DNA of 64,000 nucleotides from sequence record NC_022096.1; one strand, given 5' to 3'. Below are positions 1 to 64,000 of the stretch, in pieces; within the stretch, counting starts at the first letter, position 1, and each line of letters starts with the position of its first letter. The notes below the pieces were generated by a model. The model made no database searches. It worked only from the letters and a program-made list of their open reading frames with translations, and had not been told where the DNA came from. Made by a program: the position numbers and the translations under genes.

Positions 1-2
1 TG

Positions 3-419
3 TTTGAGGCGCTGACGCCGCATACGAAGAAATTCAGCGTCTCCACGGAAGTGGATGATGGAGTTTACTGGCTTGGTGCCGATGCGGTGCAAGAGCGGAT
101 CAGCGTGAACGTGTACGCAGCCTCTTTGGGCCGAGACAACGATGCCGTGGCCGACCGCATTGTCGAACTCTACCGAACTCGCAACGTGCGTTACGTGGCG
201 CTCGACACTCGACACGTCAACCAAGACGTGTACCACGCCTGGCTGGAGAAACTGCAGGCGCGACTGCCCGATCCGATATACGTCTTCGACCCGTCAGTCG
301 GCGGGCCTTACTTCGATCAACTCATTCAGGACATGAACGATGGTGTCACACGAATCCCAGAAAGAGCACTTCCAGACGCTTCGGCAACTGGCCGCGACAA
401 TGGGGAAGAACATTGGTGA
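3..419 (+). CDS. hypothetical protein, 5'-truncated by the window edge
   Basis: Frame of ORF 51..419 is open from base 3, so the true start probably lies upstream; no motif recognised. Confidence 0.6.
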   Translation, partial: FEALTPHTKKFSVSTEVDDGVYWLGADAVQERISVNVYAASLGRDNDAVADRIVELYRTRNVRYVALDTRHVNQDVYHAWLEKLQARLPDPIYVFDPSVGGPYFDQLIQDMNDGVTRIPERALPDASATGRDNGEEHW

Positions 420-621
420 GTTCGTCAACAGCGGCAACGTCTTCCATCGGCCGTGTGCTGATTATCAAGGTAAAGGCGCAACGCTGACGATTACTGCCCG
501 CGGGACCATACGCGCAAGTGTCCACACGCCAACACCCACAGGCATCGAGACTTTCTGGGGATGGACCTACATGGACGATCAACCCGGACTCAAGCGCCTG
601 ATCAAGCGCATCGCACTCTAG
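340..621 (+). CDS. hypothetical protein
   Basis: ORF ending at TAG just before a terminator hairpin; alternative ATG at 400. Confidence 0.55.
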   Translation: MVSHESQKEHFQTLRQLAATMGKNIGEFVNSGNVFHRPCADYQGKGATLTITARGTIRASVHTPTPTGIETFWGWTYMDDQPGLKRLIKRIAL

Positions 622-641
622 GGAGCCAATGGCTCCCTTTT
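621..641 (+). terminator. rho-independent terminator
   Basis: GGGAGCC-AAT-GGCTCCC followed by TTTTCCTTT. Confidence 0.8.
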
Positions 642-688
642 CCTTTGGCCGTGGTAATTTCTCCGAATCGAACATGAGGAGATTTGCC

Positions 689-1192
689 ATGCTTGGATTA
701 TTCGGCAACGTGACTGTGAAGAAAGGCAAGCGGAAACGCAAATTCAAGAAGTACCGCCAGTACGAATACGATTTCTACGGGCGCAAGCTGGTGCTGCAAG
801 GCTACGAAGCACAAGCGCTTGAGTACCTTGTCGAAGTCGGCGGGTTCGATCCTGCGGACATCAAGACCGAGTGCGAGTTCGGCGACGCCCTGAACATCCG
901 TTACAAGTATTCGGGCAAATGGCGTTCCTACATGCCTGACATTTTCATCCGCAACCACAACATCATCGTCGAAGTGAAGTCGAAATCCACGATGGGCTTG
1001 TTGAACAACAAGAAGCGTGGTTGGTCGATGAACCAAGCCAAGGCGAAGGCGTGCCATGCCCGCGGTTTCAAGTTCTGCGTGCTTCTGATGACCGACTCAG
1101 GCAAGCGCATTCCGCTGCCGAAGAACTGGCCGCTGATGAAGAAGGCGGAGTGCCTGCGCATCATGCGTGAGGAGCTTGGAGTTCGCATCTAA
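689..1192 (+). CDS. PD-(D/E)XK (TnsA-N-like) endonuclease
   Basis: YMPDIFI...IIVEVKS catalytic-type motif; AGGAG RBS before ATG 689 (ORF-track start 629 lies inside the terminator); paralogous to 13438..14262. Confidence 0.7.
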   Translation: MLGLFGNVTVKKGKRKRKFKKYRQYEYDFYGRKLVLQGYEAQALEYLVEVGGFDPADIKTECEFGDALNIRYKYSGKWRSYMPDIFIRNHNIIVEVKSKSTMGLLNNKKRGWSMNQAKAKACHARGFKFCVLLMTDSGKRIPLPKNWPLMKKAECLRIMREELGVRI

Positions 1193-1213
1193 ACTGTAAA
1201 CTCCAGCTATACC
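1191..1213 (+). promoter_or_regulatory. putative phage promoter, class A (AAACTGTAAA-N7-TATACC)
   Basis: Intergenic; same motif and spacing recur at 3751, 8021 and 14355. Confidence 0.55.
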
Positions 1214-1231
1214 AACACAGAGCACACGGAC

Positions 1232-1879
1232 ATGAGCATTACCTACAAGTACGGAAACGGCAAGTTGATCGGCTACCGTTCCGTAGACAAGTTTCATGGT
1301 GGCCTGTCGTTCAAGTTTCATCCAGACGGCGGAGACTCGTTCGATCGGTTCATCGACAAGGGTTTGATTCTCGAAATCAAAACTCAGTACGGTGAGCAAA
1401 CGATCGCGCTGAAACGGAACGACTACCGCGTAGTTCCCGAGCTGTGGAACTGCACCACGCTGATTTTCCAGAGTAACGAGTTGGCGCGCTCGCTCCACCT
1501 TGCTCTCGACGTTGAAGGCTTCCTGCACGTTTCGACACACAGCACGGCGACCCTTGCCGCTGAGTTGGCGAGCACCATCACGCACCAGCTGGCAACACCG
1601 TTCATGAAGCGCAAGCAGATTGACGTGCATCTGCGTAGTGAGCCCAGCGTCATCGCGCATTCCATTCTTCGGTGCATCGGGCTCAACCGATTCGCACCCG
1701 GCATGGACGTCAAGACGTTCTACCAACAGCATACGCCAGAAGCAGCCTACTCTGCGCTGTGTGCGTGGCTGAGCAACAAAGACCTTCGCGTGAACTTCCT
1801 GCCGCATGATGGCACGAAGCGCGCCGCATTCGTTTCTCGCATTGGCGAGAATGTTTTGGAGTTCGCCGAACAGGCGTAA
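1232..1879 (+). CDS. hypothetical protein
   Basis: 215-aa ORF with GGAC before ATG; first gene after the class A motif. Confidence 0.7.
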   Translation: MSITYKYGNGKLIGYRSVDKFHGGLSFKFHPDGGDSFDRFIDKGLILEIKTQYGEQTIALKRNDYRVVPELWNCTTLIFQSNELARSLHLALDVEGFLHVSTHSTATLAAELASTITHQLATPFMKRKQIDVHLRSEPSVIAHSILRCIGLNRFAPGMDVKTFYQQHTPEAAYSALCAWLSNKDLRVNFLPHDGTKRAAFVSRIGENVLEFAEQA

Positions 1880-1895
1880 GCAAATAGGACCCATC

Positions 1896-2693
1896 ATGGC
1901 AGCCGTACGTAAACTATCCGACCTGAAAGAAGCTGGCTACAACCCGCGCGTCATCAGCAGCAAGCGCCTCAGCAACCTGCACAAGTCCATGACGACCTAC
2001 GGCGACCTGAGCGGCGTCGTGTTCAACGTCAAGACCAAGACCCTGATTTCCGGCCACCAGCGCCTCAAGCCGCTGCGTGATGCTGGCATCAAAGTCGAAA
2101 TCAAGACCAAGCCCATCACCGACAAGTTCGGCACTGTAGCCGAAGGCTACGTCGTCGCCAAGACCAGCGCCGGCGAGCTGCGCATCCCGTACCGCGAAGT
2201 ATCCTGGAGCGACAAGAAAGCCGAGTACGCTGCCAACATCGCTGCAAACGCTCACGGCGGTGACTTCGACCGCACCAAGCTCGGTACCCTGCTGGCTGCT
2301 CTGGAGAAGGGCAAGTCGTTCGACATCGACGTTCTGGGTCTCGATCCGTTGAGCGTGCGCAGCCTGATGCCGAAGATGCCGAACGTCGAAGGTAGCGGTG
2401 ACGATGACGGTGAATCGTTCCAAGAGTACGGCGAGGACAGCTTCGAGTTCGATCATCAGTGCCCGAAGTGCAAGTTCCAGTTCAACTCCAGCTCTGCAAG
2501 CAAGCCCAAGAAGGACAAGCCGCAACCCAAGGCGCCGAAGCTCGACGTGAAGAAGGCCAAAGCCGAAGTCAAAGCCAAGAAGATCAAGGCTGAGAAGAAG
2601 ACCGACAGCAAGGCCAAGTCCAGCGCCGCAAAAGAATCGCTGAAAAAAGCGAAGTCCAGTAAGCTCAAGGCCAAGATCAAGAAGGCCAAGTAA
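1896..2693 (+). CDS. ParB/Srx-like domain protein with CxxC and Lys-rich C-terminal tail
   Basis: YNPR...ISGHQRL ParB-N motif; CPKC; last ~60 aa Lys/Ala rich; AGGA RBS before ATG 1896. Confidence 0.75.
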   Translation: MAAVRKLSDLKEAGYNPRVISSKRLSNLHKSMTTYGDLSGVVFNVKTKTLISGHQRLKPLRDAGIKVEIKTKPITDKFGTVAEGYVVAKTSAGELRIPYREVSWSDKKAEYAANIAANAHGGDFDRTKLGTLLAALEKGKSFDIDVLGLDPLSVRSLMPKMPNVEGSGDDDGESFQEYGEDSFEFDHQCPKCKFQFNSSSASKPKKDKPQPKAPKLDVKKAKAEVKAKKIKAEKKTDSKAKSSAAKESLKKAKSSKLKAKIKKAK

Positions 2694-2704
2694 GTAGGTC
2701 AGCC

Positions 2705-3712
2705 ATGGAAAAGAAAATCGTCAAGATACCTTCGATGAAGAAGATCAACGCTCTTCCGAAGGCATTCAAAGGCATCAGTTCGTTCTCCGGTTGTGGCGGG
2801 AGCTCCACTGGTGTGAAGATGGCTGGCGTCCAAGTGCTGCTCGCAACCGAGTTCATCAAGCCAGCCATCGAAACCTACGAGAAGAACCACAAAGGCACCA
2901 TCGTCATCGGTGAAGACATTCGCAAGGTCGACTGGGAGTCGTGGCGCAAGGAGCTCAAGCTCAAGCGCGGCCAGCTGGACTTCTCCGAAGGCAGTCCGCC
3001 GTGCAAGTCCTTCTCGACCTCTGGCACTGGCAGTGACGACTGGGGCAAGGAGAAACTCTACTCTGAGAACGTCTACCAGCGCACCGATGACCTCTTCTAC
3101 GAGGAAATGCGCAAGCTGGAAGCGTTCATGCCCAAGGTCTTCGTCTGCGAGAACGTCAAGGGCATGGTTGAGGGTGACGCCAAGGGTTACTTCATCGAAA
3201 TCCTGCGTGACCTTAAAGCAATCGGGTATAGCGTGAAGGCGCAGGTGTTGAACGCTGCCCGTCTCGACGTACCCCAAGCCCGCGAGCGCGTGATCTTCGT
3301 TGGTGTGCGTAACGACTTGGTGAAGAAAGGCTTTGAGCCTGTGTTCCCCAAAGCGAAGCCGTACGAGGTGAACGTCAACGACGTCCTACCTCACATTGCG
3401 TACCTCAAGTCGAAGTACCGAGGCGACATCAAGTACGTCCCAGCTTCGATCCCGAGTCCTACGATCGTGGCGAGCGATGGTACCAACAGTGAGACTGCCG
3501 GCTTCTCGTCTGGCGGCTTCATTGAGACTGTCGATGGCGAGCGCCGCAAGTACACCATCGACGAGTTGAAGAAGATTTTCACCTTCCCGGATGACTTCAT
3601 CTTCACTGGTACCTACAAGCAGCAGTTCGAGCGTCTCGGCCGCTCAGTTCCGCCACTCATGATGTATCGCGTAGTCGCGGAGCTTCGCCGCCAGATTCTG
3701 GAGAAGCTGTAA
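2705..3712 (+). CDS. DNA cytosine-C5 methyltransferase family protein, candidate carboxymethyltransferase
   Basis: Motifs I FSGCGG, IV GSPPCKSFS, VI ENVKG, VIII QARERV, X GRSVPP (Asn replaced by Arg313). Confidence 0.93.
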   Translation: MEKKIVKIPSMKKINALPKAFKGISSFSGCGGSSTGVKMAGVQVLLATEFIKPAIETYEKNHKGTIVIGEDIRKVDWESWRKELKLKRGQLDFSEGSPPCKSFSTSGTGSDDWGKEKLYSENVYQRTDDLFYEEMRKLEAFMPKVFVCENVKGMVEGDAKGYFIEILRDLKAIGYSVKAQVLNAARLDVPQARERVIFVGVRNDLVKKGFEPVFPKAKPYEVNVNDVLPHIAYLKSKYRGDIKYVPASIPSPTIVASDGTNSETAGFSSGGFIETVDGERRKYTIDELKKIFTFPDDFIFTGTYKQQFERLGRSVPPLMMYRVVAELRRQILEKL

Positions 3713-3717
3713 CCCAA

Positions 3718-3740
3718 GGGAGTCTTCGGACTCCCTTTTT
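3718..3740 (+). terminator. rho-independent terminator
   Basis: GGGAGTC-TTCG-GACTCCC-TTTTT. Confidence 0.9.
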
Positions 3741-3750
3741 ATGGCCTCCG

Positions 3751-3773
3751 AAACTGTAAATCCACAGTATAAT
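3751..3773 (+). promoter_or_regulatory. putative phage promoter, class A (AAACTGTAAA-N7-TATAAT)
   Basis: Directly after the terminator, 20 nt before the cmoA-like ATG. Confidence 0.6.
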
Positions 3774-3793
3774 CCATTGGTTGGAGCCTAAAC

Positions 3794-4570
3794 ATGAGCC
3801 AAGAACCTGTAGTAGACAACCACGTCCCAGGCGAACGCTGGGAGTTCAACGAGGACGTAGCCAAGCAGTTCGACCTGATGCTGGAGAAGTCGATCCCCGG
3901 CTACGGACAGATGCGTGATCTGGTGTATCGCATCGGCAAGCGTTTCGTTCAGTCGCCGTCGAACGTCATCGATCTGGGTGCTAGCCGTGGTGAAGCCGTG
4001 GCGCGCTTTATCGCTGAGTTCCCGCACTCTGACTTCTTCCTCTCGGAAGTTTCCGAGCCAATGCTGGCTGAAATGCACGAGCGCTTTGCTGATCTGCCGA
4101 ACGTGTTTCCTGTGAGCTACGATCTGCGCAAGACGTCCGAGCAGATTGCCACAGCGATTCGTAATCCGAAGTTCGGCATGGCCCACGCTGGGCTGAACCC
4201 TGTTGCGTCGCACACTACGCTGGTGCTGTCTATTCTCACCATGATCTTCGTGCCCATCAACTTCCGCCCGAGCATCTACAAGGGCGTGTACGACGGACTG
4301 GCCCGCGGCGGCGCGTTCATCGTTGTCGAGAAGGTGCTTGGCAACTCCGCCGCCATGCAAGAGCTGCTGGTTGACGTGTACCACGAGTACAAGCACGACA
4401 ACGGCTACAGCTGGGAAGCCATCGAGCGCAAACGCGCCGCCCTCGAAGGCGTGCAAGTACCTGTGAGCCATGAGACCAACATCGATATGTTGCGTGCCGC
4501 TGGCTTCCGCAACGTCGAATCGTTCTGGCGCAACATGAATTTCGTGGCCTATCTGGCTATCAAGGATTAA
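3794..4570 (+). CDS. cmoA: CmoA-like carboxy-S-adenosyl-L-methionine synthase
   Basis: WEFNEDVAKQFDLMLEKSIPGY, IDLGASRG, GGAFIVVEK, KRAALEG (Arg214) and AGFRNVESFWRNMNF all match recalled CmoA blocks; GGAG RBS. Confidence 0.85.
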   Translation: MSQEPVVDNHVPGERWEFNEDVAKQFDLMLEKSIPGYGQMRDLVYRIGKRFVQSPSNVIDLGASRGEAVARFIAEFPHSDFFLSEVSEPMLAEMHERFADLPNVFPVSYDLRKTSEQIATAIRNPKFGMAHAGLNPVASHTTLVLSILTMIFVPINFRPSIYKGVYDGLARGGAFIVVEKVLGNSAAMQELLVDVYHEYKHDNGYSWEAIERKRAALEGVQVPVSHETNIDMLRAAGFRNVESFWRNMNFVAYLAIKD

Positions 4571-4572
4571 CG

Positions 4573-5025
4573 ATGCGTGAACTCAAGCTACTCCGCAAGC
4601 GCGTAAAGCAGGCTTGGGCGGCAGAAGCTGACCTGAGTCCGAATGAGCGAGAACTGCACCAGTGGCAGTTCCTGTCGATGCAGAGCAACGTGCCCTATGT
4701 CGTCGGTAAGGGTGCCGCCAACACGTTCTTCTATCGTGTCGGTACTACTGGTGAAATGACCTACGTGATGCCAGACGAAATGTTTGCCATCATGGACAAG
4801 TGGGTCAACTCTAGCTTTGCTTTGTTCGCCATCACCAAGACGCGCGACATCAAAGACGCCCCGTGCTCCACGGACATCAACGTCCTGCTGCAAAAGACGA
4901 AGGACAAGTACGTCGGTTATTTCATTGTCGGTATCACACCCGACCAGCGTGTAGTTCGCCTGCATGTATTGAAAAGCGGACTCCGCAAAAACCAATGGGT
5001 GCCCTTCAAGCCGAAGAAACGGTAA
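4573..5025 (+). CDS. hypothetical protein in the modification cluster
   Basis: 150-aa ORF starting 2 nt after the cmoA-like stop. Confidence 0.7.
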   Translation: MRELKLLRKRVKQAWAAEADLSPNERELHQWQFLSMQSNVPYVVGKGAANTFFYRVGTTGEMTYVMPDEMFAIMDKWVNSSFALFAITKTRDIKDAPCSTDINVLLQKTKDKYVGYFIVGITPDQRVVRLHVLKSGLRKNQWVPFKPKKR

Positions 5026-5034
5026 GGAAAGACA

Positions 5035-5859
5035 ATGGACCAGAAGACTCGTTCCAAGAAATTGCGCCGAGCGCTCGTTGCGCAGGCGAAGTCGGTGGGC
5101 GTCAAGAATGTAGCCGTTCCCATGAGCAGCGGTGTGGACAGTCACTGTGCGCTGTTCGCCTGCCTCGAAGCTGGGTTGAGCCCGCACGTCTACTCGTTCC
5201 ATCTGGACGGCGTTGAAAGCCGTGACGTGCGTGTCGCCGAGAAGACAGCGGAAGCCTTCGATCTGCCGTTCACCAAAGTGACGCTACCCAATGGCAAGAA
5301 GCAACTCATCAAGGACGTCATCGAGCTTGCCCGTTTCGGCTGCCGTAGCAAGACGGACTTCGAGTGCTTCTGGCCAATGTGGCACTTGCTGCCGAAGATC
5401 AAGCAGAAGGCTTTCTTCACCGGCCATGGTGCCGACAGCCTGTACTGCCTTAGCCGCAAAGCTGTTCAACACTACGCCGGCCGCGAAGATGAATTTCGTA
5501 GGCTGGCTTTCTCGTCCAACAAAGCCTTCCAGAAGGGCTTGATCGAGAAGTGGTGTGAGACTAAGGGCAAAGGCAAAATCTACTGCCCGATCTTCTTCAA
5601 CCAGCAGACGCTTGCAATCTTCCAAGGCGCCAAGCCTGCTGATCTGAACAAGCCGATCCAGAAAGCCGTGAGCCGCATGGCGTTCGAGGAATACTTCGAG
5701 CATGTGCGCGTCTACGTTCACCAACCTTTCCAGTTGGGTGACACCGGCATCAAGATCGGCTTCGAGCAGCATCTGCTGGACAGCGAACTCAACACCAAGT
5801 CCTACAAAAGCGTTGTCGGCATTTATAATGAGCTGGTGCGCAACTACGGGAAGAAGTGA
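5035..5859 (+). CDS. stand-alone asparagine-synthetase-like (PP-loop) ATP-dependent amide ligase
   Basis: VAVPMSSGVDS PP-loop and FFTGHGADSLY matching the AsnB synthetase-domain TGxGADE motif; no N-terminal glutaminase domain; AGGA RBS. Confidence 0.75.
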   Translation: MDQKTRSKKLRRALVAQAKSVGVKNVAVPMSSGVDSHCALFACLEAGLSPHVYSFHLDGVESRDVRVAEKTAEAFDLPFTKVTLPNGKKQLIKDVIELARFGCRSKTDFECFWPMWHLLPKIKQKAFFTGHGADSLYCLSRKAVQHYAGREDEFRRLAFSSNKAFQKGLIEKWCETKGKGKIYCPIFFNQQTLAIFQGAKPADLNKPIQKAVSRMAFEEYFEHVRVYVHQPFQLGDTGIKIGFEQHLLDSELNTKSYKSVVGIYNELVRNYGKK

Positions 5860-6473
5860 CCATGTTCATCCAAAACTATATCCACTACAAGACCGATCCC
5901 GCCTCGTGGGTGCTGAACACGCTGTTCCCGCTGACTGCGGAAGAGTACGGCGACCAGCAAGCTTGGCTCGATGCTGGAGCTCCAGACGAACCTCCGATGA
6001 CTCGCGTCCTGAATGCTGAGCAAGATCGACTGTTCAAGCTGGTACACAAGCACGCCAGTGACTACTACGCGCAGAACAAGCCGTACCTGAACTCCGTCGC
6101 AATCATGATGGCAATGACCGCGCTCTACGGTGAGCAGCAAGTTCTCGGCCATTCGTATCGCGGTGCATTCCTGTTTGCCGGCAACTGCGAAGCGATGTTC
6201 AGTCGTCTGGTGATGCAAGGTCAAGGTGCAATGGATTTCATGCGCTACAACCTTGCACAAGAAGTAACTGGTGACCCGATGCTCGCGGTAATTCGCGCCG
6301 AGCAACTGTGCCACAAGTACGGCCTGCGTAATCACCGCATGCCAACCGGTGACGGTACCGACATCGTGTTCAGCCTTGAGCCGATCGCCAACCCGGTGTT
6401 CGATAACGTCAAATACATTCCATCCGTCGCTGGCTACTATACCATCGTCGGCAAAGGTGCAGCGAGGGATTAA
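5856..6473 (+). CDS. hypothetical protein
   Basis: 205-aa ORF, GTGA overlap with the upstream stop (alternative ATG 5862). Confidence 0.7.
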   Translation: MTMFIQNYIHYKTDPASWVLNTLFPLTAEEYGDQQAWLDAGAPDEPPMTRVLNAEQDRLFKLVHKHASDYYAQNKPYLNSVAIMMAMTALYGEQQVLGHSYRGAFLFAGNCEAMFSRLVMQGQGAMDFMRYNLAQEVTGDPMLAVIRAEQLCHKYGLRNHRMPTGDGTDIVFSLEPIANPVFDNVKYIPSVAGYYTIVGKGAARD

Positions 6474-6475
6474 CC

Positions 6476-7537
6476 GTGGCCAAGAAAGACAAACTCAAGA
6501 AGAAAAAAGGTGATGTCAAGATCGATGTCACCGTCGAGAAGAAAAAGAAAAAGAAGGCGAAAGCCGAGGTAATGCCGATCGCGAAGGACAGCTACATCAT
6601 CGTTCGTGTCGGTAGCAAGCACAAGCTGGCACTCGCCATCAACCCGGAACGCGGTCGCGCTGTCATCGACGAAACTCTGGCGGACGACGAGCCACAGCAC
6701 ATCGAGTTCGACGAGAACAACCTGGTGTGCAACCTGGGCACCAAGCCCAAGGGTGGCGCTGCCTTCGGCGTGCGTATCGAACCCTACGTCTCCAGCGTCG
6801 AATCCAAGTACGGCCAGATGCACTTCTTCCGCGAGCTGGGTGACCTGGAGAAGAAAGCACTCAAGCGCGCACTGCGTCGCACCTACGACGGCATGCTGGA
6901 ACAGAACCTGAACGTCTTCCCGTTCACCCAGATGAAGATTACGCCGAAGCGCGGCAAGTACGCGGGTATGTATCTGTTCCGTCGCAAGTCTGGCGAGGTC
7001 TGGGATGCCGTTGTACTGCACCCGGAGACGTTCGAGGACACCAAGTTCAACGAGTACCTGCTGTACCACGAATACGGTCACGCTGTCTGGTACAAGATGA
7101 TCACTGCCAGCTACAAGGCCAAGTGGATCAAGCTCTACCACAAGCGCCTGGAGCTGATGAACATCCTGAAAGATCGTCTTGAGCCGATGCTGGACGAACT
7201 GCTCAAGTTCGCCGGCAGTCTCAAGGACTTCTACAAGGAACTCGAAGAGGAAGACCGCCTCGTGTTCCGTGAGGTGCTGTCGCACTACAAGCGCTACCAC
7301 AAGATGGATGGCTACTCGATGGACATCCTGCACATGGAAGACACTGAGAAGTTTGCTTCGATGTGGCCGAAGCGTGCAACTCTCGTTGAATCGCGCCCTG
7401 ACCTGAGCGAATATGCGATGGTCAAGCCTGAGGAGTTCTGGGCAGAAGCGTTTGCGTTCCACATGACTGGGCGCAAAATGCCCAAGGACATTACCAAAGC
7501 CATGGAGAAAACGCTGACTGCTTTGCAGAGCGTGTAG
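6476..7537 (+). CDS. putative zinc metallopeptidase (HExxH) with basic N-terminus
   Basis: YHEYGHAVW and downstream YAMVKPEEFWAEAF; N-terminal poly-Lys stretch. Confidence 0.6.
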   Translation: MAKKDKLKKKKGDVKIDVTVEKKKKKKAKAEVMPIAKDSYIIVRVGSKHKLALAINPERGRAVIDETLADDEPQHIEFDENNLVCNLGTKPKGGAAFGVRIEPYVSSVESKYGQMHFFRELGDLEKKALKRALRRTYDGMLEQNLNVFPFTQMKITPKRGKYAGMYLFRRKSGEVWDAVVLHPETFEDTKFNEYLLYHEYGHAVWYKMITASYKAKWIKLYHKRLELMNILKDRLEPMLDELLKFAGSLKDFYKELEEEDRLVFREVLSHYKRYHKMDGYSMDILHMEDTEKFASMWPKRATLVESRPDLSEYAMVKPEEFWAEAFAFHMTGRKMPKDITKAMEKTLTALQSV

Positions 7538-7547
7538 AGACTCCCAC

Positions 7548-8111
7548 ATGAACGACCTTGCGACGTTAAAGTCCCTAACCTCGATCAAGCCCATTGCTAC
7601 ATTGGGCAACACACCAGGCACCACCATGTTCAATCGTTTCTTCTTTGAGCGACTGAGCGCATTCGGCTCTGTGAAAAATGGCATCGTCCTGACGATTAAC
7701 GACGAAGCCTTTGAAGATGTAGAAGACTGGGGTGAGTTCATCCAGACCCCGATGGGTAACGTGACGGTTCGCCGTGCTGTTACCGAAGATGACCTGCAGA
7801 GTCTGAGTTTGCCGGGTATGGCCCATCTTCGTCATGCAGGCGTGCGCAATTTTGCTCGCCTGTTATCTGACGATGCCGTGATCTTTCGGTTTGAGACTGC
7901 GCGTTGGCAAGGCGTTGAGTATCCGATCGAGGAATTGAATCGGTACTTTGAAACCCTGCGTCGCGCTTATCACCTGAGTGACGAGGCTGGCATCATCGAC
8001 GTGCCGATTCAGCTCGGTAGTGTAAACCACCGATATACGACCAGAGCGCAGATTGAATCTGTCCTCTACCCAATGGCGTACTACTTTTTTCGAGAAGATA
8101 CGGAGCTCTAA
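7548..8111 (+). CDS. hypothetical protein
   Basis: 187-aa ORF tightly packed between neighbours. Confidence 0.65.
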   Translation: MNDLATLKSLTSIKPIATLGNTPGTTMFNRFFFERLSAFGSVKNGIVLTINDEAFEDVEDWGEFIQTPMGNVTVRRAVTEDDLQSLSLPGMAHLRHAGVRNFARLLSDDAVIFRFETARWQGVEYPIEELNRYFETLRRAYHLSDEAGIIDVPIQLGSVNHRYTTRAQIESVLYPMAYYFFREDTEL

Positions 8112-8112
8112 C

Positions 8113-8346
8113 ATGAACTTTGGTGAAGCGCTACACGTACTGGAACAAGGCGGCAAAGTCCAGCGCACCGGCTGGAATGGCAACGGCATGTGGCTCGAAC
8201 TCCAAGTGCCTGACGAACACAGCAAGATGACGCTACCGTACATCTTCCTGTCGTATCCTGCAGATGCCAAGAACACGCCCGGTGCGCGCGTACCCTGGGC
8301 TCCGTCGCAGACCGACGTTCTGGCGAAAGACTGGCAAGTGGTTTAA
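8113..8346 (+). CDS. DUF2829 family protein, Tad2-like (Thoeris anti-defence sponge)
   Basis: MNFGEAL..L..G.KV.R.GWNG.GMW...W.PSQTD.LA.DW signature; GGAG RBS before ATG 8113. Confidence 0.82.
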   Translation: MNFGEALHVLEQGGKVQRTGWNGNGMWLELQVPDEHSKMTLPYIFLSYPADAKNTPGARVPWAPSQTDVLAKDWQVV

Positions 8347-8358
8347 CAGGAGCCCATC

Positions 8359-9498
8359 ATGGCAAAGAAAAAAGAGAAGGCACCGCTCCCGCAACCTTCT
8401 GCAACCGAATCCCTGGCGGTCAAGTATCGCCCACGCACGTTGAAGGACGTGAAAGGCCAAGACAATGCTGTCGCCGCTGTCAAAGGTATGATCAAGCAGC
8501 GCAAGTACCCGGGTGCCATCCTGATCACCGGGCCGAGCGGCACCGGCAAGACCACGCTTGCCCGCATCCTTGCCACGTACATGAATGCCGACGACCCGAA
8601 GAAAGTGAAGGAGTCGATGGCGTATCGTCTGGGCGAAAAGCACCCAGACATCCTGACGCTGAACGCTGGCACCAACGGCAAAGTCGAAGACATCCGTACG
8701 CTGGTCAAGGGCTCGCGCTCTGCTCCGATGTCCAACTACCGCGTCATCATCATCGACGAAGCACACAAGCTCACCGGCGCCTCTGCCGAAGCTCTGCTTG
8801 TTCCAATGGAAGAGCCGCCGAGTCGTACCATCTGGATTCTCTGCACGACCGACCCGGAGAAGCTGCTCGACACGATGCAGAACCGCTGTGTCAAGTTGCA
8901 CCTGAGTCCTGTGGAGCCCAACCACATCGTTGATCGTCTGGCAGAAGTTGCTGCCGCAGAAGGCGTCAAGATGGGCAAAGAGAAGGAAGCGAAGAAGGCG
9001 CTGAATGCCATCGCGCAACTTTCCGACGGCAGTATGCGCAACGCCATCTCCATTCTCGAAAACCTCATGTTCGCCGTTGCTGGTGGCTTGGATTTCTCGG
9101 CCGAGGGTGCCCTCAAGTCCTATGTCGAGTCCGGTGCTGCCGACCTAGACAAGGCAGCAGCCTCCATGGTGGCTGCGTCGCTCAATCTCGACCTGCCGGG
9201 CGCTGTCAGTATGATTCGTCGTGCTGAGAACCCGCGCGGTATCGTGTACAAGTCGCGTATGCTGGTCGATTTCCTGATCGGCGAAAAGACGAAGACTGCC
9301 AAGTTCCAACCGTACACTGGTCGCGTGTTCAAGCAGGTTGCCGAGAAGATGGGCATTAAGTACAGTCTGCGTGCCCTGCTGCTTCTCCAGACGACCATCA
9401 CGAACGTGGAGTTGCAAATGAACAGTTGCAGCATCGCCGAAGCCGTGCTGCTCCAAACCGCCATCGGCAATTTTATCATCGAGAACAAGAGCGAGTAA
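8359..9498 (+). CDS. clamp loader subunit, DnaX (gamma/tau)-like AAA+ ATPase
   Basis: KYRPRTLKDVKGQ, Walker A GPSGTGKTT, Walker B IIDEAH, NRC (SRC-like); AGGAG RBS. Confidence 0.9.
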   Translation: MAKKKEKAPLPQPSATESLAVKYRPRTLKDVKGQDNAVAAVKGMIKQRKYPGAILITGPSGTGKTTLARILATYMNADDPKKVKESMAYRLGEKHPDILTLNAGTNGKVEDIRTLVKGSRSAPMSNYRVIIIDEAHKLTGASAEALLVPMEEPPSRTIWILCTTDPEKLLDTMQNRCVKLHLSPVEPNHIVDRLAEVAAAEGVKMGKEKEAKKALNAIAQLSDGSMRNAISILENLMFAVAGGLDFSAEGALKSYVESGAADLDKAAASMVAASLNLDLPGAVSMIRRAENPRGIVYKSRMLVDFLIGEKTKTAKFQPYTGRVFKQVAEKMGIKYSLRALLLLQTTITNVELQMNSCSIAEAVLLQTAIGNFIIENKSE

Positions 9499-9504
9499 TC
9501 GAAC

Positions 9505-11949
9505 ATGCTTGAAGGACTTGACGTTGAGCTAAACAACGTCGTCTATTTCAAGAACGCGAAACTGGACATTACCCGGCATCCGTTCACTGTCATCAGTGGG
9601 CACAACAAGGACAGCCGCATTTCCACAGAGACCAGTAACGGTGCAGGTAAGTCGCTGCTCTGGTCTGCTGTGCCAAACCTTCGTTATGAAGCAACGCCGC
9701 TTGCAACTCAGAAAAAGCGCAAGGACATCTTGGGCGCCTCCGACTCGTCAATCGCGTTTCGGTTCAAAGGCAACGACGGTAAAGTCTACCGTATCACCCA
9801 GACGCCCTCCAAGTTCGTTATTGAAAGAGACGGCAAAGACATCGAATGTCGAACCGTACCTCTACAGAAAAAGAAGATCGAGGAAATCTTCCCGATCACC
9901 GAAGATGAGTTCTACTCGTATGTGTACCTGCAATCGCAACGGCCGCTGCTGTTCCAGATAGCCAAGCCTACCGAGCGCCTGCAGTACATCACGTCCGTGT
10001 TCCGTTTGGACGTGTACGACCAGCTCAAGAAATACTTCACCAAGAAGCTTGGTGAAATCAAAAACAAGCAGGTCGAATTTGACGTGCTCAACACCCAGCT
10101 GGTGAAAGTCGATGGTCTCCTGTCGCGCCTTGACTGGAGCAAGGAGAAAGCCAAGGAACTGGAGAAGGCACAAGCCATCATCCGTACTCTTGGCGACGAC
10201 TCCAAGAAACTCCAGTCGTCCATCGAGCGGTACAAGGCGGCCATCGCGGCCAGCGAGCAGTATGCGAAGCTCAAGAAGCAACGCAAGAAGCTCAATCCTC
10301 CGATCAGCAGGAAAGAAGCCCTCGAACAGCAGGAGCTCCACGAAGCTCAGGCAGACTACCAATCTGACCTTAAGTCGTACCAAGCGCAGCGCAAGCAGCT
10401 CAAGCAACAACTGGATGAACTCGGCGACATCGAGTCTCTCCAGAAGCTGGAGAAGCGCCTCAAGAAACTCATCGACCATCAGGCAGGTGAAGAGGCTAGC
10501 TTGACCATGCTGCACGAGGCTCGCCAGGCCTACAAGCAGATCACTGCCGAACTCGACGAAGCCATTAGCGAGGCGAAATCCCTAGGCATCAAGCGTAAGG
10601 ACATCGACATCATCGTCGCCATCGGCCCTAAGGGGATGGAAGACGAAATCGCCAAGCACAGCGCCGTGTTGCAGCTTGAGTCGATTGTGTCTGACTGTGC
10701 TGATGGCGAATGCCCAACGTGCCAACAATCCGTAAATGTCAAGGCGTTCAAGAAGCAGATCGCTGCGGCAAAAGAAGCGGTGAAGAAACACAAGAAGGGG
10801 CTCGCCAAGTACGCTGCAAGCAAGGCAGTGTTTGACTTGCAGAAGAAAGCAAAGAAGCATGAGTTCAACGAAGCCAGCGAGCAGGAGTTTCTGGATCGCC
10901 GCTTGAAGTATCGGGAAACCGAAGAAAAGCTGGAGCAACTCCAAGAGCGTGTACGGGCCGCCAAGCAGGCTGACCGTATTCAGGCTAAGCTGAACGATCT
11001 GGAAAAGCCCAAAGCTCCGAAGAAAGAGCCAAGCTACTCGACCAAGCAGCTCAAGGAAATCCTTGAACAGCACTCCGAGCTGAAACGCATTGATAGCGTT
11101 CTGGCATCACTGGAAGAGCAGCACGGAACTATCGATGCAAAGGCGCTGTCTAATAAACTGGCCGATGCAGAAAAGCGCTACGCCAAGATTGAGTGTAAGT
11201 ACACCAGCGCTCAGGATGTGTGCAGCAATCTAGGTTCCAAGGCAAGTGAGTTCAAGGTCCTGCGCCGCGAGCGTAAGGATGTACTCGCACAGCTCGAAGC
11301 GATCAAGCCTATCATCGACCAGCGCGACCTGTACAAGTCCCTGGAGAAGGCATACTCCGCCAAAGGCCTCAAAGTGTTTGCGGCGAATCAGATTCTGGGT
11401 CAGATCGAACAGAACATGAATCGCTACGCCAATCTGATCTTCGCAGAACCCTTCAAGTTCAACCTGTTCGCCAAGGAAGACGGTGTGCATTGTATCGTCG
11501 ACCGCGGTAATGGGAAGAAGTCGGATGTCCGTATGCTCTCCGGAGCTGAATCGGATGCGTTCCGCCTTCTCTGGATGTGGGTAATGCTGATCATGGTTGA
11601 AGACGACCGTCGTACCAACTTCGCCGTTCTGGATGAGCCTGATTCGCACATGGACGAGACCACTCGTTCCTTGTTCATCGAGCGCTTCCTGCCGGCGCTG
11701 CGTTCGCTCGTTCCGCATGTGTTCTTGATCACTCCGTTGAGCAAGCACATGTACAGCGAGTGTGCGTACCTGACTGTCGTTAAACACAAAGGCGTTTCCC
11801 AACTGGTGGAGAATTTCGATGAGAGTAGCGGGCTTCGGATGCCACGCGCCGGACGAAGTTCTGGTGCGGCTGAACCGAGAAAACGGAGTAAGAAGAAGTC
11901 AGGTGCTCATGGTAGCGCCAGACGAAAAGCTGCCAAAGCGGCGGCCTAA
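9505..11949 (+). CDS. sbcC: SbcC/Rad50-like SMC ATPase
   Basis: Walker A NGAGKS, long coiled coil with CPTC zinc hook, signature LSGAE, Walker B VLDEPD. Confidence 0.88.
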   Translation: MLEGLDVELNNVVYFKNAKLDITRHPFTVISGHNKDSRISTETSNGAGKSLLWSAVPNLRYEATPLATQKKRKDILGASDSSIAFRFKGNDGKVYRITQTPSKFVIERDGKDIECRTVPLQKKKIEEIFPITEDEFYSYVYLQSQRPLLFQIAKPTERLQYITSVFRLDVYDQLKKYFTKKLGEIKNKQVEFDVLNTQLVKVDGLLSRLDWSKEKAKELEKAQAIIRTLGDDSKKLQSSIERYKAAIAASEQYAKLKKQRKKLNPPISRKEALEQQELHEAQADYQSDLKSYQAQRKQLKQQLDELGDIESLQKLEKRLKKLIDHQAGEEASLTMLHEARQAYKQITAELDEAISEAKSLGIKRKDIDIIVAIGPKGMEDEIAKHSAVLQLESIVSDCADGECPTCQQSVNVKAFKKQIAAAKEAVKKHKKGLAKYAASKAVFDLQKKAKKHEFNEASEQEFLDRRLKYRETEEKLEQLQERVRAAKQADRIQAKLNDLEKPKAPKKEPSYSTKQLKEILEQHSELKRIDSVLASLEEQHGTIDAKALSNKLADAEKRYAKIECKYTSAQDVCSNLGSKASEFKVLRRERKDVLAQLEAIKPIIDQRDLYKSLEKAYSAKGLKVFAANQILGQIEQNMNRYANLIFAEPFKFNLFAKEDGVHCIVDRGNGKKSDVRMLSGAESDAFRLLWMWVMLIMVEDDRRTNFAVLDEPDSHMDETTRSLFIERFLPALRSLVPHVFLITPLSKHMYSECAYLTVVKHKGVSQLVENFDESSGLRMPRAGRSSGAAEPRKRSKKKSGAHGSARRKAAKAAA

Positions 11950-12547
11950 GGGAATCGATTACGTCATCATGTTCAGTGTCAAGGACATGCGGCGTAATCT
12001 GGATGCGCACCAGAGCTTTGAACCCGTGGTGTTCCTAGTGTTCGATACGCCAATCGCCCTCAGTGGTTACACGATCCAACACATGGACTTCAAGATCGGA
12101 AGCGACGTGCATATCGACGGGTTCGAGTGCATTCCACTGAATCTCAATTTAAGCATTGACTCCAAGCCGTTTGAGCGCAGCGGTCTCGACATCGTGCAAC
12201 TGTCCATCGAAGAGGTTAAGGCCCAGCGGACACTGCTCAACCAGTTGATGACCTTCATCTACTCCCTGCCAAGGGCGACACACCAACGACCAATCAACTC
12301 GGCGGTGTGTTCCTGGATGGGTAGCAAGACCACGCTCGTGAAGCTCAACAACGACTTGGCCAAGATGCGGGATAGTCCGCTGACCGCCAAGCAGCTCGCC
12401 AGACTGAACGACATCCTTTCATCCGAGACCGCAGTCCTCTATCGAGAGGCGATGCGTGAAGGTGGGGATTCCGAAGTCTTGGCTCGCCGCTATGGCATCA
12501 GCGCGTATGAAATCAACTATATGCGCGCGATTGCCGCAAGGAGCTAG
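11819..12547 (+). CDS. hypothetical protein
   Basis: 242-aa ORF with GGAG upstream; overlaps the sbcC-like tail by 131 nt. Confidence 0.65.
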   Translation: MRVAGFGCHAPDEVLVRLNRENGVRRSQVLMVAPDEKLPKRRPKGIDYVIMFSVKDMRRNLDAHQSFEPVVFLVFDTPIALSGYTIQHMDFKIGSDVHIDGFECIPLNLNLSIDSKPFERSGLDIVQLSIEEVKAQRTLLNQLMTFIYSLPRATHQRPINSAVCSWMGSKTTLVKLNNDLAKMRDSPLTAKQLARLNDILSSETAVLYREAMREGGDSEVLARRYGISAYEINYMRAIAARS

Positions 12548-12551
12548 ACCC

Positions 12552-13403
12552 ATGGCAAAGGTAGTGCTGTACCACGCAGAGTGCAATGACGGGATCATGG
12601 CAGCAGCCATCGTCTCGTACTTCGAGAAAGACCCGACCATCATTTACCACCCTGTACACTACAACCGACCTTTGCCGGATATTCCAAAGGACTCCGATGT
12701 CATCGTTGCGGATTTCTGCCACGGTGATGTCGGGGCAATGTTTGCCCTGTTGGAGAACTCCAAGTCTCTGCTGGTAATTGATCATCATGCTGATGCAATC
12801 CCAGTGCTGGATGAGTTGCTGAAAGTCGATTCTCCGAAGCTCCAGGTCGTCTTCGACTCTGAGAACTCGGGCGCTGGTTGCACCTGGCGGCACTACACTG
12901 AGAAACAGGCACCCCTCGTTGTGCAGCGCGTTCGCGGTCATGACCTGTACAAGAACAAGGTGATCGATGACGATTACTTCTTCTACGGTGTGATGACGAA
13001 TCCGCAAACCATTTCCTACTGGGCGTCGTTGATCGATAACGACGCTGAGGTCACCAACCTTGTTGCGGCTGGTCGTCACATCTACAACTTCGTGATGAAC
13101 TCCGTGCTTCCGCAGATGCGGACCAAGGTGCGCTACACCAGCCATGCAGGTTACATCATTCCGATCGTGAACTGCAACCGTATCATCCAGCCGCTGATCC
13201 TTGATCGCCTGATCGAGATTGACTCTGTGGCTTTCGCGTATGAAGACATCGGCGGCGGAAAGCGTAAATGGAGCGTACGGTCCAGCACTTTCTGCAATGG
13301 TGCCGCCAAACGCATTGCCAACTCCTTTAACGGAGGCGGCCATCAGAACGCTGCCGGTTTCGTTACCGATGACACGTTCATGTTCCCGATCTTGGATACC
13401 TAA
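12552..13403 (+). CDS. DHH/DHHA1 family phosphoesterase
   Basis: YHAECNDG, ADF, IDHH and C-terminal GGGHQNAAGF; AGGAG before ATG 12552. Confidence 0.85.
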   Translation: MAKVVLYHAECNDGIMAAAIVSYFEKDPTIIYHPVHYNRPLPDIPKDSDVIVADFCHGDVGAMFALLENSKSLLVIDHHADAIPVLDELLKVDSPKLQVVFDSENSGAGCTWRHYTEKQAPLVVQRVRGHDLYKNKVIDDDYFFYGVMTNPQTISYWASLIDNDAEVTNLVAAGRHIYNFVMNSVLPQMRTKVRYTSHAGYIIPIVNCNRIIQPLILDRLIEIDSVAFAYEDIGGGKRKWSVRSSTFCNGAAKRIANSFNGGGHQNAAGFVTDDTFMFPILDT

Positions 13404-13437
13404 GCATGTTGGAAGCCCTTTCGACCAGTGACTGGCA

Positions 13438-14262
13438 TTAGCCGATTACCGCTCGCCGAACCTGTGCTTTCGTCATGTTGTACCAACCACTTGGCAGGCT
13501 TCGCCTGTTCCCGCCTTTGTCCATGAGAAGAAGGGTGAAGTTATACCCAGCGGCGATTGCAGCCTTTGCCTTCGCCGCGTTCTTCTTGAACGGACCGCCG
13601 TCTTGCTTCCCGCTCAATCCTAGAGTCCAGACGCTCTTGACCTCGATCACGTTGTTCTTGGTAACGTGGTAGAAGTCAGGAATGAACGTCCGGACCTTGC
13701 CCTCGAAACGATACTTGATCGTAGGCTTCCCGTCACGCACTTCGGAGACGATGTTCTCTGGCTTGGCACCACGGGCGATCATGTATTGCAGTGCCGCAGG
13801 TTCAAAGCCTTGGAGCTTGCGCGTCACGCCCGCTATGACTACCTCTTTCCTCTCGAAGTAACCGTAACGCTGTTTATCTTTCGCACAGACGAAACAGCCA
13901 TGCCCCTTGATGATGTGATTTGGGAGCATCTTTCGTTCGCTCTTACATTCAAGGCAGACGTGCATGATTTTCTTCAGGCGGCCCCTGTAGTCTTCCAAAG
14001 GCCTGAGTGTGGAGTCGCGCTCTTTAAGTTCGGCGATATAGGCATCCGTAGTTGGCAACTGATAACAACACAACAACTTGCCACGAGACGTTTTGGAACT
14101 CATAACGACCCCAGGATGGCGGTCGCGGATATCGCCACATTTGGTGCATTGGTGTTTGATTGAAGTCTTGATATTGACGTACTGTTCCAGTACGATGAGG
14201 TCAGGCCCGTACTTTTGCCTAACTAAGGCCAAGTACTCCTGATGGGTGATGCGCTTAGGCAT
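13438..14262 (-). CDS. Zn-finger plus PD-(D/E)XK endonuclease, candidate free-standing homing endonuclease
   Basis: N-terminal CTKC, CLEC, CFVC repeats; C-terminal FIPDFY...VIEVKS; the only inverted gene inside a + strand operon. Confidence 0.72.
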   Translation of the reverse strand: MPKRITHQEYLALVRQKYGPDLIVLEQYVNIKTSIKHQCTKCGDIRDRHPGVVMSSKTSRGKLLCCYQLPTTDAYIAELKERDSTLRPLEDYRGRLKKIMHVCLECKSERKMLPNHIIKGHGCFVCAKDKQRYGYFERKEVVIAGVTRKLQGFEPAALQYMIARGAKPENIVSEVRDGKPTIKYRFEGKVRTFIPDFYHVTKNNVIEVKSVWTLGLSGKQDGGPFKKNAAKAKAAIAAGYNFTLLLMDKGGNRRSLPSGWYNMTKAQVRRAVIG

Positions 14263-14351
14263 GTGATACTCTCTGAAAGTAAGGTGAAGGTGCCCAGACG
14301 GTATCCGTATTCAGAGTACGGAAGGACTGGCCGGTCTTTTCCCGTCTGGAC

Positions 14352-14373
14352 AAGTGTAAATTAGTCGCATACG
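14352..14373 (+). promoter_or_regulatory. putative phage promoter, class A variant (AAGTGTAAA-N7-CATACG)
   Basis: Intergenic, 21 nt before the sbcD-like ATG. Confidence 0.45.
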
Positions 14374-14394
14374 GAACAGACTTTGGTGTTTACC

Positions 14395-15462
14395 ATGTTA
14401 GAAGCAATCAGTACGTCAGATTTCCACCTCGAGGGAATGTTCAAGCATTTCGCCGATGCAACCGCGCGCCAGTTGCGTGAAATCGACAAGATTTACCAGT
14501 ACGGAATGAGCAAAGGCATTCGCCATGTCTTCATTCCGGGCGACATTTCCGATACGCCTCACATGAAGTTCGCCACGTACATGCAGTTGGTGATGTTCTT
14601 CAAGAAGTACGACGGCATCATCAACAGCTACTACATCGGAGGTAACCATGACCGTTCCGATGTCGAGTCCACGTCGTGTGACTTCCTCAAGATGATCGCG
14701 GATCACGGCTTCTTCAAGTCGTTCCGCATCTTCCTGCAACCTGAACAAGACCGCATCGATGGTACGCTCGTAAACTTCTGCGCATGGCCGTGCTACGAGA
14801 CCATGACCGAGAAGGAAGGTTGCCTGAACTTTGCCCACGTTGAATACAACGGCGCAATCGGTGATAACGGCCGACCGTTGAAGACCAAGCATGAGTTCCG
14901 CAGCCATGAGCGCGACTTCACCATCAGCGGTCACATCCACCAGTACCAGTATTTGAAGAACAAGCGTGCCATCTTCAATGGTAACCCGTACCAGAAGAAC
15001 TTCGGCGAGGCGTTGCCTAAGGGTTTCGTTCACTTCAAGGCCAGAACCAGTAAGAATACGGTTGACGTGAAGCACCGCTTCATCGACAACATGCCGAACT
15101 TTCGCCTGGAGACGGTCGTTGTGGAATCCCCGAAGGACTTCGCACGCCTGAAGGATGACAACAACATCCGCTACAAGCTGCTGGTGGCCCCTGATGTCCT
15201 GGTGCCCGCTGATCTGCGGCTCACCTACCCGAACATCACAGGTGGTATCTTCAACTCGGAAACCAAGAAGGCCGCCGCGAACGATGATTCGCCAATGGTC
15301 GAGCAACTCGGCCAGGTGGCTCAGATTAGCCGCGTGAAGCCTACCACCGGATTGAACAATTGGTTGGCTGGTGAGGGTTTCTCCAAGAAAGAAATCTCCA
15401 TGGCCAAAGGTATGGTCAAGGAGGCCATGAACGAACTCGGCATTTCCGTTGGAGAGTCCTAG
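14395..15462 (+). CDS. sbcD: SbcD/Mre11-like metallophosphoesterase nuclease
   Basis: SDFHL, GDISD, GGNHD, GHIH motifs. Confidence 0.88.
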   Translation: MLEAISTSDFHLEGMFKHFADATARQLREIDKIYQYGMSKGIRHVFIPGDISDTPHMKFATYMQLVMFFKKYDGIINSYYIGGNHDRSDVESTSCDFLKMIADHGFFKSFRIFLQPEQDRIDGTLVNFCAWPCYETMTEKEGCLNFAHVEYNGAIGDNGRPLKTKHEFRSHERDFTISGHIHQYQYLKNKRAIFNGNPYQKNFGEALPKGFVHFKARTSKNTVDVKHRFIDNMPNFRLETVVVESPKDFARLKDDNNIRYKLLVAPDVLVPADLRLTYPNITGGIFNSETKKAAANDDSPMVEQLGQVAQISRVKPTTGLNNWLAGEGFSKKEISMAKGMVKEAMNELGISVGES

Positions 15463-15532
15463 GAAATCCTAGGCATTCCTCCTAAGTTTGCCAATGTCAT
15501 TCTGATGTCAGAGAAATACATAGCTAGAGAAT

Positions 15533-15540
15533 GCTAATTT
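15533..15540 (+). promoter_or_regulatory. putative phage promoter element, class B (GCTAATTT)
   Basis: Intergenic; recurs at 16713, 41152 and 52177. Confidence 0.4.
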
Positions 15541-15630
15541 TTCTGCATCGAGTGACAAAGCACCTTGGCGCTAAGGTTGTACGTCGTCCTCGATGTTCAC
15601 AACCAAGCTCATTCCTAAGGAGACAAGGTC

Positions 15631-16629
15631 ATGGCGACCCGTACTCGTAACAAAGTGGTTGGCGGCAAAGTCGTCAAGCAAAAGGTAACGGTGGACAACT
15701 CCCCCGAGGCCAAAGCCAAGCGTAAGAAGGCGGCGCAGACTCGCAAGAAGACTGCTTCCAAGGACAACGCCAAGGCTCGCACCGAGCGCAAGTCGCGCAC
15801 CCCGCAAGAGAAGCTGGAAGCCGGCATCAAGCGTGCCATGCTCCGCGCCGCTCGCGAAGGCCGCGATCCGAAGAAGGCGAAGAAAGACTACATCGCCTGG
15901 CACAAGAAGCAGCAGTCCCACGGCGCTGCCAAGTCCAAGTCCAAGGAAGCCGCTGCCAAGGTGCGCGAAGCTCACAAGAAGCAGCGCGAAGCCCTGACTG
16001 CCAAGCGCAAGGCCATGGCCGACAGCTACAAGGCTGCCCGCGCCAAGCTGAAAGGCCTGCCGATCGAGAAGCGCAAGGCTCAAGGTGCCAAGCTGCGTGA
16101 CAAGTACAAGGCCAGCCTGGCCAAGCTGTCGCAAGCTCGCACCAAGCTGACCGCCGCCAAGAAGAAGAAGCTGGACGGCATCAAGTCCAAGCTGGCTGCC
16201 AAGAAGCCCGGCGCCAACCCGAACCGCAAGGTGAAGGCTGCTTCCGCTCCTGGCGTTACCGCTGCTCCGGCCAAGAAGCCGCGTAAGATGAAGACCACAC
16301 CGGAAAAAGCGAAAGCCCAATCCAAGACCCCGGCCAGCGGCGCTAAGGCTCCGGCCAAGAAAGCTGCAACCAAAGCTGCCAAGCCGGTAGCCAAGAAAGC
16401 AGCAGTCAAGGCCGCCAAGCCGGCAGCCAAGGCCGAAGCCAAGAAAGTGGCAACCAAGGTCGCTAAGACCGAGGCCAAGAAAGCCGCGACCAAAGCTGCC
16501 AAGCCGGTAGCCAAGAAAGCAGCCACCAAGGCCGCCAAGCCCGCCGCTAAGGCGACCGCGAAGAAAGAAGCTGCCAAGCCGACTACTCGCGCTCGCGCCA
16601 CCGGCAAAAAGGCTATCAAACGCGGCTAA
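15631..16629 (+). CDS. histone H1-like Lys/Ala-rich DNA-binding protein
   Basis: 332 aa dominated by K/A/P with AAKP/KKAA repeats; AAGGAG RBS; followed by a terminator. Confidence 0.8.
   Translation: MATRTRNKVVGGKVVKQKVTVDNSPEAKAKRKKAAQTRKKTASKDNAKARTERKSRTPQEKLEAGIKRAMLRAAREGRDPKKAKKDYIAWHKKQQSHGAAKSKSKEAAAKVREAHKKQREALTAKRKAMADSYKAARAKLKGLPIEKRKAQGAKLRDKYKASLAKLSQARTKLTAAKKKKLDGIKSKLAAKKPGANPNRKVKAASAPGVTAAPAKKPRKMKTTPEKAKAQSKTPASGAKAPAKKAATKAAKPVAKKAAVKAAKPAAKAEAKKVATKVAKTEAKKAATKAAKPVAKKAATKAAKPAAKATAKKEAAKPTTRARATGKKAIKRG
16369..16523 (+). repeat. intragenic direct repeat with 120-nt period
   Basis: 35-nt ACCAAAGCTGCCAAGCCGGTAGCCAAGAAAGCAGC at 16369 and 16489. Confidence 0.85.
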
Positions 16630-16652
16630 TCCCCGCACGGTAGTCTGACCTC

Positions 16653-16692
16653 AAAAAGGCCCGAGTCACTTCACTGTGGCTTGGGCCTTTTT
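16653..16692. terminator. rho-independent terminator, potentially bidirectional
   Basis: AAAAA-GGCCCGAGTCAC-loop-GTGGCTTGGGCC-TTTTT. Confidence 0.85.
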
Positions 16693-16752
16693 GTTTCTCC
16701 AGCCACCTGATCGCTAATTTATGAGCACGACACCTCTTGGCTGAGCATTACG

Positions 16753-17748
16753 ATGCAACTACAACCAAAATCTATCGACAGTAGCCAGAATGTCATCGAC
16801 ATTCGCAAGGCACGCAACGCCAATGAGCTTATAACGGTCATTGGCCGTATCAACACAGCATTACGGCAACAGCAATCCCAACACAAGACAGAGCGCACCA
16901 AAGTGAAATTTGGTCCTATGTCGAAGCTGTATGACGGCCTTCGTTGGGTGCTGCAAACACAAGGCGAACTGCTGGCTGCGTCTACCGTAGCTCAGAGCCT
17001 GAACGATGCTAAGCGCGAGCGCTGTGTTACTGCGTTGGATCACCTGAACGCCGACGTGCTCGCATTGAAGCGATCCCTGATTTCCCGCATCAACGCCGCA
17101 TCGAAGCCTATGGTCAGCGAGAAGCTTGGCCAGTATGCCGATGCCGTTCACGACTTTCTGCGTCCGCTGTGTGAGAAGTTGTACTCCATCAGCATGTACG
17201 ACGATTCCACGACCTACGTGGCATTCATCGCTCGGAACGTACAGACGGAAGGTTTTACCTCGCCGGAAGTGTGCTTGAAGCTGTCCGAGCGTGATGGTGT
17301 ACTCAAGGTCTCCATCCCGTACAGCCCGTTCGTGGATACTGAACAAGTCCCGCTGACCTCGTTGCGCGACCTGACCTACTTCCTTCAAGGTACGTTGAGC
17401 GTTCGCAAGACGGCTGCTCCGAAGCCGAAAGAAGAAAAGCTGCTACGCATCGAAGGTGTTACCGGAGTCGATGTTACCGATACCTTGAACCTGAATCTGG
17501 ATGCTGCCGTTCGTCCTGCTGACATCAACGGCATTCTGCGATTGGTCATTCCGATGATCCGCAAAGCCTTCTCTCCAGACCAGTTCGAGGTCTTGCATCG
17601 CTTCAACAACCAAAGCGATAAGAAGTGCCTGCAGTTCTGTGTATGCAAGCGCGCAGTTGTAGACCCGAGAGCATTGAGTCGTTTGACCCGCCTGCTGGGT
17701 ATGACCAAATCGCAGATCACTCAAATGACCGAACCGGAGACCCCATGA
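16753..17748 (+). CDS. hypothetical protein
   Basis: 331-aa ORF after terminator and class B motif. Confidence 0.7.
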   Translation: MQLQPKSIDSSQNVIDIRKARNANELITVIGRINTALRQQQSQHKTERTKVKFGPMSKLYDGLRWVLQTQGELLAASTVAQSLNDAKRERCVTALDHLNADVLALKRSLISRINAASKPMVSEKLGQYADAVHDFLRPLCEKLYSISMYDDSTTYVAFIARNVQTEGFTSPEVCLKLSERDGVLKVSIPYSPFVDTEQVPLTSLRDLTYFLQGTLSVRKTAAPKPKEEKLLRIEGVTGVDVTDTLNLNLDAAVRPADINGILRLVIPMIRKAFSPDQFEVLHRFNNQSDKKCLQFCVCKRAVVDPRALSRLTRLLGMTKSQITQMTEPETP

Positions 17749-18788
17749 AACATCTCGAAAAATTGACCGAGGAACAACTGCTGGAGCACGCCAAGAAGCA
17801 GATGCCTCTGTATCGCCGCCTTCTGGCTCGCGCCACTTCCTTCCTCGGTGGGTTGTTCGGCAAGGGCCGCCAAGTGGCTACTGCCGCAGACGTTCAGATC
17901 AGCGTTGACGGCATGGGCGGTCGCCAAGTCGGTAAGCTCACCCTGAGCAACTTCAAGGCACCCAGCTTCAACAAGCTCAAGTCGCACGTCACTGCGCTAC
18001 AGGAAAGCGACGCCATCGACGAGCTGGACTATATCGTCAGCCGTCTGGCCAAGAGCGAAAATACCAAGATGAAGGCCGAGGCCAAGCGCATGTTGCCCAT
18101 GCTGGTAGCGATGCAAGAGGCCTTCAATGATGCGCATGAAGCGCTGGAGTCCATTGCGGACAAGCACTTGCCTGCCGAAGTAGGCAATGTATTCCAAGCG
18201 GCCGACAAGCATGTCACCGAGTTCATGCGTGAATATACCGGTGACGCCAAAGTCGAAGTCCCGGCGAACGTGTTGGTTGGTGCCGAAGACGACCACATCG
18301 ACTTCGTGCAATACTTTGAACTCACCGAGTTCGTCGAGCAGCGCATCTACCTGATGGTCACCTGTTCGCTGACCGCCGTGGGTAATGAGTACGTCATGTC
18401 CACGCACGTTACCTCGCAGGATCGCTTCCAAGGCCCTATGAGCTACGACATCGGCGAGGCGACACAAGACGTCGGCAAGGCCATGCGCCAAGAGCTGGCT
18501 GTTCAAGGTGTGATCGTCACGACCGGCGCCATCAAGCTCAAGGTGGACGAGAAGCGCGTCACCAATGCGCTCAAGCGCCTCCCATTCGTTACCGACGTTA
18601 AGGTAGCACCGAAAGCCATCAACGTCTGGGTGAAGGGCAACAAGCGCACGCACGATCAGGAGAAGGAAATCTTTGCGATTATCTCCTCCGATTCCGACGT
18701 CCGCACTCAGTTGGGCCGCAGTCGCCGCCTGGTGAGCAACTTCACCGAAGACAAGCACTGGCAGTTCACCGTCACCGCCCGGGGCTGA
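17745..18788 (+). CDS. hypothetical protein
   Basis: ATGA overlap with the upstream stop; GGAG RBS. Confidence 0.72.
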   Translation: MKHLEKLTEEQLLEHAKKQMPLYRRLLARATSFLGGLFGKGRQVATAADVQISVDGMGGRQVGKLTLSNFKAPSFNKLKSHVTALQESDAIDELDYIVSRLAKSENTKMKAEAKRMLPMLVAMQEAFNDAHEALESIADKHLPAEVGNVFQAADKHVTEFMREYTGDAKVEVPANVLVGAEDDHIDFVQYFELTEFVEQRIYLMVTCSLTAVGNEYVMSTHVTSQDRFQGPMSYDIGEATQDVGKAMRQELAVQGVIVTTGAIKLKVDEKRVTNALKRLPFVTDVKVAPKAINVWVKGNKRTHDQEKEIFAIISSDSDVRTQLGRSRRLVSNFTEDKHWQFTVTARG

Positions 18789-18790
18789 CC

Positions 18791-19720
18791 ATGTACCAAT
18801 ACTTCCATGACCCGTTGTCGTTTCGGCTGTCAACGTGGCCGTGGGGTGGTGCGTCTTACATCAAGACGTTCAACTACCGCGTCCACAACATCCTGTTCAA
18901 ACCGCTGCTGGACTATCTCGCCGCTGAGCTGGACAAGAGCCCGACACTGAAAGTACGCAAGACCACGTTCACTCTGGTCAACGTCTACAGCGGGTTCACG
19001 GATATGAGCTACGGCTCAGGGCCTGCGCCGTATCGTTCCATTCGACGCGGTCCAATCGTTTTCACGTTCGCCATGACACGTCGCGAGGGAGGCTTCCAAT
19101 TCCCTCGCCACGTTATTTGGAACACAGGACACACCGCGCTCTGGGGTCCGAACCTGCAACGCGGACACGACTACCTGTCGATCAGCGTGCCGATCAACAT
19201 TGCCATGCAGTGTCGGTTGAACAACACGCTGCGCACGCAGATGGAGTGGCTGTACAAAATCGTTGGAGGCTGGAGCAAGTCGTATGCGATGAGCCGTGAT
19301 TCATTCACGCTGCGCAGCGACAGCAACAAGCTCACGCATGACCAGTTGTACTTCCGAACCATTCCGAAGACCATGTGGATGTTCCCGTGGCAGGACTGGA
19401 AGTACGTTCGAGAGTTCTGGGATCGCGGCGCCGATGTGCTGAATCTGGACAACCTGGACGTGCAGTTCGTGGATTACTTCTTGTCGTACCTGACACGGTA
19501 CTTCAACAAGGTCGACGACCCGAACGTGAAGCCTGCCTTTGAGTTCATCGAGCAGACCGTACGTTCCGGTATTCTGGATTGCGTACAGCGCACTTCGAGT
19601 GACCTGTCACGTCTGGTTGAACCGTACATCCCAATCGACATCAAGACACAGATGGTACAAGGCGAAGCGACCGATGTCGAATCGCTTGTTCGTGCCATTT
19701 GCAATGGGGACACCAAATGA
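18791..19720 (+). CDS. hypothetical protein
   Basis: 309-aa ORF, tight spacing. Confidence 0.7.
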   Translation: MYQYFHDPLSFRLSTWPWGGASYIKTFNYRVHNILFKPLLDYLAAELDKSPTLKVRKTTFTLVNVYSGFTDMSYGSGPAPYRSIRRGPIVFTFAMTRREGGFQFPRHVIWNTGHTALWGPNLQRGHDYLSISVPINIAMQCRLNNTLRTQMEWLYKIVGGWSKSYAMSRDSFTLRSDSNKLTHDQLYFRTIPKTMWMFPWQDWKYVREFWDRGADVLNLDNLDVQFVDYFLSYLTRYFNKVDDPNVKPAFEFIEQTVRSGILDCVQRTSSDLSRLVEPYIPIDIKTQMVQGEATDVESLVRAICNGDTK

Positions 19721-20937
19721 GTTCCGTCCATAAGTGTGTCGAGGGTACCAACCTGGCCGTGATCGATGTCATCTTGGATGAGTTCGATCAGCCAGTCCAT
19801 CCTGCAGATAACGTCGCAGGCCCTCGCGTCCGTGTTTACGATACGGACAAATCAGTCATCTGCGAAGTCATCGCAACTGTCGATCCGAGCGAGCCCGGTG
19901 CTTGGCGTGCCGACCTCGCCATCCCCAAGATGGGGCTCAAGGATCGTGTTGATCTGCGCTGCGTGTGGCACCTGCGAGGCAACGACGGTGAGTCGTACAA
20001 GTCCACGCACGTCCTGCAGGTAAGTCCACAGACGGATGAGCGCACTGGCGACGTTATCGCCATGTACTCCCGCGATATGCACCTGACTGTGGCTCTGCCG
20101 TTCTCGTTCGATCCCGGCAAACCAAAGCAGCCTGCAAATCCTCAGAAAGGGCTGCCTGCTGTTCCAGGACGTCCCGGCGATATGCTGACCTTCAGCCTGT
20201 ATCGGAACAACGAACCTCTCATGGTCGATCTTCCGTTCAGCGATCCTGCCGTTGCGTATGAGCAATATGCGGACAAGACCGTTGTTCGGGTGCCGAACGT
20301 GGCTGGGTTGGCAAAGCTGGAGCCGCTGCTGTTGTACGTCCAGCACACCCGGAAAGATGCGTTCACTCCGACGATGTACACGTTCAAGGTGTGGATCATC
20401 ACGCCGCAAGTCCTAGTGGCCGCCAACAGCCTTGAGCAGTTCATCAACAAGGCGCGGGTGCAGAACGTGATCCCAGAGCTGGAGTACACGCAGAGCGACC
20501 TGTTGGAGTATCTGGCCCGCGGCTTGAACCTGTTCAACATGTTCCCACCGCAGCTCACTGCGTTCAACGGTACCAACATGCAGGGCCTGATCTACGACTG
20601 CTGGTTGCAGTGCAGTTCGTACTACGCTCTGGCTGCGCAGCTCCAAGCTGAAGGTGCCCTTGCGTTCGACTTCTCCGGTCAGAGCGTGTCGCTGAACGTG
20701 GATCGCACTCCCGCCATTGAGTCGGCCCTGGGTCGCGTGGAACAAGGCATCGAGCAGTATGTCAAACCCGCCAAGAAGCTGCTGGCTCGTGCAGGTGTCA
20801 ACTCTGGTGATGGTTCGCAAGGTGGCAAGTTCATCGATGGCAGTTCGCAGATCGGCGCTGTCGGACTTATCAACGCTCCGACTACACGTCTTCCATGGAC
20901 TGGTCGTGGCGCTACGTGGAGCCGCGGCTTCTTGTAA
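19717..20937 (+). CDS. hypothetical protein, possibly a virion neck/adaptor protein
   Basis: ATGA overlap; LEYLARGLNLFNMFPP segment loosely recalls phage neck proteins (weak inference). Confidence 0.55.
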   Translation: MSSVHKCVEGTNLAVIDVILDEFDQPVHPADNVAGPRVRVYDTDKSVICEVIATVDPSEPGAWRADLAIPKMGLKDRVDLRCVWHLRGNDGESYKSTHVLQVSPQTDERTGDVIAMYSRDMHLTVALPFSFDPGKPKQPANPQKGLPAVPGRPGDMLTFSLYRNNEPLMVDLPFSDPAVAYEQYADKTVVRVPNVAGLAKLEPLLLYVQHTRKDAFTPTMYTFKVWIITPQVLVAANSLEQFINKARVQNVIPELEYTQSDLLEYLARGLNLFNMFPPQLTAFNGTNMQGLIYDCWLQCSSYYALAAQLQAEGALAFDFSGQSVSLNVDRTPAIESALGRVEQGIEQYVKPAKKLLARAGVNSGDGSQGGKFIDGSSQIGAVGLINAPTTRLPWTGRGATWSRGFL

Positions 20938-20955
20938 TTTCATGTGGAGAGCAAC

Positions 20956-21396
20956 ATGACGCAACTCACGCAAAACTTCACGCTCGCCGAGTTCGAGCGC
21001 TCCGACACTGCACGCGCACAAGGGATCGACAACTCCGTCCCCAAGGCGTTGCTTCCCAATGTTCAGCGCCTCGCCGAGTTCCTGCAGGAACTGCGTGATG
21101 CTCTGGGCAAGCGTATCATCATCAGCTCCGGCTATCGTGGTGACGCGCTGAATCGCATGGTTGGTGGTGTCACGTCCTCTGCGCACACGCAGGGTCTGGC
21201 TGCCGACATCAGCGTTCCGGGCATGAGCCCTGAGGAGCTGTTCCAGGCGATCATCAAACTGGACCTCGGTTATGACCAAGTGATCCAGGAGTTCGACAAA
21301 TGGGTCCACGTCGGCCTGAGCGTCGGCAAACCGCGCAAGCAGCGTCTTCGCGCAACGAAAAACTCGGCCAAGAAAACGGTCTACACTCAAGTCTAA
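20956..21396 (+). CDS. peptidase M15A family endolysin-like peptidase
   Basis: NFTLAEF, SSGYRG, SAHTQGLAADI, YDQVIQEF..WVHVG; GGAG RBS. Confidence 0.85.
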   Translation: MTQLTQNFTLAEFERSDTARAQGIDNSVPKALLPNVQRLAEFLQELRDALGKRIIISSGYRGDALNRMVGGVTSSAHTQGLAADISVPGMSPEELFQAIIKLDLGYDQVIQEFDKWVHVGLSVGKPRKQRLRATKNSAKKTVYTQV

Positions 21397-21408
21397 ACGG
21401 AGACACTC

Positions 21409-22269
21409 ATGTCCAGTTTCGAGCATACTCGCCAGAACGTGACTCAGGCGCTGCGCAACCTGCAAGCCGAAGGCCCGTCCTTCCAAGTCCAGCGCGTCAC
21501 TCCCATCGGCGACAAGTTCGCCCGCATCCTCGGCACCATCACCGCCAGCGCCAGCCCGGAAGCCGTGCGTAACGCCGTCTCCAAGCTCAGCAACAAGGTC
21601 GTGCCTGTTGAGGGCAGCTTCGCAGCCATCGCCTCCAACGGCATCACCCAGACCGTCGAAGGTATCGTCGGTGTGCTGGAGCAGCGTGTAGTTCTCGACG
21701 AGAGCAACGCCAGCGGCTTCACTGCCATTGCCAACACCAACATGTACATGGACTCCGAAGAGCGCCTGTGGAGCCTGAACAAGACCGACGCCGGCGACAT
21801 CCTGATCAAGTCCCACGCGGGCGACGATCTGGAGATCATGAACAGCCTCATGGCCTGTGTCGCTTCCAACAGCGTCGGCATTCAGGAATCCATCCCTGCC
21901 AGTGATCGCGTCGCTCAACAGCGTATCGGTCTGCAAGGTGGTGACCTGATGGCGTATGTCAGCCCGTCGCTCGGTCGTACCGTCATGGGCTTCGCTGTCG
22001 CCAGCGTGGATGACGCTCACGGCAACGACACCGGCCTGCTGGCTGTGATCGACCGCGATGGTAACGTCGAGCAGGTGCACCGTGATCTGGTTATCGCCTC
22101 GGTGGCCAGCAACGACATCGAGTTCGACGACACTACCGAGATGGAAGCCGTCGCTGCTGGGAACTTCTCGCTGGAGTTCATCGCTGACTACTACCGCAAG
22201 ATGTTCATCCGCAGTCCGGAATACTTCGACAAGTTCTGGGCTCGCTTCAAGAGCCACGCTTTCATGTAA
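21409..22269 (+). CDS. hypothetical protein, possibly virion-associated
   Basis: 286-aa ORF with strong codon bias, GGAG RBS and a downstream terminator. Confidence 0.7.
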   Translation: MSSFEHTRQNVTQALRNLQAEGPSFQVQRVTPIGDKFARILGTITASASPEAVRNAVSKLSNKVVPVEGSFAAIASNGITQTVEGIVGVLEQRVVLDESNASGFTAIANTNMYMDSEERLWSLNKTDAGDILIKSHAGDDLEIMNSLMACVASNSVGIQESIPASDRVAQQRIGLQGGDLMAYVSPSLGRTVMGFAVASVDDAHGNDTGLLAVIDRDGNVEQVHRDLVIASVASNDIEFDDTTEMEAVAAGNFSLEFIADYYRKMFIRSPEYFDKFWARFKSHAFM

Positions 22270-22296
22270 TCTGTGGCGCCATCCAGTAGTGAAGGA

Positions 22297-22322
22297 GGGG
22301 TGCCTTAGGGTGCCCCTTTTTT
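22297..22322 (+). terminator. rho-independent terminator
   Basis: GGGGTGCC-TTAG-GGTGCCCC-TTTTTT (two G-U pairs). Confidence 0.8.
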
Positions 22323-22333
22323 AGGTCCGCGAT

Positions 22334-23146
22334 ATGCCAAAACTCAAGACGAAAACCAAAGGTGATCGACGCATAGACGTTAGCGGCGTTGACGTTGATG
22401 AGCGCGGTCGCCTCAGAAACAAGGATGTGCCAGATGACGCACGCCGTAGTTCTGGCGTGAAGAAAAAGAAACGCACGGATGACAGGAAGGCAAAACTCGC
22501 AACTCTGTCTGAGGAAGAACCCAAGAAGCGCAAGAAGAAACGCGCTCTGGATGAGGATGAACTTCCGAAGAAGAAAAAGCTGAAACAGGCTACGCTATCC
22601 ACTGAGGAGAAGCGAGCCAAGAAGAAGGACAAGCTGGAGCGAGAGCCCGCAACATCGAAGCAGCTTGCCAAGATGGAGCGACGCAAAGCTAAGCTGCTGG
22701 ACGACCTCGAAACTCTGCCGGTACCATCCGATCACGGAGACGAGTTCGATCACCAGTATCGCGGCATGTTCGATAACCTGCGGACCATCACGGCACTCTT
22801 CGAGGAGAAGATGCTGTCGAATCCAACGGGTCGTGACGTGTACGCCCTCTCCACGCTTTACTCGCAGATGCGAGAGGTGATTGCGGACATCCGTTCCGCG
22901 AAGGACGTAACCTCTCAAATTCATGAGCTGGAGTCCAAGGCCTATTCTTCGTTCCTGACCATGGTTGGCCAGACGTATATCGACACCTTCTTCAAGATGC
23001 AGAAGGACATCCGCATGTACGTCAAGGACACTGATGCCCAGTCGCAGCTCATCGCCTCGTTGCAGGGCGTTTGCAAAGACCAGGCAGACAAAATCCAGAT
23101 CGGTTACGGCGCAATGCTAGACCGTGTCCGTACGGTACTGATGTGA
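22334..23146 (+). CDS. hypothetical protein with Lys/Arg-rich N-terminal half
   Basis: 270-aa ORF; predicted-helical C-terminal half. Confidence 0.7.
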   Translation: MPKLKTKTKGDRRIDVSGVDVDERGRLRNKDVPDDARRSSGVKKKKRTDDRKAKLATLSEEEPKKRKKKRALDEDELPKKKKLKQATLSTEEKRAKKKDKLEREPATSKQLAKMERRKAKLLDDLETLPVPSDHGDEFDHQYRGMFDNLRTITALFEEKMLSNPTGRDVYALSTLYSQMREVIADIRSAKDVTSQIHELESKAYSSFLTMVGQTYIDTFFKMQKDIRMYVKDTDAQSQLIASLQGVCKDQADKIQIGYGAMLDRVRTVLM

Positions 23147-23520
23147 TGAAACGACCCAAGGTCCACAAGTCGAAAGCGCGCCTCGTAACCGGCCCCAAGA
23201 AAGTAGGGACCGTTGCCAAGATACGCCGCACCAAAACGCAAGCGTACGGTGATCGGTGGACCTGGGCTGCGATGTGCGCCGAAGTAAAACGTCGTGCCGG
23301 ACATAAGTGCCAGAAGTGCGGTCGACCCGAATCCGAATACGGACTGCAGGTTGATCACATTGTCGAAGTTTCGCGCGGTGGGCAGACGGCCTTCTACAAC
23401 CTGAGGGCCCTATGTCCCATCTGTCACGCGAACCGACCCAGCCACAAATCCGCCAAGAATCTCATCCTACATGAAGCTAAGAATCGTGACCAACGTCGAG
23501 TTTCCAAGGGACGTAAGTGA
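23146..23520 (+). CDS. HNH endonuclease
   Basis: CQKCG...VDHIVEVSRGG...NLRALCPICH; TGATG overlap with the upstream stop. Confidence 0.88.
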   Translation: MKRPKVHKSKARLVTGPKKVGTVAKIRRTKTQAYGDRWTWAAMCAEVKRRAGHKCQKCGRPESEYGLQVDHIVEVSRGGQTAFYNLRALCPICHANRPSHKSAKNLILHEAKNRDQRRVSKGRK

Positions 23521-24154
23521 AGACTACCGTCCTGTATGGGATGCGTTCCTTAAGATGCGTGCCGTTACTCAGCTTCGGATGTTTGAGAATGCGGAGACGG
23601 CCGTACCGGAATGCTTTCGTTTGTTAATCAACCAGACTGGCGCCAAAGTCAAGCTGCTCCATACTGTAAAAGAGTGTATGCCGCTCGCCAAGCCCATCAA
23701 ACGCCTGAAGGATTTTCTTCGCAAAGGCGACGTGTTGGGTCACATGCGAATCGTGCGGCATTCGCAGTCTATGCGGTACCAAGAAGCTGGCTCTGTTTGC
23801 GCCCTCTATAACCCTGTCTTCCAGGGTATTGTCGTTTTACGGCCGATGCGATTCGACCTGAACTACATGGTCAACCGCATGCAGGGCTTGTTGTTCAAGC
23901 ACGTGCCGTACCAGATCAGCGACAAGATGCCGAACGGCAACCCGAAGAAGCAGAAGAAATTCGGTGCACTGCGCGACGCTGATTATGCGACCGTGCTTAG
24001 TACCACGGACCTCGTCGTCTACATGGCGCGAACCGAGAACGAACTTGTCTTGAAGTACGAAGTCAAGTTGGCAGCCATAGTGCCCCTTTACCAGCGGGTA
24101 GACGTTGCTCTAAAGAGTACATGGCGTAACGCAATCACAGGAGTCTTTGTATGA
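23471..24154 (+). CDS. hypothetical protein
   Basis: 227-aa ORF overlapping the HNH tail by 50 nt. Confidence 0.65.
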   Translation: MKLRIVTNVEFPRDVSEDYRPVWDAFLKMRAVTQLRMFENAETAVPECFRLLINQTGAKVKLLHTVKECMPLAKPIKRLKDFLRKGDVLGHMRIVRHSQSMRYQEAGSVCALYNPVFQGIVVLRPMRFDLNYMVNRMQGLLFKHVPYQISDKMPNGNPKKQKKFGALRDADYATVLSTTDLVVYMARTENELVLKYEVKLAAIVPLYQRVDVALKSTWRNAITGVFV

Positions 24155-24531
24155 GCGGCGATATGGACAATGTCCAACAGAAGCTGCAAGAACTTGCCGA
24201 TGGGCAGTCCAGCCCAGGCACCCTACAGATCATCGACAGTCTCAGCCGAGAGTTGGACAGTGCGCGATCTGAACTGCTGTACGAGCGCATGAGCGATGCT
24301 CAGGACGTGACCGACAAGGAGGTGACCGAGTTCAAGCGCAAAGTCTACGCCTCGCTCAAGACGGAGCGGGCCGCCGACCTTGCAATGCTTTACGGTCGCA
24401 AGTTCTTCGAGGCGCATACTCCTGCCGTGTGTCTGGCAGTAGCGCAGGCCCTCGTTACCATCGCAAACGAGCAGAAGGCCAAGACGCCAAAACTTTGGCA
24501 AGACCTTCTGGAATCTCGTGGTCACATTTGA
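24151..24531 (+). CDS. hypothetical protein
   Basis: ATGA overlap, AGGAG RBS. Confidence 0.7.
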   Translation: MSGDMDNVQQKLQELADGQSSPGTLQIIDSLSRELDSARSELLYERMSDAQDVTDKEVTEFKRKVYASLKTERAADLAMLYGRKFFEAHTPAVCLAVAQALVTIANEQKAKTPKLWQDLLESRGHI

Positions 24532-24540
24532 GGACATATC

Positions 24541-27500
24541 ATGGGCTCTCTGTTTACGCTGAACAGCCTCTCTGCCGCAATCGACGCGGCGGTTGAGGAA
24601 GCATCGAAGACTCCCTTCAAGCGCGAAATCGATGCCATGTACGACGCGCTTGGTGCGTCCCTTTCCGGTGATGCTCCAGAGTACGTTTCGCTGGCTGCCG
24701 GCGCACCCGACCTGGTGAAGTCTTTGCAGCCGGTCTCTCTGGACCCTGAGCTGTATAAGGCTTACAACTCCTTCTTCTACAACAAGCGCCGCGCCTTCCT
24801 GGTCGAACTGTTCGATCAAGTCGCTGACGTTGCCAACTCCGTGAACTGCTTCTTCCTGTTCATGCGGGAAATGCTGCAACAAGGCCGCAGCCTGTTCGCA
24901 GCCGAATCCAATCGTACCGAATGGGATCGTCGCATTCAGGAGCTGGCTGAACGTGCTGTCAAGCAGCGCGATATGCTGCGTCAAGGCGACAAGTCGTCGG
25001 TCAACGAATCGATGTATCGCCTGCTGGGTGCGATGATGCACGGCGACAAGCACTCCATCCGAGCCTCAGAGGTCTACTCTGGCGGTGTCGATGTGATGCT
25101 GGCACGCTCCGCGCGTGACAAGGCACTGATGTGCTCCAACATCCAGTACGGCTATTTCCTGGCGTCCAATACGTCGCAGTTCGGTTATGAGAATGACCGC
25201 ATGCAGGCGTTCATGACAGAGACTTCGCTCAAGGTCAAAGAAGCCGCTCGTGAAATCCTGGAGTACCTGTTCGGCGCCGGCCACGAAGGCAGCAGCTACG
25301 AGCCGTACATGAAGTCGCTCCCGCTGACCACGGACTTCACCGAAATCCAGCGCATCTTCGAGAAGGTTGTGGGCGTCAAGCTGGGCGTCAACTTCTTCCA
25401 CAACATCACCTTCGGCACCGACAGCAAGTCCAAGGCTGAGCAGTTCTGCCGCGCCGTGTTGGTGCTGCACGCAGAGAAGTCGGCCGAAGCTGAACTCTCC
25501 AAGCAGTACAGCCGCGAAATCGCTCGCTCCGACATCGGCCCGGAGGGTTTGCTGTCTGTCGAAGCCCTCGTTAAGCAGCGCGTACAGCAGGACATCACCA
25601 CGGAAGCCGCCCTGCTCAACCGTGTTGTTGGCTCCACAATCGCGTTCACCTTCGACAAGCCCACGGCGCGATTCATCGCACAGGCAGAAGAAACCGAAGA
25701 CCTCAACTTCGCCAACTTCGACTCCTGGTTCAGTCTGTGGAGCACGCAGTTCCTGCGCAAGAAGGGCAGCACTGTCTCCAATGACCTCGTCAAAGGTCGT
25801 GTCAAGCTCGCCAACATCCCGCGCTACGTGCTGCCTGTGTCCAAGCTGGCCCAGATCACCAAGGCGCGTCAACGTCTCGGTATGTCTGTCGAGGCTACCC
25901 GCGCGAACGAAGACGGTCTGTACATCACGCCCCAGGGCACGCTCGCCTATCTGCCGACTGGCGAAGACCGTGACAAGCTGACGGCCATCAACGAGTTCGA
26001 GCGTCTGGGTGCTGCTGTGGCCAAGGTCTGCTCCGACTACGGCATCAACAACAGCATCCTCGCCGAGAGCTACGAGAAGGTTGCCCAGTACGGCATTCCG
26101 CACAGCGTCTACGCTGAGGCAAACGCCAACCTGAAACGCCTGACTGAGTTCCACGACTCCGTGCTGAGCTACGACTGGGACTACGGTCTGCGTGTCTACG
26201 GCTCCGAGCGCCCTGGTCTGGTTCGCTGTGAGGTGCAAATCGGCGCGGTGAAGCCTGATACGCTTACCATCGCTGATTACCTAGGCTATAACATGGCCAA
26301 GGAAGGTGAGGCGCCGTTGCAGAAGACGTTCGCCGACAGTCTGATGTTGATGACGCATGACAACCCGATTGCGTCCGACACGCATCCGCGCGACATCTAC
26401 GGTTCCACCATGGAGCCGGACAAGTTCGTCAAGACCGCCCAGTTCCGTTCGATCTTCGAGACGTATTTCTTCCACGTCTACAAGGGTGAGCTTCCTGGTC
26501 TGCAGGAGCTGGTGAAGCGTGCCATGTCGGAACTCTCCATCGAGAAGCTCGACAAGGAAACTCCGCGCGATCAGGGTCCGCTGTACACTGGTCTGATCAC
26601 CAGTGACGGTACCATGCGCGATGCTGGCCGTAATCAGGAAACTGACATCGAGCTGGCTGAGCGTCTTCTGGCAGCCACTGCGAACGCCACCAGCGGTAAG
26701 AACGGCACTTTCATCGCCCGCGAACTGGGCGAGGATATGCGCGACGCCTCGTACCAGGAAATGCAAGATGCCATTGCCGAGCACGAAGACTTCTTCGTTG
26801 CCGACAAGTCGCCTGCCCACCACTTTGCCCGCCTGTTCAACTTCATCGGCGGTAACGTGTTCAAGCAGATTCTCGACGGCATCAACAGCCTGAGCGTCGA
26901 GCAACTCACCGATGGCTCTCGCAGCCATGAAGTGGTCGAGCGTCTGCCATCTGCCGATGGCGGTCAGCCCATGGACGTGAAGCGCACCATCGTGCGTCCG
27001 AACTCCAATGAGCTGCTGAACACGGTCAAGCCTATCGCCATCATGTTCGGCAAGTACGCGCAGAACTATGAGGCGTTGGAAGCCGAGGCCGAAGAAGCCA
27101 TCAAGTCTATCGAGTACGATCCGGGCGTCGATGTGGAAGACATCCACTTCGCGGGTAGCAAAGAGTCGTTCTCTGTGTTCCCGCACCAGCTGGACACCCA
27201 TCGGTATCTGCGCAAGCCGCAGCCGCCGAAGTTCGCAGTGCTCGACATCAGCCCCGGTGGCGGTAAGACCTCGATCGGCCTCGGCGACATGGCTGCCATC
27301 GTCAAGGATATGCAGGGCTTGGGCAAGAAGATTCGCCCGCTGGTTCTCTGCCCTGATGGTCTGATCCGTAACTGGTGTAATGATATGAAGTCGTTCGCCG
27401 GTGACACCTGGAACATGATCCCGATTGACAAGAACGTGTTCAATCGTTGGGGCGCCGAGCGTCTCCAGCAGGTGATCGAACAGGCTCCGCCGAACACGAT

Positions 27501-30450
27501 CGTGGTTGCTGGTCTGAACTTCCTGCGGAACAACCGCATGTCCATCGTTATCGGCAACGCCGTAATGAACGTGGGCACCAACCTGGAGTTCATCAAGGCA
27601 TTCAAGTTCAACTACATCATCATCGACGAAAGCCACAAGCTCAAGGGCATCAACACCGCCAAGCACAAGGTCACGAAGCAGCTCACCACTGCGTCGTTCG
27701 TGGAGTACCTGCGCATCGCAACTGGTACCCTGATCGCCGACCGTGTGCGTGACATCGAAGGTCAAACGGCTCTGTACTCGCCGCACATCTTCCGTCAGGG
27801 CGAACTGTCCAGCAGCACGGTCACGCAGTCGCTGAACGACGAGCTGAAACTCGGTGACGAAACCGTCCAGTTGTGGAAGGTGAACACGCCGCAACGCGCA
27901 CGGCAACGTCTGTCGCGCTACGCCGCAGTCATCACCAAGAAGAAGAAAGAGTGGGCCTTCATGCTGCCCTCCCCGATCGAAAACTTCTATGGTATCAAGT
28001 TCGTCAACGAGGAAGGTACCGAGCAGGAGATTCGTGAAGGCGAACTGCACCGCCAGCTCTATGATCTGGTAGTGGACGAGTCCGTACAGGCCCTGCAGCA
28101 GTTGCTGTCGAAGGCCAAGGGCCGTGCTGCTGGTGAAGATGATGACGACGATGACGATGGTGACGGTGACGAAGACGCCGAAGGCAACGAAATCGACTTC
28201 GAGATGGACGAAGGGGATGAACTGGCTGCTCTCAGCCAAGCAGACCTCGACGCCTACCTGCAGCGGATCGAGCGCCTGATCATCGCACCCGAGTACGACC
28301 CTCTGTTCGAGCAGGTCTTCGGTGCGTACGGCATCAAGAGCTACACGTCGCGGAAAGCGAAGTTCATCGCCAATCTGGTTGATCGCCATTTCAATCCCAA
28401 GGAGTGGAGTAAGGGCGAAGTGTACACCGAGTACGATCTGGTAACCTTCGAAGGTGACCTGTATCTGGCTCGTAAGTACAACAAGGAATCGACCACTCGC
28501 GACCAACTGCCGCGCGATACCATCGGCAAGGACCCGAAGTCCAACCCGTCGATCTGGAAGAAAGAGCCTGAGGGCAAGGTCATCATCTTCTGCCGCTACA
28601 CCAACTCGGTGAACGCGGTGTACAACGCGCTCGCGCCGAAGTACCAGAAGATGGCGGTCAAGTTCACCGGCGAAGAAGTGGACAAGTGGTCGAACCTGGA
28701 TGCGTTCATCAGTGACCCGAACGTCAAGATCATCGTTGCCAACGAAATGGGTCTGTCGGAAGGTCACAACCTGCAGATGGCCTCGCGCATGATTCGCGTG
28801 GAGTCTCCGTGGGGTCCGGGTGAACTCGACCAGTCGGCTTCGCGTATCTTCCGTCCTGATCCGAAGGGTGCGGCTGCTGGTGAAATCTACCGTGAAGTCG
28901 TGTTCCTGGACTGGGTGCTCGCGGACAACTCGATGGAGGTGGCTAAGCAAGGTCGCTTGATCGCCAAAATCTTCAACAAGACCCGCTTTGACGAGGCCGA
29001 GAACCCGCGCTACGCCGACGTGTTGGCACACAACATGCTGGAAGAAGTCAGCATGTCCTTGGCGACTCTGCAGGAGCGTCCGAGCCTGTATGACTACGAC
29101 GAGTATATCTCGGCGTACAGCCAGCTCAACGGCATCCAGCGTGCCGAGTTCACGCACATGCGGGCGACCATGCCTACCTCGATGCTTGAGGTTCCGCAGA
29201 CCCCTGTTGTTGATGGGGCGCGGTCGATCAACACTCCGTTCGTTTCGTCTCAGGACATTCCTGACCCGAACGGCTGGAAGCCTGTTGTGTTGAAGAAGGT
29301 GCTGCGTGCGGAAGACGGCAAGCAGTATGTCGAAGACCCGGATCGTCTCGTTGGGCAGCCGGTTATTACCGACCGCGGCAACGGCATGATCGTCAGTGTC
29401 AAGACCCGCTACGTTGGTCTGGCGAAAGACGGTGTGGTCAACAAAGACCGTCCGATCAGCTCCGTGTTGGTCAAGCTGAAAGGCAGCAACGAAATCATCA
29501 GCATTGGTGACATGGGCCTGCTGTTCATGCCTACTGCTGCCAGCTCGAAGGTGATCCAGAAAGAGTTTGCTGTCGATCTGGCCTACCGCAAGGCGGACAT
29601 CAAGAAGCAGGAACGCTTGCAGCGCGATCAGGAGCTTCTGGAAGAGCAGGAAGAGAAGGAACGTGTGCGTCGGGAACGTCGCAGCACTCGCCAGGCTCGC
29701 GTGCGTACAACTTCCATCGATGCCGGTGAAAAGCGTAAACGCAACATCAAGGAAGGTAAGCCTGTTAACCAGGGTGTGACCTACACTCCGAACTTGAAGA
29801 TTCCGACTTCGGTGAAGCCGGACGCAGCAGAAGTTGAGGCAACTCCACTGGTGCTGTCGCCTGCTTACTACCACGGGTATCTGACGCTCGAATCCGACAA
29901 CATCGACTACGCCAAGGCGTTGAAGAAGCACGGGTTCAAGCAGATCGGGGAGTACGCTTTCATCGTAGTGTCGCGCCGTAATCAGGCGAACGCTGTGATG
30001 GACTACATCGAGGAGAAGTTCCACCTGTCCGATCAAACGGCCAACCGCCTCGGTGAAGTGTTCGCTGCCTTTGAGAAGGGCAAGCGTGGTTTGTACAATC
30101 TGGAGCTCCTGCCTCAGAACACGCTGCCGCACTTCTTCCAAGTCAGCAAGCGCATGGTAACCGATCGGAAAGAGGCTCGTTTCTTCCCGTTCTTCATGGA
30201 TGACAAGCTGATGATTGCTGTGGACGTTGCTACGTCGCCGATCATCAAGCGCCATATCGGCAAGGAGATTCCGGGTGCAAATACCAAGTGGCAACTGTCA
30301 CCTGGTGCTCTGGTGTGCTTCCTGCAGAACAAGGCTGCCATGAACAGCAAGGTCAAGGAGCTGAAAGACGCTGGCTTCACCATCGCATCGCCTGACGTGC
30401 TCAAGAAGGAGATTGCTGCAATCAACTTCAAGGCATCGAAGAAGAAGTGA
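24541..30450 (+). CDS. large SNF2/SF2 helicase-like protein (1969 aa)
   Basis: Motif I ISPGGGKT, II IIDESH, III ATGT, IV IIFCRY, V SEGHNLQ, VI QSASRIFR; GAGG RBS. Confidence 0.85.
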   Translation: MGSLFTLNSLSAAIDAAVEEASKTPFKREIDAMYDALGASLSGDAPEYVSLAAGAPDLVKSLQPVSLDPELYKAYNSFFYNKRRAFLVELFDQVADVANSVNCFFLFMREMLQQGRSLFAAESNRTEWDRRIQELAERAVKQRDMLRQGDKSSVNESMYRLLGAMMHGDKHSIRASEVYSGGVDVMLARSARDKALMCSNIQYGYFLASNTSQFGYENDRMQAFMTETSLKVKEAAREILEYLFGAGHEGSSYEPYMKSLPLTTDFTEIQRIFEKVVGVKLGVNFFHNITFGTDSKSKAEQFCRAVLVLHAEKSAEAELSKQYSREIARSDIGPEGLLSVEALVKQRVQQDITTEAALLNRVVGSTIAFTFDKPTARFIAQAEETEDLNFANFDSWFSLWSTQFLRKKGSTVSNDLVKGRVKLANIPRYVLPVSKLAQITKARQRLGMSVEATRANEDGLYITPQGTLAYLPTGEDRDKLTAINEFERLGAAVAKVCSDYGINNSILAESYEKVAQYGIPHSVYAEANANLKRLTEFHDSVLSYDWDYGLRVYGSERPGLVRCEVQIGAVKPDTLTIADYLGYNMAKEGEAPLQKTFADSLMLMTHDNPIASDTHPRDIYGSTMEPDKFVKTAQFRSIFETYFFHVYKGELPGLQELVKRAMSELSIEKLDKETPRDQGPLYTGLITSDGTMRDAGRNQETDIELAERLLAATANATSGKNGTFIARELGEDMRDASYQEMQDAIAEHEDFFVADKSPAHHFARLFNFIGGNVFKQILDGINSLSVEQLTDGSRSHEVVERLPSADGGQPMDVKRTIVRPNSNELLNTVKPIAIMFGKYAQNYEALEAEAEEAIKSIEYDPGVDVEDIHFAGSKESFSVFPHQLDTHRYLRKPQPPKFAVLDISPGGGKTSIGLGDMAAIVKDMQGLGKKIRPLVLCPDGLIRNWCNDMKSFAGDTWNMIPIDKNVFNRWGAERLQQVIEQAPPNTIVVAGLNFLRNNRMSIVIGNAVMNVGTNLEFIKAFKFNYIIIDESHKLKGINTAKHKVTKQLTTASFVEYLRIATGTLIADRVRDIEGQTALYSPHIFRQGELSSSTVTQSLNDELKLGDETVQLWKVNTPQRARQRLSRYAAVITKKKKEWAFMLPSPIENFYGIKFVNEEGTEQEIREGELHRQLYDLVVDESVQALQQLLSKAKGRAAGEDDDDDDDGDGDEDAEGNEIDFEMDEGDELAALSQADLDAYLQRIERLIIAPEYDPLFEQVFGAYGIKSYTSRKAKFIANLVDRHFNPKEWSKGEVYTEYDLVTFEGDLYLARKYNKESTTRDQLPRDTIGKDPKSNPSIWKKEPEGKVIIFCRYTNSVNAVYNALAPKYQKMAVKFTGEEVDKWSNLDAFISDPNVKIIVANEMGLSEGHNLQMASRMIRVESPWGPGELDQSASRIFRPDPKGAAAGEIYREVVFLDWVLADNSMEVAKQGRLIAKIFNKTRFDEAENPRYADVLAHNMLEEVSMSLATLQERPSLYDYDEYISAYSQLNGIQRAEFTHMRATMPTSMLEVPQTPVVDGARSINTPFVSSQDIPDPNGWKPVVLKKVLRAEDGKQYVEDPDRLVGQPVITDRGNGMIVSVKTRYVGLAKDGVVNKDRPISSVLVKLKGSNEIISIGDMGLLFMPTAASSKVIQKEFAVDLAYRKADIKKQERLQRDQELLEEQEEKERVRRERRSTRQARVRTTSIDAGEKRKRNIKEGKPVNQGVTYTPNLKIPTSVKPDAAEVEATPLVLSPAYYHGYLTLESDNIDYAKALKKHGFKQIGEYAFIVVSRRNQANAVMDYIEEKFHLSDQTANRLGEVFAAFEKGKRGLYNLELLPQNTLPHFFQVSKRMVTDRKEARFFPFFMDDKLMIAVDVATSPIIKRHIGKEIPGANTKWQLSPGALVCFLQNKAAMNSKVKELKDAGFTIASPDVLKKEIAAINFKASKKK

Positions 30451-30457
30451 TCCACAG

Positions 30458-30480
30458 GTGGGGAGGAAACTCCCCACTTC
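30458..30480 (+). terminator. hairpin, possible weak terminator
   Basis: GTGGGGAG-GAAA-CTCCCCAC with a short U tract. Confidence 0.55.
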
Positions 30481-30498
30481 CTCAACGAGGGAATCTGA

Positions 30499-31011
30499 AT
30501 GCAAACCAGTAAAGAGAAACTGATGGCGCAGCAATTGGTGCTGTTCCATCTGGGCTTCTACAAAGGCCTGATCGATGGCATTTGGTCGACCGCCACCATC
30601 ACAGCCAAGAAGAAATTCGAGGCCGACATGAGCTTCTTGCCTGCCTATCCGAATCAAGGACTGCCCTTCGGTGAGCGCGACAAGTTGCCCAAGAACATGT
30701 ACTACGCCAACGGTCTCATCAAGCACCGTGAGCTGACGCCTGAACGCGAGAAGGAAATCATGGACGCCATGAAGGCGCGCATGGGTGCTGCCACGCGGGA
30801 AGAGCCGAAGGTCGAAGTCGGTATTACTGAGATCGACGGGGCAGGTCTCGTGGGTCCTGCCGGTGAAGCTGGTCAACCCGGCCCAGACTATCCAGCAGAC
30901 GGACAGCCCAACGCGTTGGCTGGTGCTGCAGGGCAGGAACAGAAGCCTGCACACCAGCAACAGGGCAAGCCACATCATCACGGCCATCGGCCCAAAGATC
31001 AACGGCGGTGA
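30499..31011 (+). CDS. hypothetical protein
   Basis: 170-aa ORF with a low-complexity G/P/Q/H C-terminus. Confidence 0.65.
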   Translation: MQTSKEKLMAQQLVLFHLGFYKGLIDGIWSTATITAKKKFEADMSFLPAYPNQGLPFGERDKLPKNMYYANGLIKHRELTPEREKEIMDAMKARMGAATREEPKVEVGITEIDGAGLVGPAGEAGQPGPDYPADGQPNALAGAAGQEQKPAHQQQGKPHHHGHRPKDQRR

Positions 31012-31014
31012 CCT

Positions 31015-31524
31015 ATGAAGCATCCGGCTAAGCTCACTTACGCCGCGCTGCGACTCAATGGTGCCACCCGCCGCTACCTGTTCTGCACAACCCAAGAGAA
31101 GCCACACTTCGGTGACGAGTCTTTCGACTTCTTGGCGTACTTCGGGTTTGGTAGTGGTGAGTTTGAGGGCATGCACCCGCCCGAGTACGACAAGCTGCGC
31201 GTTCGCGTTGTTCAACTGCCGTCGTCTGATGTCGAGTACAACCTGGCCTTCATCGCCAAAACGATGAGCCAGCCGACAGACGAGTTTCGTGGCTTCTACA
31301 CGGAAGACGGCACTACGTTTCACATGCTCATGCCCGATCCCGATGGTGTGTCCCTGACTCATCTTTCGGCGTTCAACTGGCATTACTACACCGCAATCGG
31401 CGGCGACCAGCATACTGCGTTCTCGCACATCAAAGCGATGAACCGCAAGCATGTGCTGTTCGAGACCTACGCGGAGCAAAGTCGCTTGCTGCTCGGCTAC
31501 AGCGAACTCGCCCGTGTGATCTGA
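31015..31524 (+). CDS. hypothetical protein
   Basis: 169-aa ORF before a terminator. Confidence 0.68.
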   Translation: MKHPAKLTYAALRLNGATRRYLFCTTQEKPHFGDESFDFLAYFGFGSGEFEGMHPPEYDKLRVRVVQLPSSDVEYNLAFIAKTMSQPTDEFRGFYTEDGTTFHMLMPDPDGVSLTHLSAFNWHYYTAIGGDQHTAFSHIKAMNRKHVLFETYAEQSRLLLGYSELARVI

Positions 31525-31528
31525 CTAT

Positions 31529-31557
31529 AGGCGGCCTTCGGGTCGCCTTTTCTTTTT
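31529..31557 (+). terminator. rho-independent terminator
   Basis: AGGCGGCC-TTCG-GGTCGCCT-TTTCTTTTT. Confidence 0.88.
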
Positions 31558-31561
31558 CCGC

Positions 31562-31571
31562 AAACTGTAAA
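31562..31571 (+). promoter_or_regulatory. class A motif core AAACTGTAAA upstream of the DNA polymerase
   Basis: Identical 10-mer to 1191 and 3751, directly after a terminator; downstream TATA element degenerate. Confidence 0.5.
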
Positions 31572-31603
31572 TGCTATCCAGACATGGATTAGAGGTGTTT
31601 GGT

Positions 31604-34600
31604 ATGCCTAAGTGCGATCATGTCGAGTTGGACTACAAATACTCCAAGAAGTTTCGCAGAGTCGAGAACAACTTCGGGTATGTCCGCTTGGCCAAATCGG
31701 TAGTCAAGAAGCCCAAGGGCAAGATTCTGTTTGTGTTGGACTACGTTCCGACCGAAGACCTGCGCAGTGGCCGTATGCTCAGCGGTGCCACTGGCCAACT
31801 GTTCGATAACGTCATCAAAGTAGCCGAGCAGTATTACAACAGCGACCACGAACTCGCCGATTATTCGTGGCTGGCAATATCGTTCCACGCGTTCAAGACG
31901 GCAGGCCAACCCGAGCAGTTTCGCTCTGACGCCAAGCTGGAGTTTGCGGAGCGCCTGAATTTCATCATCACCGAATACAAGCCAGATGTCGTAGTGACCT
32001 TCGGACAAGACCCGTACAAGGCACTGAACGGCGAGTTGATTGCCTCGAAGTACCGCGACCGAAAGGGTATCCACTACGAGCACTTCTACGGCGTACCAAT
32101 CGAGACGACCGTAAGCAAGGGTGAGAAGTCGCACACGTTCAAGCACGTTCCGACGCTCAGCCTGAACACCCTGGTAAACGCCAGCGGCAAAGGCGAGCCA
32201 ATGTACCTCGCTGGGTATGTTGCGCGTAACCTGATGACTGCGCTGTATGGCGGCGAGTTGCGGTACAAGATTCCTGAGTTGAAGTACAAGGTCAGGCTGG
32301 TCGACACTATCGACAAGTTTGACGAAATGCTCGACACGATCACCGAAGCCAAGGAAGTGGCAATCGACACGGAGACCAAGAACCTCATGCGGATCACAAA
32401 CCGCATGTTGACGATTCAGTTTGCCGTGGATGAAAAGGCTGCGTACATTCTGCCCATCGGACACAAGGACAGTCCTTGGTTGCCCGACGAGTTGAAGTAC
32501 ATCAAGAAGAAGTTGCGCCTGTACTTCGAGCGCAAGAACAAGAACAAGCAGCACATCTACGCCAACGCCGTGTTCGACCTGAACAGGATTCGCGTGGACC
32601 TTGGAGTTCGCCATTTCAAGAATGCTGTCTGGGACGTGTTCGCTGGTGAGTTCGGGCACGACGAAAACATGAAGGTGTTGGAGGGTATCACTGGCGGTAC
32701 CTACTACACCCTGCTCAACATTTGTATGCAGTACGGTTGTACCGCGTACTACGAGTCCGACTTCGGTAAGGACAAGCGGGCAACCATCGAACAGGCCGAC
32801 TTGGATAAGTCCCTGCTCAATTACTGCGCACTGGACGTCGTTACGCTCATCCACATCAAGCGCCTGCAGATTCAGCGCGGTAAGGACTACGGCTACAAGA
32901 AGTACCAGAGCATCGTGAAAGAGCAGATCAGTGATATGCTCCACGTGTTCTCGTGCCTTGAGGTCAACGGGTGCAAGACGGACATCAACTGGCTGTTCTA
33001 CCTGAAGTCCAAAGACAGCCCGATCTTGAAGCACCGTGCCGACGTCATCAAGGCACTCAACGAGACCAAGGGCGTACAGCGCGCCAACGCCAAGATGTCG
33101 AAGCAGTCTGGCGCGCCGCAACTCGGCCTGTTTGGAAAGACCAAGCTCAACATCTTCGACATCGGCAAGAAGGCACACTTGAACATGCTCATGTTCGACG
33201 TGCTCAAGCTCAAGCCGCTGTCTACGGGTAAGGGCGGTCAGGGCAACATCGACAAGGACTTCCAGAAGAAGTATGCGGACATACCGGAAGTGGCTCTGTA
33301 CAACGAGCTACAGAAGGTCAAGAAAATCTACAACAGCTATGTCAAGGCGTTTGTCAAGCAATGGGGTTCCGACTCCGACATGCGCTCCGACTCCTGCATT
33401 CGTCCGTTCTTCCAGTTCCGAGACGTGGTAACAGGCCGTACCTCGGCGAAGAAACCATCGCTGCACCAAATCCCAAGCAGAAACGAAATCACGGAGTTCA
33501 TCAAGAAGATGTTCCCCGGCCGTGCCGACTTGGGTAAGATCATCAAGCGCCTGTTCATTGCGGACAAGGGTCGCCTGATCTTGAAGATCGACTATGCGGC
33601 ACACGAAGTTCGTGGTTGGTCGATCATCACTGGTGACCAAGAAGTGGCAGACCTGTTCTGGCACGGCTTGCGTATGCGTAACCAGTACAAGCTCTACCCA
33701 ACGGAAGAGCTGGCGAAAAAGATTGACATGGAAGGTGACGTCCATAAGATCAACGCCGCGTACTTCTTCGGTATGAAGATCGAGGACGTAGATAAGCCGA
33801 AGCGTAACAGCGTTAAGCAGGTAATCTTCGGTCTGATTTACCAGCAGGGCATGGAGGGTGTTGCCAAGTCCACAGGGCAAACCCTTGAGGCGATCAAGTC
33901 TCTGGTCAAGGCGTTCTTCAAGCGCTTCCCGATCGGTGCTGGCTGGTTCGACAAGATCAAGGAGAAAGCTGCCAAGCAGTTGTATGTCGAATCGCCCCTG
34001 GGCCGTCGCCGTAACCTGTGGGCATTCCTGATCCCGAAAGATGCCAAGTCGTTCGAGGGTGTCTACGCTGCCACTGGCCGTCGTGCTGTGAACTCGCCAA
34101 TTCAGGGCATGGGTTCTGACTTCCTGGTGTCTGGCGCTCGGGAAATCGAGAACATGAAGTATGCCCACTACCGCGAGACTGGCCACTACCCGGACTTCTA
34201 CATGTGCAACTCTGTACACGACTCCTTGGAGTTTAGCGTTGCGTATGAGGACGTTTGGCTTGCGATTCGGATGATCGAACACGGCCTGACTTACGGCGTC
34301 ATGAGTGTCATGGAGAAACGTCATGGTCTGCGCTTCCCAGTGCCGCTGGAAATCGACTTTGAAATCGGCGCCAACATCCGTGACTGCAAAGGCTGGGATT
34401 ACAGCCTTGCCAATCTGGATGAGTTGATCGAAAAAGCTCTGGTACAGCAGCGCGATGAATTCGGCTACGAAGTGGACGTTGAGAAGACACTCAAGCAGAT
34501 CACCCGTGGTCAGTACGAGCACATGCCTGACTGGGCCAAGAAGCAAGCCTGGAACCTGAAACTCAAGATGAAGGGTATGAAGAAAGACCCGCGTGCCGCC

Positions 34601-34702
34601 GACGAAGTCTTCACAGCGAAGACTGCGAAAGCCGCCATCGAGAAATTCAACGCCAAGCCTAAGAAACCTGTGAAAGGCAAAGTCATGAAGGAGGCCGCAT
34701 GA
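31604..34702 (+). CDS. DNA polymerase family A with N-terminal UDG-like domain and 3'-5' exonuclease
   Basis: Exo I AIDTET; Pol motifs A KIDYAAHEVR, B KQVIFGLIYQQG, C VHDS; GAGGT RBS before ATG 31604. Confidence 0.92.
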   Translation: MPKCDHVELDYKYSKKFRRVENNFGYVRLAKSVVKKPKGKILFVLDYVPTEDLRSGRMLSGATGQLFDNVIKVAEQYYNSDHELADYSWLAISFHAFKTAGQPEQFRSDAKLEFAERLNFIITEYKPDVVVTFGQDPYKALNGELIASKYRDRKGIHYEHFYGVPIETTVSKGEKSHTFKHVPTLSLNTLVNASGKGEPMYLAGYVARNLMTALYGGELRYKIPELKYKVRLVDTIDKFDEMLDTITEAKEVAIDTETKNLMRITNRMLTIQFAVDEKAAYILPIGHKDSPWLPDELKYIKKKLRLYFERKNKNKQHIYANAVFDLNRIRVDLGVRHFKNAVWDVFAGEFGHDENMKVLEGITGGTYYTLLNICMQYGCTAYYESDFGKDKRATIEQADLDKSLLNYCALDVVTLIHIKRLQIQRGKDYGYKKYQSIVKEQISDMLHVFSCLEVNGCKTDINWLFYLKSKDSPILKHRADVIKALNETKGVQRANAKMSKQSGAPQLGLFGKTKLNIFDIGKKAHLNMLMFDVLKLKPLSTGKGGQGNIDKDFQKKYADIPEVALYNELQKVKKIYNSYVKAFVKQWGSDSDMRSDSCIRPFFQFRDVVTGRTSAKKPSLHQIPSRNEITEFIKKMFPGRADLGKIIKRLFIADKGRLILKIDYAAHEVRGWSIITGDQEVADLFWHGLRMRNQYKLYPTEELAKKIDMEGDVHKINAAYFFGMKIEDVDKPKRNSVKQVIFGLIYQQGMEGVAKSTGQTLEAIKSLVKAFFKRFPIGAGWFDKIKEKAAKQLYVESPLGRRRNLWAFLIPKDAKSFEGVYAATGRRAVNSPIQGMGSDFLVSGAREIENMKYAHYRETGHYPDFYMCNSVHDSLEFSVAYEDVWLAIRMIEHGLTYGVMSVMEKRHGLRFPVPLEIDFEIGANIRDCKGWDYSLANLDELIEKALVQQRDEFGYEVDVEKTLKQITRGQYEHMPDWAKKQAWNLKLKMKGMKKDPRAADEVFTAKTAKAAIEKFNAKPKKPVKGKVMKEAA

Positions 34703-35028
34703 GTGGTGACCTGCAACACGCCGTCGATCTTTTGAACGAGGCAGTGGCGCTTGATCCGAAACTCTGGTCGCTGTTTGACGTGATGGTCCCTACGGCTACC
34801 GTCGTAGGGCTATCAACGCCTATCGAGTTGATGCAGGTCAATGATCGACTCGCCATGGCGAACGTGCTCGGAGTCCTGAACGGACTTCTTGCACCCAGTG
34901 CAAACGAGCGTATCAGCATTATCGTGGAAAACAAAAATGGACACACCCAACGCAAATTTTGCGTCACCGGGCTTGAACATTCCGCCGTGGGCGATGCTCA
35001 GCACCAGGATGTCGAAGGGTCTGTATAA
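34699..35028 (+). CDS. hypothetical protein
   Basis: ATGA overlap with the polymerase stop, GGAGG RBS. Confidence 0.65.
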   Translation: MSGDLQHAVDLLNEAVALDPKLWSLFDVMVPTATVVGLSTPIELMQVNDRLAMANVLGVLNGLLAPSANERISIIVENKNGHTQRKFCVTGLEHSAVGDAQHQDVEGSV

Positions 35029-35350
35029 GCGCATTCTTGCCAGCCAGACCATAAGCCTGTCCAAGGGCGAATTGCAGCAATGGTTCGTTGAGTCGTGGAA
35101 TGCAACCTACGCCAACTTCACGCAGGTTGCAATCGCAATGTGTGAAGACACTACGTCGGCAGAGATTCTGATGCGCGCTGCCCGCGCCGTGTTTCTGGAA
35201 ATGCAAGTGCGATTCCCAGGACTTCACCGTTCTGGATACAACATGTACATGGCAGTGTCACCTCGCGGTAGAACCTGCCGTCTCTATTTAGACGTTGCGC
35301 CCAAGGGCGTGATCGTGACAGACGCTCCTGTTAATTGGACTCTGCACTAA
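34937..35350 (+). CDS. hypothetical protein
   Basis: ORF filling the gap to the clamp gene; start uncertain. Confidence 0.5.
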   Translation: MDTPNANFASPGLNIPPWAMLSTRMSKGLYKRILASQTISLSKGELQQWFVESWNATYANFTQVAIAMCEDTTSAEILMRAARAVFLEMQVRFPGLHRSGYNMYMAVSPRGRTCRLYLDVAPKGVIVTDAPVNWTLH

Positions 35351-35360
35351 GGAACGAAAG

Positions 35361-36506
35361 ATGAAGATTTCCCAGAAGCCAAACCTCTCTTTCACTGCAC
35401 ATGCCAAAGAACTGCAATCGGCAATCAGCAAGGTGCAGAGCATCACCCAGTTCGTCGATTGCCTTGACACCGAGCGCAAGCATGCCCTGATCGTCGCTGA
35501 TGGCAAAGCCTACGTTGCAGGTATCACACCTGATGCGTTTGCGTGCCTCCAGATTGCCGACAGTATGGCTGACGCTGAGGGTAGCCTGGTGTTCGATCCG
35601 CAGACGGTCAACGGCCTTATCAAAGGTCGTGATGTTCTGAGCGTCGAAGGCAGCAAAGCGCAAGTCACGTTCAGTGCCGTGAAAGGTAAGTACACCGCCA
35701 AGACCGAACTCGCCTTGTTCGATGACGCCGACATGGTGCGCGTCAAGTCCGTGTTCGAGGCTCCCAAGGCGAAGAAGCTCAAGAATGCCGTCATCAACGC
35801 AATTCGCGCAGGCATCAAAGCGGCCGAACTCACCAACTTCTACTCGGACGAAGTGATCCTCGCTTTCGTCAAGGTTGGTGAGAAAGGCGTCACCATCGAG
35901 TGCGCGGACAACTTCCACATTTCCTGCTACCAGGACAAGACACCGAGCGACGCCAAGTTTCGCTTTGCCATTCCTGCCAAGACTTTCGGCCTGATCGACA
36001 AGTTCATCGGCGACGAAGACGCGCAGTTCAGTCTCGACGGTAGCCAATTGCGTGTCCACGGCAAAGGCTTCACTGTGAGTCTGCCGGAAACTCAAGCCGA
36101 CGAAAGCTACTTCGATTTGGTTCCGCAGTATCTGAAAGCCCTCACCGAGCCGAAGACCAAGATCAAGTTCAAGACCGAGGCGTTGAAGACGGTCGACAAC
36201 ATGTTCGCCATCATTACCGAAGATACCAAGATGGCGTTCTCCGTCGGCAAGAAGGGTGTCGAGATTCGCATGACCACACGTAGCGGCGAAGTCAGCGATG
36301 AGTTCAAGGCGGCCGTTGATGGCGAGAAGCGCACTGCGCATATCGATCCGCGCATCCTGAATGACCTGCTCAAGAAAGCCAAGGGTGATGAGATTCCGAT
36401 GGAGTTTTACGTCGGCAAGAAAGGCACCTCGTCGTGCTTCAAGATCATTTCCAAGCAGAGTGACACTGCGCGCCTTACTCAGATTGGTACCTTCTATGAC
36501 GAATGA
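35361..36506 (+). CDS. sliding clamp, DNA polymerase III beta-like
   Basis: 381 aa, the size of a three-domain beta clamp, with similar alternating strand/helix pattern; IDPRILNDLLK recalls the beta-clamp third domain; AAGGA RBS. Confidence 0.65.
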   Translation: MKISQKPNLSFTAHAKELQSAISKVQSITQFVDCLDTERKHALIVADGKAYVAGITPDAFACLQIADSMADAEGSLVFDPQTVNGLIKGRDVLSVEGSKAQVTFSAVKGKYTAKTELALFDDADMVRVKSVFEAPKAKKLKNAVINAIRAGIKAAELTNFYSDEVILAFVKVGEKGVTIECADNFHISCYQDKTPSDAKFRFAIPAKTFGLIDKFIGDEDAQFSLDGSQLRVHGKGFTVSLPETQADESYFDLVPQYLKALTEPKTKIKFKTEALKTVDNMFAIITEDTKMAFSVGKKGVEIRMTTRSGEVSDEFKAAVDGEKRTAHIDPRILNDLLKKAKGDEIPMEFYVGKKGTSSCFKIISKQSDTARLTQIGTFYDE

Positions 36507-36933
36507 TGTCAGCCCGATCTTTAGTATCGCGGATGACATTGAAATCACCAGCAAGGGTGTAAATACCTTTGAGCGGCTGGGTGCTGCGCATGACGGTTAT
36601 CACATAGCCGTCTTCTTTCGCCCAGTCGTGCAGGCGTCACTCCGCATCGACCACAAGAACCCGATCATCCTGAACCGATTCTGCACGATGTACAACTTCG
36701 TGAACAATCGTGGTACCGTGTACGGGCACCTGTTCGTAGTGAACGAGACCAAGCTGGAGATCATCGACAACCGCATGATTATCCGTTGCAACCAGCGCGA
36801 AAAGTACGACTTCGAGGCGCTGACCTTGAGCAACGAGAAGACCAAACTGCTGTTCTTCAAAAGCAGCTCAGGCTGCCTGCTGGTGCTCAGCGCTGGCAAC
36901 GAACAGTCCGAATACCTTATCAAGGAGGCGTAA
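36496..36933 (+). CDS. hypothetical protein
   Basis: ATG 36496 overlapping the clamp stop region. Confidence 0.62.
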   Translation: MTNDVSPIFSIADDIEITSKGVNTFERLGAAHDGYHIAVFFRPVVQASLRIDHKNPIILNRFCTMYNFVNNRGTVYGHLFVVNETKLEIIDNRMIIRCNQREKYDFEALTLSNEKTKLLFFKSSSGCLLVLSAGNEQSEYLIKEA

Positions 36934-37464
36934 ATGGACAAAGAGGATTTGGATCATCTGCGTCGAATCGTCAAGCGCGATGAGAAGTACAAGCGCTTCA
37001 AGGCCGCTGTCGATAAGAACCCGAACCTGCAATTGGCGTTCGAGGACCTGCACGATGAGATTGATCGGATGCAGCGCACGCGCTCCGTCCGCTCTCTGAA
37101 TCGCAAGGACAAGGACTTCACCAACTCCGTGATCGATGCGATGCTCATGGACGTTCGCTACCGGGGTCGCCTTGCTGAGATTCTTGCATCTTGTCTGGCT
37201 ATCACAGGAGGTTTTCAGGAGACGTTGCTTAACCTGCGTGATTACCTGCTGCTTGAGTACAGCGGCCGCCTTGGCAAGCATCGCACAACGAAAGACGAGC
37301 GGCGCAATTTCATGGAGAACGTCCTCCGTCCGTTCTTCCGTTACATCCACAAGGTGGAGCAACTGAAAGCCCACGCTGAGTTGATCGTCGCTGACATCGA
37401 CAAGACCAGCTATACCTACACCAACCTGGTAGCTGCCATCAAGCTGTTGGGGAAAGGCGAGTAA
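36934..37464 (+). CDS. hypothetical helical protein
   Basis: GGAGG RBS; directly upstream of the UvsW-like helicase. Confidence 0.68.
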   Translation: MDKEDLDHLRRIVKRDEKYKRFKAAVDKNPNLQLAFEDLHDEIDRMQRTRSVRSLNRKDKDFTNSVIDAMLMDVRYRGRLAEILASCLAITGGFQETLLNLRDYLLLEYSGRLGKHRTTKDERRNFMENVLRPFFRYIHKVEQLKAHAELIVADIDKTSYTYTNLVAAIKLLGKGE

Positions 37465-37471
37465 CTCGAAC

Positions 37472-39067
37472 ATGGCTGACATTATTGTCCGTGAGCGCAT
37501 GTACATCCCCAGCTATCTGGTGGATGAGCGCGACGTGAAGAAAAGGTACGTCCATCGGTTTTACGAGGAGTCGGCCTGTCGAAAATGTGATAACCGTTCC
37601 GAGCGGCACAACTACGTCTGCCAGAAGTGCCCGGCGTACACTGGCAAGAACGTCACCGTCAATGAGAAGATCGTCGATGGCGTTCACTACTACGGCATCC
37701 CATTGGGTGAACGCAAGAACCTGAAAGCTCATCTTGGTATCAAACCCAAGCGCCATACCTTCATCGACCTGCGCACAAAAGCAAAGCGCCGCTACGATGT
37801 CCGCATGGTGAACTTCAAGCCGTTCGATTACCAAGAACCTGCTGTCGAAAAGCTCGGCGATGCAGGTTTTGGCATTCTCAAAGCGCCGCCACGTTCCGGT
37901 AAGACTCCGACCATGCTCTACACGGGCATCAAGAAGTTCCCGTACCGCATCTGCATCATCGCTGACCAGAAGGAGTTCCTCGATCAGTTTCTGGCACACG
38001 TCGAGGAATTTACCAACCTGCCGCAGCTGGAGAAGAAGTACAAGAAGAAACTCTATGGTTACGGCAAGAAGCCCGAGGACTTCAAGAACTTCGAGATTAT
38101 CGTCTGCACCTACCAGACGTTCCTGAGCGAGAAAGGCAAGAAGCTGCTCAAGCTCCTGAACAAGAACTACGGCACTGTGTTCGTGGACGAGGTGCATTCC
38201 TCAGGTGCATTGAAATACTCCGAGTTCCTGAATGAGCTGGCAATGCGTGTGCGTATCGGTGCGACCGGTACCGACGACCGCAAGGACGGCAAGTACAAGA
38301 TCGTCGAACAGATCATGGGGCCCGTCACTGCGCTGATCGAACGTGACCAGTTGCAGGCGCAAGTCTTCGTGCATCCGTTGGACTTCGTGAAGTCCAAGAG
38401 CCAGTACAAAGGCCGCGCTGGCTTCACCTATTGTGTGAACTTCCTGAGTAAACACAAGAAGCGCAACCAGTTCATCGTTGACTGGGTGATGAAAGACTTG
38501 GAGAAAGGGCACAACCTGTTGATCCCTGTGTTCCGTAAAGAGCACGTCTGGGAACTGGTCAAGATGATCAACGACGAGGCTGGCAAGAAGATTGCTGATG
38601 GCTTCGTTGGTGGTGCCAAGAACAAGAAGGACATCGAGCGCAGACGTGAGGTACTGGAGAAGGCCAAGTCCGGCAAGATTCGCGTGGTCATCGGCATTCG
38701 CTCGCTGATGCAACGCGGCCTGAACGTCCCTCGCTGGAGCATGATCTACGGCGTCATGCCTATCAACAACGAACCAAACTGGAAGCAAGAGTCGTCGCGT
38801 GTGCTCACCCCGTTCGAAGGTAAGCGCAAGCCCGGCATCCGGCTCTTTGTGGACGAGCACATTGGGTTGACCTTGGGTTGCTTTGCTGGCACGTACAAGC
38901 AATGCCTCAAGTTCAAGCACAAGCCAACTGAGGTGGCAAGTGAACGAGCAATCAAACTCTTGGAGAAGCACCAAAGCCGCCGCGGTGGACGAGGCGGTGA
39001 CTTCATGGAGGACACCAAAGCAGTGCGATCAACCCCGAGAGCACTCGGCCGTCCATTCGGAGATTAA
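37472..39067 (+). CDS. SF2 DExH helicase, UvsW-like
   Basis: YQEPAV Q-motif, PPRSGKT, VDEVH, ATGT, QRGLNVP; N-terminal CxxC/CxxC. Confidence 0.85.
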   Translation: MADIIVRERMYIPSYLVDERDVKKRYVHRFYEESACRKCDNRSERHNYVCQKCPAYTGKNVTVNEKIVDGVHYYGIPLGERKNLKAHLGIKPKRHTFIDLRTKAKRRYDVRMVNFKPFDYQEPAVEKLGDAGFGILKAPPRSGKTPTMLYTGIKKFPYRICIIADQKEFLDQFLAHVEEFTNLPQLEKKYKKKLYGYGKKPEDFKNFEIIVCTYQTFLSEKGKKLLKLLNKNYGTVFVDEVHSSGALKYSEFLNELAMRVRIGATGTDDRKDGKYKIVEQIMGPVTALIERDQLQAQVFVHPLDFVKSKSQYKGRAGFTYCVNFLSKHKKRNQFIVDWVMKDLEKGHNLLIPVFRKEHVWELVKMINDEAGKKIADGFVGGAKNKKDIERRREVLEKAKSGKIRVVIGIRSLMQRGLNVPRWSMIYGVMPINNEPNWKQESSRVLTPFEGKRKPGIRLFVDEHIGLTLGCFAGTYKQCLKFKHKPTEVASERAIKLLEKHQSRRGGRGGDFMEDTKAVRSTPRALGRPFGD

Positions 39068-39068
39068 G

Positions 39069-39545
39069 CTGGTAGTTCATGAGGCCAAGATTCATCTTGG
39101 GCCCTCAGGACTCAAAGAGTACCACGGTCGTCAAGAGACGGCCGTGCTTGCCGGCATACTGCACAAGTCCGCATGTCGGCATAAGGTCTGGCGCCGCGTA
39201 GTCGCCAACGCCGTCGAGACGGAAAACTCCGTGTTGCTGCTCGAAGGGCCTGAGGCCAGATTCGAGGCCGACAAGGTGTGCAAGTACGTCAAAGGTGATG
39301 TGGACGTGATGTCACCTGCTGAGTACCTGCAATCTGTAAACAGAGCAAAGATAGTCTTCTGTCCAGTCGCACCCAGTATGATCAAGGCATATCCAGACCT
39401 GATCAACGTGTTGCTGGACGCTAACGAATTGCATACGATACTCTCCTATGACCAAGCGCAGGAAAGATTTCTTACAAGACTTAGACAACGAGCTGCAAAG
39501 CGTCGATCCCAAGTCTCTACGCTCATCTATCGCGAAGGAAGATGA
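39069..39545 (+). CDS. hypothetical protein, start codon uncertain
   Basis: Open frame 38883..39545 fills the gap; no ATG near the expected start; CTG at 39069 follows GGAG. Confidence 0.45.
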   Translation: MVVHEAKIHLGPSGLKEYHGRQETAVLAGILHKSACRHKVWRRVVANAVETENSVLLLEGPEARFEADKVCKYVKGDVDVMSPAEYLQSVNRAKIVFCPVAPSMIKAYPDLINVLLDANELHTILSYDQAQERFLTRLRQRAAKRRSQVSTLIYREGR

Positions 39546-40257
39546 GGTTGCCCTGAATTTCCGCTTCGATAACGTCCGCCAGAAGCTGCTCAAGTCGCGT
39601 GGTGTTGACGGCTACCCGTTCAGTCTGGCGCGTTCCCCGTTTGTGTTGGAGGATGCCCTGGTGCGGATCAAGCCGATCGTCCTCGACGTTCAGGCCCTCG
39701 CAAAGAAGACCCAGAACGAACAGCGCGACGCCGTTGCCCTGCTCCAGTCCAAGCACGCCATCACGTGGTTGCCGGAAGAGTTTGTGATGCGCAGCGTGTC
39801 GATCAAGAAGCAGCTCGCCAACATCCACAAGGTGATGGAGAACCCGCTTCGTGGTAGTTACACGATGGCGATTGGCAGTTATCCGAGCGACACTAGAGCC
39901 AAGCTGCTGGCGCTAAACTTCATGGATCGTGCGATTACGGCACAGCAAGCCGGCCAGCATCGTGGACGTGCGTACCCACTCTGGCACACTCTCTACGGTA
40001 ACCAGTGGGACAGCCTGCGCGACGCCCGCGAGGAAGAGCATTTCAGTATGCTCATCATCACCAACGTCGGCATGGACAGCAGCACAACCAAGCTGGAGAA
40101 GCTGCGCGACTTGCTGGTGAAGTACGGTAACGTGCCAAAGATCGTCGTCGTCAACGGCTGCGATCCCGTGACCTTCTTCGCTGAGAAGGTGCGCCTACCC
40201 CTCAACTATGCGTTCTACCTGTCGGCGGAACAAAAAGCCTCTATCATGGACATCTAA
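39448..40257 (+). CDS. hypothetical protein, possibly a degenerate DnaC/IstB-like P-loop fold
   Basis: MAIGSYPSDTRAK at a Walker A-like position and MLIITNVG at a Walker B-like position, both non-canonical. Confidence 0.5.
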   Translation: MTKRRKDFLQDLDNELQSVDPKSLRSSIAKEDEVALNFRFDNVRQKLLKSRGVDGYPFSLARSPFVLEDALVRIKPIVLDVQALAKKTQNEQRDAVALLQSKHAITWLPEEFVMRSVSIKKQLANIHKVMENPLRGSYTMAIGSYPSDTRAKLLALNFMDRAITAQQAGQHRGRAYPLWHTLYGNQWDSLRDAREEEHFSMLIITNVGMDSSTTKLEKLRDLLVKYGNVPKIVVVNGCDPVTFFAEKVRLPLNYAFYLSAEQKASIMDI

Positions 40258-40259
40258 AC

Positions 40260-41093
40260 ATGGGACCACAAGCCACGCTCCTGGATGAAATCGACGAAAT
40301 GATCGATGCCATCAAGCAAACGCACTCCAACATGGAGCGCGTGTATGCCGTCTACCTTCCGCACTTCCCGGAGCAGTCCAAGGTCATCGATGATCTGAAC
40401 CAGTTGATCAACGCCGCCGACAGTCCTGATTCCACGCCAGTTGCGCGTCACGATAAGTCAGGCGCCCTGGTCAAAGTGGACAGTGGCCTGAACATCGCAC
40501 AAGATGTCCAGCGTATCCGCGAACAGCAGCAGACGGTAGAGGCTGAACAGCCGAAGGAAAAGACGCAGGAGGAAATGAAGGAAGAGTGGGGCAGCATGGC
40601 GTTGCGCACCCTGTTCCGAAAGATCAACCAGCTCTGCCATCCTGACAAGTGCAAACGGTTCAGTCACATTGAGGTGAAGAAACTCCGCGAGGTGTTTGAC
40701 GACGCTCATCGCGCCTACGCCGACCGTGATCGATATACGCTGAATCTGCTGTTCATCCGTGCCTGCTACATCCGCGGAGAACTGGATCGCCTGCCTCGTG
40801 AAGTGGTGCAGGACATCCAGAAGCGCCACACCGATCTGGTGCTGGACTTCCAGGCTCTCGCCATGCACCCGTTGTATCAGGTGCTGTTTGCCCACATGCA
40901 AGGACAGCACTACACGGCCAAGATCAAGTTCGGTGAGTTTCTGGTTACGCACATCCAGCGGTTGAACGATGAGCTGGAGCGTGTCCGTAAACTCAACGCC
41001 GCGACCAAGGCCATGTTTGATGAACTACATGCCGCCCACGAGGAGAAGAAATTCAAAGATACCGTGGACATGGTCGAATCCTCTGCCGATTAA
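40260..41093 (+). CDS. J-domain (DnaJ-like HPD) containing protein
   Basis: LRTLFRKINQLCHPDK...LREVFDDAHRAY. Confidence 0.68.
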   Translation: MGPQATLLDEIDEMIDAIKQTHSNMERVYAVYLPHFPEQSKVIDDLNQLINAADSPDSTPVARHDKSGALVKVDSGLNIAQDVQRIREQQQTVEAEQPKEKTQEEMKEEWGSMALRTLFRKINQLCHPDKCKRFSHIEVKKLREVFDDAHRAYADRDRYTLNLLFIRACYIRGELDRLPREVVQDIQKRHTDLVLDFQALAMHPLYQVLFAHMQGQHYTAKIKFGEFLVTHIQRLNDELERVRKLNAATKAMFDELHAAHEEKKFKDTVDMVESSAD

Positions 41094-41098
41094 CCCAA

Positions 41099-41124
41099 AC
41101 GGAGCCCATTGCGGCTCCGTTTTT
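41099..41124 (+). terminator. rho-independent terminator
   Basis: ACGGAGCC-CATTGC-GGCTCCGT-TTTT. Confidence 0.88.
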
Positions 41125-41151
41125 CGTTTCCGTCAACCAGTTCGTTGGTGT

Positions 41152-41159
41152 GCTAATTT
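41152..41159 (+). promoter_or_regulatory. putative class B promoter element GCTAATTT
   Basis: Between the terminator and the tail sheath gene. Confidence 0.42.
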
Positions 41160-41255
41160 ACTCCGTACAATGTCAGTCATGGTTTCGTTGTACCATAGAC
41201 GGTTGTCCAGTGTTTCCATACCAACTATACGAGAAACTGTTGACGGAGACCTAAC

Positions 41256-42899
41256 ATGGTCAGTAAAGTTCATCCCAGTGCCGGTGTATATCCGAATGAA
41301 AAGGATATGTCCGTGCGCGCCGCCGCGGCCTCGACTTCCATTGTCGGTACCGTAGGTGAAGCCTCCATGGGCGCGGTCAATGTGATCGTGGACATCTTCG
41401 ACAACGAAGACCTGCGCTCCAAATTCGGCACGCCCAACGCGCAGAAGTACGGATTCGCTCTGTACTGTGCCGAACAGGCGCTTTCCCAAACCAAGGCCCT
41501 CAAGTTCATCCGTGTGGTAAACACCGATGCGCTGACTGCTGGTGCCTACCTAACCATTGACGACCCGGCTCAAACCATTCCGAACGTCCGTCTGAACGTC
41601 TTCGATGACGGCAGCAACAACCCTCGCGGTGTCTGGGACCCGGAAAACAACCTGGGCTTCACGGCAGATCAAGATGCCGTGGATCGCGTGCTCGGTTACT
41701 TCGCCGCAGCCAACCCGGGTGCGTGGAACGACCGCCTGAGCATCAAGGTACGTCCGTCGAATCCGAGCGGTGTTGACGTGAGCGACGAACGCCACTACAA
41801 CCCGTACCAGTTCTGGGTAGATGTTTACCTGGACTTCAAGAACGCCAACAGCCGTCCGGTGGAATCCTACCTGGTTAGCCGCGTTTACGAGCTGAACGGT
41901 GACGGCGATCAGATGTACTGGGAAGACGCGATCAACCTGCGTTCGCGCTATATCCGCGTCAAGAACAACCCGTTCTGCGGTCCGGTCAAGATCAAGAAGG
42001 AAGCCTTCGAGTTCCTGAAAGGCGGCAGCGATGGTACTCGCCCGACCGAGGCGCAGATCGCCGCAGCTTACGAGGAATTTGCCGATACCGAAACGGTTGA
42101 CGTGAACATCCTCATGAACTCCGGTTACACCACGCCGCTGGTTCAGCGCAAGATGGTGAGCATCTGTGAGAATCGCGGCGACGCGCTCGCAGTGCTGGAC
42201 GTACCGGATGCGGAACACGAAGCTGCCCGTGCCGTGAACTACGCCACGAACACGCTCAACGTGAACTCCAGCTACGCCGGTTTGTACACGCCGTTCGTGC
42301 AAATCCGCGATACGCACAACGACAAGACCCTGTTCATTCCGCCGTCTGGTCATGTGTGTGCTGCTATGGCGTACACCGACTACAACCGTGCCGTCTGGTT
42401 CGCACCTGCTGGTCTGTCTCGTGGTACCGTCAAGGTCCTGGGCATTCGCACCAAGTACAACCAAGGTGCACGCGATGCGCTCGACCGTGCCCACATCAAC
42501 CCGATTCGCAACATCCCGGGTCGTGGTTACGTCATCATGGGCCAAGAAACCCTGCAAGCGTTCGCGTCCGCATTCAGCAACATCAACGTCCGCCGTCTGG
42601 TCAACTTCGTCAAGAAGTCGCTGGCGTCTGCGTGTGCAGTCTCCAACTTCGATCCGAACGATTCGATCACACGCCTCAGCCTGAAAGGTATCTGCGACGA
42701 CTTCCTGCGTCCGATCCGACAGGGCCGCGGCCTGTATGCGTTCGAGATTGTGTGCGATATGCGCAACAACGACCCGGCAGACATCGCCAATGGCGACCTG
42801 GTGCTGGATGTCTACCTCGACCCGGTCATCCCGGCCAAGCGTGTCCATGTGACATCGCACATCATGCCGACCGGCACGTACTTCGACGAAAACAACTGA
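41256..42899 (+). CDS. contractile tail sheath protein
   Basis: N-terminal AGVYPNEKDMS; C-terminal PPSGHV, WFAPAGLSRG, INPIR, GQETL, INVRRL. Confidence 0.92.
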   Translation: MVSKVHPSAGVYPNEKDMSVRAAAASTSIVGTVGEASMGAVNVIVDIFDNEDLRSKFGTPNAQKYGFALYCAEQALSQTKALKFIRVVNTDALTAGAYLTIDDPAQTIPNVRLNVFDDGSNNPRGVWDPENNLGFTADQDAVDRVLGYFAAANPGAWNDRLSIKVRPSNPSGVDVSDERHYNPYQFWVDVYLDFKNANSRPVESYLVSRVYELNGDGDQMYWEDAINLRSRYIRVKNNPFCGPVKIKKEAFEFLKGGSDGTRPTEAQIAAAYEEFADTETVDVNILMNSGYTTPLVQRKMVSICENRGDALAVLDVPDAEHEAARAVNYATNTLNVNSSYAGLYTPFVQIRDTHNDKTLFIPPSGHVCAAMAYTDYNRAVWFAPAGLSRGTVKVLGIRTKYNQGARDALDRAHINPIRNIPGRGYVIMGQETLQAFASAFSNINVRRLVNFVKKSLASACAVSNFDPNDSITRLSLKGICDDFLRPIRQGRGLYAFEIVCDMRNNDPADIANGDLVLDVYLDPVIPAKRVHVTSHIMPTGTYFDENN

Positions 42900-42909
42900 G
42901 AGGCGGAAA

Positions 42910-43554
42910 ATGTCTGAACTTCGTCTGGACCAACTGATTGACGATCTGGAGTCCATCTCCAATCTTCAAAACATGGACCCGCTGAACCCGATCGTGGTTC
43001 GCCTGTCCCACCCGACCAACCGTACCGTCACCGTAGTGGTGTGCGCGCAGAAAGAGCCCTCGCTGCTCATCCTGCCGCTGAACGTCACCTGGATCGACTT
43101 CGATCCGCTGTCGGCCAACTATCGCAAAGCACTGCGCCGCGTCTCCAAGGACGTGGATACCGTGCACGGTCGTGACCACACCTGGGAAATCATCGAGAAC
43201 TACAACGATGTCTTCGTCACCCAGTATTACGACGCCGAAGACACCGCTCAACTGACCACACAGAACCCGGTGCCGGCCGCCTCGCCGACCATCATGGGTG
43301 TGGCCCGTATCTCGGTTCCGGCCCAAGTGTCGAGCAACCCCGTCGTGGTAGCCGAAGGCGACCCGCGTCTGTCCGACGCTCGTCCGCCGACTGGCCACAC
43401 GCACGAAGAAGTGCCTGCAACCCAGATCAAAACGTCCACGGGTGTTGTCACCATCGGCGGCAGCGAAGCTCCCGTCGCCGGCGCTGCTCTCGTAGCAACC
43501 GGTCCGACTACCGCCGTATGGCGTAAGCTGACCACCTCGGACATCCAGAACTGA
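42910..43554 (+). CDS. virion structural protein, paralog of the N-terminal domain of 43571..48145
   Basis: Shared NPI.V.L, LP.NV.WI..DP.S..Y.K.LRR and D.R.S.AR.P..HTH blocks; GAGG RBS. Confidence 0.7.
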   Translation: MSELRLDQLIDDLESISNLQNMDPLNPIVVRLSHPTNRTVTVVVCAQKEPSLLILPLNVTWIDFDPLSANYRKALRRVSKDVDTVHGRDHTWEIIENYNDVFVTQYYDAEDTAQLTTQNPVPAASPTIMGVARISVPAQVSSNPVVVAEGDPRLSDARPPTGHTHEEVPATQIKTSTGVVTIGGSEAPVAGAALVATGPTTAVWRKLTTSDIQN

Positions 43555-43570
43555 TCGGAGAAGATCGAAT

Positions 43571-46500
43571 ATGGCAACCCTGGCCGAATTCATTCGTCAG
43601 GCGGTGGCACTGGCTGACTACCGGAACCTCGCAGTGGAGAACCCGATCCCTGTGCAGCTTCCGCTGGGCAACGGCGAGAACATGACTGTTGTGGTATCCT
43701 TCATGGAGCCCAACAACGTCACTCTGCCGTTCAACGTCAGCTGGATCGTCGTCGATCCTGATTCCAACGACTACCTGAAAGTGCTGCGCCGTACCTCTGC
43801 TCTTCCGATGCCGGGCTATCGCAACACCTGGGTGGAAATCACCACCATGGAAGACCTCATCGCAGAGCCTCAGTTCTGGGACCTCAGCAGCGGGTTCAAC
43901 CTCGGTGAAGTCGAAGCTCCCCAGCTCGGTGCCGCTACGATTGACGTGCGCGGCCTTGTGCAACTGAACCGCGAGTACGCTCCTGACCGCGATAACCCGC
44001 TGGTTGTCGGCAGCAACGACGCTCGTATGTCCAACGCCCGTACTCCGCTGCCGCATACGCACCCGAAGCTCCCCATCACCATGATGCGCGGCGCTACTGG
44101 GATCAATGCGTACACGGCCAAGATCGGCACCGCCAATTCGCCGAAAGCAGGCGAGATTCTGACCATCACTGGCCCGGGTGCTCAGCCCAATGAGTGGCTG
44201 GGCGAATGGCGTCGTCCGACTGCGGCCGATCTGGTATACGACGGTCCTACGTTCGATGACCTGATCATCAACGGCCCAGTTGGCAACACCATCGACGAAA
44301 CCATGCCGTTCACGTTCTCCGCTGACGCGGCATTCAGCGATGGTCAGACCATCGTTGGCGTTGCTGCTTCGTGGTCTGTGATCGGTAACGGCCAGTACGC
44401 CTCGATCGGTACCCTGACTGGTATCTTCCAGTCGCTGGACGTTGATCAGGACCAGACCGTGCGCGTCGAAGCTCGCTGGACTCACCCGGAATCGGGCGTA
44501 CAGCGCAGCAAGTTCGTGGACATCCTCGTGGTCGACCGTACCATCCAGGTCAACCTCGTCAGCATCGAACTGAACGGTCCGGACGAAATCGAAGAAAACA
44601 GCATCGCCACGTACACCGTGACGGCGCACTTCGACAACGGCACCAGCACTGGCGTAACCCCGACGACGTTCACTTCGTCCAACCCGGGTGCCGGTGAGTT
44701 CAACGCTGAGACCGGCGTATTGGAAGTTGGTGAACTCACCACCGACCAGACCACTACGATCAGCGCGACCTACAACTTCAATGGCGTTACTCGGGATGCT
44801 ACCTTGCAGGTTAGCTGCCTGGACACCACTGTCTATCCGGCCAATGCCGTGATCGTAGGTCCGAACACCGTTGACGAAAACACCACCGTGAACTTCGTGC
44901 TGCGTGTGACCTACACCAACGGCACTCAGGTGGACGTCGCTGCTTCCGACTGGGCTTCCAGCGACGAAGAAGCAGGTACTATCAACGCGACCACAGGCGA
45001 GTTCGTGGCTGCGACCAACCTGTTCGAGGACAAGCAGACCGTACTCACGGCCAGCTACACTCTGGAAGGTCGTACCGTCAATGCGTCCAAGCAAGTGCTG
45101 GTCAAGGACGTCACTGTGTACCCGCGCAGTGCCACGATCTTGGGCATGGCTTCGGTCAACGAAGGTACCATCGCGCAGTACCAGTTCCGCGTGACGTTCA
45201 GCGACGACACCTCGGCTGTTGTTTCCGTGTCCAACTGGGCACTCGACAACCCGGCCGTCGGCACCATCAACCCGACCACCGGTCAACTCGTTGCGGCTGC
45301 CGATGTCAGTGTGGACACTCTGGGCGTCATCAGCGCCTCGTACTCCGCCAACGGCCAGACTGTGAGCGCCACGTTCAACGTGACTGTCACCGACGAGACC
45401 AACTATCCGGCGTCCGCTCGCATCGTGGGCAACGCTCAGATGGATGAGAACTCGACCCAGACCGTGACGTTCGAGGTGACCTACACCGACGGTAGCAAGG
45501 TAATCGAGTCGATCACCAACTGGGCTTCGTCCAACACCAGCGCTGCAACCATCGGTGCCGCAAGTGGCCTGGTAACCGCTGCTGTGAACCTCACGGCGAA
45601 CGGCACCACTACGATCAGCGGCAGCTTCACCCGCGATGGTCGTACCGTGACGGCCGAACTGGCGTTGACTGTGCGTGACACCACGAACTATCCTGTGAGT
45701 GCTGTCATCAACGGTCCTGCAACCATCAACGAAGGCGGGCAGGCAGACTATACGCTGGCTGTTACCTTCACCGATGGCACTACGGCAAACCGTGCAGCCA
45801 ACTGGAGCATCACTGGTGGCAACGGCGCTACGATCAATACGTCGGGTCGCGTAACTGCACCTGCAAACGTGGACGCCAACACCGGCGCTACGATCAACGC
45901 CTCGTTCACTCTGGACGGTCGTACGGTCAACGCACCTGCACGTGCAATCCAGATCATCGATACGACTGTGTATCCGAGCACGGCGCGCATCATCGGCCCG
46001 AACTCGGTCCCGGAAAACACGTCGCAGACGTACCAGCTGGAAGTTACCTTCAGCGATGCCACCAAGGCTATCGTGCCGGTTACCAACTGGGCGTCCAGTG
46101 TGCCTACTACAGGTACCATTGACGCGAACACCGGCCTGTTCAGTGCTCTGGAAACCACCGGCAACAAGGTCACCAAAATCACCGCGTCGTACACTGCACA
46201 AGGCCGCACTGTCGGCAGCGAGCTGAACATCACTGTGGTTGACGCCACCAACTATCCGGTCTCGGCCGCGATTGAAGGTCCGGCTGTCGTGGCTGAGGAT
46301 GGCACTGCGCAGTACAACCTGCGGGTGACGTTCACCGATACCACGTCGTCTTTGGTGCCAGTCACTGACTGGGCATCGAGCAACGAGGGCGTTGGCGTCA
46401 TCAACCCGACCACTGGTGCGTTTGTCGCTGCTGCAAACCTGCTGGCCGATGGCACTACCACGATCAGCGCGTCGTACACGTCCGAAGGTATCCGCGTCGA

Positions 46501-48145
46501 TGCCCAGCTCACCGTTACCGTGGAAGACGAAACCGTCTATCCGGTTAGCGCTGTGATCACCGGTGCAGCCGTCGTGGACTCGCTGCAAACCTCGCAGTAT
46601 GAGCTGCGCGTGACCTTCGATGACAACTCGACCCTGGTAATGCAGGCTGATAGCTGGTCGTCGAGCAACACCACCACCGGCGGCACCATCGACGAGAACG
46701 GCCTGTTCACTGCTGTCGAGAACGTGTCTGGTTCCAACATCAACACGACTCTGACCGCGACCTACAGCCTGGATGGTCGTGAAGTCACCGCGACTCGCGT
46801 TATCGCCGTGCATGACGTGACGAACTATCCGGCAAGCGTCGCTATCAGCGGCCCGAACTCGGTGAACTCGTCCGTGAGTGATGGTCCTGGCACTGCGCAG
46901 TACACCGCGGAAGTGACGTATCTGGACGGTACCAAGAACACGCTACCCTCCGGTACGTGGTCTGTCGAAGGCGCTTCACAGTCCGATCCTGTGGGCACCA
47001 TCGATGCGGCCGGCCTGTTCACTGCCAACCAAACTCCGGGTGGCGGCAACCGCAACATTTCGATCAAGTTCAGCTACACCGAATTTGGTCGTACCGTCAA
47101 CGGCTCCAAGTCTGTGGCGTTCGTTGTTGTGCCGATTCCGCAGTCGCTGGCCATCAATGGTCCGAGCGAAGTGGCTTCGGATGTTTCGCAGCCGTACACT
47201 GCACGCCTGACGCTGAACAACGGTGGCACCATGGACGTACTCGCTACGTTCAGCACTACCGCAGCATCCAACATCGCGTCCATGTCGGCGGATGGTACTC
47301 TGGCTGTGCAACATCTGGCCGCAGATACTCCGATCGAACTGCACGCGACGTACACTGGCAATGGCATCACTGTCACCGCCGACCGCACCATCACTGGTAA
47401 GAAGGCGGTGGAACTCGATAGCATCACTGTATCGGGTCCGACCAACCTTGCCAGCGGTAACAGCGCGCAGTACACAGTCACTGCTCACTACGACAACGGA
47501 ACCACGGCTGATGTTACGGCCTCGGCTACGTTCTCCAGCAGTGTTCCTGCTGCCGGTACGTTCAGTGGCGTGACTCGCGGTCTGTTCCAGGCTGCAAACG
47601 TGCAGAGCGACACCGACACCGTGCTGACGTTCGGCTTCACTGCGAACGGCATCAGCCGATCCGCCACTGTCAACCTGCAGGTGGCTGCTCCGTTGCCAAC
47701 TGGTAGCAACTTGCCGCGCTACGGCGTAGCAATGTTCTCCGACACGGACTTCACCGGCGGTAAGACTGGCACTGACGTGAACTACGGTAATCCGTACACC
47801 CGTTGGTCCGGTATCCAGGACTTCGCCGATTCGGTGTTGACCAACCTGATGCCGAGCGCCAACAGCAGCGAGCAGTTCACGCTCAACATCGGCGAAGCCC
47901 AGTACGGCTACTTCATGCACTTGAAGTCGCTGTCCAACTACTGCGAGTTCACCGATCTTGCGATCAACGTGCCTGGCGGTATGGGCGGTATCACGTGGAC
48001 TCCGGAAGGTGAAATCGGCAGCACCTTCGATCCGATCGAAGTTACCTACGACTGTCACGATGGCAACGGCCCGCAACAGTGGCTGGTGTATCGTACCGAC
48101 TGGGATACCCTCGGCTCGATTACCTTCAGGGTTCGTTACACCTGA
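43571..48145 (+). CDS. large virion protein with about 12 tandem Ig-like (BIG2-type) domains
   Basis: About 95-aa repeats opening with (V/N)YP.SA.I.GP and containing W.SS...GTI...TG and I.ASYT. Confidence 0.85.
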   Translation: MATLAEFIRQAVALADYRNLAVENPIPVQLPLGNGENMTVVVSFMEPNNVTLPFNVSWIVVDPDSNDYLKVLRRTSALPMPGYRNTWVEITTMEDLIAEPQFWDLSSGFNLGEVEAPQLGAATIDVRGLVQLNREYAPDRDNPLVVGSNDARMSNARTPLPHTHPKLPITMMRGATGINAYTAKIGTANSPKAGEILTITGPGAQPNEWLGEWRRPTAADLVYDGPTFDDLIINGPVGNTIDETMPFTFSADAAFSDGQTIVGVAASWSVIGNGQYASIGTLTGIFQSLDVDQDQTVRVEARWTHPESGVQRSKFVDILVVDRTIQVNLVSIELNGPDEIEENSIATYTVTAHFDNGTSTGVTPTTFTSSNPGAGEFNAETGVLEVGELTTDQTTTISATYNFNGVTRDATLQVSCLDTTVYPANAVIVGPNTVDENTTVNFVLRVTYTNGTQVDVAASDWASSDEEAGTINATTGEFVAATNLFEDKQTVLTASYTLEGRTVNASKQVLVKDVTVYPRSATILGMASVNEGTIAQYQFRVTFSDDTSAVVSVSNWALDNPAVGTINPTTGQLVAAADVSVDTLGVISASYSANGQTVSATFNVTVTDETNYPASARIVGNAQMDENSTQTVTFEVTYTDGSKVIESITNWASSNTSAATIGAASGLVTAAVNLTANGTTTISGSFTRDGRTVTAELALTVRDTTNYPVSAVINGPATINEGGQADYTLAVTFTDGTTANRAANWSITGGNGATINTSGRVTAPANVDANTGATINASFTLDGRTVNAPARAIQIIDTTVYPSTARIIGPNSVPENTSQTYQLEVTFSDATKAIVPVTNWASSVPTTGTIDANTGLFSALETTGNKVTKITASYTAQGRTVGSELNITVVDATNYPVSAAIEGPAVVAEDGTAQYNLRVTFTDTTSSLVPVTDWASSNEGVGVINPTTGAFVAAANLLADGTTTISASYTSEGIRVDAQLTVTVEDETVYPVSAVITGAAVVDSLQTSQYELRVTFDDNSTLVMQADSWSSSNTTTGGTIDENGLFTAVENVSGSNINTTLTATYSLDGREVTATRVIAVHDVTNYPASVAISGPNSVNSSVSDGPGTAQYTAEVTYLDGTKNTLPSGTWSVEGASQSDPVGTIDAAGLFTANQTPGGGNRNISIKFSYTEFGRTVNGSKSVAFVVVPIPQSLAINGPSEVASDVSQPYTARLTLNNGGTMDVLATFSTTAASNIASMSADGTLAVQHLAADTPIELHATYTGNGITVTADRTITGKKAVELDSITVSGPTNLASGNSAQYTVTAHYDNGTTADVTASATFSSSVPAAGTFSGVTRGLFQAANVQSDTDTVLTFGFTANGISRSATVNLQVAAPLPTGSNLPRYGVAMFSDTDFTGGKTGTDVNYGNPYTRWSGIQDFADSVLTNLMPSANSSEQFTLNIGEAQYGYFMHLKSLSNYCEFTDLAINVPGGMGGITWTPEGEIGSTFDPIEVTYDCHDGNGPQQWLVYRTDWDTLGSITFRVRYT
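44250..47690 (+). repeat. about 12 degenerate ~285-nt tandem repeats encoding Ig-like domains
   Basis: YP anchors near 44833, 45119, 45403, 45688, 45971, 46253, 46538, 46826 plus four flanking, more divergent units. Confidence 0.8.
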
Positions 48146-48160
48146 TAGGTCAACCACTAA

Positions 48161-48188
48161 GGACGGGTCTTCGGGCCCGTCCGTTTTT
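48161..48188 (+). terminator. rho-independent terminator
   Basis: GGACGGGTC-TTCG-GGCCCGTCC-GTTTTT. Confidence 0.88.
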
Positions 48189-48199
48189 GGAGTTCTGCT

Positions 48200-49156
48200 A
48201 TGCCACTCTACGCATCTGCTTTTTTCGTGCCTACGAGTGCTGGTGTGCCGTACATTCTGGAGGATATTTATCTCCGTGGCGGCTACCGCTCCGTGGCAAC
48301 AATCGCGGATCGTGATGCAATCAAATCTGCTGCGCGTAAGCAAGGTGCGATTGTCTACGTCCGTGAAGACACAACTCTCTACTGGCTGCCCGATACGGCC
48401 GTCGCTGGGTCCGATGCTTGGAAGCCATTTGACGTGACCCGTTACGTCAACTTCGTCTGGGATGCACCGCTGTCTCTCGATACCGAGACGGAGCCGGGTA
48501 AGTTCCATGTGAAGATCGACGGGAAGCGCATTGTCCCAGTGATCTTGGAAGAACACGCAGGCTTCGTGCTGATCGTTGGCGAGGGCGGCAACCCTGTGTG
48601 GGCTAAGCTGGATGCCTTGCCTAATCGTGATGCTGCCGCTGCTGGCCATGCGCTGATCTTGGATGCCCAGAAGAATCCGATCTGGGGTGCCGTGTCCTCG
48701 CTCCCATCTACCGAAGGTGTTGCGCAGGGTTCCGCCCTTGTCGTCGATTCCGAAGGCGGTGCTGTTTGGGGCGAAGCTGCCAAGAAGGCGCGCATTACAC
48801 CTGAGCATTCCCCGGGTCCGATCATTGCGGCTGGCACTGCACAGTTTGAACTCACGCTGAACTCCCAGTTCGGTGCCGTGCTTCGTCTGGCTGTGTCGCA
48901 TCCTGATCTGGTTGTCGAACTGCATCGCGCAGAAACCTTCGACGACACCAACCCGTACACGTTCATTTCGTCTGTTGCCAAGCTCGAAGACGATGGCATC
49001 ACCGTCCTCGAAGGCGGCGAAATCCAGAAATCCCGTCGCTATGGGTTCTTCGAGGCTGCCACGGCCGTCGAGCCCAAGATGTACGTCAAGATCACCAACG
49101 AAGGACAGGACTCGGTCGAGCCTACTCTCTACCTGACGTTCCTGCCTATGGAGTAA
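48200..49156 (+). CDS. putative virion/tail-associated protein
   Basis: RGGYRSVATIADRDAI and repeated G.P.W short motifs typical of tail fibre-associated proteins; GGAG RBS. Confidence 0.6.
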   Translation: MPLYASAFFVPTSAGVPYILEDIYLRGGYRSVATIADRDAIKSAARKQGAIVYVREDTTLYWLPDTAVAGSDAWKPFDVTRYVNFVWDAPLSLDTETEPGKFHVKIDGKRIVPVILEEHAGFVLIVGEGGNPVWAKLDALPNRDAAAAGHALILDAQKNPIWGAVSSLPSTEGVAQGSALVVDSEGGAVWGEAAKKARITPEHSPGPIIAAGTAQFELTLNSQFGAVLRLAVSHPDLVVELHRAETFDDTNPYTFISSVAKLEDDGITVLEGGEIQKSRRYGFFEAATAVEPKMYVKITNEGQDSVEPTLYLTFLPME

Positions 49157-49159
49157 GTC

Positions 49160-50350
49160 ATGCTGATGATCGCCGAAGCTAAAGTGAAGGACTTGGCGAC
49201 AATGTCCTGGTTTACCTACACCGGCGAGAAGGCGATCAAGCTCGGTACGGACAAACAGTTCAACCAGAAGCATCCACTCGTGGTGCGCCCAGGTGAACTG
49301 GTCGGTCTGAAAAAAGCTGCCCGTGGTCCAGGTGCTGGCAACTACCAAGTTGTGCTGGGCCACGCGGTGCATGTCCTCTTCCGCAACGTCACGCAGAAGA
49401 TGATCGATAAGATCGAGGGCAAGCTCAAGCCGTACAAGGGTAAGCCACCGGAGCATGGTCAACTTCAGGAAGGTAAGAAGCGCACCACGAAGGTGCGTAT
49501 CCGAGAAAAGGAAACCTCCGACAAGCTGGTTGCTGATCTGTTCAAACCCGAAGGGCCTGTGCGAGAGAACGCTACCTACAACAGGGAGAACTACCAATGG
49601 CGCCGTGTTGTTCACGCTGGCGTCGCGGTGAAATCCTTGAAGCAGGGTCGTTCCAAGTACAGTACCCAAGAAGGCGATGTCGTCGGTATGCGTTACATGA
49701 CCAAGGCGCGTGGTGGCTTCATCATCCTGCCAAACATGCAGCGCGTCAACATTGATCACGACACCTACATGAAGCTCATCGAGTCCACGCGCATCCAACC
49801 GTCCTCGAAGCAACAAAAAGGCATCGTGATTCTCGCCGACGTTAAGGCAACCCTGCCGAAAGAGACGCGCAATCGCAAGAAGAAGGAACCAGAACCGGAC
49901 GTTCGCATCCAGCGCGGTGAGCCCGAGAAAACGGCTGGCCGACGGATGCAACGTGACATCAAAGGCTTCACGCATGACCACGACATCCCAGACGTGGACA
50001 TTGAAGACGACGAACTGGAAGACGAAGCTCCATCGCAGGTGCCAGAAGCGCACCAGCCTGCGAAGGTGATCAGAGTCGGCTCGTTGCTCCAGAGCGCCAA
50101 GCGCCCTGACAACAAGTTTGCTGTCGTGGACGCCGAAGTACACGAAACGTACACCGAGTTCTCCCTCTACAGTCTGCGTACCAAGGATGTGCGTAAGCTG
50201 AGGATGTCCAACGATACCGACATGTCCAACACCAAGTCCGTTCTGGTGCTCGGTGATGTGTCCAAGTCGGAACTCGCCGCAGGTAAACGGGCTTTCAACA
50301 AGGCTGTAAAAGATAAGAAGTTTACCGTCGGCACCATTCATGACCAGTGA
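49160..50350 (+). CDS. hypothetical protein
   Basis: 396-aa ORF, GGAG RBS. Confidence 0.7.
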   Translation: MLMIAEAKVKDLATMSWFTYTGEKAIKLGTDKQFNQKHPLVVRPGELVGLKKAARGPGAGNYQVVLGHAVHVLFRNVTQKMIDKIEGKLKPYKGKPPEHGQLQEGKKRTTKVRIREKETSDKLVADLFKPEGPVRENATYNRENYQWRRVVHAGVAVKSLKQGRSKYSTQEGDVVGMRYMTKARGGFIILPNMQRVNIDHDTYMKLIESTRIQPSSKQQKGIVILADVKATLPKETRNRKKKEPEPDVRIQRGEPEKTAGRRMQRDIKGFTHDHDIPDVDIEDDELEDEAPSQVPEAHQPAKVIRVGSLLQSAKRPDNKFAVVDAEVHETYTEFSLYSLRTKDVRKLRMSNDTDMSNTKSVLVLGDVSKSELAAGKRAFNKAVKDKKFTVGTIHDQ

Positions 50351-52296
50351 GCATCATGGACAAGACTACTCTTTCTAAAATCAAACGGAATCCCAGAGGG
50401 TTTGCCGAGGGCTTGACCCTCGGTGAGCTCCGCAAAACACTGCAACACTTCGACTACGAATATCACGACAAGAACCAAAGCTCGGTCCCTGACCAGGTGT
50501 ATGACGTTCTCCGCGATGTTCACGATGAGCGCTCCAAGAAACCGTATTCCCGCGTGGGTGCCAAAAGCTCGCACGCGGCTCGTCGCGTCAAACTACCTGA
50601 ACCAATGGGTAGTCTTTCCAAGCTCAAGCCCGGCTCGTCCGGGCTTTTGGCGTTCCTGGACAAAGGCCCGTTCGTTGTTTCCGATAAGGAAGACGGCATT
50701 AGCCTGGAGCTGATCTACGAGAACCACGTGCTCTCGCGTGCGTTGCAGCGTGGTGACGGCAAGATCGGCACGGATTCCTCGGGCGTGATCCCTGCTCTCA
50801 AGGTTCCGCAGCGCGTCAAGGTACCTGAACTCATCGTTCGCGTTGAGTTCACCATGACCAAGCAGACATTTGACCGTCACTTCAACAGCGCCAAGGGCGG
50901 ACAATACGACACCGCGCGTAACGGTGCCGGCGGCCTGCTCAATCGTAACGAGCCGACGCAAGCCATCAGCAAGATCAAGTGTATCGCACACGAAATCATG
51001 CGTGGCCCGTTTGCCCGCAAGGCTCCGAGCAAGCAGTTCGCCTACTTGAAATCGCTGGGTTTCGACGTGGTACCGCATAAGGTATACCCGACGCTAAGCG
51101 AGAAGGTGCTGTCCAATCTGCTGGCTCTGCGCAAGGCTCGCTCCAAGCGCGAAATCGATGGCATCGTTGTTGCCCAAGATCGTCCGTACACCGTTGTGGG
51201 TAAGTACCCAAGCCACGCGTTCGCCTTCAAGATCAACGATCTGGAGTCGAGCGTCCTCGTCAAGGTCAAGGACGTTGAGTTCAACGAGTCTCGCTACGGT
51301 CGATTGGCTCCACGCATCCTGATCGAACCGACGAAGATCGGCGGCGTCATGGTCGAACACTTCACTGGCCACAATGGGTTCTACATCGAGCACGGCTACA
51401 CGTCGAAGCTCAAGGGCTCTCAGATTCCGTACGAGCCACGCCCGATCAACAAGGGCGCCACGATTCGTGCAGTACGGTCTGGTGACGTGATTCCGTACAT
51501 CGTGGAAGTCGTCAAGGCTGCCAAGAAACCTGCACAGCCTGATGTCCCGTTCGAGTCTGATGGTGTGCATTACTACGCCAAGCACGGCGGTGGCGATGAC
51601 CGTAAGGCCAAGTTGCTGCTCAACTTCTTCACGGCGTTGGAAGTGGATGGGATCAAGCGCGGCACTATCGACATTCTGATCGAGAACGGCTTCGACACCA
51701 TCAAGAAGATCATCACGGCTGAGGCTGCTGACTTCGAGGAGATTCCTCGTTTCGGCCATACTAAGGCAGTGACTCTGGAACGCAACATTCGCAACAGCCT
51801 AGCCAAGAACGCAACTCTAGCCAAGCTCGGTGCGGGTAGTGCCTTGTTCGGTGACAAGTTCGGGGAGTCCCGCCTGAATGAGCTGTTTAAGGCATTGCCG
51901 AACATCGTCTACTCGGATATGTCCCAGCGCCAGATGGTTGCAGCCATCCAAGAGATTCGCGGCTTCAAGGAGCTGGCGATCAAGGCGGCCGAGGCCATGC
52001 CGAAATTCCGCCTGTTCCTGAAGCGCCTAGGCGTCAAAGTTGTGCAGCCCAAAGTGCTGAAATCCAAGAGTGCTAAGCTGGCCGGTATGTCCATCCTGTT
52101 CACCTCGGTACGCGATAAAGAGCTGGCTGAGTGGATCGTGACGAACGGTGGTAAGCTGGCATCCAGCGTCAAGTCAGCTAATTTACTCATCGTGAAGGAC
52201 GAGTTCTCTACCAACAACAAGACCGAGTATGCCAATGCAAATGGCATCCCGGTTATGTCCCTGGATAAGTTCAGGGCCAAATACAAGGTGACGTGA
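50347..52296 (+). CDS. ligA: NAD+-dependent DNA ligase
   Basis: KEDG adenylation motif, RGDGKIG, RNGAGG, IDGIVV, FAFK, RSGDVIP, HhH region and C-terminal BRCT-like domain. Confidence 0.92.
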   Translation: MSIMDKTTLSKIKRNPRGFAEGLTLGELRKTLQHFDYEYHDKNQSSVPDQVYDVLRDVHDERSKKPYSRVGAKSSHAARRVKLPEPMGSLSKLKPGSSGLLAFLDKGPFVVSDKEDGISLELIYENHVLSRALQRGDGKIGTDSSGVIPALKVPQRVKVPELIVRVEFTMTKQTFDRHFNSAKGGQYDTARNGAGGLLNRNEPTQAISKIKCIAHEIMRGPFARKAPSKQFAYLKSLGFDVVPHKVYPTLSEKVLSNLLALRKARSKREIDGIVVAQDRPYTVVGKYPSHAFAFKINDLESSVLVKVKDVEFNESRYGRLAPRILIEPTKIGGVMVEHFTGHNGFYIEHGYTSKLKGSQIPYEPRPINKGATIRAVRSGDVIPYIVEVVKAAKKPAQPDVPFESDGVHYYAKHGGGDDRKAKLLLNFFTALEVDGIKRGTIDILIENGFDTIKKIITAEAADFEEIPRFGHTKAVTLERNIRNSLAKNATLAKLGAGSALFGDKFGESRLNELFKALPNIVYSDMSQRQMVAAIQEIRGFKELAIKAAEAMPKFRLFLKRLGVKVVQPKVLKSKSAKLAGMSILFTSVRDKELAEWIVTNGGKLASSVKSANLLIVKDEFSTNNKTEYANANGIPVMSLDKFRAKYKVT

Positions 52297-52721
52297 TGGC
52301 GGCAATCAAAATCAACCTCGCGGAAGCGGCTAATCGGGATGATCCTGATTTTGCCGCATTGCGTCAGCATCCGCGTTACGGTGATGCCGTGAAAATACTG
52401 CAGGCGCGTGGTTTGCGTCCGCAGGGCGTTCGCGGCTACCCAGCACTGCTCGACATTCTCAAGCAATTCGATGATGGAACGGTCGACGTTAAACGTGAGA
52501 GCGAGCCGCTGGCGCTTGCCAACCTGCGACGTGATCTTCCGCGTGAACTGGAAAAGCTGCGCGAACTTCAAGGCATCGTCAAGTCCATGCAGGATGAAGA
52601 TGTTGAACCCGAGGAGCTCGAAGCCGCACTTCAGGATGTCCAACACCAACTGCATCGTGTGGCAGGTTTGCGTAAGGCGATCACTCGCTTGTACGACCGC
52701 CATCGCAAACAAAAGAACTAG
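52293..52721 (+). CDS. hypothetical protein
   Basis: GTGA/ATG overlap with the ligase stop. Confidence 0.68.
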   Translation: MMAAIKINLAEAANRDDPDFAALRQHPRYGDAVKILQARGLRPQGVRGYPALLDILKQFDDGTVDVKRESEPLALANLRRDLPRELEKLRELQGIVKSMQDEDVEPEELEAALQDVQHQLHRVAGLRKAITRLYDRHRKQKN

Positions 52722-52729
52722 GAGTTCTC

Positions 52730-53659
52730 ATGGCACTCATTCATATCAATGCTGACGGTTCTTTCGAGGCTGTTGCTGCTGGCAGTTCGTTCGATACTGC
52801 CTACAAGGAACTCAAGGCGAAAGTCACTGCGTTGAAGGCCGACATCGCCGCGGCTCGAAAAACGGTGAACCCGCTCAAGCGCATCGCCGGCCTGAAACTG
52901 CAATTGCAGCACGCCCAGCCCAAACGCGCAGCCAAGATCAAAGAAATGATCAACGGCCTGCGCACCAAATTCAACCTCAGTCCAAAAGCGACCATCGGCG
53001 GTACTCAACGCGCTGTTGACAAGATGGAGACGCAACTGGCCAAGGTCGAAGCGCGTATTGAAAAACTGCGCGAGAAGAACTCCAACCGTCTTCAACCAAA
53101 GACGCCTGCCAAGAAGGCAAGCCAGCCTACCGCCAAGAAAGCAGTGACCCGCAAAGTCAGCTTCGACACGGAAGCTCGTCGCGCCGCCCGTGAGACCACC
53201 ATGGGCATCAAGGGCAAGTTGCGTGAACTGGACGCCAAGTCCAAAGAGCCGACCAAGAAGAAGCCCGCCAAGGCAACAGTCAAGCATCCAGGCAGCGTAA
53301 GCACTGGCGCCAAAGCAACTGTGTTGGCTACGATCAAGCAGATCAAAGCTGACATCGCCAAGGGCCTGACGGGTCCGAAGCTGGCCCGTGCACAGGCTGA
53401 ACTCAAGAAGCAGCGCGCTGCTCTGCGGGAACTGCGTAAAGGCGAGTCTGCCAAGAACGCTGCTGCCGTAGCTCCGCGTGCCAAGGCTTCCAAAGCTGGT
53501 ATGGGCAGCGCCGACAAGAAGCCCTCCTCGAACGAGAAGCGCATCGAGTCGCTGCGTGCCAAGCTCAAGCCGCTGAAACCAGGCTCGCCCGAGTATCGTC
53601 AGATCATGACCAAGATCAAGACGCTGCAAGGCCGTTCTCCCGTCGGTGGCAACCGCTGA
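52730..53659 (+). CDS. highly basic Lys/Ala/Arg-rich protein
   Basis: 309 aa; AGGAG RBS; few acidic residues. Confidence 0.75.
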   Translation: MALIHINADGSFEAVAAGSSFDTAYKELKAKVTALKADIAAARKTVNPLKRIAGLKLQLQHAQPKRAAKIKEMINGLRTKFNLSPKATIGGTQRAVDKMETQLAKVEARIEKLREKNSNRLQPKTPAKKASQPTAKKAVTRKVSFDTEARRAARETTMGIKGKLRELDAKSKEPTKKKPAKATVKHPGSVSTGAKATVLATIKQIKADIAKGLTGPKLARAQAELKKQRAALRELRKGESAKNAAAVAPRAKASKAGMGSADKKPSSNEKRIESLRAKLKPLKPGSPEYRQIMTKIKTLQGRSPVGGNR

Positions 53660-53731
53660 TAAGCAACACCAGTACCGTGGCTCGGACTAACCATCCGAGT
53701 CGCGGTTTGTCCGCATCTACGGAGCACGTCA

Positions 53732-54082
53732 ATGCAGCTACTCATTGCCATGGCCTCTGCGGAGGACACGCTGAACGAACGTATCCGAGCGCAGCGGAAG
53801 AAGCTGCAGGACATACGTCGCCAGCTCCAACTGTTCAATCGTATTCGACCGTTGCGTGCGTCCATCAAACGCAACCTGACGACTGCGAAGAACACCAAAG
53901 ACGACAACACCTTGAAACGCCTTAAGGTAGAGCGGCGTAACGCTGCGGCGCGCATTGCAGTTCTGGAGAAGAGCCTGACATCCAAGTCGTCAGAGGCTCA
54001 ATTGAAGGAGCAGTTGAAGCGCCAATCGGAACGGCTCAATGACCTGAACACCAAGCTACGGGAGCTGCGCACTGCGGCCTAG
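53732..54082 (+). CDS. basic coiled-coil protein
   Basis: 116 aa heptad-rich, GGAG RBS. Confidence 0.68.
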   Translation: MQLLIAMASAEDTLNERIRAQRKKLQDIRRQLQLFNRIRPLRASIKRNLTTAKNTKDDNTLKRLKVERRNAAARIAVLEKSLTSKSSEAQLKEQLKRQSERLNDLNTKLRELRTAA

Positions 54083-54091
54083 GGAAACGTC

Positions 54092-54580
54092 TTGAAATTC
54101 CCCAAGAATCCACGGGACATCGCCAAGTTCATCGATTTCCTAAGAGTGCTGTGTGCGTCGATTAACGGTAAGCCCGAGGGCTTTATCGGCACTGCCAAAG
54201 GCGTGGAATCCGCACACTGTCACACGCGCGTCGCCAAGTTCCTGCAGACGCACGCATCCGAACAACCAAAAGCAATGGTCGTTATCCTGGGTACTCCAGG
54301 TAGTTACTACGCCGTTGCGCACTCGCTCGTGGTGAGTGCAGATGAATCTGCCATCATTGTGGATGCCTACACTGGGCACTTCCTCGAAGGGCAGTACATC
54401 ACCGACTTGCAGGGTCACAAGAAGCACTACCTGATCTACGCTGCGTACTACGCCGCCGACCTTGTCACCCTAGCCAAGGCAGACAACTTCGAGGAAGCGC
54501 TTGAGCATCTGCGCGTCGCACCATTCAAGGGTGACGACATCCCATCGATTGGTCATGCCAAGGTACAAATCAAGAAGTGA
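54092..54580 (+). CDS. hypothetical protein
   Basis: TTG start after AGGGA. Confidence 0.6.
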   Translation: MKFPKNPRDIAKFIDFLRVLCASINGKPEGFIGTAKGVESAHCHTRVAKFLQTHASEQPKAMVVILGTPGSYYAVAHSLVVSADESAIIVDAYTGHFLEGQYITDLQGHKKHYLIYAAYYAADLVTLAKADNFEEALEHLRVAPFKGDDIPSIGHAKVQIKK

Positions 54581-54629
54581 GTGGCAGGATGCCCTCCTAA
54601 CTCAAATGGAATCTAAACAGGAAGCGGAT

Positions 54630-55904
54630 ATGAAACTTGCAGTCTACGCCATTGCGAAGAACGAAGCCAAACACGTCGAGCGCTGGTACGAGTCGGTAAA
54701 AGACGCCGACGAAATCATCGTGCTGGACACCGGCTCCACCGATGGAACCCAGAAGCTACTGAGCGATCTGGGCGTGCGTGTTGCCTCGATGGCTTTTGAA
54801 CCTTTCCGATTCGACACCGCCCGAAACGCGGCACTGAATCTGGTGAGCCTCGACGCCGACTACTGCATGTTCATCGACTTGGATGAGACCATGCCCAAGG
54901 GTAGCATCGCTGCCATTCGCAAGGCCATCAACAAGACTCAGAAGGACATGTACGCCCTGCGCCTGGTCTTCAAGTTTGACCACAAACGCCAGCCGATCGT
55001 GTCGTACCCGCGCGAAGCCGTACACCGCCGCAACGCTTTCTACTGGAAGTACCCTGTACACGAACTGCTCGCCTGCCATCAGGGCGAATACTCGTATGAG
55101 GAGCTCAACGTCCAGGTGTTCCACGAGCCGGATGAAACGAAAGAGCGCTCCTCGTATCTGAGCCTGCTGGAAACAGCCGTCGAAGAAAACCCGAACGATC
55201 CGCGTCAGGCGCAGTATCTGGGCCGTGAGTACATGTACCAAGGCCGCCCGTTCGATGCTCAGATGTGGCTCAAGCGCCACATTCAAATGGAACCACACGG
55301 TCCGTTCCGTTCAGAGTCTGCGTCGTACATTGCCCAGTGTTTCCTGATGCTCGAAGGGCAAGTCGAAGAGGCTATCGACGAAGCTGAGGCTTGGTACTTC
55401 CGAGCCATCGCCGAGTTCAATAGTGCCCGTGAACCGTTCTGTGAACTGGCGGACCTTTACTTCAAGTGCCATGAGTTCGAGAGTGCCATCGGCATGTTGA
55501 AGTCGGCCATGCGTATTCCAGCGAAGCCGAATGTCGCCATGATCAGCCGAGACGAGTTCTACTCGCACTGGCCGCATCACATGCTCGCTGCCTGCTACTT
55601 CAACATCGGCAATCGCACGGCAGCAAAATACCACATCCAAGAAGCGATGAAGTCTGCTGGCACTCTCAGCGGTCACCTCGCAAACGACATCGTGAAAATT
55701 CTGGGGCTCGAAAATGCTACTCAGTCTCTCCTTGGCGTCGAAGCCAGCTCGGGTGTCGAAGGACACGTTCCTGAAGATGGGCCCGAGCAAACAGAAGCAG
55801 TATCTGACCCACTACCCTCGGAGCAGCCATCGCTTTCTTCTCGCCAAGAAAGCCAAAGCTCCGAAACCGGAAGTGCAGCCGCGTCGTCGCCTGTCTCGGA
55901 ATGA
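54630..55904 (+). CDS. glycosyltransferase family 2 with TPR-like C-terminal repeats
   Basis: AIAKNE, VLDTGSTDGT, ARNAAL, FIDLDE (DxD), PVHE; helical YLGREY/AWY.RAI repeats. Confidence 0.85.
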   Translation: MKLAVYAIAKNEAKHVERWYESVKDADEIIVLDTGSTDGTQKLLSDLGVRVASMAFEPFRFDTARNAALNLVSLDADYCMFIDLDETMPKGSIAAIRKAINKTQKDMYALRLVFKFDHKRQPIVSYPREAVHRRNAFYWKYPVHELLACHQGEYSYEELNVQVFHEPDETKERSSYLSLLETAVEENPNDPRQAQYLGREYMYQGRPFDAQMWLKRHIQMEPHGPFRSESASYIAQCFLMLEGQVEEAIDEAEAWYFRAIAEFNSAREPFCELADLYFKCHEFESAIGMLKSAMRIPAKPNVAMISRDEFYSHWPHHMLAACYFNIGNRTAAKYHIQEAMKSAGTLSGHLANDIVKILGLENATQSLLGVEASSGVEGHVPEDGPEQTEAVSDPLPSEQPSLSSRQESQSSETGSAAASSPVSE

Positions 55905-57105
55905 GTACGAAGGGCTGACCAAGAAGCACAAGGCCAAGTACGATGAGCAGTTCCCCAAGAGCCGCCATCGTACAAAGCATAAGGCCTCGAAGCGTGCGAA
56001 AGGCGACTACAAGCACGACGCGCGGGAGACCAAGCGTCAGGCAGGCGCGCGCCGCAAAGCCAATCAGGTGGAAGTCGATAAGCAACGCAACGTCATTGTG
56101 GATGACGGTGCAGGCGTGATCAACCGAGAGAGCGTTAAAGCTCTTGGTCAAATCAAGTCCACCCACCTGCATCAGGCTGCTGCCAATATCGATAACAACC
56201 GCGACGAAGCGCACGACGTTATCGACATGCAGCTCAAGGACAAACCCAACCTGAAAGATCGTGGCCTAGAAGCGCTGCGTGAAATGATGGAAGGTGATGG
56301 GCTGCTTGAGGGCAAGCATGACGCCGAAGATGACGATGAGCGCCAAGCCGTAGACGACGAAGGTAATCCACTCTTCGGCGAAGACAACAAGGCCCTCACT
56401 GAGAAGGACAAGAAGGCACAAGATGCCGAGTCTGACGAGGAAGAGGAAGAACCCAAACCGAAGAAAAAGAAAAAGAACGACCGATCGCATCGAGACAGCA
56501 AGAAGTTCCGCGACGGTAAAGCCGTTCTCGGCATGATCGTCAAAGGCGCTCTTGTCGTAGGTGCCGTAGGGTTGATCGCCGTTGCTGCCGGTCCATTGTC
56601 TATGGTGATTGCTCGCGGCATGCTTGACCTGTACGGCGACATCCGTAGCCTATCGTCTTCCGCTGCCGATGAGCTTGCCAAGTCCAAGGACGAGCGCAAC
56701 TACGATACCATCGACGAACTCATCACACAGACGGTTAGCTACCTGCGCAACATGGACATGGACGATCTGCATGATCAGTCCAAAGAAATGTTTGCCGCCT
56801 TGGCTGCCCAGGACGTCGATGTTTATCAGGTGGCGTTCGATGCCATTCTACCACTTGTGCATGAACGTCCGCGTGGCCGCGTAGGCAAAAACTTCTTCGG
56901 GGGTACCTACGCCAACATGCAGACACTCGCCGACGCCATCGGCAAGGCCCTCGACCAGAAGGGTGTGCTCAAAGAGCATGAGTACCACAAGAGCGACATA
57001 GACGAGTGCCATCTGTTCTACTGCACAGATGCGAAACGCACGTTGGTCGCCCTTGGCATGAACGAAACCATCGGCATCTATCACGTTGCCTTACTGAATT
57101 GGTAG
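55714..57105 (+). CDS. hypothetical protein with basic N-terminus, acidic middle and one predicted TM segment
   Basis: GALVVGAVGLIAVAAGPLSMVIA hydrophobic stretch; overlaps the GT2 tail by 191 nt. Confidence 0.65.
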   Translation: MLLSLSLASKPARVSKDTFLKMGPSKQKQYLTHYPRSSHRFLLAKKAKAPKPEVQPRRRLSRNEYEGLTKKHKAKYDEQFPKSRHRTKHKASKRAKGDYKHDARETKRQAGARRKANQVEVDKQRNVIVDDGAGVINRESVKALGQIKSTHLHQAAANIDNNRDEAHDVIDMQLKDKPNLKDRGLEALREMMEGDGLLEGKHDAEDDDERQAVDDEGNPLFGEDNKALTEKDKKAQDAESDEEEEEPKPKKKKKNDRSHRDSKKFRDGKAVLGMIVKGALVVGAVGLIAVAAGPLSMVIARGMLDLYGDIRSLSSSAADELAKSKDERNYDTIDELITQTVSYLRNMDMDDLHDQSKEMFAALAAQDVDVYQVAFDAILPLVHERPRGRVGKNFFGGTYANMQTLADAIGKALDQKGVLKEHEYHKSDIDECHLFYCTDAKRTLVALGMNETIGIYHVALLNW

Positions 57106-57111
57106 GTTCGT

Positions 57112-57453
57112 ATGGAGCGTATCACCTACAAATGCGACAAGGCCGAGCACAAACTGCCTCTGGCTCAGCGCAAGAACTGGCACGTCTATCTCGGTGAGAA
57201 GTTGATTGCAACCATCGCCGCGACTGATGATGTCTCCAGTGACCGTAGCCATTCGCTGCGCATCTGGAAAGCTAAGATGTATCACACCGGCTTCGATCCG
57301 TTCGACTTCCCCCACCACAGTGAAGGGGATGAGGAAGAGAAGACCAAGCCGCACGTGGCCTTAGCTGACGGCAAGCCAGTGCTCATCAATCCTCAGCCCA
57401 TGACTATGCGTGAAGCTCGGTCGTGGGTTCGTCATGTAGTGCAGAGGGGCTAA
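57112..57453 (+). CDS. hypothetical protein
   Basis: 113-aa ORF, tight spacing. Confidence 0.65.
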   Translation: MERITYKCDKAEHKLPLAQRKNWHVYLGEKLIATIAATDDVSSDRSHSLRIWKAKMYHTGFDPFDFPHHSEGDEEEKTKPHVALADGKPVLINPQPMTMREARSWVRHVVQRG

Positions 57454-57458
57454 CTCGA

Positions 57459-58223
57459 ATGCAATTGGTTCTGAAAGGAAAAAGCGACCTGATGATGTCG
57501 CGCAGCTTCGCCATCGGCGCACCGCCTACCGAGCTGTCCAACGTCGAAAACACGAAACAAGGTCTGACCCTCACTGGTCAGCAAGCAGGCGGTGACGCTC
57601 GCATCCTCGACGCGCACATCTGGCTGCCGAAAGCCGCCAAGCACTATCGCCTGAGTGAAGACCTGCGCGACTACATCGTCGTTCCGGTGCCAAGCATCAT
57701 CACGTCGATCCCCAATACCAACGGGGACAGCGCCAGCTTCGCACAGCTCACGGAGTTCAATCCTGAGTATGGCATGATGGCGTATCGTACCTGGGTGGGC
57801 AAGCCCACGCACGTCGAGCACGACAACAAGGACATCACCAAAGCGAAAGGCGTCATTCTTGACACCTACCTGCGGCCGCTTCCACGTCATCCGAAGTTTG
57901 CCAAGCTGGTGAAGCTGATGGCTTTCGACCGCACCAAGGACTCGTTCCTCGTGAACAAAATCCTGCGCAATGAAGTCAGCACCTACTCCATGGGTATGTG
58001 GTATTCGTCCTACACCTGCCCGATCTGCGCTCAACGTGTAGGCAAGGGCATTGGCCAGCCGTGTGCGCATACTCGCCCGCGTCGTCCAACCTACCAACTG
58101 CCGGATGGTCGCCTGGCCTATCGCCAGTGTGAAGGCTTGATCGGCTTCGAGACTTCGGTTGTGATGGACCCTGCGTATGTCGTTGCGCAGTCGGACATCG
58201 TCTGGGACATTTCGAGGCTCTGA
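57459..58223 (+). CDS. putative prohead (capsid maturation) protease
   Basis: GKPTHVEHD...KAKGVILD...YSMG..YTCPIC pattern recalls His/Ser-type phage maturation proteases. Confidence 0.55.
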   Translation: MQLVLKGKSDLMMSRSFAIGAPPTELSNVENTKQGLTLTGQQAGGDARILDAHIWLPKAAKHYRLSEDLRDYIVVPVPSIITSIPNTNGDSASFAQLTEFNPEYGMMAYRTWVGKPTHVEHDNKDITKAKGVILDTYLRPLPRHPKFAKLVKLMAFDRTKDSFLVNKILRNEVSTYSMGMWYSSYTCPICAQRVGKGIGQPCAHTRPRRPTYQLPDGRLAYRQCEGLIGFETSVVMDPAYVVAQSDIVWDISRL

Positions 58224-58224
58224 T

Positions 58225-58626
58225 ATGCGAAATCGCTGGGTGGATCAAACCACGTTTTATGATCCGGAAGCAAAGGGCGGCGGCAACTGTGCAGAGGCGT
58301 GCGTGGCGTCTCTGTTCAACATCCCGCTGGAAGACGTACCCACGTTTTTCGACAAAACCGATCCTGATCCTGCGTATCGCTACTGGCGCAATCTGGAAAA
58401 CTTCATGTTCTCCCGTGGCTACTGGCTACAGCGCGAGGACTGTGAGTACGTTTTCGAGGGCACGTATATGGTCAGCGGTCCGTCAGCACGTGGCTGCCTT
58501 CACATGGTAATCTACCAGAACGGCGAGTTGCTGCACGATCCGCACCCGTCCAGGAAGGGTGTCCAGAAAGTGACCCAGACGTGGCTGCTCATTCCACTGG
58601 ACCCAGCAAACTTCAAACGAGAGTAA
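58225..58626 (+). CDS. putative papain-fold cysteine peptidase
   Basis: GNCAEACVAS...LHMVIY...LHDP gives a Cys-His-Asp order. Confidence 0.45.
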   Translation: MRNRWVDQTTFYDPEAKGGGNCAEACVASLFNIPLEDVPTFFDKTDPDPAYRYWRNLENFMFSRGYWLQREDCEYVFEGTYMVSGPSARGCLHMVIYQNGELLHDPHPSRKGVQKVTQTWLLIPLDPANFKRE

Positions 58627-58631
58627 CTGCC

Positions 58632-59165
58632 ATGCAGATCAAGGTAGCTATGTATAGCGCAGAAGCAGCGAACAAGCTCAGCCATATCCCCTACACAGGA
58701 ACCAACGGCCTGTACTCCGCAGTGGTCCCGACTCCAGGGTCCATCGAAGCCATCATCAAGCTCGCGGACGAGCTGGAGCTGTCCCCGGAAGAGGATGCGC
58801 TGCACGCTACAGTGATCTACAGTAAGAAGGCGCCTGGGGATAACGTCGAGGCCGTGAAGCGAATCGCAGATTCCGATTACGCCTACCACGGCGTCATCAA
58901 CGCGGTAGAGCACTGGGTCGGCCACAACGGCAAGACCTATATAGTGCTCAAGCTGGTGAGTGCTGGCATCGTTCTCGCCAACGCCAGCTTGCAGCGCATG
59001 GGCGCCGAGCACACGTTCGTCCCGTTCTCTCCGCACATCACCTTGAGTGACGACGTTCCTGTAGACGAAGCCATGCAAGCCCGCATCGATTTCGTGAACA
59101 AGCGCCTGGCTTTCGACCCGATCGAGGTCAAGCTCATCAACCAGATCGTCGGTGACTTGGATTGA
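58632..59165 (+). CDS. 2H phosphoesterase, Acb1 (T4 gp57B)-like anti-CBASS nuclease
   Basis: Two HxT motifs LHATVIYS and PHITLS; GLYSAV and MGAEHTF blocks co-linear with T4 gp57B as recalled. Confidence 0.8.
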   Translation: MQIKVAMYSAEAANKLSHIPYTGTNGLYSAVVPTPGSIEAIIKLADELELSPEEDALHATVIYSKKAPGDNVEAVKRIADSDYAYHGVINAVEHWVGHNGKTYIVLKLVSAGIVLANASLQRMGAEHTFVPFSPHITLSDDVPVDEAMQARIDFVNKRLAFDPIEVKLINQIVGDLD

Positions 59166-59284
59166 AGAAGCCCAAGAAGCGCAAAGGTAAGAAGTCCGTG
59201 CGCATCAAGGTGCCTTTGTTCCCTAATCAAGGCACCCCTGCCGAGACGGATGTCGTTCAACTCCCACCAGAGAATCGCTTATGA
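59162..59284 (+). CDS. small basic protein (40 aa), not in the ORF track
   Basis: TTG overlapping the upstream TGA; its TGA overlaps the downstream ATG; MKKPKKRKGKKSVRIKVP... Confidence 0.45.
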   Translation: MKKPKKRKGKKSVRIKVPLFPNQGTPAETDVVQLPPENRL

Positions 59285-59700
59285 GTATGCTCTGTGCGTC
59301 TCCGTATCGCGCGCCGAAAGTCAGACCTCCGATTGAAACTGACTTGTGGCCGCGCTACGGACTGGGCCGCCTCGAAACCTACGACAACCAAGCGATGATG
59401 GACATCGCCTTGGCGACGGAGCACGAGGACCCGCTCAACAACCCAACTTTCGTCTTGCCTGCGATAGACGAAACCCTCTATTACTACTACATAGTCCCGC
59501 TTGCCTACGGTAACGCCACGTTCTACGGACCGAGCGGATTCGCAGGTGGCTGGGACGGGGCAAGCTGGCCGCTCGATGACGTAGGCGAGGAGTACGGTCC
59601 TGTCGAAATCACGTATCGCGGCAATCAGTATCTGCTCTATCGCACCGACTTCGGCGGCGGCCAGGGCGGTACGTACACCGTGACCTTCGCCAATGGCTAA
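59281..59700 (+). CDS. virion protein, paralog of the C-terminal domain of 43571..48145
   Basis: Shared PRYG, GG..G..W and YRTD blocks in the same order. Confidence 0.65.
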   Translation: MSMLCASPYRAPKVRPPIETDLWPRYGLGRLETYDNQAMMDIALATEHEDPLNNPTFVLPAIDETLYYYYIVPLAYGNATFYGPSGFAGGWDGASWPLDDVGEEYGPVEITYRGNQYLLYRTDFGGGQGGTYTVTFANG

Positions 59701-59938
59701 GATCAAGGTGCAGCTCTGGGACCCACATCGACCGTACGACGGTGTGCGCGCCCCTAAGCATGAGGAGCCTGTGTATACGGACACTCCTGCCAAGAAAAAG
59801 AGTCGCCTGAGAGACAAGCGCAAGAAGCGCGAGCGCGATCAGATTCCTACTGCCACCCAGTCTCCGTCCCAGGAGAACACGTTCGTCTCCAAAGTCAATT
59901 GGTTGGGTAGGCGCGAACGCGGTATTGACCCGTACTAG
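59693..59938 (+). CDS. small basic hypothetical protein
   Basis: 81-aa ORF overlapping the upstream stop. Confidence 0.55.
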   Translation: MAKIKVQLWDPHRPYDGVRAPKHEEPVYTDTPAKKKSRLRDKRKKRERDQIPTATQSPSQENTFVSKVNWLGRRERGIDPY

Positions 59939-59946
59939 GAGCAGCC

Positions 59947-60069
59947 ATGAGTAAGCTCATCGGACTCTGGTTGGTAGCAGTCGCACCTGCTGTGATTCTA
60001 CCGATTTGGATTGGGTATCACGTACTGAACAAGGGACCAAAAGATGCCACTACCATGTGCGTGCGGTAA
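59947..60069 (+). CDS. small membrane protein (40 aa), not in the ORF track
   Basis: AGGAG RBS; LIGLWLVAVAPAVILPIWIGY hydrophobic segment. Confidence 0.5.
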   Translation: MSKLIGLWLVAVAPAVILPIWIGYHVLNKGPKDATTMCVR

Positions 60070-60358
60070 GCCAGAGCCGTGCTACCAATCACCACCATGC
60101 ACCAATCTCGCCGTCAAGTCTCCGACGCAGCCCATTCTGGGTGCGAAACGGCTGCTGTCTTTCGATGAACTCGTTTGTCGGCTGACCACAGAAGGCGGCG
60201 CCATCGTGAACGCCACAAGCTGTTCCGCCTACGAGTTGACACAGGCACAAGTCGAGGGTCGCGTATACGTCGATGCCAAGGGTTTGGCGTATGTGCTGCT
60301 CGATGCTGACTGGCTTGCTCAAATGCGGAAGCTCGAAAAAGCTCATCCGCACGCCTAA
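60044..60358 (+). CDS. hypothetical protein
   Basis: 104-aa ORF with AAGGGA upstream, ends at a terminator. Confidence 0.6.
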   Translation: MPLPCACGKPEPCYQSPPCTNLAVKSPTQPILGAKRLLSFDELVCRLTTEGGAIVNATSCSAYELTQAQVEGRVYVDAKGLAYVLLDADWLAQMRKLEKAHPHA

Positions 60359-60393
60359 AAAAGGGTCCCTAGTTTTCACTGGGGACCCTTTTT
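60357..60393. terminator. bidirectional terminator between convergent units
   Basis: AAAAAA-GGGTCCCTAG-TTTTCA-CTGGGGACCC-TTTTT. Confidence 0.9.
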
Positions 60394-60396
60394 CTT

Positions 60397-61077
60397 TTAC
60401 CGCTTGTATACCGCAACTCCGTGCAACAATGGATAGACGGACGTATCCGGCACCAATCTCTCCGTACGTTTGCGCACGCTGAACTGCCTGCCTTCCAGGA
60501 TTTTCCTGTTACTTGCCATATCGAAGGCATCAGTGAACACGACCTTGCCGTTCAGCACGCCGGCTACACCATCATCCATACGAACTGCACCATCCGTTCT
60601 CAGCATCGGTTCTATGCAGCCGATCAGCTCTTCCCAGCGCTCGCGGGACACCAACAAGAACAGCACGTCATCGCGCTGACTCTCTTCCCACAGGGCTTCA
60701 AAGGTTGGCTTGATTTCCGTGTACACACCATCATGCTTGACGAATATCGCAGCCGACAGCCAGTCGTCGTACTTGCGCACTGCAATGGTGTGTCCACTGG
60801 GCAGCGCAGGATTCGGCGCTTCGATCAGCGTGAACTTCGGAGCTTCACCTTGGAACAATGACCCGTCCGGTACGAAGCCCACAGGGTTCTCACACCAATC
60901 GATAGCCATCCAGCCCATACGACGCGCGCCCTTAGAGCCGAATCCGGCAAGCTCCGTTCCTTTGAACGCATCCGCATGGAATGGATCGCCGCTGCGTTCC
61001 CAGTAATCGACATTCTGAAAGCTCGGCGGTTGGGTCGGCCCTACTGTATACGACGCAACCAAATCTTCCTCAACCAT
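60397..61077 (-). CDS. hypothetical protein
   Basis: 226-aa ORF ending at the bidirectional terminator. Confidence 0.68.
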   Translation of the reverse strand: MVEEDLVASYTVGPTQPPSFQNVDYWERSGDPFHADAFKGTELAGFGSKGARRMGWMAIDWCENPVGFVPDGSLFQGEAPKFTLIEAPNPALPSGHTIAVRKYDDWLSAAIFVKHDGVYTEIKPTFEALWEESQRDDVLFLLVSRERWEELIGCIEPMLRTDGAVRMDDGVAGVLNGKVVFTDAFDMASNRKILEGRQFSVRKRTERLVPDTSVYPLLHGVAVYKR

Positions 61078-61078
61078 G

Positions 61079-61342
61079 TCACACCCCTACAGTGTTCCAG
61101 TAGCTCCTTGTCCGCGTATATCCGAGCGCCATAGCAGCAGTCTCATCCACGAGTTCTTGGATTTGAAACTCTTCGGCGCGCGTGAAGAACTGCTCGCGTC
61201 CACGTTCGTTGAAAGGAGCGAACAGCTTGATACGCTCCTCGATGGAGGCACTTGGGTCCTTATCCCAAGTGCTGTGGCCGATCTTCATGACCTCCTTGCG
61301 GTCATGGTTCACGGCGAAGATGCGGTGTCCTTGTTCGCTCAT
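61079..61342 (-). CDS. hypothetical protein
   Basis: 87-aa ORF coupled by ATGA overlap to the upstream gene. Confidence 0.6.
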   Translation of the reverse strand: MSEQGHRIFAVNHDRKEVMKIGHSTWDKDPSASIEERIKLFAPFNERGREQFFTRAEEFQIQELVDETAAMALGYTRTRSYWNTVGV

Positions 61343-61605
61343 ATGCGCGTGTACCCTTTCTCGAATGGTTCTTCCGGAGAGAACGAAGTGTGGCCGCTGT
61401 CGTACACGACAAAGTATCCGCCGGTTGTCGGTGCGTGGGTGTTGTACCAGTTGCGGGACACGGTGTGTTCCTTGCCGCCGTCCAGATGCAACGTCACCGG
61501 ATCGTAGTCACCGACATACGCGGACATCTGCTCGATCTTCGCAGCGTTGACGATCTTGTGGCATTGGTACGCCGGCAGATTCAGCCGTTCGTGTGGCGGT
61601 TTGAT
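61339..61605 (-). CDS. phage protein with GGY.VVY.SG..SFSP..PFE.GY motif; start codon anomalous
   Basis: Open frame from the upstream TAG; LPAYQCHKIV.A.KI block lies before the first ATG (61527). Confidence 0.55.
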   Translation of the reverse strand: MKPPHERLNLPAYQCHKIVNAAKIEQMSAYVGDYDPVTLHLDGGKEHTVSRNWYNTHAPTTGGYFVVYDSGHTSFSPEEPFEKGYTRI

Positions 61606-61983
61606 CTAGGTGCCTACGTGGCTGACGATCTTGTTGTCGTGTATCCACGCGCCGATGAGAATGCGCCACGGGAGATTGCGACATTCGATCACAGGGTGCC
61701 CATTCAGCTCACCGATGATGTTGTTCTCCAGTGCCGACTGCCGATGCTCGTACTCGAACAAAGGGAACATCGGATGGCCAGACATCACGGACATCAGTTC
61801 TTCTGCCACAGATGGGCCTGCCAGATACACGAACTTACGATTCGGATAGTCTTCGCGCACCTGTTCGCTCGGCACACTCACCGCCTGCATGGTTTCCAGA
61901 TTGAAGTCACGGAAACCCCAGCGAATGACGTTGTAGCCGTTGACGCCGAACGCCAGCAGATTTTCGATATTGACGTGTTTCAT
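61606..61983 (-). CDS. hypothetical protein
   Basis: ATGA overlap with the thyA stop. Confidence 0.65.
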   Translation of the reverse strand: MKHVNIENLLAFGVNGYNVIRWGFRDFNLETMQAVSVPSEQVREDYPNRKFVYLAGPSVAEELMSVMSGHPMFPLFEYEHRQSALENNIIGELNGHPVIECRNLPWRILIGAWIHDNKIVSHVGT

Positions 61984-63107
61984 TTGGCCACCTTGGCTTT
62001 GATGAACGGATGGGATTTGTACCCGTCGATGTGGATGTCTTCTAGCTTGAACTCGGTAATGGACGAGTACAGCTCTGCGCGATCCAGACTCAACACAGGA
62101 TAGTTGTCTTCCATGATCGGCCGCTGTAGTTGCTGACGCACTTGGTTGACGTGGTTGGAGTAGATATGCGCGTCGCCGAACGTGTGGAACAGCTTGCCTG
62201 ATGCCAGGCCGAATGCCTGTGCCAGCATGTGCGTCATGATAGAGTAGAAGCCGAAGTTAAAAGGCACGCCGAGGAAGAAATCCCCGCTACGCTGATAGAG
62301 CTTGCAGTCCAGCGTCGGTTGCCCGTGAGCACCTTCGCGCACGCACCATTGCGAAAGCGTATGGCACGGCGGCAGCGCCATCTCATCCAGACGGCTCACG
62401 TTCCACGCACTCAGAATAATGCGGCGACTGTCGCGGTTCTTCGCCAGTGCGTGTTCGATTTGCGCCAGCTGGTCGATACGGCGCTGAATGACGATTTCGT
62501 CCTTGCGACCAACGACGGCGACATTGAAGCCGCGCTTTATCCAGCCGTCTGGATCAGCCGACCACTGATCTGCGGTGATGATGCGCGTGTCTTCTTGAGC
62601 CCGCCATTGTGCCCCGTACACCGGACCCAGCTCGCCGTCGAGCAACTGGTGAGCATGTACGCCCTTGCTTGTCAGCCAAGCATCTTGCGCGTCCAGATCA
62701 TCTGGGTTCTCCAGCGACTCACGGAACGCGCTGAACTCATCCAGAAAGCCCATGCGTTCGCACTCTCGGATACGCTCGCTCCACTCCAGCAGTCGGCCAA
62801 AGATTTCGGTGCCCGGAATGACCCACTCGTTCCAGATGTTGACGCCGTTGTCGAGCAAGAACTTGACGTTGCTCTGCCCGCTCAGCATCCACACCAGTTC
62901 CTTGATGTACTTGTCGTACAGTACCTTCTTGGTGCTCGGAATAGGAACCAGCAGACGACCTTGTTCGTCCGTAAGCTCAAACTCCATGTTGATTGCACCG
63001 AACACAGAAATGGTGCCGACCCCAGTACGATCTTTACGCTCCTGACCGTTCTTCAGGATATACAGCAGCGCCCGCAGGTACTGCTCCTCATTCTGCTTTT
63101 GAATCAT
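61980..63107 (-). CDS. thyA: thymidylate synthase with two insertions
   Basis: DRTGVGT, IWNEW, LGPVYGAQWR, SRRIILSAWN, ALPPCH, YQRSGDFFLGVPFN, GDAHIYSNH. Confidence 0.95.
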   Translation of the reverse strand: MIQKQNEEQYLRALLYILKNGQERKDRTGVGTISVFGAINMEFELTDEQGRLLVPIPSTKKVLYDKYIKELVWMLSGQSNVKFLLDNGVNIWNEWVIPGTEIFGRLLEWSERIRECERMGFLDEFSAFRESLENPDDLDAQDAWLTSKGVHAHQLLDGELGPVYGAQWRAQEDTRIITADQWSADPDGWIKRGFNVAVVGRKDEIVIQRRIDQLAQIEHALAKNRDSRRIILSAWNVSRLDEMALPPCHTLSQWCVREGAHGQPTLDCKLYQRSGDFFLGVPFNFGFYSIMTHMLAQAFGLASGKLFHTFGDAHIYSNHVNQVRQQLQRPIMEDNYPVLSLDRAELYSSITEFKLEDIHIDGYKSHPFIKAKVAK

Positions 63108-63636
63108 GCAATGCCTCCTCGATACCTTTCAGATTCTTCTTGATCCAATCGTTGTTGATTGGTCCCCAGTCTTTGACGTAAAGCGTGCGGTCGGCCCTGC
63201 GATCAACCGAAGCGCCCACAGACTTGGATAAGGTCATCAGCATCATTTCTACCGACTTCCTCGGCCAGCCCAGTTTGCTTACGAGCTGCAACTTGTCCAG
63301 CTTGTTGGTGTCTACCACATGCAGCAGATACATGCGCCGCAGGAATGGCGTGCTCGCTTGCGGTCCTTTCGGAACGTCAGCATTCGGAGCTTCTGCCAGA
63401 ATGGTTTCCCGTTCTCGGTCATTCATGTAGCGCCAGCGGAGAACACCCAACACCTCTTTCTTCACATGCAACGAGACGTGCTTGCCAAACGTCCACCATC
63501 CACTGCCGTCCCAGTATGCGTCCATGTACCAATCGCCATGTACGGTAGCGTCTTGTACGGCGTACCAACCGTGCTTTCGAGGAAGCCTGTCCTCAACGCT
63601 TGCCCACGGTCGAGTTTCGCCTTTCTTTGCAGCCAT
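63088..63636 (-). CDS. winged helix-turn-helix protein (HTH_43-like C-terminal domain)
   Basis: FLRRMYLLH...GWPRKSVE...YVKDWGPINNDWI resembles HTH_43 as recalled; AAGGA RBS. Confidence 0.55.
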   Translation of the reverse strand: MAAKKGETRPWASVEDRLPRKHGWYAVQDATVHGDWYMDAYWDGSGWWTFGKHVSLHVKKEVLGVLRWRYMNDRERETILAEAPNADVPKGPQASTPFLRRMYLLHVVDTNKLDKLQLVSKLGWPRKSVEMMLMTLSKSVGASVDRRADRTLYVKDWGPINNDWIKKNLKGIEEALHDSKAE

Positions 63637-63672
63637 GTTAGTGGTTCCTTATTCATTGTCCCTCAGGTGTAG

Positions 63673-63703
63673 TTTACACTTCGGACCCACCGGTCAATAA
63701 TTT
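63673..63703. promoter_or_regulatory. divergent promoter region: class A core on -, TAATTT on +
   Basis: GAAGTGTAAA on the - strand (63673-63682) facing the thyA block; AATAATTT at 63696-63703 facing the PAAR-like gene. Confidence 0.45.
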
Positions 63704-63731
63704 ATACCCATTAGGAATCGAGGACAAACCC

Positions 63732-64000
63732 ATGCGTAACAGCCTTGAACTTGTGCTGAACCTGAAGGGACAGTGCAATATCAGACTGGGTGTGGATGCT
63801 TCTACCGGACACGGGTGCTTCCCATCGACCATACCGGCATCCGCATCCATCACGGTCTTCACCGACCAGATCGCCGAAGTGCGTGTCTCTGACAAGTACG
63901 TTCCGCACTGCTGCCCGAATCAGGGCTGCCACGCTCCAGCTGTAGTCAGGGGCGCACGCATCACTTTCACCGACCAGCTGGCCACACACCGCAGTAGCGA
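63732..64000 (+). CDS. PAAR-like spike-tip protein (T4 gp5.4-like), 3'-truncated by the window edge
   Basis: STGHGCFPS...VFTD...RVSD..VPHCC....H...V..G..ITFTD.LA.HR; GAGGA RBS; frame open to the end. Confidence 0.72.
   Translation, partial: MRNSLELVLNLKGQCNIRLGVDASTGHGCFPSTIPASASITVFTDQIAEVRVSDKYVPHCCPNQGCHAPAVVRGARITFTDQLATHRSS

Follow-up and report, generated by a model that had tools for sequence, protein, structure and literature searches.

The jumbo myovirus Pseudomonas phage PaBG (NC_022096.1 / KF147891.1) comes from Lake Baikal, infects P. aeruginosa PAO1 and has a genome of 258 kb. It encodes a protein, gp306 (O152_gp306, YP_008433503.1), that carries the label 'asparagine synthase' in GenBank, and the question raised by its locus is which carboxylate and which amine such an enzyme would join in a phage. 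The original prediction, made from the sequence of the locus, had read gp306 as a stand-alone AsnB-type ligase without a glutaminase domain that forms an amide on carboxymethylated DNA in an ATP-dependent manner and so defines the final base adduct. We followed it up in a window of 64,000 nucleotides, the whole stretch of DNA analysed here, in which each position equals the NC_022096.1 record position minus 124000; 3.8 kb of sequence surrounding gp306 are 100% identical to the PaBG record. The explanation that fits best is a CmoA-CmoX-CmoY pathway of DNA hypermodification in PaBG with gp306 as its CmoY component, and we consider this very likely. This kind of system has been known since December 2025, and gp306 of PaBG is most likely a further member of it.

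Architecture and fold of gp306

The gene lies at 5035..5859 on the + strand and, as had been predicted, is an intact open reading frame, with an ATG start, an uninterrupted translation of 274 aa and an AAGGA ribosome-binding site 6 nt 5' of the start. The stop codon of gp307 precedes the start codon by only 9 nt, which leaves no room for an N-terminal glutaminase domain on gp306. Both motifs that had been read from the sequence were found, the PP-loop SSGVDS, an ATP pyrophosphatase signature that is conserved in homologs, at 5125..5142 (+, residues 31-36), and TGHGAD at 5419..5436 (+, residues 129-134), which in the alignment to 1ct9 corresponds to SGEGSD of AsnB. In the PP-loop, none of 67 homologs deviates at S31 or G33 and hardly any at D35 or S36, and the same pattern is seen in 214. 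A further near-invariant residue, K210 (5662..5664, +), is Lys in 211 of the 214 homologs and aligns with the Lys of EKHILR in AsnB (chain index 429). The homologs also share a family-specific invariant motif, K-T-x-F-E-C, that AsnB does not have. Pfam Asn_synthase matches residues 21-174 with an E of 4.9e-6 (26.9 bits against a gathering cutoff of 21), and phrog_26038 matches the protein with an E of 5.7e-138. An exhaustive HMMER profile search of 1.84 billion cluster representatives returned 518 relatives of gp306, and nearly all of those among the 150 matches listed are 255-320 aa long, so that the stand-alone architecture is the norm of the family.

A search of the PDB with the single sequence of gp306 gave no match. 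With a family profile of 67 sequences, the PDB sequences of AsnB (1ct9, E 1.4e-9, residues 207-440), human ASNS, beta-lactam synthetase (1e-7) and carbapenam synthetase were matched, and the alignments to QueC and NadE were limited to the PP-loop region, that of QueC covering residues 23-81 only. An AlphaFold2 model of gp306 based on 60 homologs (mean pLDDT 94.6, pTM 0.91) was compared with the PDB by Foldseek, where AsnB was matched with an E of 4.3e-9 and a TM of 0.71. The best 21 matches were all AsnB, ASNS, beta-lactam synthetase or carbapenam synthetase, with E from 4e-9 to 2e-5 and query-normalised TM of 0.59-0.75, and the other PP-loop enzymes, TtuA, LarE and NadE, reached a TM of at most 0.38. 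A best structural match to QueC or TilS, which would have spoken against the original prediction, was not obtained: neither enzyme was among the best 50 Foldseek matches in the PDB, and AsnB-type enzymes top the list. The fold matches the synthetase half of AsnB, ASNS and beta-lactam synthetase over the whole query, and the profile alignment and NCBIfam searches revealed no N-terminal class II (Ntn, Cys1) glutaminase domain of AsnB, the start of gp306 aligning with AsnB residue 207 onward. gp306 is an AsnB-type synthetase domain without the glutaminase domain, and the original prediction was right in both the class and the missing domain.

The synthetase domains of AsnB (1ct9) and human ASNS are the best match to gp306 (TMq 0.71-0.74) and share with it the PP-loop, the G-x-G-x-D motif and the EKHILR Lys, but their acyl substrate is aspartate, whereas that of gp306 would be the side chain of a DNA base, and both enzymes also have the N-terminal Ntn glutaminase domain that gp306 lacks. 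In gp306, His131 stands in place of the Glu of SGEGSDE in AsnB, and CmoY proteins vary at this position. Beta-lactam synthetase (1mc1, 1jgt) and carbapenam synthetase (1q15), with TMq up to 0.75, belong to the AsnB family as well; they activate a carboxylate by adenylation, and their nucleophile is an amine other than ammonia. They differ from gp306 in retaining a catalytically dead N-terminal domain, in having small molecules as substrates and in forming the amide intramolecularly.

One element of the original prediction did not stand, namely that the basic N-terminus of gp306, KTRSKKLRR (residues 4-12), fits a DNA substrate. Up to the PP-loop, gp306 has a net charge of +7, but SpCmoY, the characterised homolog described below, has one of -5, and the family median is -1; the pI of the whole protein is 9.5 in gp306 versus 5.8 in SpCmoY. 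Because the acidic SpCmoY is proven to act on DNA, the basic N-terminus is no evidence for such a substrate. In the AlphaFold2 model, residues 3-20 are not a free tail but belong to the synthetase fold as its first helix, and in the family profile the basic stretch aligns with AsnB residues 207 onward. Judged from these comparisons, the basic N-terminus of gp306 is best regarded as a lineage trait.

The gp310-gp306 gene block and the published pathway

In Synechococcus phage S-B43, CmoA makes carboxy-SAM, CmoX makes 5-carboxymethylcytosine (5cxmC) in DNA and SpCmoY uses ATP to ligate glycine to 5cxmC in DNA; this activity was shown in E. coli as well as in vitro, and S-B43 virion DNA contains the resulting glycine adduct (Yang et al., Nat Commun, Dec 2025, PMC12783734). 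The name PaBG is absent from the main and supplementary text of that paper, and neither of two papers on PaBG, PMC7412058 among them, reports a DNA modification. By BLASTP, gp306 is 33% identical to SpCmoY (A0A514ABJ0) over 251 aligned residues, about 90% of its length, with an E of 2e-35, while gp309 is 35% identical to SpCmoX (E 3e-66) and gp308 29% identical to the biochemically verified SpCmoA (E 1e-31).

SpCmoY has the same AsnB-synthetase-only architecture as gp306 (271 versus 274 aa), both enzymes have CmoA and CmoX as partners, and 41 conserved positions are common to the groups around the two, including the PP-loop, K106, E110, C111, D134, K142, R155 and K210. The two systems differ in gene order, which is CmoX-CmoA-gp307-CmoY in PaBG and CmoA-CmoY-CmoX in S-B43, in the extra gp307 and ParB-like genes of the PaBG module, and in the position of the AsnB Glu, where SpCmoY has Ile and gp306 has H131. 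The uncharacterised CmoY-like ligases of the A0A7T0Q3R0 cluster carry a glutamine-hydrolysing domain (PMC12783734), whereas gp306 does not.

In PaBG the genes follow one another in the order gp310, gp309, gp308, gp307, gp306 and gp305, then a predicted peptidase gene, and between about 690 and 12000 every gene is encoded on the + strand. The co-oriented genes of the gp306 block are separated by gaps of 2-81 nt, no terminator-like or sigma-70-like sites were found inside the block, and the partners of gp306, gp308 and gp309, all lie within 2.4 kb on one strand. gp309 (2705..3712, +) is a homolog of the CmoX-type DNA cytosine-C5 carboxymethyltransferase and is matched by Pfam DNA_methylase with an E of 1e-51. 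CmoX, a C5-methyltransferase homolog, is defined by SPPC together with the carboxylate-binding Arg350 (PMC12783734). In gp309, SPPC is encoded by nt 2993-3004, and ERLGRSVPP aligns with ERVGRMVPP of SpCmoX, so that Arg313 of gp309, in GRSVPP (nt 3641-3643), corresponds to R350 of SpCmoX. With SPPC and Arg313, gp309 has both published CmoX signature features, whereas canonical C5-methyltransferases have Asn where gp309 has the signature Arg. gp308 (3794..4570, +) is a homolog of CmoA, the carboxy-SAM synthase, and TIGR00740 covers it over the full profile (E 7.6e-38) but with a score below the NCBIfam equivalog cutoff. Between the CmoA and CmoY genes, gp307 (4573..5025, +; phrog_23597) encodes 150 aa with no recognisable fold and is a candidate accessory component of the module.

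Directly 5' of the CmoX gene, gp310 (1896..2693, +) encodes a ParB-like protein (phrog_620, E 3.4e-38). Many CmoX contigs carry ParBc proteins (PMC12783734), and ParB-like proteins have been shown to serve as activators for some of the thymine dioxygenases of phages on dsDNA (PMC13229309, PNAS 2026); by analogy with these activators, it is conceivable that gp310 activates CmoX. A ParB-like gene is kept 5' of the CmoX gene in four of the metagenomic loci discussed below (L009, L011, L013 and L015).

Gene anatomy, fold, homology, synteny and fusion proteins were observed, and from them we infer every chemical step in PaBG. SAM and host prephenate would be converted to carboxy-SAM by gp308 (CmoA), and gp309 (CmoX) would transfer the carboxymethyl group to C5 of cytosines in the phage DNA to give 5-carboxymethylcytosine. 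gp306 would then bind ATP with its PP-loop and adenylate the side-chain carboxylate with release of PPi, and the attack of an amine on the acyl-adenylate would yield the amide and AMP. As gp306 has no glutaminase domain, the amine would be taken from solution. The presumed benefit is that the 258-kb genome is shielded from host nucleases. An ATP-dependent amide ligase acting on carboxymethylated DNA, as originally proposed, is supported by the homology to SpCmoY, the neighbouring CmoX and CmoA genes and the CmoX-CmoY fusions described below, and the proposal that the ligase sets the final base adduct agrees with the published role of SpCmoY (PMC12783734).

Read as a carboxymethylcytosine hypermodification module, gp310-gp306 predicts modified cytosines in the 258-kb genome. 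PaBG can be cultivated on P. aeruginosa PAO1, and its literature still files gp306 under amino-acid metabolism. The predicted modification would matter for the evasion of restriction and CRISPR, for artefacts in sequencing and for the phage or its enzymes as tools.

Relatives of gp306, the probable DNA substrate and the amine

Homologs of gp306 were found in 58 GenBank phage records, including 48 of Erwinia, 2 of Dickeya, 1 of Yersinia, 3 of Synechococcus, 1 of Staphylococcus and 1 of Salmonella phages as well as PaBG itself. CmoA homologs were found in 70 GenBank phage records, and these include all phages with a gp306 homolog except Salmonella phage Sen-NF. In the Erwinia, Dickeya and Yersinia phages, the homolog of gp309 lies 15-18 kb 3' of CmoY, and some 50 jumbo phages of these hosts with sequenced genomes carry the same module. 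We also fetched seven metagenomic loci (L009 to L015) around relatives that are 41-82% identical to gp306, and in all seven a DNA_methylase gene and a CmoA-type methyltransferase gene adjoin CmoY.

Among the matches listed, at least four natural fusions combine an N-terminal C5-methylase with a C-terminal CmoY (P0092, P0132, P0159 and P0181). These CmoX-CmoY fusions are independent of each other, and they contain SPPC in 4/4 and GRAVPP in 3/4. CmoY is also found with a C-terminal extension that resembles the UDG superfamily, for which there is a weak Pfam match in P0156 and P0217; the extension of P0190 is similar but gives no UDG match in Pfam, and the motifs GQAP and HPSG occur in all three. 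From these sequences, CmoY appears to be fused to a UDG-superfamily-like domain in at least two proteins and probably in the third. Both kinds of fusion provide an independent argument for a DNA base as the substrate.

The fusions and the conserved neighbours bear directly on two readings that would take gp306 out of DNA modification. According to its GenBank annotation, gp306 would be a metabolic, ammonia-dependent asparagine synthetase; its Pfam and NCBIfam matches are indeed asparagine synthase models, and the PaBG paper of 2020 (PMC7412058) places it in amino-acid metabolism. However, the NCBIfam AsnB equivalog TIGR01536 gives gp306 22.6 bits against a cutoff of 267.1, the Glu of SGEGSDE is replaced by His, and the invariant K-T-x-F-E-C of the family is foreign to AsnB. 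The gene is accompanied by CmoX and CmoA in L009-L015 and is sometimes fused to CmoX, and the characterised homolog SpCmoY acts on DNA, so that we regard this function as extremely improbable. It is also very improbable that gp306 is an RNA-directed PP-loop enzyme that works with the phage CmoA on carboxymethyl derivatives of the tRNA wobble uridine. CmoA is natively a tRNA-modification enzyme, five tRNA genes lie 4-6 kb upstream in the PaBG record, and gp306 has a weak similarity, confined to the PP-loop, to QueC and NadE. Yet the cluster contains no CmoB-like transferase and instead a DNA C5-methyltransferase homolog with the carboxy-SAM-binding Arg, the fusion proteins join CmoY to a DNA methylase domain, and in the structural comparison TtuA reaches a TMq of only 0.33-0.37, with QueC and TilS outside the best 50 matches.

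With DNA as the preferred substrate, the choice of amine remains to be weighed. In a similarity network that emulates the published one, calculated by all-against-all BLAST of 328 family members and scaled to the database size of PMC12783734, gp306 and SpCmoY fall in one component at the published E <= 1e-56 and are apart at E <= 1e-70. The published cluster that contains SpCmoY carries the residues that bind the glycine carboxylate, and other amines are expected for some CmoY clusters (PMC12783734). We also set 32 sequences with at least 44% identity to gp306 (the PaBG group) against 119 with at least 47% identity to SpCmoY (the SpCmoY group). At 22 positions the two groups have different residues, each conserved to at least 80% within its own group. 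These include, in the PaBG versus the SpCmoY group, R63/Y56, S105/K97, Q166/G161, Y227/K222, D236/deletion, S259/R253 and G262/D256. The basic residues K97, K222 and R253 are conserved only in the SpCmoY group, and R63, Q166 and D236 only in the PaBG group. In light of the 22 differently conserved positions, the amine used by the PaBG enzyme may differ from that of SpCmoY.

Position 131 is the most variable within the conserved motifs, yet it is fixed by clade: 28 of 29 proteins in the PaBG clade have His, those of other clades have Thr, Ile or Leu, and SpCmoY has Ile. The AsnB Glu that aligns with it is, we presume, located at the nucleophile side of the acyl-adenylate. As far as an alignment can tell, a position fixed in this way is typical of a specificity determinant. 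No amine-supplying gene was found near gp306 in Pfam and NCBIfam searches.

By analogy with SpCmoY, glycine or another small alpha-amino acid is the likeliest amine, with close to an even chance. It is possible, if rather unlikely, that the same enzyme acts on the same DNA substrate with a nucleophile that is not an alpha-amino acid, such as ammonia, which would give 5-carbamoylmethylcytosine, a polyamine or ethanolamine. This reading draws on the absence of K97, K222 and R253 from the PaBG group and its conserved D236, Q166 and R63, on the His fixed at position 131, on the separation from SpCmoY at E <= 1e-70 and on the published expectation of other amines in some clusters; against it stand the single component at 1e-56, whose published cluster has the glycine-carboxylate-binding residues (PMC12783734), and the lack of an amine-supplying gene nearby. 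If it were true, the adduct would differ from the published 5gcxmC. The sequence differences likewise allow the tentative proposal that PaBG-type ligases attach an amine other than glycine, perhaps with the participation of gp307, in which case the cytosine hypermodification of PaBG and of related jumbo phages of Erwinia, Dickeya and Yersinia would be a chemically undescribed one. The variable position of the AsnB Glu and the orphan gp307 are starting points for a study of ligase specificity.

gp307, gp305 and variant loci

gp307 is located between the CmoA and CmoY genes in PaBG as well as in its closest metagenomic relatives, L011 and L012 (53% identity), whereas its homolog directly follows the CmoA gene in L013 and L015 and, in those loci of Erwinia, Dickeya and Yersinia jumbo phages that were fetched, lies about 2 kb 3' of CmoY. 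Genome-wide, gp307 occurs in the same set of jumbo phages as its CmoA/CmoY module, and no homolog is present near the modules of S-B43, Staphylococcus phage F1 and L014. Searches with gp307 against Pfam, NCBIfam and PDB sequences, also at permissive thresholds, gave no match; its AlphaFold2 model (pLDDT 90) had no match in the PDB (best E 0.21) and matched only itself in BFVD. gp307 may be an accessory factor of the PaBG-type branch or merely a lineage-conserved neighbour.

Two more specific roles for gp307 were considered and rejected. As a separate glutaminase subunit it would be out of place, since it starts with MRELK (no Cys2) and has no sequence or structural match, and an HMM search for it as the free form of the C-terminal extension in the 385-413-aa CmoY proteins was empty, those extensions being UDG-superfamily-like. 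A JGI homolog of gp307 is labelled 'antitoxin YwqK', a label that none of our analyses supports.

Directly 3' of gp306, gp305 (5862..6473, +) encodes a hypothetical protein of 203 aa whose association with the module is weak. In the closest relative, L011, two genes occupy this position and conservation of gp305 (42%) is confined to its C-terminal 88 aa; the other loci have no gp305. As a candidate glutaminase subunit, gp305 gave no match to Pfam, NCBIfam or PDB sequences even at permissive thresholds. A 2OG oxygenase like that of the two phages described next was also rejected, as gp305 has no similarity to that oxygenase and is barely conserved. gp305 is probably unrelated to the module; a weak partial match to it was seen in Pseudomonas phage Lu11.

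A gene for a 2OG-Fe(II) oxygenase (PF13640, E ~1.7e-15) directly follows the CmoY homolog in Erwinia phage Y3 (L007:7086-7724) and in Salmonella phage Sen-NF (L005:6829-7476), and this arrangement suggests that the amide adduct could be tailored further in these phages. For Sen-NF, no CmoA match was found among phage records at E <= 1e-8, so that its CmoY-like gene may act on a different carboxylate. In Dickeya phage AD1, a DUF1611 P-loop protein (L008:4908-5963) is encoded between CmoA and a very divergent CmoY homolog that is 24% identical to gp306 and lacks Q166 and D236, which may be another variant of the pathway. In L014, CmoY is followed by a gene (L014:6794-8992) for a 732-aa protein with two tandem C5-methylase/CmoX-like domains, and a Mom-family gene (PF25680) lies 1.2 kb beyond it.

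Elsewhere in the PaBG window, a thymidylate synthase homolog of 375 aa (61980-63107, -) is matched end to end by Pfam (E 5e-87) and is about 110 aa longer than the profile, which implies an insertion, and a GT2 glycosyltransferase with TPR repeats is encoded at 54630-55904; no link of either gene to the cytosine module was found. Closer to the module, gp312 (689-1192, +), a DUF7487 / TnsA-like endonuclease, and gp297 (13438-14262, -), which is annotated as an HNH endonuclease, share a paralogous segment at 37% identity, and the two are probably homing-endonuclease copies that flank the region.
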